64,000 nucleotides of DNA from Nitrospirota bacterium (GCA_963751455.1 CAVVUN010000015.1:448001-512000); one strand, 5' to 3'; positions 1 to 64,000 are shown, counted from the first letter of the stretch. Notes: generated by a model not told the origin, from the sequence alone. Translations and numbers: made by a program.

Positions 1-355
1 CTGCCTTGTCGGTATCGACCTGTTGGAGCAGTTTTTTCATTTCAGCCTGGAGCATTTCGCTGTTCACCAGGTGTGTCTCCACCGTCCGCGCGAGGGAACG
101 TATGATGTCCTTGTGCTTTTTGATCAAGACACCGGATCCGGGCAGGTACCACTTCTTTTCAAAGAGCATCGTAATGGCGATCTTGTTCGTGATGCCGCCT
201 ATGAACCCGCCCAGCAATACCTGTATCACGAGATCTAGCTGAGGGACGGCAATGCCGGAGAAAGATGCAATCAGCGTAAGCGCCAGGCAGGCGAATACGA
301 TAAGGATCAGACCGGAAGCTAGGCGATCTGTTAACCTGGAGTATAGATATTTCAT
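1..355 (-). CDS. DUF445/UPF0754-like membrane protein (runs off window start)
   Basis: Manual translation MKYLYSRLTDRLASGLILIVFACL...GGFIGGITNKIAITMLF...PGSGVLIKKHKDIIRSLARTVETHLV; GAGGA RBS upstream; absent from the ORF track because it is truncated. Confidence 0.75.
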   Translation of the reverse strand, partial: MKYLYSRLTDRLASGLILIVFACLALTLIASFSGIAVPQLDLVIQVLLGGFIGGITNKIAITMLFEKKWYLPGSGVLIKKHKDIIRSLARTVETHLVNSEMLQAEMKKLLQQVDTDKA

Positions 356-506
356 GAAGTTACCATCCTCTAATAGAGAGGGGAGAGGGAAGGTGTAATC
401 GAAGAGCAGCGCTTCTCCGACGCACATTACAGTTTCAAGTTTTTAGTTTTGAGTTGTCAGAAACACGTCGTTTGCCGCTTCCACACCCTGCCTTGGCGGG
501 AGCACT

Positions 507-896
507 CTAGGATTTGTCATCTTTATTCTTAAGCAACTTCTCAAGACCTGCGAATGGTTTGTACGTAGCGGCTGCTTCTTTTTCGCTTGCCGGTTTAGTC
601 TTGCCGAAAGATTCTTCATCGAGATATTCCTGGTGCTCATTGTCATGGCAATAAAGGCACAACAGCTCCCAGTTGCTGCCGTCAGGCGGGTTGTTGTCGT
701 GGTTATGGTCCTTGTGATGGACCGTGAGTTCACGAAGCTTCTTTCCGGCAAATTCCCGTCCGCACCGGCCGCAGATATGCGGATACATTTTGAGCGCCTG
801 CTCACGGTATTCCTTTTCCCGGGCTGTGCGATTGCGGCGTGCTTCGGCAATCAGCCGCTCCGTATCATTACCGTTCTGAGATTCGTTTTTTGTCAT
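507..896 (-). CDS. yajD: YajD-family HNH nuclease
   Basis: YREQALKMYPHICGRCGREF...LTVHHKDHNHDNNPPDGSNWELLCLYCHDNEH. Confidence 0.9.
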   Translation of the reverse strand: MTKNESQNGNDTERLIAEARRNRTAREKEYREQALKMYPHICGRCGREFAGKKLRELTVHHKDHNHDNNPPDGSNWELLCLYCHDNEHQEYLDEESFGKTKPASEKEAAATYKPFAGLEKLLKNKDDKS

Positions 897-1103
897 ACTT
901 TGCTCCGCTTACTTCGATATATACCGCAAAGCAGAATTAAATGATAACAAGGCTTTTTTATTGTTTTTTGAAATCTTTGTACATCTGCGAAATCTGCGGC
1001 TAATGTCCTTTTGTCGTTCTGAAAGGAGCACAATGGCGCACCTTGACGCATTTTGGAATCGGAGCTATGGTTTAATTGATAAAATTCTTAAAGGAGAATA
1101 CCT

Positions 1104-1346
1104 ATGAACCAGAGAACAGGTATGCTTGCAACAATATCGATCATCGCAGCTATTGCGAGCTATTTGCTCACGTTTTCAGGACACTGGGGCTTTGCAATTG
1201 TTGCCGCGGTGATTTCGATTCCCTTTGGCATCGGCGGTTTTGTCATGGCTGCTTCACCCCGGGTAAGCGGGGGTATTATGAGCATCATCTCGATTCTTCT
1301 CGGGGTTTTCGCAATCGGAATCGCGATTATGTCCATGGTTTTCTAA
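1104..1346 (+). CDS. Small hydrophobic membrane protein
   Basis: 80 aa, about 3 TM segments, AAGGAG RBS. Confidence 0.75.
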   Translation: MNQRTGMLATISIIAAIASYLLTFSGHWGFAIVAAVISIPFGIGGFVMAASPRVSGGIMSIISILLGVFAIGIAIMSMVF

Positions 1347-1368
1347 AGTTGTATCACGTGCTGTCCAA

Positions 1369-2355
1369 TCATGATGGGGCGGCAGCTCCGGCCCTGATAT
1401 GCATGAAGTATTCCGAGAGTTGCCGCTTTACATCGACGACCCGGGCAAGCTCATTTACTTTGGCCCTGAATTCCGCTCCGTCGGGCAGTCCCTTTGTGTA
1501 CCAGCACAGGTGCTTTCGCATCTCGCGTACACCAACCTCTTCCCCCACGAGTTTCACCATGTCATCCAGGTGGCGCATCATTACTTCTTCCCGCTCATCA
1601 AGTGCGGGAGGCAAGGGCGCAATGCCTGTTGCGAGATGCTCTTTTGCCTCACGGAATATCCACGGGTTTCCCTGGATCGCCCGGCCGATCATTACGCCGT
1701 CGCAGCCGGTTTCCATGAGCATGCGCTTCGCGTCGCTGCCCGAACGGACGTCGCCGTTCCCGATTACCGGAATCGTAATTGACTCCTTGACCAGTTTGAT
1801 CCCCGACCAGTCAGCCTGTCCGGAAAAACCCTGCGCTTTCGTCCGTGCGTGAACAGTTACTGCAGCGACTCCCATGGTTTCCGCTGCCTGTGCCATTTCA
1901 ACAGCAACAATGTTTTTCGCATCCCACCCCATCCGGATCTTGATTGTTACAGGAACGCGGGAAGCTTCAACCACGGCTGTCATGATTTCTTTTGCCAGGG
2001 GAATGTCGCGCAGGAGCTGCGAGCCGGACCCCGATTTGAGCACCTTGGGAACAGGGCACCCCATGTTGATATCGATAAAGTCGACTTCACCGCGCGAGAC
2101 AATTGCGGCTGCCTCTGCCATGGAGCGGGGCTTTGAACCGAAAATCTGGAACACGACCGGCCTCTCTGCCGGGTCCGTATGCAGCATCGTATGCGTATGC
2201 ATATGCTCGCGGATAAGCGCCTCGGCGCTCACCATTTCCGAGAAAAGCAGTCCGGCGCCCATTTCCCTGCAGAGCTTGCGGAAGGGAAAGTCGGTGATGC
2301 CCGCCATCGGCGCGAGCACCAGCGGATTCTCTTTCAGAATTTCACGGATCGACAT
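1369..2355 (-). CDS. dusB: tRNA-dihydrouridine synthase DusB
   Basis: LAPMAGITD, DINMGCP, VHART, IGNGDV, GVMIGR motifs; start MSIREIL chosen. Confidence 0.92.
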   Translation of the reverse strand: MSIREILKENPLVLAPMAGITDFPFRKLCREMGAGLLFSEMVSAEALIREHMHTHTMLHTDPAERPVVFQIFGSKPRSMAEAAAIVSRGEVDFIDINMGCPVPKVLKSGSGSQLLRDIPLAKEIMTAVVEASRVPVTIKIRMGWDAKNIVAVEMAQAAETMGVAAVTVHARTKAQGFSGQADWSGIKLVKESITIPVIGNGDVRSGSDAKRMLMETGCDGVMIGRAIQGNPWIFREAKEHLATGIAPLPPALDEREEVMMRHLDDMVKLVGEEVGVREMRKHLCWYTKGLPDGAEFRAKVNELARVVDVKRQLSEYFMHIRAGAAAPS

Positions 2356-2942
2356 GCGGGTATTATAACGCATGTCGAGAGAACAGGAAAGTTTTTTGAA
2401 CGAGGTGCCGGATGGAAAAACGGACAAACTCTTCACCACTTAGGACACTATTCGTGGTCTTCGTGTCCTCCGTGGCGAGGGTTAGTCAAATCAATTTTGA
2501 CTATTCTAAGCCTCTCTGTGCCTTCTCTGAATTTTGTGGCTAAAATTCTTCATGCTTTTATGTCTTCCTGGGTTTATCACAGGCGGAGCTATCAGCATCA
2601 ACTTCCTGCCGGGATGTTCACGATCTTTGTCTTTTTTCTGCACCGCCGTTCGCAGCGCCGCGCAGACATGACAGGTTATTTTCATCTTTACCTGTCAATA
2701 CAGCTGCCCATAGCGCTGAGCTTCGCACGCGCATGCATGATTTGCGATTTGCCGACTCTAGTCCCGGTCATGTAAAGCGCGGCCGCTGATCACGCCCTAC
2801 TCTCGCGCTGCGCACTCGAAGTCGTTGGGTGCAGGCGGGATGCAGGGGGTTCTGGAAAAGCAATGGCAAAAGGAGCGTGAACATCCAGAAGCAACCAGGA
2901 GATTCAGATTTTATTCTTGTTCTGCACATGCTCAAAACCGCT

Positions 2943-3377
2943 TTACTTCCTGAACACCTGGTGGCACTGGACGCAGCCGTCCAGGAGCTGCTTCGACAGT
3001 GTCAGCAGCTGCTTCTGATCGTTCAGCTGCCCGGCCTTTGCAAGGGCCTCGAGCTTCCCGTGGAACTGTTTGTCCATCTTTACGAAATCTGCCAACCGCT
3101 GGTTGTTCTTCGGCAGCTTTACCGACCCTGCATGAATGCCTTCGTGCGTCTTTTCCCTGCTGCCGTGCATCGACTCGAGCGCCCTATGAACTTTCGGCCC
3201 GTCTCCCAGCGCTACTGCAGAGACAACTTCCCGGAATGCGCTGTCCAAGGCCGTCATTTCCTCGATCAGCGGATTTGCTTCGCTGCCGTGAACATGGTTT
3301 TCGTGGGCGAGGAGGCTATTTTCCCTTGAAAGCAACAGAATAGCAAAGAACATTGAAACGCGAAGTATATTTTTCAT
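2943..3377 (-). CDS. Periplasmic class II (c'-like) cytochrome c
   Basis: Signal peptide, helical body, single C-terminal CVQCH. Confidence 0.8.
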   Translation of the reverse strand: MKNILRVSMFFAILLLSRENSLLAHENHVHGSEANPLIEEMTALDSAFREVVSAVALGDGPKVHRALESMHGSREKTHEGIHAGSVKLPKNNQRLADFVKMDKQFHGKLEALAKAGQLNDQKQLLTLSKQLLDGCVQCHQVFRK

Positions 3378-3424
3378 GGTGCCCTCCGTTTACCCCTTTA
3401 CAGGGTGATAGAAAAACCCGGATA

Positions 3425-3492
3425 TCATTGCGAGGAACGATTTTTGTGACGCGGCAATCTCGACGAGATTGCTTCCCTATGCTCGCAATGAC
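3425..3492. repeat. REP-like palindrome (TCATTGCGAG...GCAATCTC...GAGATTGC...CTCGCAATGAC type)
   Basis: Nested inverted repeats in intergenic DNA. Confidence 0.7.
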
Positions 3493-3602
3493 TGCGAAAG
3501 ACCTGTTCGCAAGGATGGGACGGATAAAAGACTTTTGCAATTTTGACATTATTATATTAATTATAGCGAAGAGGAAGCTGCAAAAAGGGATTCTATAAAA
3601 AG

Positions 3603-3634
3603 AAAAAACCCCGGTGACTTGCATCGCCGGGGCT
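3603..3634 (-). terminator. Intrinsic terminator of the rhodanese gene
   Basis: Minus strand CCCCGGCGAT-GCAA-GTCACCGGGG followed by a U tract. Confidence 0.75.
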
Positions 3635-3651
3635 AAAAAGGGGGAGTCCCT

Positions 3652-5058
3652 TTACTGCTTCTCGATTTTGTAGTTTCCGTCCTTGTCGATATCGAGCTTG
3701 GCGTTTACAAATTTGACGTTGTAGCCTTTTTCCTTGAGCTTATGGTAGGCCATTTCCGCACGCACCCCGGTTGAGCAATGCGTCACGATCACCTTGTCCT
3801 TCGGCAATTCCGAAGCACGGTCCACTATGTTTTCGTCAGGGATGTTCTTTGCGCCTTTGATCATGCCGGCACCAGCTTCATCCGTGTTCCGGACATCAAC
3901 AATGACTGCCTCGGGCCTGGTTCCTTCGGCAATTTTATTGAATTCCTCGATCGTTATTTCACCCGGCCGCAGCTTCGGCACGTAAACGATGGCCGCAGCA
4001 AGAGTTCCTGTTGCGACAGGATACGAGGCAGTCTGCCATGCGTCCATGCCGCCTGTAAGCAGGCTTACGCCGGTATAACCGGCTGCCAACAGCGACTTTG
4101 CAGCGGTCTTCGCAGAATCACCGCCGTTTTGGTCATAGATGATTATCGGGGGCTTCTTGTCTTTTGGCGGGAACTTAGCGATGTTGGCAGCGACGTCGGC
4201 AGCAGGCATTACTACGGCGCCCTTGATGAAGCCCTTTTGCGCTATTGCCGGCGGCCGCACATCGAGAAGCACAGCAGGAATCTCTTTATCGATAAAAGCT
4301 TCTTTCATTGATTGTACAGACAGTACCGTGTAGTTCTTTTTGGTCCATTCGGGAAGGCCTTCGTGGTACACCTTGACATTTGTATAACCGAGCTTTTCCG
4401 CCCGACCGGCGGAGTTAGGGCTCATTGCTCAGGTCATGCCCGCGCAGTAGTAGACGATGAGAGCGTTCTTGTCTTTGGGGAGTTTATCAACCATCTTTTC
4501 GAAGGCCGGGAACGGAATGTTGATGGCCGTAGGAATGGCGCCTTCCATGAATTTCGGCGCGGGCCGCGCATCGATCAGGAGATATTTGCCCTTCTCGGGA
4601 CCCTTGGCGACAAGCTTCTCTACATCCGCGGTGCCCAGGAGTTTTTCGGGCGCGACTTTGATGGGAGGCTTGGAAACGACGAGCGTTGCGAATTTTTTGC
4701 CGTCCTTCTCAGTGTACTCGACCCTGACCTCTTTCCCTTTCTTTATGGAACGCAGGGGCTCGTCCGGGTTCTCGGCCTGGACATTCCGGACCACGAGGGC
4801 GGCTTTATCGAACTTCAATATTTCGGTTGTTTCGTCGATCTTGATCTGTATCGACTGTGTTTTGTACGCTACGCTGTCGAAATTTCCCCGTAAACTTCCC
4901 GGCTGGGGAGTGTGACAGTTGCCGCAGACCTTGCCGATTATGGGCTTTGCCTGCGCGGCACCAGGTACGTTTTTGTCCTGGGCGCTTGTCTGGCTTATCG
5001 TTAAACTGAATACTAATGCTGCTCCAAATATGGTAATGCTTAAACCTTTTAACGACAT
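3652..5058 (-). CDS. Exported haem-c / triple rhodanese-domain selenoprotein (UGA at 4429-4431 read as Sec)
   Basis: ORFs 4429..5073 and 3652..4425 share a frame across one TGA: YYCAGMT*AMSPNSA; signal peptide, CGNCH, three rhodanese domains; AGGAGG RBS before ATG 5058. Confidence 0.85.
4390..4423 (-). promoter_or_regulatory. Candidate bacterial SECIS hairpin
   Basis: GAGC-CCUAAC-UCCGCC-GGUCG-GGCGGA-AAA-GCUC; apical loop begins 21 nt after the UGA. Confidence 0.7.
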
Positions 5059-5239
5059 CTTTTCCTCCTTCATTATTGTAAAAAAAAAGAAAAAAACTAC
5101 AACATAGGTCTTATTATAACTATAGATTTAGTATTGTCAACCAATATCTAATATCCTTAACAATAAGGGAATCATGTTTTTAAGTATGGAAAAAAGCTGT
5201 CCAATGACGGAGAATATATATTCCAAGGAGAGAAAATCC

Positions 5240-5268
5240 TTGACAATAATGGACTTATCTTATATATT
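5240..5268 (+). promoter_or_regulatory. Sigma70 promoter of the ffh operon
   Basis: TTGACA-17 nt-TATATT. Confidence 0.7.
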
Positions 5269-5297
5269 CAATATTCTTTTTCGGGGCGGTGTTTTCC

Positions 5298-6642
5298 ATG
5301 TTTGACTCCTTATCCGGCAAATTAGAGGCTGTTTTCAAGAAGCTCCGGGGCAGGGGCGTCCTTAAAGAGGATGATGTCAAAGAGGCCATGCGCGAAGTGC
5401 GCCTGGCGCTCCTCGAAGCCGACGTCAATTTCAAGGTCGTCAAGGACTTCATAGGCCGGGTCCAGGAACGGGCAATCGGCCAGGAGATCCTCAGCAGCCT
5501 TACGCCCGGCCAGCAGGTCATCAAGATCGTGCATGAAGAACTGGTGACCCTGCTCGGAACCACCGCGGCAAAATTGTACCTGTCGCCCAACCCGCCCACT
5601 GTTATTATGATGGTCGGATTGCAGGGCTCGGGCAAAACAACCACGGCCGGCAAACTGGCCAGGAACTTCAAGAAGGACGGCCGCAGGGTCCTCCTTGTTC
5701 CGGCTGACACGCGAAGGCCTGCAGCGGTCCAGCAGCTGGTAACCCTCGCAAAGCAGGTCGGCGTCGACGCGTACTCGTCTTCACAGACAGGACCCTGTAG
5801 TAATCTGCCGGGAGGCGGTGAAACAGGCCGCGTCGTCCTTGTACGAGATCGTCATCCTGGACACGGCCGGCCGGCTCCAGATAGACGAACCGCTGATGGA
5901 AGAACTCCGGCAGATCAAGGCCGGGGTAAAACCTCACGAGGTCCTGCTCGTGGCCGATGCAATGACCGGCCAGGAAGCGGTGAATATCGCCACGAAGTTC
6001 AATGCGGACCTGGGCTTCGACGGTGTGGTCCTTACCAAGCTTGACGGAGACGCCCGCGGCGGCGCAGCGCTGTCGGTCAGGGCCGTTACGGGCAAGCCGC
6101 TCAAGTTCGTGGGTATGGGCGAAAAGCTCGATGCCCTCGAAGCGTTCCATCCGGACCGGATGGCCTCGCGTATTCTCGGCATGGGCGACGTAATGTCGCT
6201 TATCGAAAAGGCGCAGGAGACCGTCGACCACGAAGAAGCGGTCAAGCTTGCAAAGAAGCTCAAGAAGAATTCATTCGACCTGGATGATTTCAGAAACCAG
6301 CTTAAGCAGGTGAAAAAAATGGGCGGTCTCGAATCGCTCATGGGCATGATTCCTGGCATGGGCAAGATGAAGCTGCCGGATGCCGACGTGAACGAGAAGG
6401 AACTGACGAAGGTGGACGCCATCATCAGTTCCATGACGCCGAAAGAGCGGGCGGACTACATGGTTATCAACGGGAGCCGGAGGGCGCGCATCGCAAAAGG
6501 AAGCGGCACCCAGGTCCAGGACGTAAACCGGCTTCTGAAGCAGTTTGCCGAGATGCGCAAGATGATGAAGTCCATGACCAGCGGCAAAATGGGCAAGATG
6601 GGTAAAATGGGCAGGATGTTCGGCGGAAGGATGCCGTTTTAA
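5298..6642 (+). CDS. ffh: Signal recognition particle protein Ffh (apparent frameshift near 5785, likely assembly error)
   Basis: ALLEADV and [10 protein letters not shown] in one frame; [15 protein letters not shown] and the M-domain in another. Confidence 0.93.
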
Positions 6643-6658
6643 GATAACCAAGAAAAGA

Positions 6659-6724
6659 TCCGCAGATTTAAAAATAGAATACGAGATTTGCACTTCATCG
6701 GCGAAATCTGCGCAATCTGTGGAT
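6659..6724. repeat. 9-nt-period palindromic repeat (CCGCAGATT / AATCTGCG family)
   Basis: Same family at ~975-1000, 12019-12275 and 63278-63363. Confidence 0.7.
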
Positions 6725-6769
6725 AAAGCAGTTAAGTCAGCTGGAATTGAAAACGAAAGAGGTGAACAA

Positions 6770-7036
6770 ATGTCAGTAAAGATCAGACTGAAGAGGATGG
6801 GCACCCACAAGAAGCCGTATTACCGGCTCGTGGTAGCCGATTCCCGGTCCCCGAGAGACGGCCGCTTTATCGAAATGGTGGGGACGTATGATCCGCTCAA
6901 GAAGCCGGCGGAGATCAAAGTCGACCAGACCAAGACCCTCGCATGGCTGAAAAAGGGCGCGATCCCCTCGGATACGGCGAGGACCCTGCTTTCGAAGGTC
7001 GGGGTCATGAAGCAGTTCGCTGAAGCAGCAAAGTAA
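6770..7036 (+). CDS. rpsP: 30S ribosomal protein S16
   Basis: [11 protein letters not shown]...[18 protein letters not shown]. Confidence 0.97.
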
Positions 7037-7090
7037 TCAGTTTCGCGACTTTACGCGCATGCGCTATGCTGGTAACTGATTTTACGCGCC

Positions 7091-7594
7091 ATGCTCATTT
7101 CCATCGGCAGAGTGATTAAACCCTTCGGAGTCAAAGGCGAGATGAAAATCGAGCCAATGACCGATTTCCCCGGGCGCTTCAACGATCTCCGGCGTATTTA
7201 TCTGGTTTCGCCGAATGGCGCGGAGATCGAGTGCGAAGTACGGTCGGTTCGACATGCAGGCGTGGTTCCTATCCTTCTCTTTGCCGGCTATGATTCGCCC
7301 GAGAAGGCAAAGATACTGAACGGGTGGTTCCTTAAAGTGCCCCAGGAAGAGGCTGTCCCGCTCCCCGAAGGGACCTTCTACCAATATGAGTTGATAGGTA
7401 TGGAAGTCTTCTCCGAAAGCGGCGACAAACTCGGGAAGATCGTGGACGTGTTCGAGACAGGCAGCAACGACGTCTATGTAATGAAGCAGGGCAGTAAAGA
7501 GACGTATATCCCTGCCACCAAAGAAGTGGTGAAAAAGATTAACAAGGCCGAGAAGCGCATGATTATCCGCCTGATCGACGGCCTGATGGAGTGA
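7091..7594 (+). CDS. rimM: Ribosome maturation factor RimM
   Basis: IGRVIKPFGVKGE, FYQYELIG, TGSNDVY; synteny. Confidence 0.95.
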   Translation: MLISIGRVIKPFGVKGEMKIEPMTDFPGRFNDLRRIYLVSPNGAEIECEVRSVRHAGVVPILLFAGYDSPEKAKILNGWFLKVPQEEAVPLPEGTFYQYELIGMEVFSESGDKLGKIVDVFETGSNDVYVMKQGSKETYIPATKEVVKKINKAEKRMIIRLIDGLME

Positions 7595-7604
7595 ACCTGA
7601 AGAC

Positions 7605-7660
7605 GGATGCAGGATGCATGATACAGTCAGACGGTCATTCTCTATCCTGCATCATGGATC
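7605..7660. repeat. 7-nt-period palindromic repeat (GATGCAG / CTGCATC)
   Basis: Related array at 59669-59790. Confidence 0.6.
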
Positions 7661-7675
7661 GGGGCTTTTCCGGCA

Positions 7676-8431
7676 ATGCGAACATTGAATTTCGAGGTGC
7701 TCACCCTGTTCCCGGGCATGCTTCAGGGACCGCTGAACGAGAGCATCCTGAAGCGCGGCCGGGAAAAAGGTCTCCTGAATGTCGGTGTCCGGAACATCAG
7801 GGACTATACAGAAGACAAACATAAGACGGCCGACGACAGCCCGTACGGCGGCGGGGCCGGAATGGTCCTGAAGCCGGGTCCGATCTTCAAGGCGTTGGAA
7901 GCGCTTCGGGACGAACATCCCGGAGAAGAGTTTCTGACGGTCCTGCTTTCGCCCCAGGGAAGGATTTTCGACCAGCAAAGGGCTGAGCTGCTTTCCGGGG
8001 AAAAACGCACAATCATCCTGCTGTGCGGCCACTACGAGGCGATCGATGAACGGGTGATTGAATCGCTCGTGGATGAGGAGCTTTCGATCGGCGACTATGT
8101 GCTGACCGGGGGAGAACTGGCGGCCCTGGTCGTGATCGACGCAGCGGCGCGGTTGCTGCCGGGCGTTCTCGGAGATGAAGAGTCAGCGTACCGCGATTCT
8201 TTCGGCGACGGGCTGCTCGATCATCCCCACTATACACGGCCGGCCGAATTCCGGGGCATGAACGTGCCGGAAGTCCTTCTTTCCGGGAACCACGCGGAAA
8301 TTGAAAAGTGGCGGAGACGCGAATCGCTTAAGGCCACGCTGATAAAAAGACCCGACCTCCTTGAAACCGCCGACTTGACGGATGAGGACAGGGAGATAGT
8401 AGAGGAACTGAAGAAACAATTCAAATTGTAA
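7676..8431 (+). CDS. trmD: tRNA (m1G37) methyltransferase
   Basis: PYGGGAGMV, LSPQG, SIGDYVLTGGE, SGNHAEI. Confidence 0.97.
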   Translation: MRTLNFEVLTLFPGMLQGPLNESILKRGREKGLLNVGVRNIRDYTEDKHKTADDSPYGGGAGMVLKPGPIFKALEALRDEHPGEEFLTVLLSPQGRIFDQQRAELLSGEKRTIILLCGHYEAIDERVIESLVDEELSIGDYVLTGGELAALVVIDAAARLLPGVLGDEESAYRDSFGDGLLDHPHYTRPAEFRGMNVPEVLLSGNHAEIEKWRRRESLKATLIKRPDLLETADLTDEDREIVEELKKQFKL

Positions 8432-8507
8432 ATTGCAAATTGCAAAATGCAAACTGATACGGCCATTTCAATTTGAAATTTGAACTTTGCAATTTTCACT
8501 TTGCAAT
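8421..8507. repeat. 7-nt-period palindromic repeat (AAATTGC / GCAATTT)
   Basis: Tandem heptamers followed by their complement; related arrays at 25003-25040 and 36412-36510. Confidence 0.7.
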
Positions 8508-8534
8508 AATGTTTTCGAAATAGGGAGGTTTGCA

Positions 8535-8924
8535 ATGAACATCATACAGTCTTTGGAAAAAGCGCAGTTGAAAGAAGGCATCCCGAGCTTCCACGTGGGA
8601 GATACGGTCCGCGTTCATGCGAAGGTCGTCGAAGGAGACAAGGAAAGGATCCAGGTCTACGAAGGCGTTGTCATCGGCCGGCAGGGATCGGGCGCACGCG
8701 AGGTTGTGCGGGTCCGCAAGCTGTCCTATGGCGTCGGCGTGGAAAGGCTCTTCCCGCTCCATTCGCCGATGATCGATAAAATCGAGCTTGCGAAGCAGGG
8801 CAAGGTCCGGAGAGCGAAACTCTACTTCCTGCGTGACCTGCGGGGCAAGGCGGCTCGGATCAAAGAGAAAGAACGCGTTTATGCAGCGGTGGCAGGCGCT
8901 ACAACCGAACCAGAGCAGAAGTAA
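8535..8924 (+). CDS. rplS: 50S ribosomal protein L19
   Basis: [35 protein letters not shown]. Confidence 0.97.
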
Positions 8925-9030
8925 CAAACTGCAAGGCACGCACATCGAAATCCTAAACGTGATCGGCATCAAACCGCATCTGTTTAGGATTTCGCATTTA
9001 ATTATTCGGATTTTTCAGTAAGAGGTTGTT

Positions 9031-9723
9031 ATGCCCCGTGGCCGGCCCAGCCGGAACAAACCGCATTCGAACCGTACCGGCGATCTGTTTGGCGACCAAC
9101 TGGCCTGCGATCCGCTCTGGTTTGAAGACCGGGCACGGCAATCGGGATATACATGCATAGCGGGGCTTGACGAGGCGGGGAGAGGCCCCCTGGCCGGTCC
9201 TGTGGTCGCAGCCGCAGTTGTTCTACCCGAGGGCCTGCTTATAGCGGGCTTGACCGATTCGAAACAGGTTACGGAACCCGAACGAGACCGCCTGTTTGAC
9301 GTTATCCGCACGGTCGCAATCTGCTACGGCATCGGTATCGTCGATGAACGGACGATCGATGAAGTCAATATCCTTCAGGCCAGCATCCTGGCTATGGAGC
9401 AGGCGCTGGAAGTCCTCGACCCCCGGCCGGATTACCTGCTCCTCGACGCCGTTACCCTACCGCGTGTGATGCTGCCGCAGAAGCCGCTTATCAAAGGAGA
9501 CAGCCGCAGCCACAGCATTTCTGCAGCGTCGATCCTCGCGAAAGTTACCCGTGACAGGCTGATGTGTGAATTACACGAAAAATTTCCCTTGTACAATTTT
9601 CATAAACACAAAGGATACGGGACCCGCGAACACATGGCCTTGCTCGAAAAGCACGGCCCGTGCGATGCTCACCGCAAGAGCTTCAGCCCGGTTTCCGAAC
9701 TGATCAGGGGCGGGACCAGGTGA
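9031..9723 (+). CDS. rnhB: Ribonuclease HII
   Basis: GLDEAGRGPLAGPV, DSK, ISAASILAKVTRD, KGYGT. Confidence 0.96.
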   Translation: MPRGRPSRNKPHSNRTGDLFGDQLACDPLWFEDRARQSGYTCIAGLDEAGRGPLAGPVVAAAVVLPEGLLIAGLTDSKQVTEPERDRLFDVIRTVAICYGIGIVDERTIDEVNILQASILAMEQALEVLDPRPDYLLLDAVTLPRVMLPQKPLIKGDSRSHSISAASILAKVTRDRLMCELHEKFPLYNFHKHKGYGTREHMALLEKHGPCDAHRKSFSPVSELIRGGTR

Positions 9724-10091
9724 GCCTCTTTAAGAAGCAGCTCGGCAAGGAAGGCGAAGACCATGCCGCGAAGTTTTTAACCAGGCGCGGGTACAAGATC
9801 CTCGAACGGAATTACCAGACCCGGAGCGGCGAAATAGACCTTGTCGCGCTGCATCAGGGATACGTGGTCTTTGTCGAGGTAAAAACGAGGACCAGTGACG
9901 CATATGGTGCTCCGGAGATGGCCGTGAATCCACGGAAGCAGCAGCGGATGATCAAGGCAGCGCTCGGCTATATCAAATACAAGAAGCTGCATCAGGTCCC
10001 CTGCCGTTTTGATGTGGTCGCGATCAGCGGCGCAGGGCAGGACGTCGAACTCATAGAGAACGCATTCGAGGTGGACAGGACGAATCTGTAG
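9720..10091 (+). CDS. yraN: YraN/UPF0102 family protein
   Basis: ILERNY, GEIDLVA, VFVEVKTR, RFDVV; GTG start overlaps the rnhB stop. Confidence 0.92.
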   Translation: MSLFKKQLGKEGEDHAAKFLTRRGYKILERNYQTRSGEIDLVALHQGYVVFVEVKTRTSDAYGAPEMAVNPRKQQRMIKAALGYIKYKKLHQVPCRFDVVAISGAGQDVELIENAFEVDRTNL

Positions 10092-10177
10092 TAGCAGTGT
10101 CAAAGAAAAAGCACCAAATGTCAAAGATTTTACTCCGACACTCTGATACTTTGATTTCTTGTTCTGAGGGGATTCCC

Positions 10178-10635
10178 ATGATCGACTTGCTAAAAAAGAT
10201 CCATCTGTTCGAAACTCTCACCGGACCCGAGCTGGAGAAGATACTCAAAATCTGCGTGAAGGAGACCTTTCCGAAGGACGCTGTTATCTTCAAGGAAGGC
10301 GAACCGGGGGACCGGTGCTACATCATTACGAGCGGCGCAGTCCGAATCAGCAAGTTCATTCCCAATATCGGGGAGGAAGCGCTGGCCGTTCTCAAAAGTA
10401 TGACTATTTCGGCGAGATGGCGCTGATAGACAATTTTCCGCGCTCGGCGCACGCGATTGTAAACGAAGACGCCGATGTATTCGCGATCAACAAGACCGAC
10501 CTCGACAAGATCCTTATAACCGACCATGAACTCGCGTACAAAATATTCTGGACCTTTACCAAGACGCTGTCGAGACGGCTCAGGGAAACGAATGAGAAAC
10601 TGGCAAGCTTTCTTGCCATGTCCGGCGGCTTTTAG
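10178..10635 (+). CDS. Stand-alone cyclic-nucleotide-binding protein (frameshift in an A-run near 10395)
   Basis: IFKEGEPGDRCYIITSGAVRI, then DYFGEMALIDNFPRSA in the next frame. Confidence 0.85.
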
Positions 10636-10694
10636 GATTGGCTGTTGTCAGGTCCCGAATGCGGTGGTATAGTGATCTTGCGTTTTTTTAATTC

Positions 10695-12012
10695 GTGACA
10701 AAGAAATCATTTAAAATAGGAATGGTAAGCCTGGGTTGTCCCAAAAACCAGGTTGACGCCGAGCAGATGCTCGGTGTGCTCTCAGGCTCGGGCTTCGAAA
10801 TTACTCCGGACCAGGGTGATGCAGATCTGATCGTCGTCAATACATGCGGATTCATCGAGTCCGCCAAGGAAGAATCGATCGAGGCCATCCTCGAAGCGAC
10901 AGGAATGAAAAAGAGCGGCCGCTGCACGAAAGTAGTCATAGCGGGCTGCCTGGCACAGCGCTACAAGGATGAACTTCTGAAAGAGCTGCCCGAGGCCGAC
11001 GCGGTGATCGGCACTGCCGAAATCGGCCGGATCAGTGAGATTTGCGAAGAGGTCCTGGAAGGAAAGAAACCGTTTTTCAGGGTATACATCGCCTGAGATG
11101 GTATATGGACTTCCCCGCCTGAGCACCACGCCTGCCCACTATCGCTATCTCAAGATCGCCGAGGGCTGCAGCAACCGGTGTTCCTACTGCGCGATACCGA
11201 TAATACGCGGAAATTTCAAAAGCAGGCCGTACCTCTCTATCATCGAGGAAGCGCATGCACTGGCCGCCCAGGGAGCGAAAGAACTGGTCCTTTTGGCTCA
11301 GGATTCTACTGCTTACCGGGACGGGGATAAAGATCTTCCGGCATTACTGCAGGACATGACAGCAGTCGCCGAAATCGAGTGGATCCGGCTGATGTATGCG
11401 TATCCCGGCCGGATCAGCGAGAAGCTGGTCAGCGTATTTGCTGAACAAGAGAAGATCTGCAAATATCTGGATGTGCCGATACAGCATGTAGACGATGCAG
11501 TGCTGACCGCCATGAACCGGCGAGGAACGGCAGATGATATAAAAAAGACGATCGAGCTTCTTCGAGCGCGCGTGCCCGGGATCGTTCTTCGCACTTCACT
11601 GATCGTCGGGTTTCCCGGAGAGACGGACGCGGCGTTCAAGCGGCTGCTGGCATTCGTGAAAGAGGCGGAGTTCGAGCATCTCGGAGTTTTTGTCTACTCG
11701 CCTGAAGAAGGAACACCTGCCCGCGATCTCAAACAGGAAGTTCCGCCGGAAGTTGCAAACGACCGGCTCGACCGGATCATGAAAGCCCAGGCCGGGATAT
11801 CGCTCAAGAAGAACCGAGCCTTGATCGGAGCAAGGCGAAGAGTCCTTGTCGACGGGATCGAGGACATGGCGCTTATCGGCAGGCTTTCGACGCAGGCGCC
11901 GGACATCGACGGAGTGGTGTATCTCTCCAAAACCGAAGCAGCGCCGGGCCAGTTCGTGGAAGTCACGATCATGGATGCGACAGAGTATGACCTGGTGGGA
12001 AAGGCACAGTAG
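10695..12012 (+). CDS. rimO: Ribosomal protein S12 methylthiotransferase RimO (frameshift near 11085)
   Basis: SLGCPKNQVD, NTCGFI, KIAEGCSNRCSYC, APDIDG/TRAM domain. Confidence 0.93.
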
Positions 12013-12018
12013 AATACC

Positions 12019-12275
12019 ATCCGCAGATTTCGCAGATTACACAGATAAAAAATATTTTGTAACTACTCAGGTCATTTTTTACCCGCAGATTACGCAAATT
12101 TCGCAGATAAAACAAAACCAGAATTCCGGTTTTAGAATCTGCGTCAATCTGCGAAATCTGCGGATAGAAGGGCTTTTTCTTAAGCGATGGAAAGATTTAA
12201 AGAGTGGTTTTTCCGATTATGCCGATGTTAACACCCGGCGATTAATATAATCTGCGAAATCTGCGTAATCTGCGG
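12019..12275. repeat. Nested 9-nt-period palindromes containing a truncated copy (12054-12178) of the MITE at 63219-63386
   Basis: 12054-12178 is nearly identical to the reverse complement of 63265-63391. Confidence 0.85.
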
Positions 12276-12289
12276 CTAAAAATATAAAT

Positions 12290-13513
12290 ATGGAAAGGGA
12301 CTTTATGGATACCAATAATCATGTTGCAGATGTAACAACCGGCGAAGAGAACTTCGCGGAGATGTTCGAGAAGAGCATGGAGAAGAAGCAGGGAAGACTC
12401 CAGCCCGGCCAGATGGTCGAAACCGTCATCGTAAAGATTTCCGAAGACTGGATTTTTCTCGATCTCGGCGGCAAGGGCGAAGGCTATCTTGATAAAAAGG
12501 AAATGGTCGATGAAGCCGGAAACCTCACTGTCAAGGAAGGCGAAACCGTCCGTGCGTACTTCGTGTCTTCCGATAACAATGAGATGCATTTTACGACAAA
12601 GATAGGCTCAGGCCCCGGGAAGCAGACCCAGATAGAGGACGCCTGGAGAAATCAGGTCCCGGTAGAGGGCACGATCTCGAAAGAGATAAAGGGCGGGTTC
12701 GAGGTGAAGATCGGCGGCAGCGTTCGGGCCTTCTGCCCTTTTTCGCTGACCGGCATCCGGAGGGAAGAACAGTCGGCTGATTACATGGGGCGATCGCTCA
12801 CCTTCAAGATTGTGGAGTACGCCGAGGACGGCAGGAATATTGTTTTGTCCCGGAAAAGCATACTGGAAGAGGAGCGGCAGGAGAAACAGCGTGCACTAAA
12901 AGAGAGCCTGAAAGAAGGCATGAAAGTGCGGGGAAAAGTAACCTCTATACAGAAGTTCGGCGCATTCGTGGACATCGGAGGCCTTGAGGGCTTGCTTCCG
13001 GTCTCGGAGATCGCATGGACCAGGACCGAGAAGGTGAGTGACATACTTTCCGCCGGACAGGAAGTGGAAATTATCATCAAGAAGCTCGATTGGGACAACA
13101 ACAGGTTCTCGTTCAGCCTGAAGGACGCGTTGCCGGATCCCTGGAACCGGGCCGCGGAACTCTTTCCGCTCGGCTCGTACCACACGGGAACGGTTTCCCG
13201 CCTGATGGCGTTCGGAGCGTTTGTCACGTTGAAAGAGGGAATCGACGGGCTTATTCACATTTCAAAACTTGGCGCAGGCAGAAGGATCAATCATCCCCGT
13301 GAGGTTGTGAAAGAAGGTCAGGCTGTCGAAGTCAAGATTGAAGCAGTTGATTCGGCACAGAGAAAACTCTCACTGTCGCTCGCGGATGTCAGCCGTGCGG
13401 AAGAAGAAGCGGCCGCAACCTTGAAGGACTATCAGCAGCAGGAAGCGGAGGCTCCGAAGACCATGGGAACCCTGGGCGATCTTTTGAAGGCGAAGATAGA
13501 GCAGAAGAAGTAA
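12290..13513 (+). CDS. rpsA: Short S1 ribosomal protein-like (about four S1 domains)
   Basis: FGAFVDIGGLEGLLPVSEI and FGAFVTLKEGIDGLIHISKL repeats; 407 aa, possibly a paralogue. Confidence 0.8.
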   Translation: MERDFMDTNNHVADVTTGEENFAEMFEKSMEKKQGRLQPGQMVETVIVKISEDWIFLDLGGKGEGYLDKKEMVDEAGNLTVKEGETVRAYFVSSDNNEMHFTTKIGSGPGKQTQIEDAWRNQVPVEGTISKEIKGGFEVKIGGSVRAFCPFSLTGIRREEQSADYMGRSLTFKIVEYAEDGRNIVLSRKSILEEERQEKQRALKESLKEGMKVRGKVTSIQKFGAFVDIGGLEGLLPVSEIAWTRTEKVSDILSAGQEVEIIIKKLDWDNNRFSFSLKDALPDPWNRAAELFPLGSYHTGTVSRLMAFGAFVTLKEGIDGLIHISKLGAGRRINHPREVVKEGQAVEVKIEAVDSAQRKLSLSLADVSRAEEEAAATLKDYQQQEAEAPKTMGTLGDLLKAKIEQKK

Positions 13514-13539
13514 AATAACTCAAACAAATTGTCATGCCG

Positions 13540-13575
13540 AAAACCGCTGTCTCTGTATCCTGACAGCGGTTTTTC
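13540..13575 (+). terminator. Intrinsic terminator after the S1 gene
   Basis: AACCGCTGTC...GACAGCGGTT plus T run. Confidence 0.75.
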
Positions 13576-13781
13576 AGTTTACAAGCCGTTGACGCCATTT
13601 TCGACCGCCCTATCTTCCAGACTACGGATTTTTATAAGCGGGCGGAAATTCCGAAGGCAAGCGTCATGCGCATTCTCGATGCACTAAAAAACATAGTATC
13701 CTGGTCCCTCTACGCGTCGGAAAAGGGAGGCAGACTTCGATTCTTATGTTTAAAAAGCTCATTGATATTGTTGAGAAATAG
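13570..13781 (+). pseudogene. Decayed C-terminal fragment of a Fic-family protein
   Basis: Across frameshifts: LQAVDAIFDRPIFQTTDF..AEIPKASVMRILDALK..ILVPLRVGKGR..FKKLIDIVEK*. Confidence 0.55.
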
Positions 13782-13921
13782 TGTTCGCGCCGCAGGGATT
13801 AGTTACTATTCTCTTCGTGTCTCACAAATAGCGTTTTATGAGACACAAATTATTTAGCGTCTCACGGGTGAGTTGCAACAGCTGATACCAATCAATTAGA
13901 TAAAATTAAGATCTGTGAATC

Positions 13922-14078
13922 ATCGAGCCGTATCATGGAACGGTGTTAGACCCCGCCTGCGGCTCGGGCCCCGGGAAACAGACCCAGATAGAGGATGCCT
14001 GGAGAAATCACGTTCCGGTAGAGGGCACGATCACGAAAGAGATAAAGGGCGGGTTTGAGGTGAAAATCGGCGGCAGCG
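13922..14078 (+). pseudogene. Chimeric relic: N6-methyltransferase motif-I fragment fused to a 118-bp diverged copy of the S1 gene
   Basis: IEPYHGTVLDPACGSG runs in frame into PGKQTQIEDAWRNHVPVEG...; 13961-14078 matches 12605-12722 at 110/118. Confidence 0.85.
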
Positions 14079-14167
14079 CTCCTAATCTCCCCTGTAACTA
14101 GTCTTTCTTTTCTGCTTTATATCCTAAAAAAACTAGGCTATACTCCTATACATCCAAGTTTTCGATA

Positions 14168-14494
14168 ATGGATATTCTTCCCGATGCATGGCTGCATCAA
14201 GTAAAGATAATGGGCAAAAGCATTGAGGAAGAAGGGAAAGAAAAAATATTGGAGGTTGATTCAATTTTCGTTATTGAAGATGAAATAAGTGGAGAGCAAG
14301 GTCGAGGCGAGGGCCGCTCCTTCTGGGAATCAGCGTCGTTGGAAGAGTTAGCCGAGGAGCAAGCTGTTGCCCCGGTATCGGCTCTTGATGAACTTTTCGA
14401 TCTGTGGCCTGGCGATGATAATCCTGATGATTTGATGCGCTTTGTATTAGAAGAACGAACAGGCAGGCGAAAAGTAAATGCCGGGGGAGCCTGA
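14168..14494 (+). CDS. Acidic hypothetical protein, probable orphan antitoxin
   Basis: FWESASLEELAEEQAVAPV..; stop overlaps the start of a PIN-like stub. Confidence 0.5.
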   Translation: MDILPDAWLHQVKIMGKSIEEEGKEKILEVDSIFVIEDEISGEQGRGEGRSFWESASLEELAEEQAVAPVSALDELFDLWPGDDNPDDLMRFVLEERTGRRKVNAGGA

Positions 14495-14571
14495 TGGACG
14501 CAGTCCTGCTCGATACCACGGTTAGTCTTCTTCACCCCAAGAAAAAAGGCAAGCCTTCATTTCGTACGTAA
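14494..14571 (+). pseudogene. Truncated PIN/VapC-like toxin start
   Basis: TGATG coupling; MDAVLLDTTV.. resembles the first PIN motif; stops after 25 codons. Confidence 0.5.
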
Positions 14572-14760
14572 ATTATCCGCTAAGGCAGCACAGCACTCGC
14601 GGTAATTTGGAAAAAATAACGCTTCTCCGCATTTTTATCACTCTCCGACCATTTAGCTTCTCCTTGCAATTTCGAGCGATATGTAATATTTTAGTTTCAT
14701 AATTTCACCCCCTTCAAAGAGTTTCGGATTGGGAGCCGGCTGTCTTTATTCTCAAGGGTT

Positions 14761-15534
14761 ATGACAAAGTTCCGTATATACGTTGATGAAGTCGGGAACC
14801 CGGATCTGAACAGCTCGGACAATCCGAATCATCGGTTTCTTAGCCTGACCGGCGTAATACTTGATCTCAGATATGTGGAATCAGTCGTGCATCCTCAAAT
14901 GGAGGCGTTGAAGACCAAATATTTTAACTCTCATCCGGATGACCCAATCATTTTCCATCGAAAAGAAATGGTGAATGCATGGCCGCCTTTTGAAATTTTG
15001 AAGGAGCCGGATCAATTGGAAGGGTTTGATCGAGAACTTCTTGCGCACATGACAACATGGGATTACCGCGTCATATCGGTTTGTCTTGATAAAAAGAATC
15101 ATAAGGAAACCTATGCCACATGGAGATACGACCCTTATCATTATTGTCTCGCCGTGCTGCTCGAACGTTTTGTCTTTTTTCTAAATCAACATGAGAGCCA
15201 GGGAGACGTGATGGCTGAATCCAGAGGCGGCAAGGAAGACAGGCGTCTGAAGGATTCCTTTGCCCGCTTATGGGAAACAGGAACTGACTATGTTGCGCCT
15301 GATCAGTTTGAGAAGGCTCTTACGAGTAAACAGCTTAAGGTAAAGCAGAAGACAAATAATATTTCCGGTCTTCAACTTGCAGATTTGCTGGCGCACCCGA
15401 GCAGAAATGAAATCCTGCATGAGCGGGGGCTACTGGATAAAAAGATGGGGTTTTTTGCTCAGAAAGTAATTGAGGTTTTGCAGGGTAAGTATTACCAGCG
15501 AGATGGGCGGATATACGGAAAGAAATTCATGTAG
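14761..15534 (+). CDS. DUF3800 domain protein
   Basis: N-terminal IYVDEVG and C-terminal GLQLADLLA motifs. Confidence 0.88.
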   Translation: MTKFRIYVDEVGNPDLNSSDNPNHRFLSLTGVILDLRYVESVVHPQMEALKTKYFNSHPDDPIIFHRKEMVNAWPPFEILKEPDQLEGFDRELLAHMTTWDYRVISVCLDKKNHKETYATWRYDPYHYCLAVLLERFVFFLNQHESQGDVMAESRGGKEDRRLKDSFARLWETGTDYVAPDQFEKALTSKQLKVKQKTNNISGLQLADLLAHPSRNEILHERGLLDKKMGFFAQKVIEVLQGKYYQRDGRIYGKKFM

Positions 15535-15538
15535 GCAA

Positions 15539-15597
15539 TAAAAAAGGCCCTCAAGGGGCCCGATGGCTTTCGCCATCCACCTCCGGTATCCCGGATT
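15539..15597 (-). ncRNA. Candidate DUF3800-associated small structured RNA
   Basis: Three perfect hairpins (UCCGG-GAUA-CCGGA, GAUGGC-GAAA-GCCAUC, GGCCC-CUUGA-GGGCC + U6) directly behind a consensus-like promoter. Confidence 0.7.
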
Positions 15598-15603
15598 GAT
15601 ATT

Positions 15604-15632
15604 ACTATAACCGTAAGAAATGACTAAGTCAA
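15604..15632 (-). promoter_or_regulatory. Sigma70 promoter for the small RNA
   Basis: TTGACT-17 nt-TATAGT on the minus strand. Confidence 0.72.
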
Positions 15633-15677
15633 CAAATTTATTCATTTTTGGATAATCGAAAAACTTGCTGAGGCAAT

Positions 15678-16616
15678 ATGTATTCAAAGGGCGATCGAGT
15701 AAAACATCCGGCAAGACCTCAATGGGGAATCGGGGAGATCCGGGAAGTCCTGCCGGACTCCAAGGTAAAGGTATTTTTTGTCAATGATGGAGAAAAGACG
15801 CTGTCACTAAAGGAGCTAAAACTAATCCAGGTCGAAGGGCCGGACGCTGCTCATCCGCTTCTCGATAATCCGCAGCCTCAAAAGTCGCTAAAATCTCGAA
15901 GAACGCAAAAGAAAAAAACAAACGCGAACAAACGATTCAACAATCTGCAAGGGGCGATAGGATATTTTTTAAGGCTCTTCCCTGAAGGGTTTGATGGCAA
16001 GGAGTTTCTGGACAACGAGCGCAACTATAAAATTGCGGAGCGAGATCTCCTTCTGAGCCTGTTAAACGAGAATGATCTGTCCAGCTTGCTGAAGGCAGAT
16101 AATCACGCTGAAATATGCAAGCGCGCCAGACAGGTGACAAATAAAACGAACCTCATATTTAAAACGGAAAGAGCCTCTTTTAACGACGGACTGAAATCAG
16201 CAGATAATCAGATGGAATTCTCCGGGACGCTTTTCGATTTATTATATGGAAAAGGAGAGCTTGAACACCGATTTTCAGCTTTGGCGGATTGCCTGCAGCG
16301 GATCGGCGCGGCCAAATGGCCGGTTGCCTCGTATTTTCTCTTTATGAGATATTCGGATGAGCACATGTTTTTGAAGCCTAGGTCAGCACAACGTCTCGCC
16401 GATGTATGCAATTTTGAATTGAACTATCATCCCGATCCGAACTGGCTCACGTATAAAAGTCTTCTGGAATTCGCCCGCTATCTTTACGAAGCATTGAAGG
16501 CAGACGGTCTTAACCCGAGGGACCTGATCGACGTTCAGTCCTTCATATGGTGCGTTGACGATAATGCGTATCAAAAAAAACAAGTAAAAGAAGCACAAGT
16601 TTTATCAGGAGAATGA
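15678..16616 (+). CDS. DUF3553-like N-terminal domain fused to an uncharacterised helical domain
   Basis: [28 protein letters not shown]; C-terminal [26 protein letters not shown]. Confidence 0.65.
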
Positions 16617-16620
16617 TCTT

Positions 16621-18222
16621 ATGTCGCGCAATGACAAGGAAAAAAAGAACCAGAATGATGAACCGCTCGAGAAAAAGCTTTGGAGGTCGGCCGATAAGCT
16701 TCGGAAGAACATGGATGCAGCCGAATATAAGCACGTCGTATTAGGCTTAATCTTCCTCAAATACATTTCCGACGCCTTTGAGGAACTCTACGACAAGCTC
16801 AAGGAAGGCAAGGGCGACTATTCGGGCGCTGATCCTGAAGATAAAAATGAATATACTGCGGAAAAGGTATTTTATGTGCCGCCGTCAGCCCGGTGGCGAT
16901 GGCTTCAAGGGAGGGCCAAACTTCCGACCATCGGCAAGGATATAGACGATGCCATGGATGCTATCGAAAAAGACAACCTCTCTCTTCGAGGAGTGTTGCC
17001 GAAGGTTTATGCGCAGGAGAAGTTGGACAAGCAAAGTCTGGGCGGGCTGATTGATTTGATCGGCAGCGCAGCAATCGGGACTATGGAAGCGCGGAGCAAG
17101 GATGTGCTTGGCAAAGTGTATGAATACTTCCTTGGCGAATTTGCGCTGGCCGAAGGCAAAAAGGGCGGACAGTTCTATACGCCGGGGAGCGTGGTAAAGC
17201 TGTTGGTCGAGATGCTGGAGCCTTACGAAGGCCGCGTGTTCGACCCGTGCTGCGGTTCCGGCGGTATGTTTGTGCAGAGCGAAAAGTTCGTTGAGGCTCA
17301 CCGGGATTACTACAAGAAAAAAGGCAACGGGTTATCTCTCAATCCGGCAGATCGCATCTCAATTTACGGACAGGAGAGCAATCAGACTACCTGGCGTCTT
17401 GCAAAGATGAATCTTGCCATCCGTCATATCGACAGCAGTAACGTAAAGTGGAACAACGAAGGTTCATTCCTGAATGACGCGCACAAGGATCTAAAAGCCG
17501 ATTATATTATTGCCAACCCGCCTTTTAATGACAGTGACTGGAGCGGCGACTTGGTCCGCGATGACGCCCGTTGGAGCGTGCTGGGCAAAAAACTCCCGCC
17601 GCCACCTGCCAATGCCAACTATGCCTGGATACAGCACTTCCTCTATCACCTTGCTCCTACAGGCATGGCGGGCTTTGTGCTGGCAAAAGGCTCTCTCACA
17701 ACCAGAACGAACAACGAAGGCGAGATACGCAAGGCGATGGTGGAAAACGATCTGATCGACTGCATCGTGAATCTGCCCACTAAGCTGTTCCTCAATACTC
17801 AAATACCAGCCTGCCTGTGGTTCCTACGCAGAAACAAGCAGAAGCGTAAAGGCGAGATTCTCTTTATTGATGCCCGCAATATGGGTTTTTTGATCAATCG
17901 CAGAAACAGGGAATTGTCCGACGATGACATTACTCTGATTGCGAGCACGTACCACAACTGGCGCACGGGCGAAGGTGAATACAAGGACGTTCCTGGATTC
18001 TGCAAAGCGGCGCCGGTGCCACAAGTGAAAGCATTGAACTATGTGACGATACCCGGCAGATACATCGGTTTGCCTGATGATGGTGACGATTTTAATTTCA
18101 CTGAAAGATACAAGTCCTTGAAGGCGGAGCTGGAACAGCAGATGGCTGAAGAAGCATCACTTAATAAGAGCATAGAGACAAACCTTGCAAAAATCAATTT
18201 AACGGCCGACATTAATGAATGA
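16621..18222 (+). CDS. hsdM: Type I R-M methyltransferase subunit
   Basis: [30 protein letters not shown]. Confidence 0.96.
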
Positions 18223-19381
18223 ATTTATAAGTACAGAGCTAGGGGAAGTCAATAAAGATTTTAGCCGTTTTAAGATTGAAGATATATCAATCAAAATGGC
18301 AGACGCTCCTTTTGGCTCTTCCATAAAAAATTACGACTACACTTCTGCAGGTGTAGTTGTTGTTCAAGGGAACAACATCAACGGTCGCAAATGCGACTGG
18401 TCAAGCTTAAGATTTGTCGATGAAGAAAAATATAAGTCATTGCCGAGAAGTCACTGCTTCATAGGGGATTTAGTTTTCCCTAAAGTTGGGACAATAGGGA
18501 AGGTAGGAATTCTTACAAAATATGATTTGCAAGAAAAATATCTTCTATCGACGAATACGATGATGCTGAGGGCAGATCCAGAAAAAGCAGATCAGCATTT
18601 TGTGTATTATTATTTTTCATCTCGAAGAGTAAGGGAATATATAGAGCTAATAAATGCAAACTCAGTCCAACCCGTGTTCAATTTTACATCATTAAAGAAT
18701 TTTCCGATTTATCTTCCCACCCTGCCCGAACAAAAATCTATAGCTGCTATACTCTGCAGCCTGGATGACAAAATAGAACTGTTGCACCGACAGAACACAA
18801 CTTTGGAAACTTTAGCGGAGACATTGTTCCGACAGTGGTTTGTGGAGGAGGCGGGTGAGAGCTGGAAGGCCGGGCGGTTGGGGGATGTAATAGAGCTTGT
18901 ATATGGGAAAGCCTTAAAAGAAGAACTCAGAGTTGGAAGCGGATTTCCTGTTGTTGGTTCAAGTGGCGTCGTAGGATATCATGGGGAGTTTTTAGTTGAA
19001 GGACCAGGCATTGTCATCGGCAGAAAAGGTACACTCGGCCGGGTAATTTATCTTTTTGAAAACTTCTTCCCGATTGATACGACCTATTTCATAAAATCTA
19101 AGGTCAATTCGGTTGGCCTGTTCTATGAATATTTTTTATTAAAGACATTAAATTTTGAAGAAATGAATTCAGATTCAGCAGTTCCAGGTCTTAATAGAGA
19201 CCTTGCACTATCTACTGAAATTAAAATAGCACCATTTGATAAATTAAAGCAATACAATGATTCTTGTGCTTCTTTATTTGAAAAACTAAAAACAAATAAC
19301 GTTCAAATTCGTACCCTGGCTCGCCTGCGCGATACACTATTGCCGAAGCTTATGAGTGGTGAGGTGCGAGTCAGTTCTTAG
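18215..19381 (+). CDS. hsdS: Type I R-M specificity subunit
   Basis: Two TRDs, [31 protein letters not shown]; AT-rich. Confidence 0.95.
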
Positions 19382-19388
19382 CGGATGA

Positions 19389-20039
19389 ATGGATAAACTC
19401 AAATCAATCATAGAGCAACACAGTCGATGGCAGCCTTTGACTGAATACGTGAGGCGTATCGAAGGCTATAGGGAAACTGATTTTGTTCTTTGTGTTGAGA
19501 ACGCAAAATCATTACTCGAAAGCATTGCAAAAGAAATCTGTACACAAAAAACGCAGTCTTACTCGAACGATGATAATACGGGCAAAATACTGAAACTGGC
19601 TTTTGCCTGCATGGGCTATGACGATACTGCGGCAGTCCGGCAAATCGGGGGAGCTATAGCAAACATCGGCCAGCAGATGGGAAACTTGCGCAATGACATC
19701 GGCGTAACCTCTCATGGCAGGCCGCTTTCAGAGCTTGAGGATCGCAAGGAGGTAATAAGCAAGGTTTCGTCCGATTTTTTACTTGGCGCAACGGAATTAC
19801 TTGCTTGCTTGCTAATCCAATTATTCGAGACAGAGTTTCCCCGGAAAACGGAAGAGCAGGAAGCCGTTGGTTACGATGACCATGAAGACTTTAATGAGGC
19901 ATGGGATGAACTATATGGTGAGTTTCAAATGGCTGATTATTCTTATGCGGCAAGTGAAATTCTGTACAACTTGGACCCCAAAGCATATCAAACAGAGTTA
20001 GACGCCTATAAGGTGGGCTCGAATGAAGATGTTAACTGA
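19389..20039 (+). CDS. Abortive-infection C-terminal (Abi_C)-like protein
   Basis: AKSLLESIAKEI and LRNDIGVTSHGR motifs. Confidence 0.7.
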   Translation: MDKLKSIIEQHSRWQPLTEYVRRIEGYRETDFVLCVENAKSLLESIAKEICTQKTQSYSNDDNTGKILKLAFACMGYDDTAAVRQIGGAIANIGQQMGNLRNDIGVTSHGRPLSELEDRKEVISKVSSDFLLGATELLACLLIQLFETEFPRKTEEQEAVGYDDHEDFNEAWDELYGEFQMADYSYAASEILYNLDPKAYQTELDAYKVGSNEDVN

Positions 20040-23000
20040 GAACGCAATAGAAAAATTCGCTATTGAAGTGCTTGGAGCTTTGGGCTGGGATTATCTGGCG
20101 GGAGTATCAATTGCGCCTGGAGCCGAGCACACTGAAAGAAAGAATTATGAGCAGGTGCTTTTAGTTGATAGGCTGAGAAAAGCTATAGCTCGCTTAAATC
20201 CCGCGATTCCCGACGCTGCCCGGGAGCAAGCCCTTCGTGAAGTCCAGCGTATCAATTCCCCAGAACTGCTTACCAATAACGAAACATTTCACCGTTTTCT
20301 TACCGATGGCGTCCCTGTTCAGTATCGCTTAAACGGCAGTGAGAAAAGCGATTATGTCTGGCTCATTGACTTTGCCAACCCTCTCAACAATGAATTCCAA
20401 GTAATCAACCAGTATACCGTTTTAGAGAACAACCAGAACAAGCGGCCCGATATTTTGCTCTTTGTCAACGGCATTCCCCTTGTGCTGATCGAGTTGAAGA
20501 ACGCGGCGGATGAAAACGCCACCACGCTGAAGGCCTTTGACCAGATACAGACTTATAAGGCCACTATCCCAAGCCTTTTCACCTTCAATGCATTCTGCGT
20601 CATTTCGGACGGTATGGAGTGCAGAGCGGGGAGTCTCTCTGCTGATTTCAGCCGTTATATGATATGGAAATCCGCGGATGGTAAATCGGAGGCTTCGCGG
20701 TTTGCTCCGCAGTTGGAAACCCTTTTAAAAGGGATGCTGAACCCCACTACGTTATTAGACCTTGTCCGCAACTTCATAGTATTTGAGAAATCAAAAAAGG
20801 AAGATCCCAAGGACAGGCTTAACGCAGGTCGTAACCGTTAAAAAGCTGGCTGCTTACCATCAATATTATGCGGTCAATAAAGCAGTTGAAAGTAGTCTTA
20901 AAGCGGCCTCTGAGGATGGAAACCGCAAGGGCGGCGTTGTGTGGCATACGCAGGGCAGCGGTAAATCCATCTCCATGGTTTTCTACACAGGCAAGATCGT
21001 GTTGAGCCTCAACAATCCTACCGTGGTGGTCATCACCGACCGCAATGACCTGGATGACCAGTTGTTCGATACCTTCGCGTCCTCAAAGCAGTTGCTCAGG
21101 CAGGAGCCGGTACAGGCAAAAGATCGCGAACATTTAAAAGAGTTGCTCAAAGTCGCTTCGGGCGGGATTGTGTTCACCACTATTCAAAAATTTCTTCCTA
21201 GTGCGGGCAAGGCGGAGCATGATCGGCTTTCAGACAGAAAAAACATCGTTGTGATCGCTGATGAAGCCCATCGGACGCAATACGGTTTCGAGGCAAAGCT
21301 AATTGATGAAAAAGACAAGATAACCAAAGAGGTGATCGGCAAGCGCATTGCGTATGGGTTTGCGAAATATATGAGAGATGCATTGCCCAATGCAACCTAT
21401 ATCGGGTTTACGGGCACTCCGATTGAAAATACGGACATCAACACGCCGGCGATATTCGGGCAATATGTCGATATATACGACATTGCGCAATCTGTCGCCG
21501 ACGGCGCAACCGTTAAGATTTACTACGAAAGCCGTCTGGCAAAAGTAAATCTCGATGATGAAGGCAGGCGCTTGATCTCAGAGTTCGACAAAGAGCTTGA
21601 AGAAGACGAAGAGGTAAGTGACAAGCAGCGAGCAAAAGCCAAGTGGACGAAACTCGAAGCTATTGTAGGCAACGAGCAAAGAGTAAAAAACCTCGCGAAA
21701 GACCTGGTTACGCATTTTGAGCAACGGCAGGCTGTATTTGAAGGCAAGGGCATGTTTGTCGCTATGAGCCGCAGGATCGCGGTTGATCTTTACAATGAAA
21801 TCATCAAGCTGAAGCCGGAATGGCATAGCGATGACCCAGCCAAGGGCGCGATCAAGGTTGTTATGACGGCATCCAGTGCCGATGGCCCGGTCATGCAGAA
21901 GCATCATACAACAAAGACCCAGCGCAAGGCTTTATCAGACAGGATGAAAGACCCGGCAGACCCTTTGAAGCTAGTCATTGTCCGGGACATGTGGCTCACG
22001 GGTTTTGACGCGCCCTGCTTGCACACGCTTTATGTTGATAAGCCGATGAGAAACCATACTCTCATGCAGGCAATCGCGAGGGTGAATAGGGTATTTAAAG
22101 ATAAGCCGGGCGGCCTGGTTGTGGATTACCTTGGTATCGCAACAGATCTGAAGAAAGCATTGGCGTTTTACTCTGATTCCGGTGGCAAAGGAGACCCGGC
22201 GGAGGGACAAGAAAAGGCAGTGCAGGCAATGCTGGAGAAGTTGGAAGTCGTGCGCCAGATGTTCTTTGAGAAAAGCAAGGCCACGGAAGCTATTTTGGTG
22301 GCGGAACCCGCCGCGTATTACGGCGAATATCCCGGAACCGGATTCAATTACCGCAGGTTCTTTACAGCAGCATCGAAAGAAAAACTCTCGATCATTCTGC
22401 AGGCCGAAGAACACATATTGGGCTTGGCCGGAGGTAAGGAGCGCTATATTAATGAAGTGACTTTGCTGAGCAAAGCTTTTGCCCTGTCCATACCCCATGA
22501 ACAGGCAATGGCGGTGAAAGATGAGATTGCGTTCTTTCAGGCAGTCAAAGCCAGGCTGTCAAAGTTTGTCGGTGACGGCTCAGGGAGATCGTATGCGGAG
22601 ATTGAAACGGCAATAAAGCAGATTGTCGATGAGGCGCTAAGTTCAGATAAGGTTGTCGATATCTTCGACGCCGCGGGGCTAAAGAAGCCGGAAATATCCA
22701 TTCTGTCGGAAGAGTTTCTGTTAGAGATAAAGGGGATGAAGCATCAGAACCTTGCTCTTGAATTGCTGAAAAAAATTCTGAATGACGAAATCAGAGCGCG
22801 CGCCAAAACCAATCTGGTAAAAAGCAAGGCGTTGCTTGAAATGCTCGAAACCGCTCTTAAAAAGTATCAGAATAATCTGCTTTCAACGGCGGAGATCATC
22901 CAGGAACTGATACAAATAGCAAAGGAAATCAAGGTTGCTGACCAGAGAGCGGTTAAGCTCGGTCTGTCTGAAGAAGAAATGGCTTTCTATGACGCGCTGG

Positions 23001-23257
23001 AGGTAAATGACAGCGCGGTGCAGGTGTTGGGCGATGAGACGCTGCGAATCATTGCACGGGAAGTCGCTGAGAAAGTACGGACTAATGCAACAATAGACTG
23101 GACTATCCGTGAAAGTGCAAGGGCAAAGCTAATGGTTGTCGTCAGGCGCACGTTGAATAAATACGGATATCCGCCGGACAAGCAGAAGAAGGCTGTTGAG
23201 ACGGTCCTGAAGCAAGCTGAGTTGCTGGCGGATCATTTTCTGCAAAATACTCTATAA
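20023..23257 (+). CDS. hsdR: Type I R-M restriction subunit (frameshift near 20811)
   Basis: [54 protein letters not shown]. Confidence 0.93.
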
Positions 23258-23344
23258 AGCGGTCCTTTATTGCCCGTCCTGATGACTTTTTTGGATTCCC
23301 CTAGCCACTTGAATTTCTCTCCCTGTCTATGATAGAGTTGCTGC

Positions 23345-25006
23345 ATGGCTACAGCGCTCATCATCTTCGTTATCACCTACATCTTCATCGGCTTGCGCCA
23401 GATCCCGCGCCTGCATATCAACCGTCCGGCTGGGGCGCTCGTAGGCGCAGTGCTGATGATCGTTTTCGGCGTACTTACGCTGGAGCAGGCGTTCGCAGCC
23501 ATTGACATGAATACCCTGTTGCTTCTGCTCGGGATGATGATCATCACCGTTTATTTGAGAGCAGCGGGATTTTTCGAATTGATGGCGGATCGTATCATCT
23601 CGCTCTCCCGTACTCCCCTGCAGCTCCTTACCCTTGTTGTCCTGTCCTCCGGGCTGCTTTCCGCCCTGTTTGTCAACGATACGATCTGCCTGCTGTATAC
23701 CCCGATCATCCTGGAGGTTGCCGTACAACTCAGTGTTAATCCGATGCCGTACCTGCTCGCGCTCGCGACATCCTCAAATATCGGGAGTGTCATGACAATC
23801 ACCGGTAATCCCCAGAACATGCTGATCGGGATTTATTCGAAAATTCCGTATCTGTCCTTTCTCGGGGCGCTTTTCCCCATTGCCTTTGCCGGACTTGTAA
23901 TCTGCGTTGTAGTGATCAGGTTTGTTTACCGGAAAGAGATGAACGCGGGTGCGTTCCCGCACAAGCCGAAGACGCCGGAATATCATATAAGGAAACCGCT
24001 GCTCGTAAAAGCGCTTTTCGTGTGCATTGCCGTGCTTATCGGGTTTTCAATGGGATATTCCTATTCGCTGGTAGCCGCGGCGGGCGCAGTTACTCTGTTG
24101 CTGGTCGGCGGCGTGAGCACGGAAGCCATCCTCGAAGAAGTGGACTGGACCCTGCTCCTGTTCTTTTCGGGGCTATTCGTCGTTATGCACGGTGTCGAAA
24201 CATCGGGTCTTGCCGGAGCTGTAATCGGAAAGATGGGGGACCTCACAGCGTATTCTCCTGCAGGCAGTATTGCCTTCCTCTCCGCAGTCTCCGCGGTGCT
24301 TTCCAATCTCGTAAGCAACGTACCCGCAGTTATGCTTCTGAAGCCTCTCACAGAATCACTTGGAAGCGGATATTTTTTCTGGCTTGCACTCGCCATGAGC
24401 AGCACCCTGGCCGGAAATCTTACCCTTATCGGCTCGGTCGCAAACCTTATCGTGGTCCAGCAGGCGAGGCGAAGAGTCGAGATCGGCTTCATGGAATATT
24501 TCCGGGTAGGCGCGCTTATTACGGTGGCGACTGTGGCGATAGGAATTTTGGTATTGGCGATAGAAGTGAGAATCGCGCATAGCGCAGAGAGCATGGCGCA
24601 TAGCGAAGAAATAATAAAACAGGATCAAAAAAACAAGTTAGAGGTGACGGTTACTCCAGCCGATTCCACAGGTACTGCACGGACGTACCGGGTCGTCCTT
24701 TATTGCGATACAGATGAGGAAAGGGCCACGGGCCTGCAAGGCTTCAGGCAGCTCGCCCGCGATGAAGCAGCCCTGTTCATTTTTGACAAGCCGGAGGAGA
24801 CGAAGTTCTGGATGGGGACTGTCACGTTTCCGATTGACATAATTTTCGTGGATCCCGATAATAAAGTCGTTCGATTATATCGTGATCGCAGACCGGGCAG
24901 CCGGGACCTCTACCCTTCAATCGAGAAGGTCAAATGGGTGATAGAGACAGCAGCAGGGTCGGGGATAAAGGCAGGGGACAGGGTGAGCTTCATAACCCCT
25001 AATTGA
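23345..25006 (+). CDS. CitMHS/ArsB-type anion transporter fused to a C-terminal DUF192-like domain
   Basis: FVNDTIC, SNIGS..TGNPQN, VSNVPAV, GSVANLIV; then ERATGL..FWMGTVTFPIDIIF..VIETAAG. Confidence 0.8.
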   Translation: MATALIIFVITYIFIGLRQIPRLHINRPAGALVGAVLMIVFGVLTLEQAFAAIDMNTLLLLLGMMIITVYLRAAGFFELMADRIISLSRTPLQLLTLVVLSSGLLSALFVNDTICLLYTPIILEVAVQLSVNPMPYLLALATSSNIGSVMTITGNPQNMLIGIYSKIPYLSFLGALFPIAFAGLVICVVVIRFVYRKEMNAGAFPHKPKTPEYHIRKPLLVKALFVCIAVLIGFSMGYSYSLVAAAGAVTLLLVGGVSTEAILEEVDWTLLLFFSGLFVVMHGVETSGLAGAVIGKMGDLTAYSPAGSIAFLSAVSAVLSNLVSNVPAVMLLKPLTESLGSGYFFWLALAMSSTLAGNLTLIGSVANLIVVQQARRRVEIGFMEYFRVGALITVATVAIGILVLAIEVRIAHSAESMAHSEEIIKQDQKNKLEVTVTPADSTGTARTYRVVLYCDTDEERATGLQGFRQLARDEAALFIFDKPEETKFWMGTVTFPIDIIFVDPDNKVVRLYRDRRPGSRDLYPSIEKVKWVIETAAGSGIKAGDRVSFITPN

Positions 25007-25048
25007 AAATTTCAAAATGCAAATTGCAAATTTAAAATTGAGGATTTT

Positions 25049-25804
25049 GTGATGGAACTGGGTTATCGCGTAATGAGGCCCGATGATGTCGGAAAACAGC
25101 CGCTTCAATTTGTGCAGATATCGCTGTGGCGACAGGCGGGTTGGGGCATAGCTGACGGAGAACGCGGCGTCAAAGAGGCCATTGAAATGGCGGCAAACTG
25201 TAAACGTCGGGGTATCCGAAGCGTTTTTCATCCGCTTGAATATTCGCTCTCGAACGAGAACGGACCTGAAACAGTGGATGTCATGCGGAGGCTTGCAGCG
25301 GCGGCTGATCTGGGCATCATTGTGCACGACGAGGGAAGGTCAAGACAGAGGCTTGGTTCAAGCGAGGCAGAACAGTATGAACGGAACGTGGCCGAAATCG
25401 GCAAACTTTGCCCTGTATCAATCGAAAATTCCTACAACTCAACTGATATCGCATGGTTTTGGGAACGGTTCGTAGTTCCGGCGCAGGAAAGCGTCTCAAT
25501 AACTCTCGATATCGGGCATCTTGAACTCGGCGGCATCGACTCGATTTCTTTTGTCCGCGATATGCCCCAGCGCCTGGTCAATCGTTTGAGATTTGTACAT
25601 ATGCATCATCACAACAGCGACGAGCGGAGCGACGTGAAAGATCATCGACCGCTCGTACCGGGTTGCCGGGAGATTGAAGCCCTCGAACTGCTTCTGCAAA
25701 GAAAGAGCGATATCTGGGTTGTGCTGGAACTTGATGCAGCAGACGAGGGAATGCGGCGGAGCATTGAAGTGTTGAAAAGGACTTTTGGAAACGATTCAAT
25801 CTGA
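25049..25804 (+). CDS. Xylose-isomerase-like TIM-barrel protein
   Basis: SIENS, TLDIGH, FVHMH, DH, VVLE metal ligands. Confidence 0.75.
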   Translation: MMELGYRVMRPDDVGKQPLQFVQISLWRQAGWGIADGERGVKEAIEMAANCKRRGIRSVFHPLEYSLSNENGPETVDVMRRLAAAADLGIIVHDEGRSRQRLGSSEAEQYERNVAEIGKLCPVSIENSYNSTDIAWFWERFVVPAQESVSITLDIGHLELGGIDSISFVRDMPQRLVNRLRFVHMHHHNSDERSDVKDHRPLVPGCREIEALELLLQRKSDIWVVLELDAADEGMRRSIEVLKRTFGNDSI

Positions 25805-26050
25805 GAAGACGTTGACGGAGCGGCTCCCAATGGATATTGTACCTGTCCCGAAATATCGGTTGTCGCCTGGGTTCCAGAAATTCAACCGGAACCTCCAAAA
25901 CGGACCTTCTCGCAACCGTTTTAAACATCCTTGTCGAGAAGTTGCATAGAAATACAGAAAACTGAATTATGTCTCCATCCATTCGGAAAAGAATAGTTTA
26001 TTTTCATGATTTTGTTGACTTTGTACGCTGTATCGGCATAATAGCCGGTT

Positions 26051-26929
26051 ATGAAACAAACACGGAATCTCTTTATGGCGTCTATTCAAGCAGCGTTCTT
26101 TCTGCTTGTTACAATGATATCGCCGCCCGGTCTGGATGCTTCCGGTGAAGCATTCATACGCATCGGCGGTACAGGCGGAGCATTGGGTGGTATAAAGGAA
26201 GTGGCCAGGGCATATCAGAAAAAGCATCCCCACGCGATTGTCAGCATTGCGCCCAGTCTCGGAAGCAACGGAAGCATAAAAGCGGTTCTGGCCGGCTCTC
26301 TGGATATCGCTCTGAGTTCACGGCCTGAAAACGATGAAGAGCGCAGACAGGGAGCGGTCTCCAGAGAATATGGACGAACGCCGATTGTCTTTGTTACTTC
26401 AGCAAAGGGAGCCCCGTCTGAGATATCGCTGCAGGAGCTGGTCTCTATTTATACCGGCCGGTTCCAAAGCTGGCCCGACGGGACTCCTGTCCGGCTGATA
26501 TTGCGGCCGGCGGGCGACACCGATTATATGTATCTCAGAGAAATGTCTCCCGAGATGAACACGGCGGTTCAGGCGGCCCTCTCGCGAGAGGGCATGGTAA
26601 CCGCTGTAACCGATCAGGAGAACCTTGATATTATTCAGCGCATACGGGGCGGATTCGGGGCCTCAACGCTGGCACAGGTAAAGAGTGAACAAAGACCGGT
26701 AAAGATTTTCCGGCTGAACGGAGTTACTCCGAGCCTTTCAAGCCTCAACGACGGATCTTACAGCTATTATAAATGCTTCTTTGCTGTTACCGGGATGCAG
26801 GTCAGGCCAGAGGTCCAAGCCTTTGTCGATTTTTTGAGTTCGAAACAAGGTCGCGCCATTCTTGTGAAAACCGGCCATCACGTTGGTCCATTCTCGTCCT
26901 GCCGCAACCGGTCCTGTTATAAAGAATGA
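26051..26929 (+). CDS. PstS-like substrate-binding protein
   Basis: IRIGGTG, SLGSNGSIKAV, DIALSSR. Confidence 0.8.
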   Translation: MKQTRNLFMASIQAAFFLLVTMISPPGLDASGEAFIRIGGTGGALGGIKEVARAYQKKHPHAIVSIAPSLGSNGSIKAVLAGSLDIALSSRPENDEERRQGAVSREYGRTPIVFVTSAKGAPSEISLQELVSIYTGRFQSWPDGTPVRLILRPAGDTDYMYLREMSPEMNTAVQAALSREGMVTAVTDQENLDIIQRIRGGFGASTLAQVKSEQRPVKIFRLNGVTPSLSSLNDGSYSYYKCFFAVTGMQVRPEVQAFVDFLSSKQGRAILVKTGHHVGPFSSCRNRSCYKE

Positions 26930-28962
26930 AAAAAACGACAACAAATATCATTAAAATAACGAATGTTCTCGCACTGGCATTGTCGCTGATCGTTGCCATT
27001 GGTGTACCCGCCGGTTATATCGTGCTCGTGTATGAATATCAGGCAACGGTGCTTAAGACCGAGGCCGCCTCTGAAGCGTACGAGGCGTCCCAGATCATAA
27101 GTTCGAATCCCGACTTCTGGCAGTTCGAGCAGCATCGCCTTTCGGAGTTTCTCTCTCGGCGCACCCCGGGTCAACCCTACGAAACACGCCGGATAGTGAA
27201 TGCCGAAAACAGGATTGTTGCAGAGAGTGTGCATGAAGAAGTCCTTCCGCCGTTGATGACCCGCACTCATGATTTGTATGATTCAGGCAAGAAGACCGCA
27301 AGGATCGAGATCACCCGCTCCCTTCGCCCGGCCCTTTCCGTCACATTTCTGCTCATGGTTATCGGTCTTTTTCTCGGGATCGGAATGCTTATCTTTCTCA
27401 GGAAATTTCCTTTAAGGGCGCTCTCGCAGGCGCTGCAATCCCTTCAGGAAAGCGAGGGCAAGTTCAGGGCCATGGCTTCAACGGCAGCGGATGGTATCAT
27501 AGTCATGGACAGTCGCGGCCTGATCACATACTGGAACTCCGCAGCCGAAAAGATCTTCGGATATTCATCCCCGGAAGCACACGGCAGGGAACTGCATATG
27601 CTGATCGCGCCGGAAAGGTACCGTGACGACTACAAAAAAGGGTTCAAGAAATTCGAGCGCTCTGGAGACGGCCCGGCAATCGGCAATACGCTCGAATTTA
27701 TGGCGCTTAGAAAAGATGGGACGGAATTCCCGATTGAGGTTTCTACATCCACCATTCCGGCAGCGGACCAATGGCACGCTGTCGGCATCGTTCGCGATAT
27801 TTCCGACCGCAAAAAGACCGAACAAGAGCTGCTGAAACTCGAGAAGCTGGAGTCGCTCGGAGTGCTTGCGGGCGGCCTGGCCCACGACTTCAACAACCTG
27901 CTTACAGTCATGATGGGCAATATTTCCCTTGCCATGCTGGACACGAACCCGGAAGACGGCCTGTATAGCCGGCTGACTAATCTTGGAGAGGCGGTCGTAA
28001 GGGCACAGGACCTCACGCGGCAGCTGCTGACTTTTGCCAAGGGCGGCGCCCCGATCAAGAATACCGTTCTGCTGCAGGCAATCATCGAGGAAGCATGCCG
28101 TTTTTCGCTCAGCGGATCGAATGTAAACTGCAGCTTCGTGTTCTCTCCTGACTTGAAACCCGCAGATGTCGATGCGGGTCAGATCGGGCAGGTCATGCAT
28201 AACCTGGTCCTGAACGCTGTTCAAGCCATGCCGAAAAGCGGAAAGATCGAAGTGCGGGCTTCCAATACGACGATCGGACCTCAGGACGGGTTTCCGCTCG
28301 TTTCGGGCCCGTATCTGCGGATATCGGTCCGTGACGAGGGGACGGGCATGCCGCAGCGGGACCTTTCCAAGATATTCGACCCGTATTTTACAACCAAGGA
28401 AAAAGGGAGCGGACTGGGATTGGCCACGTGCTATTCAATCATAAAGCGGCACGGAGGACACATCACGGTGCATTCCACCCGGGGTGAAGGTTCGGTCTTT
28501 ACGTTCTTTATACCGGCGTCCCTTCGGGAACCATCCGCCGACGAACCGCCTGAGCACGTTTTGGCAAAAGGCAAGGGAAAAGTGCTGGTCATGGATGATG
28601 AAAAAGCCTTCCGAATGGTTGTCGGAGAAATATTACAGGCCATCGGGTACGAATACGAACTGGCCAAAGACGGTGCGGAAGCAATAGACTTGTACCAAGC
28701 CGCGATGCTGTCGGGGCGCCCCTTTGACGCCGCAATAATGGACTTGACCGTCCCCGGCGGAATGGGCGGCAAGGAAGCAGTGAAAAGACTGATCGAGATA
28801 GACCCTAAGGTCAAGGCCATCGTGGCCAGCGGCTATTCGAACGACCCTGTAATGGCTGATTTTAAAGCTCACGGCTTCGTGGGCGTTATTGAAAAACCTT
28901 TCGACCTCCGCAGTCTGAACAGGGTACTGCAAGCTGTTCTCAATGTAAACTCTCCAAGCTGA
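26926..28962 (+). CDS. Membrane PAS hybrid sensor histidine kinase
   Basis: 2 TM, PAS/PAC, AHDFNNLL, FTTKEKGSGLGL, C-terminal receiver domain. Confidence 0.93.
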   Translation: MKKTTTNIIKITNVLALALSLIVAIGVPAGYIVLVYEYQATVLKTEAASEAYEASQIISSNPDFWQFEQHRLSEFLSRRTPGQPYETRRIVNAENRIVAESVHEEVLPPLMTRTHDLYDSGKKTARIEITRSLRPALSVTFLLMVIGLFLGIGMLIFLRKFPLRALSQALQSLQESEGKFRAMASTAADGIIVMDSRGLITYWNSAAEKIFGYSSPEAHGRELHMLIAPERYRDDYKKGFKKFERSGDGPAIGNTLEFMALRKDGTEFPIEVSTSTIPAADQWHAVGIVRDISDRKKTEQELLKLEKLESLGVLAGGLAHDFNNLLTVMMGNISLAMLDTNPEDGLYSRLTNLGEAVVRAQDLTRQLLTFAKGGAPIKNTVLLQAIIEEACRFSLSGSNVNCSFVFSPDLKPADVDAGQIGQVMHNLVLNAVQAMPKSGKIEVRASNTTIGPQDGFPLVSGPYLRISVRDEGTGMPQRDLSKIFDPYFTTKEKGSGLGLATCYSIIKRHGGHITVHSTRGEGSVFTFFIPASLREPSADEPPEHVLAKGKGKVLVMDDEKAFRMVVGEILQAIGYEYELAKDGAEAIDLYQAAMLSGRPFDAAIMDLTVPGGMGGKEAVKRLIEIDPKVKAIVASGYSNDPVMADFKAHGFVGVIEKPFDLRSLNRVLQAVLNVNSPS

Positions 28963-29086
28963 ATCCCCTTTTTGGCTGAAATTCCGGGATATAACCCTGA
29001 AAACTATCTAAAAACGCTTGTTTTTATGCTGCTTATTGTTTATAATATAAATTCATTTTCTATAAATAAATAGTGGAGGTTAGGCT

Positions 29087-29413
29087 ATGCCGGTGTATGA
29101 ATATGAGTGCGAAAGCTGCGGAGGCCGCTTCGAAGTAATGCAGAAATTCAGCGACCCGGCGATTGCGGAGTGCAAGCTCTGCAAAGCGGCAAAAGTGAGG
29201 AAAATCCTTTCTCCCACCGCGTTTGTCCTGAAGGGTTCCGGATGGTATGCTACGGATTACGCTTCCAAAGAGCGGAAAAAGGAGTGCGCCGAAAACAGCT
29301 GCAACGAGTCTAAGAAGGATGTCAAGCCTGCGGAAACGAAGAATGCCAAACCTGCGGAACCTGCGTGCTCCAGCGGCACCTGTCCATCGGGAGGGTGCGC
29401 GGCAAAAGGCTGA
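29087..29413 (+). CDS. FmdB-family zinc-ribbon protein
   Basis: MPVYEYECESCG..CKLC..LKGSGWYATDY. Confidence 0.92.
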   Translation: MPVYEYECESCGGRFEVMQKFSDPAIAECKLCKAAKVRKILSPTAFVLKGSGWYATDYASKERKKECAENSCNESKKDVKPAETKNAKPAEPACSSGTCPSGGCAAKG

Positions 29414-29419
29414 CCCCTG

Positions 29420-30190
29420 ATGGAGCCCATACACGTTCATATTCCGTATCCCCAACTGAAAGATTATTTCGAATTATTCCGGGTCCGCCGCTACGATCTC
29501 GAAATTTATTTTTCCGCGGCTGTGCTCGATCAGCTTGAGCGGCAGGACCTCGAAAAACTGAGCATGAGCCTGGATTGGAAGCCCGCGTTGACCCTTCATG
29601 CTCCTTTCATGGACCTTAATCCCGGAGCTGTGGACGCCATGGTCCGGTCCGCGACTCAGGTACGGTTCCGCCAGCTGCTGGACGTCGCAGCCATACTGAA
29701 GCCTCGTGCAGCCGTCTTTCATGCCGGGTACGACCGTTGGCGGTATGCGGGCAGGAAAGATATCTGGCTCGAGAACAGCATTGACACCTGGCGAATGGTT
29801 ACCGATGCGGCATCGAACATCGGAATGCGGGTAGCGGTTGAAAATGTGTTCGACGAAGACCCGGAGGCGCTTTTCTTGCTGATCGAAAAGATAGCGAAGC
29901 CCGACTTCGGGTTCTGTTTCGATGCCGGGCACTTTAATCTATTTTCCTCAGTTTCGATGGAGCAATGGTTCGCACGTCTCGGCCGATACCTGATCGAGGT
30001 GCATTTGCACGACAACGACGGAGCCGAGGATTCGCACTGGGCCATCGGGCGCGGCAAGATCGACTTCGAAAAGTTTTTCAGCCTCCGGCGAAAATACTCT
30101 CCCACCCCCGTCTATACCGTGGAGGCGCACAACAAGGAAGACATCCAGGTCAGTATCGAGAGAGTAAAGCATTTCCTGCGGGTGAAGTAG
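29420..30190 (+). CDS. Sugar-phosphate isomerase/epimerase (AP endonuclease 2-like)
   Basis: HAPFMDL, AVENV, FDAGH, HLHDNDG..DSH. Confidence 0.85.
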   Translation: MEPIHVHIPYPQLKDYFELFRVRRYDLEIYFSAAVLDQLERQDLEKLSMSLDWKPALTLHAPFMDLNPGAVDAMVRSATQVRFRQLLDVAAILKPRAAVFHAGYDRWRYAGRKDIWLENSIDTWRMVTDAASNIGMRVAVENVFDEDPEALFLLIEKIAKPDFGFCFDAGHFNLFSSVSMEQWFARLGRYLIEVHLHDNDGAEDSHWAIGRGKIDFEKFFSLRRKYSPTPVYTVEAHNKEDIQVSIERVKHFLRVK

Positions 30191-30314
30191 TTTCTTAAAC
30201 CGACCCTGCATCATGAAAAACCGGTCAAAGAAGCTGCAGGGACGATATACCAAGAGAAGTGAAAATAACTTTTTAAGAGAAAAGGAAGAACTCCGGTCTC
30301 TCAGACGGGTAACC

Positions 30315-30343
30315 TTGACACTCCAGCACTGTTACCTTAAACT
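30315..30343 (+). promoter_or_regulatory. Sigma70 promoter giving a probable leaderless mRNA
   Basis: TTGACA-17 nt-TAAACT, 6 nt before ATG 30350; no Shine-Dalgarno. Confidence 0.65.
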
Positions 30344-30349
30344 ATTATC

Positions 30350-32101
30350 ATGAAGAAATTGATGTTTTTTTCTCTAATCCTGATTGCAGCTTCATCGTGC
30401 GCTTCAGCCCCGAAAATGCCGCAGGCGCACTCTGCCAGCGTAAGCCCTGAAGAGCGGAAGCAGGCGGATGCCTATTACCATTTCATGGTCGGCACCCTGC
30501 TGGAGCAGGACGGCGAATACGACGCAGCAATTGCGGAGTTTCAGTCCGCAAACCGGCTGGATCCCGAATCCTCCGAGGTCTCACTATCCCTCGCTTCCCT
30601 CTATCTTCGCAAGGGACAGGTTGAGCAGGCGACTGTTCTGGCAAAAAAGGCGGCAGAACTCTCTCCGAACAAAACGACAGCGCTCCTGCTGCTCGCGAAC
30701 ATCTCTGCCGGTAAAAAAAAATACGACGATGCAATTGAACTGTATCGGAAGATACTGGCAATCAACCCTGCGAAGGAAGAGACCTATATCTACCTGGGTT
30801 CACTGTACGCCGGCTTAAAACGCTATGAAGAAGCCGTTTCCATATTCAAAGAGCTGGAAAAGATCAACAGCACGTCGCTGATGGCCCCCTTCTACCTCGG
30901 CCGCATATATACGGAACGGCATATGTATCCCGAGGCTGTCGTTGAATTCAAGAAAGCGATCTCTCTGCGTGACGATTTTGCGCCTGCCTATACGAGCATG
31001 GCGTTTGTCTACGAACTTCAGGATATTGCCGAGGAAGCGATACAGTACTACAAGCAGGCGCTTGAGATTAATCCGCACGATACCGACATTATGACCCGCT
31101 TGGCCCAACTTTACATACAGCAAAACGCCCTCGATGACGCACTGGACCAGTTTACGAGGCTCCTCACGATGGACCCCGGCAATTATGAAGCCCGGGTCAA
31201 GATGGGTCTGATCTACATCGAGAAAAAACAGTTTGAACGGGCAATGGAGTCATTCAAGGTAGTGGTTCTGGCGCAGCCGAACGACCTGAAAGCACGAAAG
31301 TATCTCGCGTCTACGCTCGTTGCTCTCGATAAATATGATGATGCGCTCGAACAATACAACGCGATTCTTACGATGGCGCCGGACGATATGGATACGATCC
31401 TTCAAATTTCCTTTATCTATGCACAACAGAAAAGAACTGCGCATGCGATACCGCTTCTCGAAAAAGCGATCAACGAACAGCCCGGAAAGGCCGAACTCTA
31501 TTTATATCTCGCCAACGCCTTCATCGACATTGAAAATTACCGGCAAGCAGTTGCCGTTTTAAGCAAGGGAATACAGCTGGCTCCGGACCGTGACGAACTA
31601 CTGTTCAGCTTGGCCGTTGCTTATGAAAAACTGGGGCAGCGCGATGAGATGATTAATGCCCTCAAGAAAACGATACAACTCAGACCCGATAATGCGGATG
31701 CGCTTAACTATCTCGGCTACAGCTATGCAGAAAAGGGGGAAAACCTCGATGAGGCCATTCAACTGATAAAGCGGGCGCTGCTGATCAAAAAGGACAACGG
31801 CTATATTCTCGACAGCTTGGCATGGGCTTATTATCAGAAAGGAATGCTGAACGAGGCGCTCGATGTGATGACAAGGGCGGTCTCAAAATCGTCCGGTGAC
31901 GACCCGGTCATGAGGGAACATTACGGCGATATTTTTCTGAAACTTTCGCACAAGACAAAAGCCCGTGAACAATGGCTGAAGTCGCTTGAACTGGATCCGA
32001 AGAACCACAAACTGAAGGAAAAATTCAAAGAAGCAGGATTCGGGAACTGGGATGCTCTTTTGAACGATCTGAGCACGGGGAAGAAAAACGAAAAGCGATG
32101 A
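30350..32101 (+). CDS. TPR-repeat lipoprotein
   Basis: Lipobox-like ASSC, many TPRs, ALNYLGYSYAE..YILDSLAWAYY. Confidence 0.9.
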   Translation: MKKLMFFSLILIAASSCASAPKMPQAHSASVSPEERKQADAYYHFMVGTLLEQDGEYDAAIAEFQSANRLDPESSEVSLSLASLYLRKGQVEQATVLAKKAAELSPNKTTALLLLANISAGKKKYDDAIELYRKILAINPAKEETYIYLGSLYAGLKRYEEAVSIFKELEKINSTSLMAPFYLGRIYTERHMYPEAVVEFKKAISLRDDFAPAYTSMAFVYELQDIAEEAIQYYKQALEINPHDTDIMTRLAQLYIQQNALDDALDQFTRLLTMDPGNYEARVKMGLIYIEKKQFERAMESFKVVVLAQPNDLKARKYLASTLVALDKYDDALEQYNAILTMAPDDMDTILQISFIYAQQKRTAHAIPLLEKAINEQPGKAELYLYLANAFIDIENYRQAVAVLSKGIQLAPDRDELLFSLAVAYEKLGQRDEMINALKKTIQLRPDNADALNYLGYSYAEKGENLDEAIQLIKRALLIKKDNGYILDSLAWAYYQKGMLNEALDVMTRAVSKSSGDDPVMREHYGDIFLKLSHKTKAREQWLKSLELDPKNHKLKEKFKEAGFGNWDALLNDLSTGKKNEKR

Positions 32102-32865
32102 TAGCGAGGATCATCCCCTTTTTAATCATTCCGCTGCTGGCAGCATGCCTTCCGAAAAAACCGGAGATCAACCTGCCTGCTGTTCCGGCGCAGCCCCTTA
32201 TGCAGGCGCTTGATCAGCGCCGGCAATCCCTTTCGGCATTCAAGGCGGTGGCGAGTGTGGAGCTGGTCAGGGCGGGCCGGAGGCGTGCCTTTGACAGCGT
32301 CGGCATTCTGCTGGACGACCAGCGGCGGGCACGGATGGAGGTGTATGGCCCGCTCGGGCAGTCGCTGCTCACTCTTGTATGGAACGGACCGGACGTTGCC
32401 GTTCGCCGTGCTGACGGCAGTGTGCTCCGGCCAGGCGTGGCCGGGATCGAGAAAATACTTGGCATGCCGTTGGATGCCCGGGAACTCTGCGCCGCGCTTT
32501 CCGGCAATGTGCCGGCACACGAACCGGTCGAAACGAATGCTTTTCGGGAGCCCGATGGCGGCTCCGTCATTCAGGTCCTGACTTCGGATAGCGAGCGTCG
32601 TTTTCACGTCCTCTACTCCGAGTCACCTTCCGTAAAAAACGTATGGATCACTGCGGCTGAATTGTACCGGTCGGGAAAACTGGTTTACCGCGTACGATAT
32701 ACGCAGAAGGACGGTGTTTCAGAGTACCGGTTGCCTGAAACAGTACTCATTGAAAACCCCGAACGCAAATCGTCGCTAAAAATTGTATACGAAGATACCG
32801 AGGTGAATATGCCGTTGAGCGAGGCGGCATTCGTGCTCTCCGGAGCCGAGGTCGGCGTTCCGTGA
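32098..32865 (+). CDS. LolB/DUF4292-like lipoprotein
   Basis: Lipobox LAAC; located between the TPR gene and ispE. Confidence 0.65.
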   Translation: MIARIIPFLIIPLLAACLPKKPEINLPAVPAQPLMQALDQRRQSLSAFKAVASVELVRAGRRRAFDSVGILLDDQRRARMEVYGPLGQSLLTLVWNGPDVAVRRADGSVLRPGVAGIEKILGMPLDARELCAALSGNVPAHEPVETNAFREPDGGSVIQVLTSDSERRFHVLYSESPSVKNVWITAAELYRSGKLVYRVRYTQKDGVSEYRLPETVLIENPERKSSLKIVYEDTEVNMPLSEAAFVLSGAEVGVP

Positions 32866-33731
32866 ACACGATTACGGTCTCGGCGCCGGCGAAAATAAAT
32901 CTCTGCCTGTCCGTTCTCGGCCGCCGGCCGGACGGCTACCACAATGTTCATATGTTGATGCAGATGGTGGGCCTCTACGACGAGATCATTGTATCGCTCT
33001 GCGAGGCAGGTATCAGCGTTCGTTGCGACAGCCCCGCAGTCCCTTCGGGAGAAGGGAACATCGCTTGGAAAGCTGCGGCGGCAATTCTGAAACGGTCCGG
33101 AGGCAAAGCCGGTCTTACGGTCCATATCAAAAAATCAATTCCGGCTGCTGCGGGGCTTGGCGGCGGAAGCAGCAATGCCGCGGCAGTGCTCACGGCCGCT
33201 AATGTGCTGCTCCGGACAGGACTCGACCGTACCCAATTGGCCGAAATCGGCGCGGAGATCGGTATGGATGTGCCCTTTTTCTTTTACGGTCCGACTGCCG
33301 AGGCAAAAGGTCGCGGAGAGTTGCTGGCTGGAACCGGACCTTTACCTGCATTCTGGGTTCTGCTCGTAAACCCCGGCTTTGAAACCTCTACCGCGTGGGT
33401 ATACTCCCAGGTAAATTTGAGGTTGACAAAAAATGTTAACTGTAATAAAATCGCAAGGCTTACGGTCCGAAATATCGCAGAAAGCCTTCATAACGATCTC
33501 GAATCGGTTACGGCTGCGAGATACCCGGTTATCGGCAAGATTGAAGAAGCACTTAAGGTTCATGGAGCCCTTGGTGCACGTATGAGCGGGAGTGGTCCAA
33601 CGGTATTCGGAATTTATGAGACAGAAGTGATTTGCCGGGCGGCTGCAGCAAGCCTGGCAGGTAACGGTTGGAAGCTCTATCCCGTTGAGTCGTTGACGGC
33701 ATCACCTCTTGAGGTGTACCATACAATGTAG
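32862..33731 (+). CDS. ispE: 4-diphosphocytidyl-2C-methyl-D-erythritol kinase
   Basis: APAKINL, GLGGGSSNAA, DVPFF, MSGSGPT. Confidence 0.96.
   Translation: MNTITVSAPAKINLCLSVLGRRPDGYHNVHMLMQMVGLYDEIIVSLCEAGISVRCDSPAVPSGEGNIAWKAAAAILKRSGGKAGLTVHIKKSIPAAAGLGGGSSNAAAVLTAANVLLRTGLDRTQLAEIGAEIGMDVPFFFYGPTAEAKGRGELLAGTGPLPAFWVLLVNPGFETSTAWVYSQVNLRLTKNVNCNKIARLTVRNIAESLHNDLESVTAARYPVIGKIEEALKVHGALGARMSGSGPTVFGIYETEVICRAAAASLAGNGWKLYPVESLTASPLEVYHTM
33423..33451 (+). promoter_or_regulatory. Internal promoter in ispE, likely for spoVG/tRNA/prs
   Basis: TTGACA-17 nt-TAAAAT in an AT-rich patch of the CDS. Confidence 0.7.
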
Positions 33732-33803
33732 AATTTCGGGCAGCGAGACGATTTCAGCGCCGCCCCGAATCCGCGATGCAATACAACATGAGGGGGTACG
33801 AGT

Positions 33804-34106
33804 ATGGAAATCACAGAGGTTAGAGTATTTCCGGTCAGCAACGAAGAAAGGCTCAAGGCCTACGCCACGATAACGATCGACAACGTGTTCCTCATCCGGG
33901 ACCTCAGAGTTATCAACGGCAATGCCGGATTGTTCGTTGCCATGCCGAGCCGAAAAATGAAGGACGGGACCTTCAAAGATATCGCGCATCCGCTTAACAG
34001 CGAGACCCGGCAAATGATCGAAGCCAAAGTTCTTTCCGAGTACGAAAAAGAACTGGCTAATCCTACCAAGCGTGAACCGGCCCCGAAAGAGAAAGGTTCC
34101 GAATAG
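33804..34106 (+). CDS. spoVG: SpoVG
   Basis: MEITEVRV, GLFVAMPSRK, FKDIAHPLN. Confidence 0.95.
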   Translation: MEITEVRVFPVSNEERLKAYATITIDNVFLIRDLRVINGNAGLFVAMPSRKMKDGTFKDIAHPLNSETRQMIEAKVLSEYEKELANPTKREPAPKEKGSE

Positions 34107-34490
34107 CGGCTCCGCCGCTTGATTGAAGTTCTGCCGCTTCCGGATCAGATTCGAGAGGATAGGCGCGAGCCTATCCTCTTCATGTTTACCCGTTAGAGAA
34201 AAAGTCCAAGGACCAGGGCGCAGGATGTGGGACGCAAAATCGTCCATTGTCCCGGTAAGCAGGTGTTCAGTGCTTACGAGCCTTGCACAAAGCGCGGCAA
34301 TCCCGCGACTTGGCATCCCCCGGCTCCGCCGGGGTGGAAAGCGCTTACTCGCACTTGCGAGTCGCGTAAGCGCGAGTGCGCAGTCCCGGGAGGTCGCGTT
34401 GTTCAAGGGAGCCTCCGGCTCCTGCCGGAGGGGGCTCCACTAAACGAGTTCAAGGTACGAAGCGAACGGTCGTCCATTGAGCAGTTCGCA
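34107..34490 (+). other. Highly structured non-coding segment (candidate ncRNA or composite of palindromic repeats)
   Basis: At least 7 hairpins plus a long-range stem; no credible ORF. Confidence 0.5.
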
Positions 34491-34506
34491 ATTATACTGT
34501 CGTCGA

Positions 34507-34580
34507 TCGGGGATCGTCTAATGGTAGGACAGAGGCCTTTGAAGCCTTTAATCGGGGTTCGACTCCCTGTCCCCGAACCA
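34507..34580 (+). tRNA. tRNA-Gln(UUG)
   Basis: Acceptor TCGGGGA/TCCCCGA, anticodon arm GAGGC-CTTTGAA-GCCTT, TTCGACT T-loop, encoded CCA. Confidence 0.95.
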
Positions 34581-34606
34581 GTCTGCGAAGCGAGGAAGAG
34601 AACGCT

Positions 34607-35554
34607 ATGATTAACAAGCGGGAATTGAAGATTTTTTCGGGCAACGCGAACATCGCGCTGGCAAGAGAAATATGCCAGAAGATGGACATCCAGCTTGGCA
34701 ATGCTGTCGTGGGCAGGTTCAGCGACGGAGAGATCAACGTACAGATCATAGATAACGTGCGAGGGATGGACGTGTTTGTCGTGCAGCCTACCGCAAGTCC
34801 CGTAAACCGGCATCTCATGGAACTGCTTATCATGGTTGACGCCCTGAAGCGGGCATCCGCAGCGAGAATAACGGCCGTACTTCCGTATTACGGGTACAGC
34901 AGACAGGACCGAAAGGTGCAGCCCCGGGTGCCGATTACTTCGAAGCTGGTGGCCGATCTTATCACCGCAGCGGGAGTAAATCGGGTACTTACGGTCGACT
35001 TACATGCCGGACAGATTCAGGGTTTTTTCAACATCCCGGTCGACAATCTTTTTGCCGCCCCGGTGATACTCGATTACATCCGGGCGAAGAAGTTCGATAA
35101 CCTGACGGTAGTCTCGCCCGATGCCGGCGGCGTCGAGAGGGCGCGTGCTTTCGCAAAGAGGCTCGATGCAGCGCTTGCGATCATCGATAAGCGCCGCGAC
35201 AAGCCGAACGTAGCTCAGGTAATGCACATCATCGGCGACGTAAAGGGCCATGACTGCCTGCTCCTGGACGACATGGTAGACACTGCGGGTACGCTGACCG
35301 AAGGCGCCACCGCCCTGCGGGCCAACGGCGCGCGCAAGATATGCGCTGCGTGCACCCATGCGGTGCTCTCAGGCCCCGCGATTCAACGCATCAATGATTC
35401 AGCACTCGACGAACTGATCACGTCGAACACGATTGCGCTTGACAGTAAAAAACAGGAGTGCGGCAAATTGACGGTCTTGTCGGTCGCCCCGCTCATCTCG
35501 GAAGCGATCACCAGAATACACGAGGAGACCTCGCTTAGTTCGCTGTTTGTTTAA
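34607..35554 (+). CDS. prs: Ribose-phosphate pyrophosphokinase
   Basis: [33 protein letters not shown]. Confidence 0.97.
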
Positions 35555-35654
35555 CCAAAAATGCCGTACGTGGGAAGGGTAAGGCGGAAGGTGGAATCTG
35601 GATTTTTCCCTGCCGACTGCCGCCTGAAGATTTTATATTCGTAATGGAGGAGAA

Positions 35655-36407
35655 ATGGAAAAGATTTCGTTATCAGCACAAATCAGACAAAAAACGGGCA
35701 AGGGAGTTGCCCGGGGCCTGCGGCGGAACGATATGGTGCCTGCGGTCCTTTACGGTCGCGGTAAGTCAACCCCGATTGCCATGGGCCATAAGGACGTTAC
35801 AAAGGTGCTTAATACCGAAGGTGGTCAACATGCGCTCATTAATCTCAAGCTCGACGGCAGCGAGGGGGCGGACCGGATGGCCCTCATAAAAGACTACGAG
35901 ATCGATCCGATAACCGGAAAACTTATTCATGTGGATCTCATGGAAGTAGCCTTGAATGAGAAGGTAAAGATCCCTGTTGCGGTGCATATCACCGGGAGCT
36001 CGATCGGAGTGAAAGAAGGCGGTATCTTCCAGTACGGGATCCGTCAACTCGAGATCGAGTGCCTGCCGAACCAGATTCCCGACTCCATCGAGGTCAACAT
36101 TTCAGCGCTTAAGGTGAATGAGTCTCTCCATGTCCGCGACATCAAGATAGCGGAAGGCGTGAGGATTCTGACCGATCCGGACGCCACTGTTGCAACTATA
36201 CAACCCCCGATCTCCGACGCCAAGCTTGAGGCCATGCTGACAGCGACCCCGGCCGCGGTAACCGAGGGCGGTGAGCCGGAACTCGTCAAGAAGCCGAAGA
36301 AAGAGGGCGAAGCAGCAACAGCAGCTCCTGCTGCGGAAGCGAAGGGTAAGGAAGGAGCGCCGGCTAAAGAGGCTGCTCCCAAGAAGGAAGCCACAACGAA
36401 AAAATAG
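35655..36407 (+). CDS. rplY: 50S ribosomal protein L25/Ctc
   Basis: GKGVARGLRR..VPAVLYG, IHVDL, GVKEGG. Confidence 0.94.
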   Translation: MEKISLSAQIRQKTGKGVARGLRRNDMVPAVLYGRGKSTPIAMGHKDVTKVLNTEGGQHALINLKLDGSEGADRMALIKDYEIDPITGKLIHVDLMEVALNEKVKIPVAVHITGSSIGVKEGGIFQYGIRQLEIECLPNQIPDSIEVNISALKVNESLHVRDIKIAEGVRILTDPDATVATIQPPISDAKLEAMLTATPAAVTEGGEPELVKKPKKEGEAATAAPAAEAKGKEGAPAKEAAPKKEATTKK

Positions 36408-36520
36408 CGAGCGCAAAATGCAGAATCAAAAGTGTAAAGGCAAGGTGATCAAGTATATTCTGACGCAATTCCATCTTGCAATTTGAAATTTGCATTTGAT
36501 AATTTGCACTTTTCTTTTGT

Positions 36521-37084
36521 ATGAAAATCATCGTCGGGCTCGGCAACCCGGGCAGAAAGTACGAACGCACTCGTCATAACGCCGGGTTCATGGCCGTCGA
36601 AGAGCTTGCAAGGACTCTGCATCTTGAATTCATCCAGGAACGACGCCATGCGTTCGTTGTCAAGGGCTCACTCGATTCAACGGAAATAATGCTGGCCAAG
36701 CCTCAGACGTACATGAACGACAGCGGCAGGGCGGTGGCCGCTATACTACGCGATACCTATCAGGACGCTTCCGAACTGATCGTAATTCACGACGAACTGG
36801 ACCTTCCGCTCGGGGCGGTCCGGGTAAAGATGGGCGGCGGCCACGGCGGCCATAACGGTCTTCGGTCGATTATCGAACATATCGGGTCGTCCGAGTTCAT
36901 CCGGGTCCGTATCGGAATCGGAAGACCCATGCCGGGCATCGAACCGGCTGATTATGTTTTGAGCCCGTTCCTCCCGGCGGAACGGCAGATCGTGCCGGAA
37001 GCGATGACCCGGGCGGCGGAAGCGGTAACAGCAATAGTCAAGGATGGCCCGACAAGGGCGATGAATTCTTTCAACCAGAAGTAA
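36521..37084 (+). CDS. pth: Peptidyl-tRNA hydrolase
   Basis: GLGNPG, TRHNAGF, KPQTYMN, HDELD, GGHNG. Confidence 0.97.
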   Translation: MKIIVGLGNPGRKYERTRHNAGFMAVEELARTLHLEFIQERRHAFVVKGSLDSTEIMLAKPQTYMNDSGRAVAAILRDTYQDASELIVIHDELDLPLGAVRVKMGGGHGGHNGLRSIIEHIGSSEFIRVRIGIGRPMPGIEPADYVLSPFLPAERQIVPEAMTRAAEAVTAIVKDGPTRAMNSFNQK

Positions 37085-37187
37085 CGTATTTAAATAACCC
37101 CGGATCTGGAGGATTCTTATTCCAACGGCTCCGGGTTTTTTTGTTAAAAATGTTGACTATCTGCGGATACAAGAGAAAGGAACCTCA

Positions 37188-38284
37188 ATGGGTTTTAACT
37201 GCGGTATTGTGGGTCTGCCGAATGTCGGAAAGTCCACCATCTTCAACGCTCTCACCTCGGCCGGCGCACAGGCATCCAATTATCCCTTCACCACGATAGA
37301 TCCCAATGTCGGCGTGGTTGACATGCCGGACGAGCGTCTCGACAAACTGGCTGAAATCTACAAGCCGAAAAAAGTGACCCCGACTACCATGGAATTCGTG
37401 GACATTGCGGGTCTCGTGAAGGGAGCAGCGCAGGGAGAAGGGTCTGGGGAACAAATTCCTGGCGAACATAAGAGAAGTCGATGCGATTGCTCACGTCGTC
37501 CGCTGTTTTGAGGATCCCGAACGTGATTCATGTTGCAGGCAAGGTGGACCCGCAATCCGATATCGAAGTAATCGAAGCCGAGTTAATGCTGGCCGATCTT
37601 GATGCAATCGAAAAACGGCTCTTCAAGGCCGAGAAACTGGTTAAGACCGGAGACAAAAAAACAGCCGATGAAGTGCAGTTTATGAAGCGCCTCAAGGAGA
37701 TGCTGAGCAAAGGGGAGCCGATTCGCCGCGCAACGCATTCCGAAGAAGAAACAGGCTGGCTCAGGAGCTACAGTCTCCTTTCGGCCAAACCCGTGCTGTA
37801 TGTAGCGAACGTTGCGGAGGATATGGTGGATAAACCGAATTCGCACGTCGATGCGGTAAGAAAGATCGCTTCAGGGGAGGGCGCGAAAGTCGTGGTCATA
37901 TCCGGCCAGGTAGAGGGAGAGATCGCTCAGCTGCCCCAGGATGAGCGGAAAGAATATCTTGCCGGAATGGGTCTCAAGGAGTCGGGACTCGATCGCATGA
38001 TCCGGGCAGGCTATGAGCTGCTCGGCTTGATTACGTATCTAACAGCCGGAGAGAAGGAAGTGCGAGCGTGGACCATTACGAAAGGAACTAAGGCGCCTCA
38101 GGCAGCAGGAAAAATTCATACAGACTTCGAAAAGGGTTTCATCCGTGCGGAAGTGTTCCATTATAACGATCTCATGAGGCTGGGCACCGAGCAGGCAGTA
38201 AAGGCGGCCGGGCTTCTCCGATCCGAGGGCAAGGAGTACGTGGTTGCGGACGGAGACATCATGCTCTTCCGGTTTAATGTTTGA
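37188..38284 (+). CDS. ychF: Redox-regulated ATPase YchF (two apparent +1 indels, ~37440 and ~37517)
   Basis: [22 protein letters not shown]; third frame reads [25 protein letters not shown]; C-terminal TGS domain. Confidence 0.93.
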
Positions 38285-38341
38285 ATTTTAATTCCGGAAC
38301 GTTAGGCAAGGATGGTCTCTTGTTTGCTGAGCAAATCCTTG

Positions 38342-38821
38342 TTACGCTTTGGGCGCGTAGACCACTTTGCGGAGAGCGTACTTATTGACGTAGCAGATAT
38401 TATCGCCGACTTTGACTATGAGGAAATGATAAGGCAGATTGAGGCAGTCCGACAGTCTTCCTTTTTCAGCAGGCACCTCGGCCATGAGCAAGCCGCTGAT
38501 AGAGCCGTCGTCAATGAAGATGGCCTTGATGCTTATGCTCTGCATGAGGCTGAGCGCTGCTGTTAGTTCCTCGTCCGCTCCGTAGTTTGCCTCAATCATC
38601 CGGATATTCCGTTTACGGATAAATTCAGTGCCCCCGCGCTCCTTCAAGGTGAGGGGGAAAAACATGGTTTCGTCTTCGAGAAACGATACTACCTTATGAT
38701 GAATGGTATGTGCGCCGGGGGCGGATTCGAGAAAAATGGAGCCCTCAACAGAGACTGCCGCTTCGAGGTAAACCGTTACATTTTGCTTGTCCTTGGGTAC
38801 GGCGAAACCCTCGTTGCTCAT
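38342..38821 (-). CDS. Hypothetical protein with two similar ~75-aa halves
   Basis: Directly downstream of pilT, RBS present; halves end FIRKRNIRMI and YVNKYALRKV. Confidence 0.65.
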   Translation of the reverse strand: MSNEGFAVPKDKQNVTVYLEAAVSVEGSIFLESAPGAHTIHHKVVSFLEDETMFFPLTLKERGGTEFIRKRNIRMIEANYGADEELTAALSLMQSISIKAIFIDDGSISGLLMAEVPAEKGRLSDCLNLPYHFLIVKVGDNICYVNKYALRKVVYAPKA

Positions 38822-38947
38822 TATCCCATCCCCTTAAATCTGAAACATTCGGTAACGCAAAAAATTGATAAAAAAATCCCGAATCTGAGTCACATTTAAT
38901 TATTCTTACCTGCGCCAACCGCGTTCATCTGTGTCCACCCGCTTTTT

Positions 38948-40525
38948 TCATGCTTCCATCATGCCGCTCGTGAGGTTCAGGATTATGTTCTTGCTCTTGA
39001 GCAGGTTGATGAAGCCGGACTTATCGATGGCCTTTATATAGGCCTCTTCAGGCGCCACCACTTTATCCACAACCAGCTTGAACAAGGCATCGTTCAAAAG
39101 CATCATGCCCTGACCCTTGGCGGTTTGCATGATGGAAGGGATTTGGAATATTTTGCCTTCTCTGATGAGGTTTGAAACCGCGCTGTTCACGAACAGGATT
39201 TCCATCGCGGCCACCCTTCCTTTGCCGATCTTCTTGCAGAGGGACTGTGCAATCACGCCCTTGAGCGAACTCGCGACCATAGTCCTGATCTGGGCTTGCC
39301 GGTCAGCCGGAAACTGGTCGATAATGCGGTCAACAGTCGATGCCGCGGTGGAGGTATGAAGCGTTCCGAAAACGAGGTGGCCTGTCTCCGCTGTTTCGAT
39401 CGCTATGGAAATAGTTTCCAAGTCGCGCATTTCGCCGACCAGAACAATGTCCGGATCTTCGCGGAGCGCCGCCCTGAGGGCGTTGCTGAAGGACTTTGTA
39501 TGGACGTGGACCTCTCGCTGGTTGATGAGGCAGCTTTTTCTCGAATGTACGAACTCGATCGGGTCTTCAATGGTGATGATGTGGTCCTTGCGGTTGCGGT
39601 TGATGTAGTCAATGAGCGCGCAGAGAGTAGTCGACTTGCCCGATCCTGTCGGCCCGGTGACCAGGACGAGGCCTTTGCTCAGAAAACAAAGATCGAGCAC
39701 TTCTTTTGACAGTCCCAGTTTCTCCGCTGTCACGATCTCCATCGGGATCTGGCGGAAAACGCCGCCCATGCCGAACCGGTCCATGAATACATTCGCCCGG
39801 AATCGGGCAACGCCCACAATCTCGTGCGCGAAGTCCGTATCATGCAGTTCTTCGAATTGGGCTGCATTGTGCTCCGGGATAATGGCGCCAAGCAGCTTTC
39901 TCATTTTGTCAGGGTTGATTACCGCATGATCGGGTAGATCGATCATGTCGCCATGAAGCCTGATGAGAGGTTTATGATTCGACGTGAGGTGAAGGTCAGA
40001 TGCGCCCATGCTGAACATTTTTCGAAGGAGCGCATTGATCTCGGGTTCCTTGCCGCCTGCGGCTGCCGGCATCGCCTTCGGTGCAGCGGCGACAGGAACT
40101 GCCCGCTTCGGGGGCGGCGCGGCTTCTTCGACAGGGTCGGGTTCCAGGACCTCTACCTCTTCTTGCTCCGGTTCCTGAACCTGTTCCTCGACCGCTTCCT
40201 GGACCCGTTCCTGCTCCAATCCCTCTATTTTATCGGCCAAGGAGATAACAGTCCGTACCTGCTCGCCCTGTACCATAAAAGAGACGGTATAGCTTTTACC
40301 GTTGTAAGGGTATTCAAAGTTGGTGACGCGCCTGGCGGCGATACTTGCCTTGTCCGCTCCGGTTGCGATTTCATTCAGGAGTGAGATAATCTGCGGGGTC
40401 AGCAACTTCTGATTCACCATGATCCGCGCGCCCGAAGGCGTTCTCAACATCGGTTCTTTCCCGGTCTCGAGAAATATCTCCTGCTCAGGCTGCAATCGTT
40501 CAATCAACTTATCGAGCTGGCCCAT
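38948..40525 (-). CDS. pilT: PilT-family retraction ATPase with an extra N-terminal domain
   Basis: ASDLHL, GPTGSGKST, TIEDPIE, LREDPD, ETGHLVFGTLH, AVSNLIRE. Confidence 0.9.
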   Translation of the reverse strand: MGQLDKLIERLQPEQEIFLETGKEPMLRTPSGARIMVNQKLLTPQIISLLNEIATGADKASIAARRVTNFEYPYNGKSYTVSFMVQGEQVRTVISLADKIEGLEQERVQEAVEEQVQEPEQEEVEVLEPDPVEEAAPPPKRAVPVAAAPKAMPAAAGGKEPEINALLRKMFSMGASDLHLTSNHKPLIRLHGDMIDLPDHAVINPDKMRKLLGAIIPEHNAAQFEELHDTDFAHEIVGVARFRANVFMDRFGMGGVFRQIPMEIVTAEKLGLSKEVLDLCFLSKGLVLVTGPTGSGKSTTLCALIDYINRNRKDHIITIEDPIEFVHSRKSCLINQREVHVHTKSFSNALRAALREDPDIVLVGEMRDLETISIAIETAETGHLVFGTLHTSTAASTVDRIIDQFPADRQAQIRTMVASSLKGVIAQSLCKKIGKGRVAAMEILFVNSAVSNLIREGKIFQIPSIMQTAKGQGMMLLNDALFKLVVDKVVAPEEAYIKAIDKSGFINLLKSKNIILNLTSGMMEA

Positions 40526-40681
40526 TGAAACCCTTCCTTATTGACTTTAAATTGCGGATTGGAAAAAGGCTTAAGCACGGCAAGACAATGCGGCCTACCC
40601 GTGTTGATCTGAAGATGCGGCGTCTTACCATCGGGCGCCATAGCTCAGAAACAGAGGTTTGGAAGACGATATGCGGCGGTT

Positions 40682-41782
40682 TCAGCTGGCGCCGGTCAGT
40701 TCGTTCATGAGCGTCTTTACGGAGATGATTTTATCGATGCGGAACGCATTTGATCCGACCGTATAGAGCGGTTCTTCCTCGGTAGAATTGTACCCGCTTG
40801 AGCTCAGCAGCCCGTTGCAGATGCAGAAGTAATTCTGATTGTCTTCCTTTGCGGGACACACAGAGAATTTGCCTTCGGCATCCTTCATGAGAACATATCC
40901 CTTATCGCATTTCGGCTTCCTCATATGCTTGAGCGATGAAACATACATAGCGGACTGCTTGATCACCCGGAAGGGAAGGCCACACGGAGATCCGGGGCGG
41001 TGGGCTACGACAATATCCTCTTCTTTTGCCATGACCACCGCCTGTTTGTAGGCCTCGGTGGCGCTGCTTTCCTCGGTTGCAAGAAACCGGGTACCCATCT
41101 GAACCCCGTCTGCGCCCATCATCATGAATTTCGTGATGTCATCGTACGTGTAGATGCCGCCCGCTACGATTACCGGAAAATCACCGCACTTTACAGCCAT
41201 TTCCTTGACAGGCGGTAAAAGGTTTTCGAGCTTGTTCGTTGCAAGCTCTACCTGCTCAATCCGGAAACCGAGGTGGCCGCCTGCCAGAGGGCCTTCCAGC
41301 ACTACGGCGTCGGGCCGGTACCCCAATTTTTCCCATTTTTTACAGATAATCTCGAGAGCGCGGGCCGACGAGACTATAGGAATAAGCGCCGTATCCTTCG
41401 GCGGTTGTATTGCAGGAAGGTTCAACGGAAGCCCGGCGCCGGAGATAATTGCATCGGCCCCCGCATCAAGCGCTCCCTTGACCGAGTCGTTGAAATCCCG
41501 GACTAGTGCGGCCATGATGTTGATACCTGCGAACCCATTCTTGATCTTCGAGAGAGATATCTCTTCGTAGGCCGCATCATATGTATTTACTTTTTTCCCC
41601 CGCCTCTTCGAAACCAGGCGATCAATACAAGCGCTCGATACGATTCCGAGACCGCCTTCGCGCGCAACCGCGTTCGCGAGAGGGTGCAAGGACACTCCCA
41701 CACCCATCCCGCCCTGAATGATGGGAATCCTGATTTTTTTTCCTTTGATAACGAGCGGCTTTAATGCTGTCTGAGACTTCAA
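40682..41782 (-). CDS. Nitronate monooxygenase/FabK-like flavoprotein
   Basis: PIIQGGMGVG, EGPLAGGH, VQMGTRF, C-terminal Cys cluster. Confidence 0.88.
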   Translation of the reverse strand: MKSQTALKPLVIKGKKIRIPIIQGGMGVGVSLHPLANAVAREGGLGIVSSACIDRLVSKRRGKKVNTYDAAYEEISLSKIKNGFAGINIMAALVRDFNDSVKGALDAGADAIISGAGLPLNLPAIQPPKDTALIPIVSSARALEIICKKWEKLGYRPDAVVLEGPLAGGHLGFRIEQVELATNKLENLLPPVKEMAVKCGDFPVIVAGGIYTYDDITKFMMMGADGVQMGTRFLATEESSATEAYKQAVVMAKEEDIVVAHRPGSPCGLPFRVIKQSAMYVSSLKHMRKPKCDKGYVLMKDAEGKFSVCPAKEDNQNYFCICNGLLSSSGYNSTEEEPLYTVGSNAFRIDKIISVKTLMNELTGAS

Positions 41783-42180
41783 ATTGCCCCCTTAAAATAT
41801 TAAACGCAGACCGTATTTAAGAAAATGCACGCTGGGATCGCGGCCTGCGTAGAACGGTGCTAAAACACACAAATTATAACATAACCGCCGTTTTTATACA
41901 ACGAGGAATTTCAATTTTATTCTTATCCCCATAAAAGATTCGACGAAAAAAGTCCTCATTCTCCATTGGGAAATCAGTATTTTTTTGCGTTAGCAGAGAG
42001 CTTTTTTGTTCCTTTATAAGTCTATTTCTTTCGAACCAATGGCTACAGATAGACTAAAATATACTTGTTTTTCAAATACATACTCCGTCAGCTTCGATCT
42101 TTGTATTTTTGTATTGACGCTGACTATACGAAGAGTTATTATCGTACGTCTTTATCATCAAGAAAAGAGTTCAATTTATC

Positions 42181-42864
42181 ATGTTCTTTGTTTTCCTGGC
42201 AATCGGCCTTGTCCTTATTCCATCTGCCGCTTTAGCATGGGGCCCGCTTACTCACATTTTCCTCGGGAATGAACTTCTGGCGTGCGCCCCTTTGATCCCC
42301 GCCGGCATCCTTGCGCTTATCAAAAAACACAAGCAGGATTATCTTTACGGGAATCTAATGGCCGACATCATCATTGGGAAAAAATATCTTCCTGATGACA
42401 AAACCTCTCATTCATGGGATGTCGGGTTGAAACTTCTCGATCAGGCCAAGTCATGGCCTGAGCGCTCCTTTGCCTACGGTTATCTGTGCCATCTCGCCGC
42501 CGATACCGTCTGTCATGAGACGTTGACCGACGAAAAGGGAAATATGGGGCATACCTGGGTGGAAGTCAAAGCGGATAGTCTGATCGACAAGGCGTATTGG
42601 ATCCAGACTTTGAACATCAGCAAGGCCGTCCGAAAACGCAGCGACCTGCTACTCGAAAACTCGCTCGACCGTTTTCTGTTCTCCTTCAACACGAACAGGA
42701 TAATCTACAAAAGCATCGTATTTCTTTCGTTCCTGAATAAGAAACGCCGACGCGGCGTGGACCGGGAACTCATTCACGAACTCCACGAAGAATCGATCGC
42801 ACGGATGATTGATCTGCTCCAGAAAGGCACCGACTCCGCCGTGCTTGCCAAAAACCCTCTCTAA
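42181..42864 (+). CDS. Zinc-dependent phospholipase C family protein
   Basis: ALAWGPLTH, GYLCHLAADTVCH, HTWVE. Confidence 0.85.
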   Translation: MFFVFLAIGLVLIPSAALAWGPLTHIFLGNELLACAPLIPAGILALIKKHKQDYLYGNLMADIIIGKKYLPDDKTSHSWDVGLKLLDQAKSWPERSFAYGYLCHLAADTVCHETLTDEKGNMGHTWVEVKADSLIDKAYWIQTLNISKAVRKRSDLLLENSLDRFLFSFNTNRIIYKSIVFLSFLNKKRRRGVDRELIHELHEESIARMIDLLQKGTDSAVLAKNPL

Positions 42865-43039
42865 AACCGCTGGTTTATGTTGTTTTTTGCGTTATTCGGC
42901 AATTTAATGGAAATCCGCCTTTTTCCCGTGTTTCTCTAAAGTTTTCTATGATATTATTCTTCAGAGGCTGCCTGTTGCTTAGCGCTGCTTCTTTTTTGTG
43001 GTGCAGCACCGGCATTGGACATTGGTAAAGGAGGCGGGT

Positions 43040-43522
43040 ATGGAAGTTACAACGGTAAAAGTGGACGTACCGGAAGAGTGCAGCATGATTCTCGGACAGA
43101 CCCACTTTATTAAAACAGCGGAGGATCTCTACGAAATTATCGCAACAAGCGTGCCCCAGGCACGGTTCGGCATAGCCTTTACCGAGGCGTCAGGCCCATG
43201 TCTTATACGGACCGAAGGGAATGAGGCTGAACTTATATCCGCGTCCGTGAAGACGCTGGAAAAGATCGGCGCAGGCCATGTGTTCTGCATATTCCTTAAG
43301 AATGCCTTTCCCATCAATGTCCTGACGCAGATCAAAAACTGTCCGGAAGTGTGCGGCATCTTTTGCGCTACTGCGAACCCGGTTGAAGTGATAACAGCAT
43401 CCACGGCACAGGGTAAAGGAATACTCGGCGTCATAGACGGCTTCCTCCCGAAGGGCGTCGAAACCCCGGCAGATAAGGTTGCTCGAAAAGAATTCCTGAG
43501 GAAACTAGGGTACAAATTGTAG
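43040..43522 (+). CDS. Adenosine-specific kinase family protein
   Basis: GQTHFIKTAEDL, FTEASGPCL, CATANP, LGVIDG. Confidence 0.9.
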   Translation: MEVTTVKVDVPEECSMILGQTHFIKTAEDLYEIIATSVPQARFGIAFTEASGPCLIRTEGNEAELISASVKTLEKIGAGHVFCIFLKNAFPINVLTQIKNCPEVCGIFCATANPVEVITASTAQGKGILGVIDGFLPKGVETPADKVARKEFLRKLGYKL

Positions 43523-43659
43523 CGACAACAGTACCGCAACACATAGCTTTTTTATGGTTCCGCTAAAGAAAAAGGTGCTTGCAAATTTACTTGAAAAGCA
43601 TTAAACTCCGAAAATTATAAAAGCTGCTTTAGTACATTTTTTGGAACAGGAGAGTGATC

Positions 43660-44400
43660 ATGAAACGAATTATTACCTCAGTAACAAGTGCTTTACTCGT
43701 TATTTTGATTTATGGTAATGGCTACTCCGTTGAGACAAAACCGCCTGTAGCGCCGCCGCAACAGCGTGACGCGGACGAATTGTCGCTCTCGGGAAAAGTG
43801 ATTGAAACCATGAACGGCGGTTCATATACGTATGTGTGTCTTGAGAAAAAAGGCAAAAAGACCTGGGTTGCCGTTCCGATGATGGAGGTCAAGGTAGGAC
43901 AGAATATGGCGTTTGTGCCCGGCTCCGAAATGAGAAACTTCAGCAGTAAGACGCTTAACAGGACGTTCGAGAGCATCTATTTCTCCGGCGGACCCCTTGC
44001 AATATCGGCTACGAAGACGGCATCCGCACCACACGACGGCAGCAAATCTACGGCTGCTCCGGCAGCGGGCGGGAAGATCTCCGTTGAAAAAGCCGCCGGT
44101 CCCGACGCGTATACGATCGGCGAAATTTTCGCCAAAAAGAAATCTCTGGATAAGAAAACAGCTGTTGTCCGGGGCAAAGTTGTGAAGGTCTCTTCCGGAA
44201 TCATGGGGAAGAACTGGTTCCATATTCAGGATGGGACCGGTGATTCCGCCAAAAAGACCCACAACCTCGTGGTTACTTCCCAGGATTCGCCGGCAGTCGG
44301 AGATGTCGTAATCGTAAAAGGCACTCTCTACAAAGACAAGGATTTCGGCGCAGGCTATAAATACGATATTATCATGGAGCAGGCAAAAATCCAGCGCTAA
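43660..44400 (+). CDS. Exported OB-fold protein
   Basis: Signal peptide; GKVIETMNGGSYTYV; IMGKNWFHIQDGTG; DKDFGAGYKY. Confidence 0.75.
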   Translation: MKRIITSVTSALLVILIYGNGYSVETKPPVAPPQQRDADELSLSGKVIETMNGGSYTYVCLEKKGKKTWVAVPMMEVKVGQNMAFVPGSEMRNFSSKTLNRTFESIYFSGGPLAISATKTASAPHDGSKSTAAPAAGGKISVEKAAGPDAYTIGEIFAKKKSLDKKTAVVRGKVVKVSSGIMGKNWFHIQDGTGDSAKKTHNLVVTSQDSPAVGDVVIVKGTLYKDKDFGAGYKYDIIMEQAKIQR

Positions 44401-44960
44401 AACTGAGGAAGCGATATGACAAGCCGGCGTGCAGTTGCGCCGGCTTGTCTGCTACCCGGTGCTTTTAAGAGATGCGTAAAACAAAGCTTGACAAATTGCC
44501 GATTTTGATTGAAAATCATGTTGTCATCGCCGGTTCGTATTTCGCTGAACGGCGTATCGATGTTTGACAGCAAATAGCGGTAATCGGGCGTTTCTAAGTA
44601 GTTTTTTTTTTATCCCATCTGACCGTCACTCAAAGTCGTCCCTCGTCCATTCACGGGTCTTTATCGCAATCCGAAAACCATAACCGGATTCACCCTATTT
44701 ACCCTATTAAGGCGGCAAGTTTCCAGGTCGGCAGTCCCGACAAGGCGGTCCCGGCGGATAAAGCCCTTTTCGCAAATCCTCGATATGCCGCCCGCAGCAT
44801 AAAGCACAGAGGGCATGTATGGTGTCAGGCGGCAACATGGGATCATTGTTCGCATCACAAAAATTGTTCTCCAACAGGGTTTACTTTTTCCCGCCGATTG
44901 TGCATAATACTCTTCCATGCCAATCGCGATGCAGCGCGCTGCGAAACTAAGGAGATATAC

Positions 44961-46745
44961 ATGAACGGATCCAGTAACCAAAAATTAAACATGTGGGTAC
45001 GCGAGGCTGCGGATTTATGCAAGCCCGACGCGGTGCACTGGTGCGACGGGTCGAAGGCTGAGTACGACAAAATGATGCAGATCATGCGGGAACGCGGGAT
45101 GGCGATCCCGCTCGGCAAACGGCCCAACAGTTATCTTTTTCGTTCGGATCCGAGCGACGTGGCACGCGTGGAAGACCGGACCTTCATAAGCACTTCATCA
45201 AAAGAAGAGGCCGGGCCCACGAACAACTGGGTTCACCCGGATGAACTCAAGAAAACAATGCGGGGGCTGTACAAGGGCTGCATGAAGGGCCGTATAATGT
45301 ATGTAATTCCGTTCTCCATGGGCCCCATCGGCTCCCCGATATCCAAAATAGGCGTCGAGCTGACAGACAGCCCGTATGTTGTCTGCAATATGCACCTAAT
45401 GACCCGGGTCGGCGCCAGCGTACTTGAAGTGCTCGGAGCGGACGGGGAGTTTATTCCGTGCCTGCATTCGATCGGCGCGCCTCTTGCTCCGGGCAGGAAG
45501 GACACGGCATGGCCTTGTGCCCCGATTGAAAAGAAATACATAAGCCATTTCCCCGAGGAGAACCTGATCTGGTCGTACGGGTCCGGGTACGGAGGCAATG
45601 CGTTGCTCGGAAAGAAATGTCTTGCGCTCAGGATTGCCTCGACCATGGCCAGAAGGGAAGGTTGGATGGCGGAACATATGCTGATCCTCCGCTTGACAAG
45701 TCCCGAAGGGAAGCACTATCACATTGCCGCCGCATTTCCATCCGCCTGCGGCAAGACCAACCTGGCAATGATGCAGCCCGCGGTCCCGGGCTGGAAATGC
45801 GAATGCATCGGCGACGATATCGCCTGGATGAAGGTGAAGGATGACGGCCGTCTCTATGCAATCAATCCGGAAAGCGGTTTCTTCGGCGTGGCGCCCGGGA
45901 CATCGTACAGCACGAATCCCATGGCGATGGACACCCTGAAGGAGAATGTCATCTTCACGAACTGCGCTTTGACGGACGACGGCGATGTATGGTGGGAAGG
46001 CATGACCGACGAGTCGCCGTCACACGCCATAGATTGGAAAGGCCGGGACTGGACGCCTGCCAGCGCCGAGGACGCTGCGCATCCCAACGCGCGCTTTACC
46101 GCGCCTGCATCGCAATGTCCCGTCATCTGTAAGGACTGGGAAAACCCGCAGGGCGTACCGATCGACATCTTTATCTTCGGCGGACGCAGGACGAGCGTAG
46201 TGCCGCTCGTGACCGAGGCTTTTTCCTGGGACCACGGGGTGTTCCTCGGTGCGACAGCGGCTTCGGAGACCACATCCGCGAACATCGGAGCAGTCGGAAA
46301 CCTCCGGCGTGATCCCTTTGCCATGAAGCCGTTCCTCGCATACCACATGGGCGACTACTTTCAACACTGGCTCGCGATGGGCGACCGGCTTGGTCCGAAG
46401 GCGCCAAGGATCTTTTACGTGAACTGGTTCCGGAAGAGCGGCGAGGGCAAATTCCTCTGGCCGGGCTTCAGCGATAACAGCCGGGTGCTCAAGTGGATAT
46501 GTGAACGCGTGGACGGAAAAAGAGACGCGAAGAAGACGCCGATCGGGTTGATGCCGAAGGATGGAGACCTCGACCTGCGCGGACTTGATATTGCATCCGA
46601 CGACATGAAGGCGCTTATGGATGTGGATGTGAAGGCGTGGAAGGCGGAGATTCCGGACATCGAGAAGCACTTCGCGCTCTTCGGAAAACGCCTGCCGGAG
46701 CGGCTCAAAAAGCAGCTCGAGGAGCTCAGGAAACGGCTGGGATAA
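44961..46745 (+). CDS. pckG: Phosphoenolpyruvate carboxykinase (GTP)
   Basis: [44 protein letters not shown]. Confidence 0.97.
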
Positions 46746-46950
46746 AAAGCCTCCACGGTGAGAAGACACAGGGGGCGGTCCTGAAGGTTACGAAACCCGT
46801 TTCGTCAAACGTCTAGATAACGGCAAAAGCAAAAAGGACGAACGACGTAACCGTCTAACGAAACGGGTATCGTCGCCGTTACTTGTTGATTCAGCTCGTC
46901 CAGGATCAGGATTTGGAAGCTGATACCTTGAGATTTCCCTTTTTATTAAC

Positions 46951-48720
46951 ATGGATCCTTCAACCATAAAAGATGCGTGGGGAACGCCGTCCTCTCGAAG
47001 ACGCACCGAAAAAAACCCTCCCCATAAAGCGCTCATAAACGTTCTGGGCGTTGTTTATCTCCACACCAAAACAGAGGACGGGGGAGACCTGTATCTAACT
47101 CCGTTTGCCGTGGCCCGCCACAAATTTCTCGAGATCAAAAACTGGTACGAGCATAAGTGGTTTACGAAGCACCGGGTACGTCTTCTAGGGACGAGCTCCG
47201 TGTACCGCGTCCCTACCAGGCGCGTAGACGGCGAGCGGCTCGACCTTGTCGTCAAAAACTGCCGCGTCGGCGAAGACGTTCCTCTCAATACGCACACGCT
47301 GCAGGAGTTCTGCAACGCGGAGTTCAACAGCCCCTGGGAGGAGTTTGCTCTCGTCATGGAAATGGCCGAGAAACAGCAGGGGCATCAGGACGGCAGGGTA
47401 AGGGCGCAGCTTCCGCTGGCGATATACATTCCTCCGCAGCGGATGCAGCTCTGGCAGAGCGGTCGATCCCGGTCTAAGATCAATCGGATCCGCGCGCGGC
47501 ATCCCGGCATCGACCTCGATATTCTCAAACAGTATAAGCTTATTTATGAATGGATCCGCGGCAAGAACCTGACTGAGATTTTCGAGCATATCAGGATGGA
47601 GCTTCCCGACGTCGTTTATCATCTCCAGGCGATGCAGAAGAAGGCCTTCGATGACCTGAGCGCAAAAGGTTATCTCATGGCAGATATAAAACCCGAGCAC
47701 GTAATTCTGGACGAGGAGGACTGCGCCCAAATCGAGAAACTCGGCAAGGGCCGGAATGGCGGCGCAGCCGCGAGACAGGTGGAGATGGTCTACGAGTTGC
47801 TGAATCAGGGGAAGTACTCGATGATCGATTACGAACTGCTGTTCAGGACTCCCGAGCATGAGGACCGGGTAAAATGCTCCCGGCGTCACTGCTACCTGGA
47901 TGATATGAGGGACCGGCTTGCACCGACGTCCCTGCCGTCCCACCTTACCCGCGTGGACATATACGGTGTGCCGTATATTTTCGGACGCGCTGAAAGCACG
48001 GGCGGCCGCATGTGGGTTGTCGGAAGAAATGCACGCCTGTTCGATTACTTTCTTCCCGAGCGCTGGCGCAAGACGCCCTCGCTCAGCCTGTCCAATACGA
48101 ACGAGGTTTTTTACACCGTGACCAAGGACAACATCCATCTGGTCTGGAAAACCTCGAGGGTGGGCGAGATCCCGGACAACAAATACAACGCTGAGGAAAT
48201 CGCGAAGGTCAAAGAATACGGGATTAACAGCCCGTTCGAAGAGTTCGCGATCTCTCAATCTCTCAACGAACAGGGGATCCATTCCGTATACGTACGCGCG
48301 GTATATATGACCGGCAGCGCCAAAGTGGAGCGGTCGATCGACCCCAGGAAGTTCGAGTCCCACAAGGCAATACTCGACAGCGACGGCAAACCTGTCCTCG
48401 ACGCAGGGCATAATTACATCACGATTCGCGGCTATTATAACGGACCGGACAAATGGGTGTCCGAACATCAGGACGCGTCGCTGCTCACCCCGCTTGATCT
48501 CGACAGGGCGGTACGGAAAAAGATCATCGATGAGTCTCAATGCAGAATTTACCTGGAGAAGGCGGTCGAGCGGCTGCGCGCAGCCGGCTATGACGGGTCG
48601 CTGCTCAAAGCGAACGACCTTCTCCTGGCTCTCGATGCCAAAGATGGGATAATGAAGGACGAAGCAGGCGAGCCGGACATCATCATATGCAATTTCGAAA
48701 TCCTCTGGAAGCTCAAATGA
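46951..48720 (+). CDS. Hypothetical protein with two tandem atypical kinase-like domains
   Basis: LVVKNCRVGE..NSPWEEFA repeated as LVWKTSRVGE..NSPFEEFA; DIKPEH and IDYE in the first domain. Confidence 0.7.
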   Translation: MDPSTIKDAWGTPSSRRRTEKNPPHKALINVLGVVYLHTKTEDGGDLYLTPFAVARHKFLEIKNWYEHKWFTKHRVRLLGTSSVYRVPTRRVDGERLDLVVKNCRVGEDVPLNTHTLQEFCNAEFNSPWEEFALVMEMAEKQQGHQDGRVRAQLPLAIYIPPQRMQLWQSGRSRSKINRIRARHPGIDLDILKQYKLIYEWIRGKNLTEIFEHIRMELPDVVYHLQAMQKKAFDDLSAKGYLMADIKPEHVILDEEDCAQIEKLGKGRNGGAAARQVEMVYELLNQGKYSMIDYELLFRTPEHEDRVKCSRRHCYLDDMRDRLAPTSLPSHLTRVDIYGVPYIFGRAESTGGRMWVVGRNARLFDYFLPERWRKTPSLSLSNTNEVFYTVTKDNIHLVWKTSRVGEIPDNKYNAEEIAKVKEYGINSPFEEFAISQSLNEQGIHSVYVRAVYMTGSAKVERSIDPRKFESHKAILDSDGKPVLDAGHNYITIRGYYNGPDKWVSEHQDASLLTPLDLDRAVRKKIIDESQCRIYLEKAVERLRAAGYDGSLLKANDLLLALDAKDGIMKDEAGEPDIIICNFEILWKLK

Positions 48721-48840
48721 GATCGACCACGAAGACACGAACAGAAAATTTTCGAATCCCTGTCAAACATCTCGATACCTTTCAATCTAAATTCCAAGTC
48801 TTTTGCCATATGCTTAATCGGTTCTAACGAGGCGACAGCG

Positions 48841-50292
48841 ATGACCGCAAACCAGACAGCTACCGCTTACGAGAAACGCTATCAGATACTGGCCGCAGTC
48901 ATGCTCGGCAGCGTTATGGGGCCCATCGACGCCAGCATCGTCAATGTCGTTCTTCCCACAATCGCCGAGTCCCTGGGCGCGGATGTTTCAAAGGCGCAAT
49001 GGGTGCCTATGGTGTACCTTCTCACGATCGGCAGTCTGCTCATGTTCTTCGGGCGTCTCGGGGACATCGTCGGCTACAAGAAGGTCTACTTATCAGGCCT
49101 TGCAGGCTTCGTGGTTACGTCGGGGTTATGCGGTCTTGCCCCGACGATAAAGCGGCTGATTGTATTCAGGGCTTTGCAGGGACTTTCCTCGGCCATGCTC
49201 ATGTCCATGCCTTTCGCGGTGATAACCGCTGCCTTCCCGCCCCAGCAGAGGGGTAAAGCGCTGGGCATCAACGCTATCGGCATCTCAGCCGGTCTTGCGA
49301 TAGGCCCCTCTCTGGGGGGTCTTCTTGCTTCCTCCTTCGGATGGCCCTCCGTGTTTTTGATCAATATTCCGATCGGAATCGCGGGTTTGCTCTGGGGAAG
49401 CCGCATTATTCCGGATGTCAAGGGAAGGCCCGCGAGAATAGATATACCAGGCGTCGTGCTCGGTTCTCTTTCCCTGGTGTTTCTGATTCTCCTCGTTAAT
49501 CACTTTCGAAATCCGGGGTTAACTTTCACGACCGGCGCAATGCTGCTTGCTGCGCTTGTGTGCGTAGTAGCTTTCCTTAAGGTAGAAAATAAAGTTCCCG
49601 AGCCTATGCTCCATCTCGGCCTTTTTAAAAGCGCTACCTTTTCTTTTGCCAATATCAGCGCTCTCCTCAATTTCATGTCGCAGTATATCATGGTCTTTCT
49701 CACTCCGTTCTTCCTCCAACGGGTTCTCCAACTCGGCCCAAACCGGGTCGGCCTTGTCATGACCTCATTCCCGCTTGCTGTCATGGCGGTCGCGCCGTTC
49801 AGCGGAGCATTGTCGGACCGGATCGGCACACGCAAGCTTGCCTTTACGGGAGCCGGACTGTGCGCCGTATCGCTCTTCCTCATGAGCCGCCTGCCGTCGT
49901 TCGCCGGCCCCGCCGATGTGGTCTGGAGAGTGGCGATATTCGGCCTGGGTACCGGCATCTTTCAATCTCCGAATAACAGCGCTGCAATGAGCAGCGTGCC
50001 GAAGCAGCACCTGGGAATCGCTTCCGGTATCCTGGCCACGGTGCGGACAACGGGCATGGTGCTGGGCATTGCGACGGCAGGGACAGTGCTGGCTGCTTTC
50101 GCCGAACCTTCGATACTGCAAAAAATATCCCTGGCCGGTTCCGACTCCGACAGCTTTATGACCGGGCTGCGCTATGCCTACCAGGCCGGAGGCATACTGA
50201 CAGCCCTGGCTGCCCTCACTTCCCTGCTCAAAAGCAGAGAAGAAAAAGACCTAAAACCGGCAAATAATTCTTTCCAGCCGCCGACTCCATGA
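48841..50292 (+). CDS. MFS DHA2 (EmrB/QacA-like) efflux transporter
   Basis: DASIVNVVLP, GRLGDIVGYK, GPSLGG, FLINIPIG; ~14 TM. Confidence 0.92.
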   Translation: MTANQTATAYEKRYQILAAVMLGSVMGPIDASIVNVVLPTIAESLGADVSKAQWVPMVYLLTIGSLLMFFGRLGDIVGYKKVYLSGLAGFVVTSGLCGLAPTIKRLIVFRALQGLSSAMLMSMPFAVITAAFPPQQRGKALGINAIGISAGLAIGPSLGGLLASSFGWPSVFLINIPIGIAGLLWGSRIIPDVKGRPARIDIPGVVLGSLSLVFLILLVNHFRNPGLTFTTGAMLLAALVCVVAFLKVENKVPEPMLHLGLFKSATFSFANISALLNFMSQYIMVFLTPFFLQRVLQLGPNRVGLVMTSFPLAVMAVAPFSGALSDRIGTRKLAFTGAGLCAVSLFLMSRLPSFAGPADVVWRVAIFGLGTGIFQSPNNSAAMSSVPKQHLGIASGILATVRTTGMVLGIATAGTVLAAFAEPSILQKISLAGSDSDSFMTGLRYAYQAGGILTALAALTSLLKSREEKDLKPANNSFQPPTP

Positions 50293-50363
50293 TCTCGGAA
50301 GTATCGTGTCAGCTTGACGCTGCGAGTTCATCACATGATCATGCATCTGCAAGGGTTTAAGAT

Positions 50364-52403
50364 ATGAAAAAACCAGAAGGCCATTTCATAACGAAAAATA
50401 TGCCGGCGATAGTAATGCTGGCAGCGGGGTTACTATTTTCTATTTTTACGTTCGTCCTTATGCAAAGAATGGAGTTTAAAAGTCTTCGGCAGGAATTTAT
50501 TATTAATACTGAAAATTACGCCGTGGCTTTAAAGAAAAGCATCGATGGAAATATTAATGCGCTTCACGCGATCGAAGGTCTTTATGCCTCCTCTCGCACA
50601 GTGTCAAGAGCCGAGTTCCGGAGCTTTGTCGGCAGCATACTGTCTCACAGCGACGGCATACACTCGCTCCGATGGGTACCGCGCGTTGCAGCCTGGGAAA
50701 GATCCAAATATGAAACTGCCGCAGTCAGGGACGGCCTCGCTGATTATCACTTTGCCGAGTTGAATTCACAAAAAAAGATGACGCCTGCCGCGAAGCGAAA
50801 TGAATACTTTCCCATCTATTTTGCAGAGCCATTCAGCGTGAGCGAGTTGGTGCTGGGCCTGGACTTGTCCGCAAGTCCCAAACGCAGATCTTCTCTGGAA
50901 AAGGCACGAGATACAGGCGCAGCAATAGCAACATCCAGGATCACCTTGCTTCAGGAGAGCGGCCAACAATTCTCCTTCGTGGTCTTGCACCCGATATATC
51001 GCTACGGTTTCCAGCATAATATGGTCCAAGAACGCAGAAAACATCTGCTTGGGTATGCCGTGGGTGTTTTCCGCTTCGGCGATATGGTAGATGCTGCCCT
51101 TCGCGGGATAAAGCTGAGGGGCGTTGAAATATCTCTGAGCGATGATTCCGCACCGCCGGAAAAAAGGCAGCTCTACTCAAACGTACAACAGAATAATCTC
51201 GAGAGCGACGTTCTTAATTTCACAAAAACACTGAACGTTGCTGACCGTAAATGGACGGTAAAGTTCCACTCGACGCCGGAATACCTCTCAACGCATAAGA
51301 CGCCTTATGCATGGGTGATTCTTGCAGCGGGACTTATATTGAGCTTTCTGCTGTCCTTGTACGTGTTTAAAATGAAACGCCACACGCTTGAAACGGAGCG
51401 ATCAAAGGATACGATAGCCACGGTGCTGAACAGTATCGACGCCGCCATTGCGATCATAGACTCAAAGGACATGCGCATTTTGGCGGTGAATAATGCTTTT
51501 ATTCGAAAATCCGAGGTCCGTGAACGGCAAATCACCGGCAAACGCTGTGATGAGATCATCTCTCCCGGGCATCTTCCGTGCGACCGGTTTTGCGAAGAAT
51601 GTCCCGTGACGGTAACGATCAGAACCGGGCAGCATTGCGCGCGCGAGATTATCCATGGCGCCGACGGCAGCAAGAGACACATTGAAGTGAATGCATACCC
51701 GGTAAGGGATGAAACAGGGAGCGCTGTACAGGTAGTCCACGTTGCGCAGGATGTTACCGAGCGAAAGCTGGCCGAGAACGTCCGGCTCGAGGAGCAGCAG
51801 GTGCGGCGAATGTCTGCAGAGCGGCAAGCGGTCCAAACTCAGCTGCGGATGCTCCAGGCCCAGATAGAGCCGCATTTCTTGTTTAATACGCTCGCCAATA
51901 TCATAAGTCTTATCGACAAGGAGCCGAAATCCGCGAAGGAAATGCTGCAGCTTATTACAAAGTCGCTCCGCCTTTCACTCCAGCGTTCAAGGGAGGACGT
52001 CTCTACGATCGGCCAGGAGGCTGAAATGCTCAGAGACTACCTCAGCATCTTCAAAATGCGGCTGGGACCGAGATTGGAGTTTATCATAGAGATCCCGAAT
52101 GAACTGCTCGAACTTCCGTTTCCGCCGATGCTCTTGCAGCCGCTTGTGGAAAACGCAATCAAGCACGGCATTGAGCCCAAGGTCGAGGGCGGCCGCATAA
52201 CAATCAGGGCGGGAAAGTCCGAGGGACTGCTGCGGCTATCGGTTTCCGATACAGGCCTCGGTTTTTCGGAAGTGACGGCTAACGGACTTGGACTCGAAAA
52301 TGTGAAAGCCCGTCTTCAGGCGCTTTATAAGAATGGCGCCGGTTTGATACTCGAGGAAAACATCCCGTGCGGCGCTACCGCGACTATTGAGGTCCCTTTA
52401 TGA
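50364..52403 (+). CDS. CHASE-PAS LytS-type histidine kinase
   Basis: CHASE domain between TMs; LQAQIEPHFLFNTL; LQPLVENAIKHG. Confidence 0.92.
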   Translation: MKKPEGHFITKNMPAIVMLAAGLLFSIFTFVLMQRMEFKSLRQEFIINTENYAVALKKSIDGNINALHAIEGLYASSRTVSRAEFRSFVGSILSHSDGIHSLRWVPRVAAWERSKYETAAVRDGLADYHFAELNSQKKMTPAAKRNEYFPIYFAEPFSVSELVLGLDLSASPKRRSSLEKARDTGAAIATSRITLLQESGQQFSFVVLHPIYRYGFQHNMVQERRKHLLGYAVGVFRFGDMVDAALRGIKLRGVEISLSDDSAPPEKRQLYSNVQQNNLESDVLNFTKTLNVADRKWTVKFHSTPEYLSTHKTPYAWVILAAGLILSFLLSLYVFKMKRHTLETERSKDTIATVLNSIDAAIAIIDSKDMRILAVNNAFIRKSEVRERQITGKRCDEIISPGHLPCDRFCEECPVTVTIRTGQHCAREIIHGADGSKRHIEVNAYPVRDETGSAVQVVHVAQDVTERKLAENVRLEEQQVRRMSAERQAVQTQLRMLQAQIEPHFLFNTLANIISLIDKEPKSAKEMLQLITKSLRLSLQRSREDVSTIGQEAEMLRDYLSIFKMRLGPRLEFIIEIPNELLELPFPPMLLQPLVENAIKHGIEPKVEGGRITIRAGKSEGLLRLSVSDTGLGFSEVTANGLGLENVKARLQALYKNGAGLILEENIPCGATATIEVPL

Positions 52404-53155
52404 GCATTCGTGCGCTTATTGCGGATGATGAACCGCATCTTACGGAGTATCTTGCCGGACGACTCGCAGAATTGTGGCCCGAGCTGGAGATTTGCGGGAT
52501 TGCCGCGAACGGCAATGATGCTCTCGCGATGATTAATACTGAGAAGCCTGATCTGGTGTTTCTCGACATCAAGATGCCCGGCATGTCGGGACTGGAAGTG
52601 GCCAGAAAAATGACTCATCCGAGCATGCTGGTCTTTGTAACCGCGTACCACAAATATGCCGTGAACGCGTTTGAAGAAGAGGCCGTGGATTACCTGCTCA
52701 AACCAGTGAGCGACCAGCGCCTCATCAGGTCGATAGCCCGGATAAAGGAGCGTTGTCTCCATACCGGAGGAGTCCGGGACCTGAGGCCGCTTTTGTCGAA
52801 ACTTACGCAGGCGCTGGAGAAAAAGGATGCTCGCGTGCGGTACCTGCGGGCGTCATCCGGCAAGGCCATACGGCTTGTTGCAGTTGAAGACGTCCTCTTC
52901 ATACGGGCCCGGTCCAAATACACCTCTGTGATAACCAGGGACGGCGAGTTTCTTATGCGCACGCCGCTCAGTGAACTGATCAAGCAACTGGATCCTGAAC
53001 GGTTCTGGCAGATTCACCGTTCTACGATTGTGAACGTTTCGAAGGTCGTCTCAGTAAGCCAGGCCGGACGAGAAACGTATTTACTCAGCCTGAGAGATTC
53101 CCAAGAGCTTCTACCCGTAAGTCGTTCTTTTATTCATCAGTTCAAGCAGATGTGA
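52400..53155 (+). CDS. LytTR-family response regulator
   Basis: IADDE, FLDIKMP, FWQIHRSTIVN, LPVSR. Confidence 0.95.
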   Translation: MSIRALIADDEPHLTEYLAGRLAELWPELEICGIAANGNDALAMINTEKPDLVFLDIKMPGMSGLEVARKMTHPSMLVFVTAYHKYAVNAFEEEAVDYLLKPVSDQRLIRSIARIKERCLHTGGVRDLRPLLSKLTQALEKKDARVRYLRASSGKAIRLVAVEDVLFIRARSKYTSVITRDGEFLMRTPLSELIKQLDPERFWQIHRSTIVNVSKVVSVSQAGRETYLLSLRDSQELLPVSRSFIHQFKQM

Positions 53156-53488
53156 AATTATAACGTGAAGAACAGTTAGTGTCAGCTTTTTCCGTTCAAG
53201 TCCCTGCACTGCTTTTCCGCTCCCGCGTTTTGTTTGTCCCTCTATTTTGTCCCTCTATATGGACCGATCTTTTTTAGCTTTCACGGAAGCATAGTTCGTC
53301 GGGTCCTGTCGTATTTGGCTGCTTAATATCCGCGCTTCGTCTCAAAGAAGTTGCCTAAAACATTTACAATGCCTTACAATTACTCCGCAGGAAAGAAAGT
53401 GCAGGTACTTTCCCGGCATGACATGTCACCCGATGAACATTCTTTATCACCCGAAATGGCGAGAAAGTTTAACAGGCACGGAGCGCTT

Positions 53489-53923
53489 ATGGAAGGTCTG
53501 AACAAGCTTCCCGCGTCATTGCTGTGCGGGATCGGCGTTGTCCTTGTCTTAATCGTGGGTATTATTGACATTCTGACCGGTTATGGCTTTATTATAGGGC
53601 TTCTTTATTTTATTCCTATCATTTTATCCGGCTGGCATCTGGGCACAACTTCAGTTGTCCTTATGTCGCTGGTTTGCGCTTTAACCTGGTCTGCCGTCGA
53701 TATTACATCCGCAAATATATATTCTCAGAACGTTGTTCGGTTCTGGAATTTTTTAGCGGTTCTCGGCATGTTTCTTATCTCAGGCTGCTCCGTTTCCTAC
53801 ATGAAAAGCCTTATCGTGAGGCAGCGTAAACGTAGGCAATTGCCTGTAGATGAACAATCGGGTCGAGACCGCCCTGTGTCTGAAAAAGAAAAGTCAGTAA
53901 CGAACTGGCCGGACGGGCGGTGA
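53489..53923 (+). CDS. Small 4-TM protein resembling a stand-alone sensor membrane domain
   Basis: IGIIDILTG-like segment (VGIIDILTG..LLYFIPI..FWN); start uncertain. Confidence 0.6.
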   Translation: MEGLNKLPASLLCGIGVVLVLIVGIIDILTGYGFIIGLLYFIPIILSGWHLGTTSVVLMSLVCALTWSAVDITSANIYSQNVVRFWNFLAVLGMFLISGCSVSYMKSLIVRQRKRRQLPVDEQSGRDRPVSEKEKSVTNWPDGR

Positions 53924-54285
53924 AAAAAGTGGTCGAAACTCGGAGTCAAGACGGTGAAGGGCGCGCTCGCCTTACCGCGCTGTTTTTAGGCGTGGTGCTG
54001 ACAACCACAGCGCAGCCCATCGGGGGGGGCGACATCGTCTTCAGGCCGAAAGATCCGCGGATCAAACCGGTGCTGTTCAGTCATGAAAAGCACGTAGTCG
54101 GGAAAGGTATGAAGTGCTGGAATTGCCATTACCATATATTCCAGATGGTCAAGGGCTCGTATAAAATGAAAATGAGCAAGATGACGAAGGGCGCTTTCTG
54201 CGGCAAATGTCATAACGGACAAAAGGCATTCGATGTAAAACAAACAAGAAATTGCGCCAGATGTCACAATGGTAACGGAAAATAA
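53920..54285 (+). CDS. c7-type trihaem cytochrome
   Basis: VLFSHEKH, CWNCH, CGKCH, CARCH. Confidence 0.88.
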   Translation: MKKVVETRSQDGEGRARLTALFLGVVLTTTAQPIGGGDIVFRPKDPRIKPVLFSHEKHVVGKGMKCWNCHYHIFQMVKGSYKMKMSKMTKGAFCGKCHNGQKAFDVKQTRNCARCHNGNGK

Positions 54286-54307
54286 GCACGTTTCGAGCAA
54301 GCCCCAA

Positions 54308-54502
54308 CTAGTGTAGAGTCTCTTAAATAGATGGTGTTATAAGATGGAGCGACAAATCGTCCTTATCTCGTCATTCCGGCTTGTCCGGAATCTTTCCACC
54401 CATTCAGAAGGATTCCCGACGCGCTTCGCTTGCGGGAATGACCGTCTTGGGAAAGTGACTATGGCCGCAATAACACCATTCGTTTGTGAGACACTACACT
54501 AG
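54308..54502. mobile_element. MITE-like element bounded by CTAG
   Basis: 33-bp terminal inverted repeats (27/33 identical, including CTAG); internal GTCATTCC...GGAATGAC palindrome. Confidence 0.8.
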
Positions 54503-54786
54503 CCTTTACGGAAACGAGAGCGCTGATCTCGTTTATCCTCCCAGAATACCAACTATCCACTAATCACATCCTCGTCGCCTCGGTTCCCTTCGCACTCAGT
54601 ACTTAGTATTCAATACGTGAACTTACACACCCACAATACGCCGCGACTACTCAACTGCAGACGCTGATTGTTGTAGGCATAACGGTAAATATCAAGGTGA
54701 TACAATTAAGTTAGAATGGTTGCTTGTGGTTTAGTGTCAGTATTGCCAGCCAATGTTCGGATTTTTGGAAAAGGGCAATTCATTAA

Positions 54787-56589
54787 TTGAAAAACCAGCA
54801 GATCGCAAAAATATTCAACGAAATGGCCCAACTCCTTGAACTGAAGGGCGAGAGCATCTTCCGGATACGGGCATACCGGAGGGCGGCGCAGAACATCGAC
54901 GGCCATTCAAGGGACATGGCAGCTCTTTCGGAAAAAGAGCTTATGCTGATACCGGGCATCGGCAAGGATCTCGCGCTGAAGATCAGGGAGTACTGTGCAA
55001 CCGGCAGGATCGCCAAGCACGAGGAAATGATGAAAGAGATGCCAGCGGGCGTCCTGGATATGTCACGCATCCCGGGTGTCGGGCCGAAGACAGCGATGAT
55101 GCTGTACGAACAGGCAAAGGTCAGGAGCATTGATGAGCTCGAGAGTCTCGCACGGGCCGGCAAACTCGCCGGACTGCGGGGAATCCAGAAGAAAACGGAA
55201 GAAAACATTATTAAGGGGATCGAGCAGATCGCGGGCAGCACCGGAACAGGCAGGCATCTCATTAGCCGGGTCTTGCCGCTCGCGGACGACATTGTCGCCC
55301 GGCTGAAGGCAGAGGCGCCCATAGACCGGATCGAGGTGGCCGGGAGCCTGAGGAGATGGAAGGAGACCGTGAGGGATGTGGATATCCTCACCACGTCGAA
55401 GGACCCCGAAAAAGTAATGGACGTCTTTGTCAATCTCCCGCATGTCATCAGGGTTCTCGCAAGAGGAACCACAAAATCCTCGGTGATCACGGACAACGGA
55501 ATCCATGCAGACCTTCGTGTAGTTGAAGAAGATTCGTTCGGGGCGGCGCTCCAGTATTTTACCGGGAGCAAGCAGCACAATATCAGGCTGCGCGAAATGG
55601 GTGTGCGGGCCGGGCTCAAAATCAACGAATACGGCGTATTCGAAGAGCCGGGAGACAAGAAGATCGGCGGGCAAAAAGAGGAAGATGTATACAAAGCATT
55701 GAAGCTTCCTTATATCCCGCCGGAGCTGCGGGAAGACAGCGGAGAGATCGATGCCGCGGTTGCGGGAACGCTCCCTGATCTTATTACCCTGGAGGACATC
55801 AAAGGTGACCTGCACGTTCATACAAAATGGTCGGACGTCCGGTATGATCTAGATACCATCGCAGAAGGCGGCAGGAAAAAAGCGTACCAGTATATAGCGA
55901 TCACCGACCATTCCAAAGGTCTCGGCGTTGCGCATGGGCTGGATGAAGCGAGATTTGCGGAGCAGGGCAAGCTGATCGATGATGCGAACAGGAACACCTC
56001 TGGGTTCAAAATCCTGAAAGGCGCGGAGGTTGATATCCGGGCCGATGGCAGACTGGACCTTGACGATGCTTGTCTTGCGGGACTTGATATTGTCGTTGCT
56101 TCTATCCATTCCGGATTCAAGCAATCCGAGGAGCAGATAACGAAACGTATGCTCTCTGCTATCAGAAATCCTTACGTCAGCGTTATTGCCCATCCGACAG
56201 GAAGGCTTATCGGCGAACGAGATGCATATCCCGTGGACATGGATAAAATTCTGCGAGAGGCCGCCGCGTATGGCGTTGCCATGGAGGTGAATGCATATCC
56301 GCTTCGGCTGGATCTGAGCGAGGGTTATCTGCGAATGGCGAAAGAATACGGCGTTCAGATCATGATCAACACTGACACGCATATAACCCGTCACTACGAC
56401 TACATGACGTATGGAGTGTCCATTGCGCGCCGCGGCTGGGTCGAGAAGAAGGACGTGCTGAACGTATTGCCGTATGAAGCGCTGATGGAGCGGCTGAAGG
56501 CTATCAGGGAAAATAAGCTGAAAAAGCAGGTTAAGACCATTGATGTGCAGCAGAGGATTCAGAGAACACAGAGAAGAAGAAAATTATGA
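54787..56589 (+). CDS. polX: DNA polymerase/3'-5' exonuclease PolX (PHP domain)
   Basis: AGSLRRWKETVRDVD, YFTGSKQHN, DLHVHT, TDHS, AHPTGR, NTDTH. Confidence 0.95.
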   Translation: MKNQQIAKIFNEMAQLLELKGESIFRIRAYRRAAQNIDGHSRDMAALSEKELMLIPGIGKDLALKIREYCATGRIAKHEEMMKEMPAGVLDMSRIPGVGPKTAMMLYEQAKVRSIDELESLARAGKLAGLRGIQKKTEENIIKGIEQIAGSTGTGRHLISRVLPLADDIVARLKAEAPIDRIEVAGSLRRWKETVRDVDILTTSKDPEKVMDVFVNLPHVIRVLARGTTKSSVITDNGIHADLRVVEEDSFGAALQYFTGSKQHNIRLREMGVRAGLKINEYGVFEEPGDKKIGGQKEEDVYKALKLPYIPPELREDSGEIDAAVAGTLPDLITLEDIKGDLHVHTKWSDVRYDLDTIAEGGRKKAYQYIAITDHSKGLGVAHGLDEARFAEQGKLIDDANRNTSGFKILKGAEVDIRADGRLDLDDACLAGLDIVVASIHSGFKQSEEQITKRMLSAIRNPYVSVIAHPTGRLIGERDAYPVDMDKILREAAAYGVAMEVNAYPLRLDLSEGYLRMAKEYGVQIMINTDTHITRHYDYMTYGVSIARRGWVEKKDVLNVLPYEALMERLKAIRENKLKKQVKTIDVQQRIQRTQRRRKL

Positions 56590-56690
56590 TCCAAAGCTTT
56601 CAGCGGTCTGCAATCAGCAGCGAAAGCCTATAGCTGAAAGCTTACGGCTGAGGTCGCATTCATGAAATAAAAAACCCTTGGGTAGCCAAA

Positions 56691-56724
56691 AAGGCCGGGA
56701 TTTCATGTCCCGGCCTTTGTTTGC
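56691..56724 (+). terminator. Intrinsic terminator after polX
   Basis: AGGCCGGGA-TTTCATG-TCCCGGCCT plus T-rich tail. Confidence 0.75.
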
Positions 56725-56831
56725 TTTATCAGAAAAGTATGGGAGCATCAGCATATCGGGGATGAAATAGGTACCCGCACTATGCGTTTTTTACTTGCAT
56801 ATAGTGCTACTATATGCTAAAGTGCTGGCGT

Positions 56832-57968
56832 ATGGTTAAACGACAATTCTGGTTAAAAAAAATCGAACAGGCATGGAAAGAGCGTCCTGTTGTCTGGCTG
56901 TCCGGCGTGCGGCGAGCGGGTAAAACCGTGCTGTGCCAAAGCATCGCGGGCGTTGAGTATTTCGACTGTGAGATGCCGAGGGTCCGGCGGATGATGGAAG
57001 ATCCTGAGTCGTTTCTGGATGACCTGAAAGGCAAAACGATCGTGCTGGACGAAATTCATCGCCTGGGAAATCCTTCAGAACTTCTCAAAATTGCGGCCGA
57101 CCACTATCCGGACATCAAGGTCCTCGCCACTGGTTCCTCCACTCTTGGCGCGTCATCTAAATTCCGGGACACGCTCGCCGGCCGCAAGACGGAGCTTTGG
57201 CTCACCCCCATGTGTCTTGTCGACCTGGAAGATTTCAAGCGGACAGACATGCGTCATCGTTTGCTGCGAGGCGGTCTGCCGCCGTTTTTTTTGGACGGAG
57301 CTCTGCCGGAGAAAGAGTTCCAGGAATGGATGGACGCCTACTGGGCCAAAGACATCCAGGAGCTTTTCAGGCTGGAACGGCGCCATTCATTCCTCAAATT
57401 CACCGAGCTTTTAATGGCGCAAAGCGGCGGGATTTTCGAAGCGAACAAATTTGCCCGGCCGTGCGAGGTGAGCCGGAGTACGATTTCGAATTATCTGTCG
57501 GTCCTGGAGACGACGTATGTTGCTCACGTTATCCGGCCGTTCAGTACGCACCGTCCCACGGAGATAGTGTCGGCCCCGAAGGTATATGCGTTTGACACAG
57601 GCTTCTATTGCTATTATCGAGGCTGGCATGAGCTGCGACAGGATGACTATGGACCTCTGTGGGAGCAGGTCGTGCTGAATGAGCTGCACGCGCACCTGCA
57701 GTCGCGCAGGATTTCCTATTGGCGCGACAAGCGGGGACATGAAGTTGATTTCGTGCTTGCCGAGAGGCGGCGGGAGCCGGTGGCAATCGAATGCAAATGG
57801 ACGGCCTCGGAATTTGACAGTACCGGCCTGGCCGCGTTCAGGCGGCAATATCCGAAAGGCGAAAATTTCATCGTTGCCCGCGATGTTTCAAAACCCTATG
57901 CGCGCGCATATGGTGAATTGAAAATCCGATTCGTCAACGCAAGGGATTTAATAAAGGAAATTTTGTAA
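56832..57968 (+). CDS. AAA+ ATPase with DUF4143 domain
   Basis: GVRRAGKT, VLDEIH, ATGSS, LAGR, PKVYAFDTG, EVDFV..IECK. Confidence 0.9.
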   Translation: MVKRQFWLKKIEQAWKERPVVWLSGVRRAGKTVLCQSIAGVEYFDCEMPRVRRMMEDPESFLDDLKGKTIVLDEIHRLGNPSELLKIAADHYPDIKVLATGSSTLGASSKFRDTLAGRKTELWLTPMCLVDLEDFKRTDMRHRLLRGGLPPFFLDGALPEKEFQEWMDAYWAKDIQELFRLERRHSFLKFTELLMAQSGGIFEANKFARPCEVSRSTISNYLSVLETTYVAHVIRPFSTHRPTEIVSAPKVYAFDTGFYCYYRGWHELRQDDYGPLWEQVVLNELHAHLQSRRISYWRDKRGHEVDFVLAERRREPVAIECKWTASEFDSTGLAAFRRQYPKGENFIVARDVSKPYARAYGELKIRFVNARDLIKEIL

Positions 57969-58059
57969 GTACCAGATACCCTTCGCACGCCGCTCATAAT
58001 GGTGAGCGAAGTCGAACCATCCGAATCCGCAATAGGATACCGTCCTCTGGACAGACGCG

Positions 58060-58598
58060 CATACCAACACCATATGAGCAGCAGCTTGACTTCCTTGTAC
58101 CGTTACTCTGTGTGCCGGAGAACGGCATGCTGTTCGAGTTTGAAAGCACATTCTTGCTAGAGCAACCTTGGCAACTTAGCGCGAAGGATGCCAGCCTATC
58201 AGAAAACTACAACCCCTCGGTTCGGCCTGCGGGAATGTCCGGCGTCGTGGATATCGGATCAAAAGGCGAGGTGCAGACCGAGGTTCTCCGGGAAACGCCC
58301 GATAACGACTTCGTCTTTACCTTACATCAGCAAATATTGGATTCGCAATCTTGTGCGAAAATCAACATCATTCCGGCTGCAGACCTCGAAGGACTGGTTC
58401 TATCCAGACTTCCTCTGCCATCTTGAAGATGGGCGTGTGTTTGCGGTTGAATATAAGGGTGAACACCTTTGGACGGACGCCGAAGAGAAACGCGCAATCG
58501 GCGCGGTGTGGGCGTCGCGCAGCAAAGGTCGCTGCTTATTCGAAATGCCGACTGCGGGTGATTTCACAGCCATAAAGCAGGCCGTGAAAGCTCAGTAA
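58060..58598 (+). pseudogene. Fragment of a type III restriction (Res-like) subunit
   Basis: YWIRNLVRK..SFRLQTSKDWFYPDF..VEYKG nuclease end; no helicase N-terminus; frame break. Confidence 0.7.
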
Positions 58599-59001
58599 AA
58601 TTGAAACGCGCTAGATCAGTTTATTTATGTAGTCGCTGATTAACAGATGTTTTTGGTTGCGGCTATTGCCAGTGACGCTTAATGACTGTGAAATGGAAAG
58701 GGCCACATAAAAGTGGCCGTTTGTTGTTTTATACATGGTCTGCTGTTTGACGAGAAGATTAATTAAATTTGATTTTCAGTGGACGGTTCTTTAGTAAGTT
58801 CGGCATATTTGATTCAATAAATCTTCCAGTAGAAGCATTTTTCCCCACTGGTTGAGACGTCGTCTTTTTTGATCCTTTTGCCTTTTGTACCGCCGTCTTT
58901 TTCATCGCAGCCCCCTTAAAATTATTGATTATATAATCTGAAATAAGCCGAGCTTTTTATTCCTTTAGCAGATATAAGATCACAATTTTTCTTGACCAAT
59001 A

Positions 59002-59646
59002 CTATCCTTTCCTGACCTCACAGCGCCTGAAATTCTTTTCAATCTCCTGCTTCAGGCCGTTGAAATCTCCCTTTCCTTTTGTCCTGATCACAACTCTGCG
59101 GTAGCCTTCCTTCATTTCTTCATAGGATGTAAGAATGCCCTGAAGACGGAAGTTATGATTGCGCACGATATCTGCCACTTCGCGGATTGATCCGGGGCGG
59201 TCTTCGATTGTTACGCATATTCTGTTGCCGCCGTGCCGCACGCCTGTAATATCGACGAGTGCCCGAAAAATGTCCCTTTCTGAGATGATTCCCAGGAGGC
59301 GCCCCTGGTCTATTACAGGCAAGCAGCCGATCTCCTGGTCGAGCATGATCATTGCGGCTTCTTCAACAGGCGTGTCCGGGCTTGTCGTCACGACCTTCGT
59401 CTTCATGACGTCCTGTACTCTTGTTTTTGCCAGAAGGTAGTGAAGCTCGTAGATGTCAAGTGTGGTTGCCTTTGAGGGACTGTACTCCTTGATGTCCCTG
59501 TCCGACAGGATGCCTTTCAGTTTACCGTTTTTGAGGATCGGCAGATGCCTGACGCGGCGTTCCTTCATGATCGAGATGGCGTCGGAGAGATATTCGTCGG
59601 TCGTGATCGTATAGACCTTTTTGGTCATCCAGTTGGAGACAAACAT
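59002..59646 (-). CDS. CBS + ACT domain protein (AcuB-like)
   Basis: MFVSNWMTK, RHLPI, IGCLPV, EDRPGSI. Confidence 0.88.
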   Translation of the reverse strand: MFVSNWMTKKVYTITTDEYLSDAISIMKERRVRHLPILKNGKLKGILSDRDIKEYSPSKATTLDIYELHYLLAKTRVQDVMKTKVVTTSPDTPVEEAAMIMLDQEIGCLPVIDQGRLLGIISERDIFRALVDITGVRHGGNRICVTIEDRPGSIREVADIVRNHNFRLQGILTSYEEMKEGYRRVVIRTKGKGDFNGLKQEIEKNFRRCEVRKG

Positions 59647-59792
59647 GGGCCACCCCCGTTTTGTTGAAAAGATACAGGATGCAAGATGCTGGAAAGGAGA
59701 TGATGCAGGATCCATGATACATGATAAAATCGTTAACTCAGGAACCGATGGCTCTCATTCTGCATCCTGTCCATGCATCGTGCATCGTGATT

Positions 59793-60497
59793 CTACAGCC
59801 CAAGATACGCTGTTTTTACATGTTCGTTCGCCTGCAAATCTTTGCCGGTGCCCTGCAAAACAATTTTTCCGTTTTCCATCACATATGCCCGCTCGGCAAT
59901 GTCGAGCGTCTGCTTGACATTCTGCTCGACGATGAGCACGGTTGCGCCTTCACTCCGGATCTTCCTGATTACTGAAAATATCTCCCGGACGAGGATCGGG
60001 GCCAGGCCGAGAGACGGTTCGTCGAACATGAGCAGTTTCGGAAGGGCCATGAGTCCCCTGCCGATCGCCACCATCTGCTGTTCGCCGCCGGAAAGCGTGC
60101 CTGCGGGCTGGCGTCTGCGTTCCTTGAGTCTCGGGAAAAGCTCATAAACCATTTCCCGGGTCCGCTCGCGTTGTTTTCTCGCTTCGCCTTTGAGCGACCC
60201 CATGTCCAGGTTTTCCTCGACCGTCATTTCGACAAAAAGTCTGCGAGCCTCAGGACAATGGACAAGCCCCCGTTCGACCAGGGTAAACGGTTCCACAGTA
60301 TGAATCGGCTCGCCGATAAAAGTGATTGATCCCGCGCGCGCGCGCAGAAGGCGTGATATGGTCTTGAGCGTGGTTGATTTGCCTGCGCCGTTTGCGCCGA
60401 TGAGGGCCACGACCTCACCCTGCTTGACCTCAAAGGAGACGTCCCAGAGCACTTGAACGTCGCCGTAAAATACATCTATGTTCCTGGCTTCAAGCAC
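59793..60497 (-). CDS. livF: Branched-chain amino acid ABC ATPase LivF
   Basis: GANGAGKST, LSGGEQQM, DEPSLGLAP. Confidence 0.93.
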   Translation of the reverse strand: MLEARNIDVFYGDVQVLWDVSFEVKQGEVVALIGANGAGKSTTLKTISRLLRARAGSITFIGEPIHTVEPFTLVERGLVHCPEARRLFVEMTVEENLDMGSLKGEARKQRERTREMVYELFPRLKERRRQPAGTLSGGEQQMVAIGRGLMALPKLLMFDEPSLGLAPILVREIFSVIRKIRSEGATVLIVEQNVKQTLDIAERAYVMENGKIVLQGTGKDLQANEHVKTAYLGL

Positions 60498-61212
60498 TCT
60501 GTGCCTCTCCCAGATATGCTTCGATTACGACCGGACTGTTCCTGATATCGAGGGGCGTCCCCTCCGCAATCTTCTCGCCGTAATTCAGAACAACGATCCG
60601 GTCTGACAGCGCCATAATCACCTTCATATGATGCTCGATGATCATGATGGTAATGCCCTTTTCCCTGATTTTTCGTACGATATCCATCAGCAGGTCCAGC
60701 TCCGAGGGATTCAGACCGGCAAAAGATTCGTCCAGAAGCACAAGTTCGGGCTGTGTGGCGAGCGCGCGTGCGATCTCCAGCCGTTTTCTTTTCCCGAGAG
60801 GAAGCCCCTTCGATATCGTGTCCCGGTCGTCATACAGGCCGGCGAAGGAAAGTATTTCTCCCGCCATCTCCTCGGCCTGTTTTTTGTGCCGTATGTGCAG
60901 AAAAGCCGATGCAACGACATTGTCCAATACGCTCATGCGCTGGAGCGGTTTCACGACCTGGAACGTGCGGGCTATCCCTGCCCGGCAGATCTTATGGGGT
61001 TTGAGACCGGAAATACGTTTCTCATGAAAAAAGACATCGCCCCGCGAAGGATTGTAGAAGCCGTTTATCACATTGAACATTGTAGTCTTACCGGCGCCGT
61101 TCGGGCCGATAAGCCCGAGAATCTCGCCCTTGGACATGCTGAACGAGACGTCCTTCACAGCGGCGATCCCCCCGAAAAACATAGATATCTTTTTGACCTC
61201 GAGAAAACTCAT
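60490..61212 (-). CDS. livG: Branched-chain amino acid ABC ATPase LivG
   Basis: [26 protein letters not shown]. Confidence 0.93.
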
Positions 61213-62150
61213 GAGGCCGACCTCCGCCAGGCGAAAATTTTTTTCAGCTTCTGAAAGTCACCGACAATGCCGTTCGGGAGGAAAATGATGATTACGATGA
61301 GCAGAACGCCGAACAGGGTCTGGTGCGCAGTGCCCAGCTTGGGGATCGACCGTATCAATTCGGCGAGAAACACCATGATGACCGCACCGACGACAGGTCC
61401 CCAGTATGTTGCCACTCCGCCTACCATGACGACCATGATGGCGACGATCGATATGTCATGGAGGGCAAAAACAACCTTCGGATCAATGTACCCCATGTAA
61501 TTGGTGTAAAAAACGCCGGCGAACCCTGTCAGCACGCCGCTCACCACGAGCGCGATGGTTTTATAAAAGGTGGTGTTGATCCCGAGCGACTCAGCTGCGT
61601 CCTGGTCCTCGCGTATGGCGACGAAATAATATCCGAGTTTCGATTCAATCACTGTCTTGACCGTCAGAAAAGAGCCGGCAGCAAGGGCGAGGATAATGTA
61701 ATAGAACCAGGTTTTTTCAACCCAGCTCCGTTCCCTGATCATGATCCCCAGGTCTCCGCCGGTGATTTTTGTCAGGTTTTCAGTTACAATTCTCATGATC
61801 ACACCGATCGCCAGCGTAGCAAGGGCGAAAAAAGGCCCCCGAAGCCTGAGGCATATGTACCCGAGAGCCAGGGCAAAGACGCCAACCACGAGTACGCTCA
61901 GCGGCATGCCCCACCATGCCGATACTCCGGTTTTGCTGTAGAGCATTCCGGCAGTATAGGCGCCCACGCCGAAAAACGCCGCGTGGCCGAAGGAGACTTG
62001 GCCGCAATAGCCGCTTAAAAGGTTCCATGCCATCCCGATCACGGACCACATGATCACGAGAATCAGGATATGCATGGCGTAGGAGCTCAGACCGACGAGC
62101 GGCAATATCGCGAGTACAGCAAGAGCTATGAGCGGAAGAAATTTATTCAT
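61209..62150 (-). CDS. livM: Branched-chain amino acid ABC permease LivM
   Basis: [30 protein letters not shown]. Confidence 0.92.
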
Positions 62151-62234
62151 AGTGCCGAAAAATTCATTATTTCCAGGAACGCTGGAATAAAGTTGTTTTT
62201 ATCCGTGTTCATCCGTGGTTAATAAATTTATGTT

Positions 62235-63164
62235 TCATTTTCCGAATTTTCTGGTTTTCAACAGCGACGCGACCCCGCCCGGCAAGAAGACGAGCGCCGC
62301 GACGAAGATTACGAATCTCCCCACAGGCGCCCAGCCCATGCCGATGTAAGTTGCGGTAAGGGATTCGAACAGCCCGAGAATAACGCCCCCGATAATGGCG
62401 CCTACCGTGGAGCCGAGGCCTCCGAGAATTGTTATCACAAAAGCGATCAGCGTGAATTGTCCGCCTATGTCCGGATAAATATAATAAATCGGAATAAAGA
62501 GACAGCCAGCGGCGCCGACCAGGGACGACCCGAGCCCGAACGTGATGACCCTCATTCTTCCGACATTTACGCCCATGAGAAGGGCGGCGTCCTGGTCCTG
62601 GGCCGTCGCGCGGATGGATTTACCCATATCCGTTTTTGTCAGAAAAAACCAGAGAGCAATCGTGATGGAAACGGCGAACGTGAACGATACGGACCAGGGC
62701 AGGGACAGCGAGAGCTCAATCGGCGAACCTTTCCAGATGTCCCCCAGATACCAGGCCTTTGTCGAATAGTCCACTGGGGTTTGCCGGTAATCGGATGTGA
62801 AGATGATGGTTGCGATGTTCGCCAGGACCATGCCGATGCCCACGGTCAGAATCACCTGGTTTTCGGGAAGGATGGAATCAACCTTGAGCACGGGATTGAT
62901 CAGATATTTTTGAATCGCGATGCCCAGGACGAATAATGCCGGCATGGCGATAAAGACCGAAAGGTAGGGATCGATGTGGAACTGCGCAAAAAGAACATAG
63001 GCAATGTACATGGCGACCATCATGAGCTCGCCATGAGCGAGATTGATGATCTTCATCACTCCCATGATGATCGTCATGCCGATGCCTATCAGGGCATAAA
63101 GCCCTCCCAGCATGATTCCGGATATCAGTGTCTGCAGAAGGACTTCAAGCTGCACAGAAGTCAT
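62235..63164 (-). CDS. livH: Branched-chain amino acid ABC permease LivH
   Basis: GGLYALIGIG, INLAHGE, GKSIRA, LGGLGS. Confidence 0.92.
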   Translation of the reverse strand: MTSVQLEVLLQTLISGIMLGGLYALIGIGMTIIMGVMKIINLAHGELMMVAMYIAYVLFAQFHIDPYLSVFIAMPALFVLGIAIQKYLINPVLKVDSILPENQVILTVGIGMVLANIATIIFTSDYRQTPVDYSTKAWYLGDIWKGSPIELSLSLPWSVSFTFAVSITIALWFFLTKTDMGKSIRATAQDQDAALLMGVNVGRMRVITFGLGSSLVGAAGCLFIPIYYIYPDIGGQFTLIAFVITILGGLGSTVGAIIGGVILGLFESLTATYIGMGWAPVGRFVIFVAALVFLPGGVASLLKTRKFGK

Positions 63165-63218
63165 AAAAAACCTTTAGTTCGAAATGCGGATTGCGGATGT
63201 AGGATTAGAAAAAATTTC

Positions 63219-63386
63219 GTAACTATTCAGCTTCTTTTCAGAACAGCATTAAGACAAATCAAGGAAAAAGCCCTTCTATCCGCAGATTTCGCAGATTGAC
63301 GCAGATTCTAAAACCAAAATTCTGGTTTTGTTTTTATCTGCGAAATCTGCGTAATCTGCGGATAAAAAAATGACCTGAGTAGTTAC
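63219..63386. mobile_element. 168-bp MITE with 12-bp TIRs and an 8-bp target-site duplication
   Basis: GTAACTATTCAG...CTGAGTAGTTAC flanked on both sides by AAAATTTC (63211-63218 and 63387-63394). Confidence 0.88.
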
Positions 63387-63429
63387 AAAATTTCAATCTG
63401 CATTCCGAAACCCGCAATCAGAAATTAAA

Positions 63430-64000
63430 TTACTTCCTGTCTCTCCATGAGGGTACCGGATAGACGTAATTTGCGCTGGCATGCTGTTTCGGCCAGATCG
63501 TCTCAAATTTGCCCTTGATCACCTGAATGGCCAGAGTGTCGACGAAGTTCTGGTTCTGATAATTTTCCTTATCCTCGAACTTGACAGGCCCGAAAGCCGT
63601 CTTCAAGTTCGTCGCCTTCAACGCGTCGCGAATCCCGTCCTGGTTCCAGGTCTTGGCTCTTTCGAGCGAGTCCTTCAGCGTAAACATGGCTGAATACGCA
63701 GATGCGCCGTGATAGGAAGGATAATCGCCGTGTTTTGATTTATATTTTTCCGCAAACTCCTTTGCCCCGGGATATTTGACCTGCGGCGTCCAGAGGGTCG
63801 CGCTGATCACATATTCTGCTGCATCCTTGGCGCCGTCGATGAATTCCGGTATGGCAAACCCGGCAGCGCCTCCGGCAAAGAGCTTCGCGTCAATGCGCAG
63901 TTCCTTGAGCTGCTTCATCAGGAGCTGCGCCTCATTCGCATAGGATACGGTGTAGACAACATCAGGCTGCGCTGACCTGACATTCCCGAGGATCGGTCTA
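63430..64000 (-). CDS. LivK-like substrate-binding protein (3' part; runs off window end)
   Basis: Open frame to the window edge; ..PDVVYTVSY..GPVKF..TIWP; operon context. Confidence 0.85.
   Translation of the reverse strand, partial: RPILGNVRSAQPDVVYTVSYANEAQLLMKQLKELRIDAKLFAGGAAGFAIPEFIDGAKDAAEYVISATLWTPQVKYPGAKEFAEKYKSKHGDYPSYHGASAYSAMFTLKDSLERAKTWNQDGIRDALKATNLKTAFGPVKFEDKENYQNQNFVDTLAIQVIKGKFETIWPKQHASANYVYPVPSWRDRK

Follow-up and report, generated by a model that had tools for sequence, protein, structure and literature searches.

The window analysed in this study is a stretch of 64,000 nucleotides from a Nitrospirota genome. On its minus strand we found a gene that very likely encodes a selenoprotein. 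The features identified at this locus, ordered along the gene, are the following, with the type of evidence in brackets:

5113..5140, minus strand: sigma-70-type promoter match TTGACA-16-TATAAT, 12/12 (consensus match alone)
5064..5070, minus strand: Shine-Dalgarno sequence AAGGAGG, 5 nt 5' of the ATG at 5058 (sequence)
3652..5058, minus strand: gene of 468 codons with one in-frame TGA, very likely a selenoprotein gene (translation and Cys/UGA alignment)
4981..5058, minus strand: predicted Sec-pathway signal peptide, residues about 1-26 (hydropathy; low pLDDT at residues 4-33)
4912..4926, minus strand: CGNCH, probable haem c attachment motif, residues 45-49 (alignment A1; maturation genes)
4672..4896, minus strand: predicted OB-fold beta-barrel, residues about 55-129 (structure model, fold searches)
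4336..4638, minus strand: rhodanese domain 1 with catalytic-position C205 (4446-4444) and U210 (Pfam, domain alignment)
4429..4431, minus strand: TGA codon, almost certainly selenocysteine 210 (aligned codon in 80 loci)
4390..4423, minus strand: bacterial SECIS element with lower stem, 6-bp upper helix 4413-4397 and loop GGUCG 4407-4403 (folding, conservation)
4021..4326, minus strand: rhodanese domain 2, inactive type, Asp309 at the catalytic position (D in 112/120 rows of A1)
3694..3966, minus strand: rhodanese domain 3 with catalytic-position C428 in CSTGVR (C428 in 120/120 rows of A1)
3596..3634, minus strand: terminator-like hairpin with U-run between the selenoprotein gene and a cytochrome c' gene (z -3.6, 0/200 shuffles)

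The frame runs from the ATG at 5058 to the TAA at 3652. Gene calling with table 11 breaks it into ORFs at 4429-5073 and 3652-4425, and the 257-aa C-terminal piece is present as a separate entry (P0027) in a public protein set. Translation with TGA as U gives 468 aa with U210 as the single recoded codon, which confirms that the two called ORFs are one frame, as the first-pass annotation had proposed. All of the motifs it had listed were recovered, namely CGNCH at residues 45-49, YYCAGMT-U-AMSPNSA, EKLGYTNVKVYHEGLPEW, YDQNGG and HCSTGVR. The closest named relatives of the gene belong to Nitrospirota. Its description as a hidden selenoprotein holds for the gene calls, which split the frame, but not for the class, which is already catalogued (PMC13188914). 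We therefore regard the protein as very likely a mis-annotated variant of this catalogued selenoprotein class, and the surprise is limited to that extent.

Across 80 related loci the codon aligned with U210 is TGA in 18 cases and TGC or TGT in 60, with 2 loci unaligned. A non-Cys residue in homologues had been named as an outcome that would speak against selenocysteine; among the aligned loci of the 80 examined we found only Cys or UGA at this position. A copy with one TGA is present in every one of the 23 of 53 family genomes that have a close match. A tree of 60 rows requires at least three changes between Sec and Cys, and Sec is placed in deep branches under midpoint rooting only. The genome contains matches over cut-off for selA, selB and selD together with two tRNA-Sec calls, so that the other objection foreseen, a lack of the Sec machinery, does not apply.

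According to the legend of Fig 2 in PMC13188914, bacterial SECIS elements have a loop of 3-9 nt with a G in the first two loop positions, an upper stem of 4-16 bp, a distance of 16-37 nt from the UGA and a folding energy of at most -7.5 kcal/mol. The element found here falls within these ranges, with the 5-nt loop GGUCG, an upper stem of 6 bp, a distance of 21 nt and -12 kcal/mol. The stem-loop at 4423-4390 had thus been located correctly, but the 21 nt given for it is the distance from the UGA to the apical loop, whereas the stem begins 5 nt past the UGA. Compared with shuffled sequences its stability is not significant (z -0.85 to -1.3 in three shorter windows, +0.09 in the longest), and a simplified SECIS rule is satisfied by 100 of the 2289 long TGA-ended frames in the genome. 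Conservation is what raises the hairpin above chance, not stability alone. With the helix defined on the window's own sequence, all six upper-helix pairs are intact in 23/23 distinct UGA sequences, most of them kin, vs 0/87 Cys sequences, the latter picked by one loop pattern. Helix 2 is 100% paired in 22 of these UGA rows, with C-G, U-G and U-A exchanging at one pair, which is altered on both sides in 3 of the 22.

Together, the Cys/UGA interchange, the SECIS element and the Sec machinery back the read-through proposed earlier, and on this sequence evidence UGA 210 is almost certainly read as selenocysteine. As a rival possibility, the TGA could be a genuine stop or stem from an assembly error, in which case the locus would hold two genes or a pseudogene. 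The assembly does have apparent frameshifts elsewhere, in ffh, rimO and a cNMP-binding gene (window 5289-6642, 10695-12012 and 10097-10635) as well as in selD and dsrA (G000:C2:129959-130880 and G000:C2:327037-328180), and the split in selD would, if real, impair Sec synthesis; all of these frameshifts look like assembly indel errors. We consider a stop or error at this codon scarcely credible, as the TGA occupies the identical position in 18 named loci and 23 family genomes, always stands opposite Cys elsewhere and comes with a UGA-specific helix, and as a stop would sever the rhodanese domain within its active loop.

Further selenium-related genes were noted in the genome. On the small contig G000:C13 (9355 bp), the second tRNA-Sec call, which is divergent, is accompanied by YedF, a rhodanese with two domains, a double-cubane reductase and a selenium-metabolism LysR regulator; the contig may represent a selenium island or, with genome contamination at 5.4%, come from a contaminant. 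Two additional rhodanese genes contain a TGA and a SECIS-like hairpin (G000:C15:1669016-1669450 and G000:C2:598669-599500); one is exported and single-domain with a C-x4-U-x-x-S loop, the other is of U-x-x-G type and fused to a C-terminal part that looks ferritin-like.

Conservation along the protein was assessed in alignment A1, which comprises 120 rows (the window and 119 of 120 listed matches, the window's own fragment being excluded) and was made with no selection for CxxCH. C45 is present in 119/120 rows, and C48 and H49 in 120/120. A homologue with a CX4CH variant (L158) retains the C...CH arrangement, and cytochrome c maturation is present in the genome (PF01578, four matches over cut-off). 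Because His49 is invariant, the CX4CH variant exists and the maturation genes are present, we consider it quite likely, from these sequence features, that CGNCH carries a covalent haem c. Inspection by eye of the distant CxxCH homologues revealed no candidate for a sixth haem ligand conserved in all of them. Distant paralogues are lipoproteins that have the C-x4-U loop and no CxxCH.

The domain that follows the motif is modelled with a pLDDT of about 96 (96.3) as an OB-fold barrel. Its best Foldseek match is CusF (E 8.7e-4), and many OB folds were matched at Z 6-7.3, none at 8. No cytochrome fold occurs among the listed matches of this N-terminal model, which is free of haem, and an unlisted family may exist. 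The haem motif would therefore sit on a short tail preceding the barrel, outside a recognised cytochrome domain. For the whole protein the model has a pLDDT of 88.7 and a pTM of 0.80; searches of solved structures and fold searches with the whole model returned generic rhodaneses only, and a protein atlas queried with residues 38-135 gave a top score of 0.77 and rhodanese clusters only. A hydropathy scan of the 468-aa protein showed no membrane segment beyond the signal. Of the earlier description as an exported haem-c protein, export is thus in line with the predicted signal, while haem attachment is only likely, and the domain behind the motif models as an OB fold.

Pfam detects three rhodanese stretches (PF00581), and together with the domain alignment they reproduce the triple layout read in the first pass, with C-x4-U, Asp and Cys loops. 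In A1 a C or U at position 210 and S213 are found in 120/120 rows and C205 in 119/120. C205, D309 and C428 share the catalytic position, so that the Sec is a second chalcogen five residues past the catalytic Cys. In one distant homologue with CxxCH (L159), neither the second residue of the loop nor the Cys of the third domain is present.

In 15 Nitrospirota loci, that of the window among them, the gene is arranged back-to-back with the housekeeping genes ffh and rpsP-rimM-trmD-rplS, and neither a sulfur gene nor MccSep is found beside it, so that it stands alone. A co-oriented cytochrome c' gene at 2943-3377 had been suggested as the electron-transfer partner of a sulfur transferase. It lies on the same strand, 275 bp downstream, shows a weak Cytochrom_C_2 match (E 5e-5, under cut-off), and homologues adjoin the gene in four loci (L016, L023, L033, L115). 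We nevertheless rejected this partner, because the terminator-like hairpin, which an earlier terminator scan with a loop limit of 8 had missed, separates the two genes, and because, among the 17 TGA loci whose downstream sequence reaches 800 bp or more, only 2 have a homologue of it as neighbour. A transferase wired to this cytochrome is accordingly very unlikely.

Genomic context is richer around the Cys-type orthologues. Among 60 betaproteobacterial loci (L034-L093), 43 have a gene for the large subunit of a Psr/Phs-like molybdoenzyme, and genes for Fe-S and NrfD subunits are present in 35 loci each among L032-L093. A cluster of neighbouring genes with a YeeE-type representative occurs in 16 betaproteobacterial loci, and about 10 loci adjoin an isc/hsc cluster, without Psr. 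In the Geobacteraceae-like family 49 of 81 genomes have a match, and the best 30 loci (L117-L146) are all Cys-type. A reductase-type gene lies within 1.5 kb in 27 of these 30; PsrA-like genes occur in 14 loci, octahaem tetrathionate-reductase-like genes in 13 (L118 has both) and an ExtN gene in 1. The Psr-like proteins score 499 and 505 vs the PhsA cut-off of 694, so that their substrate is not fixed. In L177 the orthologue heads an extN/O/P-type operon.

DUF3373 and a small Cys-tailed protein accompany the gene in 26 of the same 30 loci, the small protein being encoded between DUF3373 and the Cys-type rhodanese. It is an exported protein of about 107 aa ending in an invariant K-K-x-A-G-C, observed in L117-L146, L032 and L040 (e.g. 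L173:9985-10305, minus strand). It has no NCBIfam match at 1e-10 and none in Pfam over cut-off, and is a candidate for a SoxY-like swinging-arm sulfur carrier. A profile of seven sequences did not find it in the present genome, and homology between it and the OB barrel (23% probability over 21-22 columns) is not established. TGA-bearing paralogues that are lipoproteins without CxxCH were observed in L149-L152, L155 and L156, and those of L149-L152 and L156 are flanked by a NiFe uptake hydrogenase operon on one side and the gene for a nine-haem cytochrome on the other.

A close PsrA is absent from the present genome, where the best match has 28% identity, and in the relatives sample two of the 61 genomes have a PsrA-like protein. 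Instead, the genome has three Sec-type MccSep/ExtKL genes over cut-off (G000:C15:1355435-1356709, G000:C7:6495-7718 and G000:C1:52374-53594); each was seen to have an in-frame TGA and a downstream hairpin. MccSep is a selenium-dependent periplasmic polysulfide reductase with Sec beside a Cys-ligated haem, which also reduces selenite, and its sulfur-delivery route is described as unsettled, with further sulfur-transfer components allowed (PMC13510729, 2026). In the family sample of 53 genomes at least 85% complete, 39 of which have MccSep, it is present in 22 of 23 genomes with the gene vs 17 of 30 without (Fisher p 0.0015, overstated since kin genomes are not independent). In an overlapping sample of selA-positive genomes only, the counts are 17/17 and 6/14, and among five genomes of genus g11 the sole carrier of the gene is the sole carrier of MccSep. 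One genome (G149, 88% complete) is an exception, with the gene and without MccSep. As MccSep is common and 17 genomes have it without the gene, the carrier is not required for MccSep, and in none of the annotated loci is the gene adjacent to MccSep. A dsrA gene is present in 50 of the 53 genomes, which marks the family as sulfur-cycling anaerobes but makes dsrA uninformative as a control.

In five of the 53 family genomes the coordinates place DUF3373 (PF11853) immediately upstream of MccSep, and three of these were read in sequence; the pairs are G021:C3:247196-249864, G156:C38:158208-160927, G161:C11:14026-16512, G151:C102:4529-7235 and G155:C254:5-2679. DUF3373 also leads the rhodanese operon in Geobacteraceae-like genomes, where Psr-like operons too begin with it, and so links the rhodanese and MccSep as an operon partner common to both. 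Its weak match to outer-membrane barrels makes it a candidate for a polysulfide channel. Its co-occurrence with the gene is weak (15/23 vs 12/30 in the 53 family genomes; p 0.10, likewise overstated). The DUF3373 gene of the present genome (G000:C12:112772-114785) stands alone behind an ArsR-like regulator, which, as a guess from the sequence, may possibly sense persulfide.

Five forms of rhodanese selenoproteins are catalogued (PMC13188914; also PMC9312934, PMC1976440 and PMC5029168), of which form 1 is defined by PF00581 and UxxS, with WP_010941598.1 as representative (PMC13188914). Our protein resembles form 1 in PF00581 and in U-x-x-S, here U210-A-M-S213, the representative being compared by description only. 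The protein also has CxxCH, an OB barrel and a triple layout, none of which is named, nor any function, in the catalogue entry as far as it was available. WP_010941598.1 is presumably Geobacter GSU0930. The GSU0930 locus holds a 525-nt partial gene within a transcript with room for about 418 codons (supplement of PMC6148476), a size that fits related multi-rhodanese proteins. GSU0930 is not mentioned in the main texts of the literature searched, and the supplements of PMC1794560 gave no match for rhodanese. In the Geobacteraceae-like family the closest orthologues of our protein are the 30/30 Cys-type loci described above, and the TGA-bearing paralogues are the lipoproteins without CxxCH.

Two further selenoprotein models were compared. 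Residues 139-249 match TsoB (NF045694, a rhodanese/DsbD fusion-like protein with UxxxxU), which shares the five-residue chalcogen spacing in the loop, but the score is 73.9 vs a cut-off of 805, our protein has one Sec (CxxxxU), and a DsbD-like membrane part is absent. The rhodanese_LYCAU form 3 (NF041203) was rejected, with a score of 85.4 vs a cut-off of 115 and CxU there vs C-x4-U here. YnjE and EanB also have three rhodanese domains and appear in sequence and fold searches, but the identity is about 17% and the query TM about 0.2, which indicates a different domain packing; YnjE and EanB act in cofactor or ergothioneine synthesis.

The nearest functional model is Sud of Wolinella succinogenes, a periplasmic rhodanese whose bound polysulfide is presented to PsrABC (PMC2628731). 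Our protein is likewise a predicted exported rhodanese with catalytic Cys residues (C205, C428), its Cys orthologues adjoin Psr-like genes, and a profile search weakly matched domain 3 to Sud (chain 1qxn, E 3.7e-4). It differs from single-domain Sud (137 residues in 1qxn) in having three domains and an OB barrel in 468 aa, and the PsrABC partner, present in Cys-type relatives, has no close match in this genome. Sud itself has one Cys and is not known to carry haem or Sec. A second comparison is offered by the Geobacter extHIJKL cluster, which encodes ExtH, an exported lipoprotein rhodanese of multi-domain size, with a porin, a small periplasmic protein and a MccSep reductase (PMC5877670, PMC6148476). 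Its layout matches that of the Cys-orthologue operons, with DUF3373, small protein, rhodanese and reductase. Unlike our protein, ExtH is a lipoprotein for which the available description, our only basis of comparison, notes no haem or Sec, and Ext-named models gave no match to the 468-aa protein at E 0.01. PMC13047784, PMC12545173, PMC13490349, PMC5317093 and PMC1914089 mention periplasmic rhodaneses, DUF3373 or MccSep, and in the portions available not the CxxCH/OB/triple-rhodanese layout. A protein of this layout is not described in the literature searched, where subscription papers or supplements (PMC13188914) may contain one; nor did this literature yield a link between the rhodanese selenoprotein family and MccSep, or expression, activity or structure for the family.

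Taken with the frame, motifs, context and co-occurrence described above, we infer the following chemical steps and partner for a Sud-like carrier. Polysulfide would enter through an outer-membrane protein of the DUF3373 type and be bound at C205 and/or C428 in the form of a persulfide chain. In the lengthened loop, the selenolate of U210 lies five positions past C205 and may speed S-S exchange or release via a selenenylsulfide. The loaded carrier would then hand its sulfur to a terminal reductase, as Sud does to Psr, and the haem could re-reduce the C205/U210 pair or relay electrons between partners. In Cys lineages the receiver would be a Psr-like or octahaem reductase; in this genome it would probably be MccSep. 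We judge it likely that the protein is a sulfane-sulfur carrier tied to S-S respiration, whereas MccSep as the receiving enzyme in this genome is possible, at somewhat less than even odds. The explanation as a whole, a Sud-like exported periplasmic polysulfide (sulfane sulfur) carrier serving a sulfur-respiring reductase, here probably MccSep, has in our view an even chance of being right. A periplasmic sulfur/selenium transferase wired to electron transfer, as first proposed, thereby gains indirect support from the Cys-orthologue operons, without the link to the cytochrome at 2943-3377.

Three other roles were weighed against the Sud-like carrier. The protein could itself be a small oxidoreductase in which haem c works against the C205/U210 loop to reduce or form S-S bonds, in the manner of MccSep, TsdA or SoxA on a rhodanese scaffold. 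CxxCH, C205, C/U210 and C428 are nearly invariant together, the gene stands alone here with its own promoter and terminator, and MccSep pairs Sec with a Cys-ligated haem, all of which would suit such an enzyme; yet a dedicated reductase usually adjoins the Cys orthologues, which fits a carrier better, and L159 has CxxCH but neither the second residue in the loop nor the Cys in domain 3. We hold this role to be unlikely, and find equally improbable a general sulfurtransferase of the periplasm that has no fixed respiratory partner and serves to buffer or detoxify sulfane sulfur, with CxxCH perhaps acting as a structural disulfide or metal site. The housekeeping surroundings of the gene in Nitrospirota, the metal chaperone CusF as the barrel's top Foldseek match and the paralogues that keep the loop without CxxCH point in this direction, but a plain disulfide would need neither the invariant His49 nor the CX4CH arrangement of L158, and the operons link the gene to S-S reductases in each of two distant groups.

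That the protein handles selenium or tellurium in place of sulfur, for instance in selenite reduction or the trapping or delivery of selenide, similar to what has been suggested for the Geobacter ext genes, seems to us more doubtful still. The ext cluster contains a rhodanese and affects selenite reduction (PMC5877670), selenite is also a substrate of MccSep (PMC13510729), and the orthologue in L177 heads its ext-type operon. However, ext genes accompany only 1 of the 30 Geobacteraceae-like loci, most of the others having Psr-like or tetrathionate-reductase-like genes, and the gene in the present genome is distant from the sel genes.

The family is widespread: with an E-value limit of 0.001, at least 1209 proteins in the databases match, many of them at the domain level only. 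Cutting of Sec-type copies at the active loop is a systematic annotation error, and copies split in this way are consequently absent from sulfur-cycle inventories of subsurface Nitrospirota. The family provides a concrete candidate for polysulfide delivery to a periplasmic reductase, a gap left by the account of MccSep available to us (PMC13510729), and cultured or Cys-type relatives would be easier to express. If the haem is real, an OB barrel bearing CxxCH next to a C-x4-U loop would constitute a redox arrangement not described so far. More tentatively, and on balance improbably, the family may supply the periplasmic sulfur-delivery step still missing from selenium-dependent sulfur respiration, in the form of a C-x4-Sec triple rhodanese with haem c on an OB barrel that would be loaded through DUF3373, redox-primed by its own haem, and would feed MccSep in Nitrospirota or Psr-like and octahaem reductases in the Cys lineages. 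If true, this would add a monohaem scaffold of a new kind and give three unrelated S-S reductases a modular front end in common.
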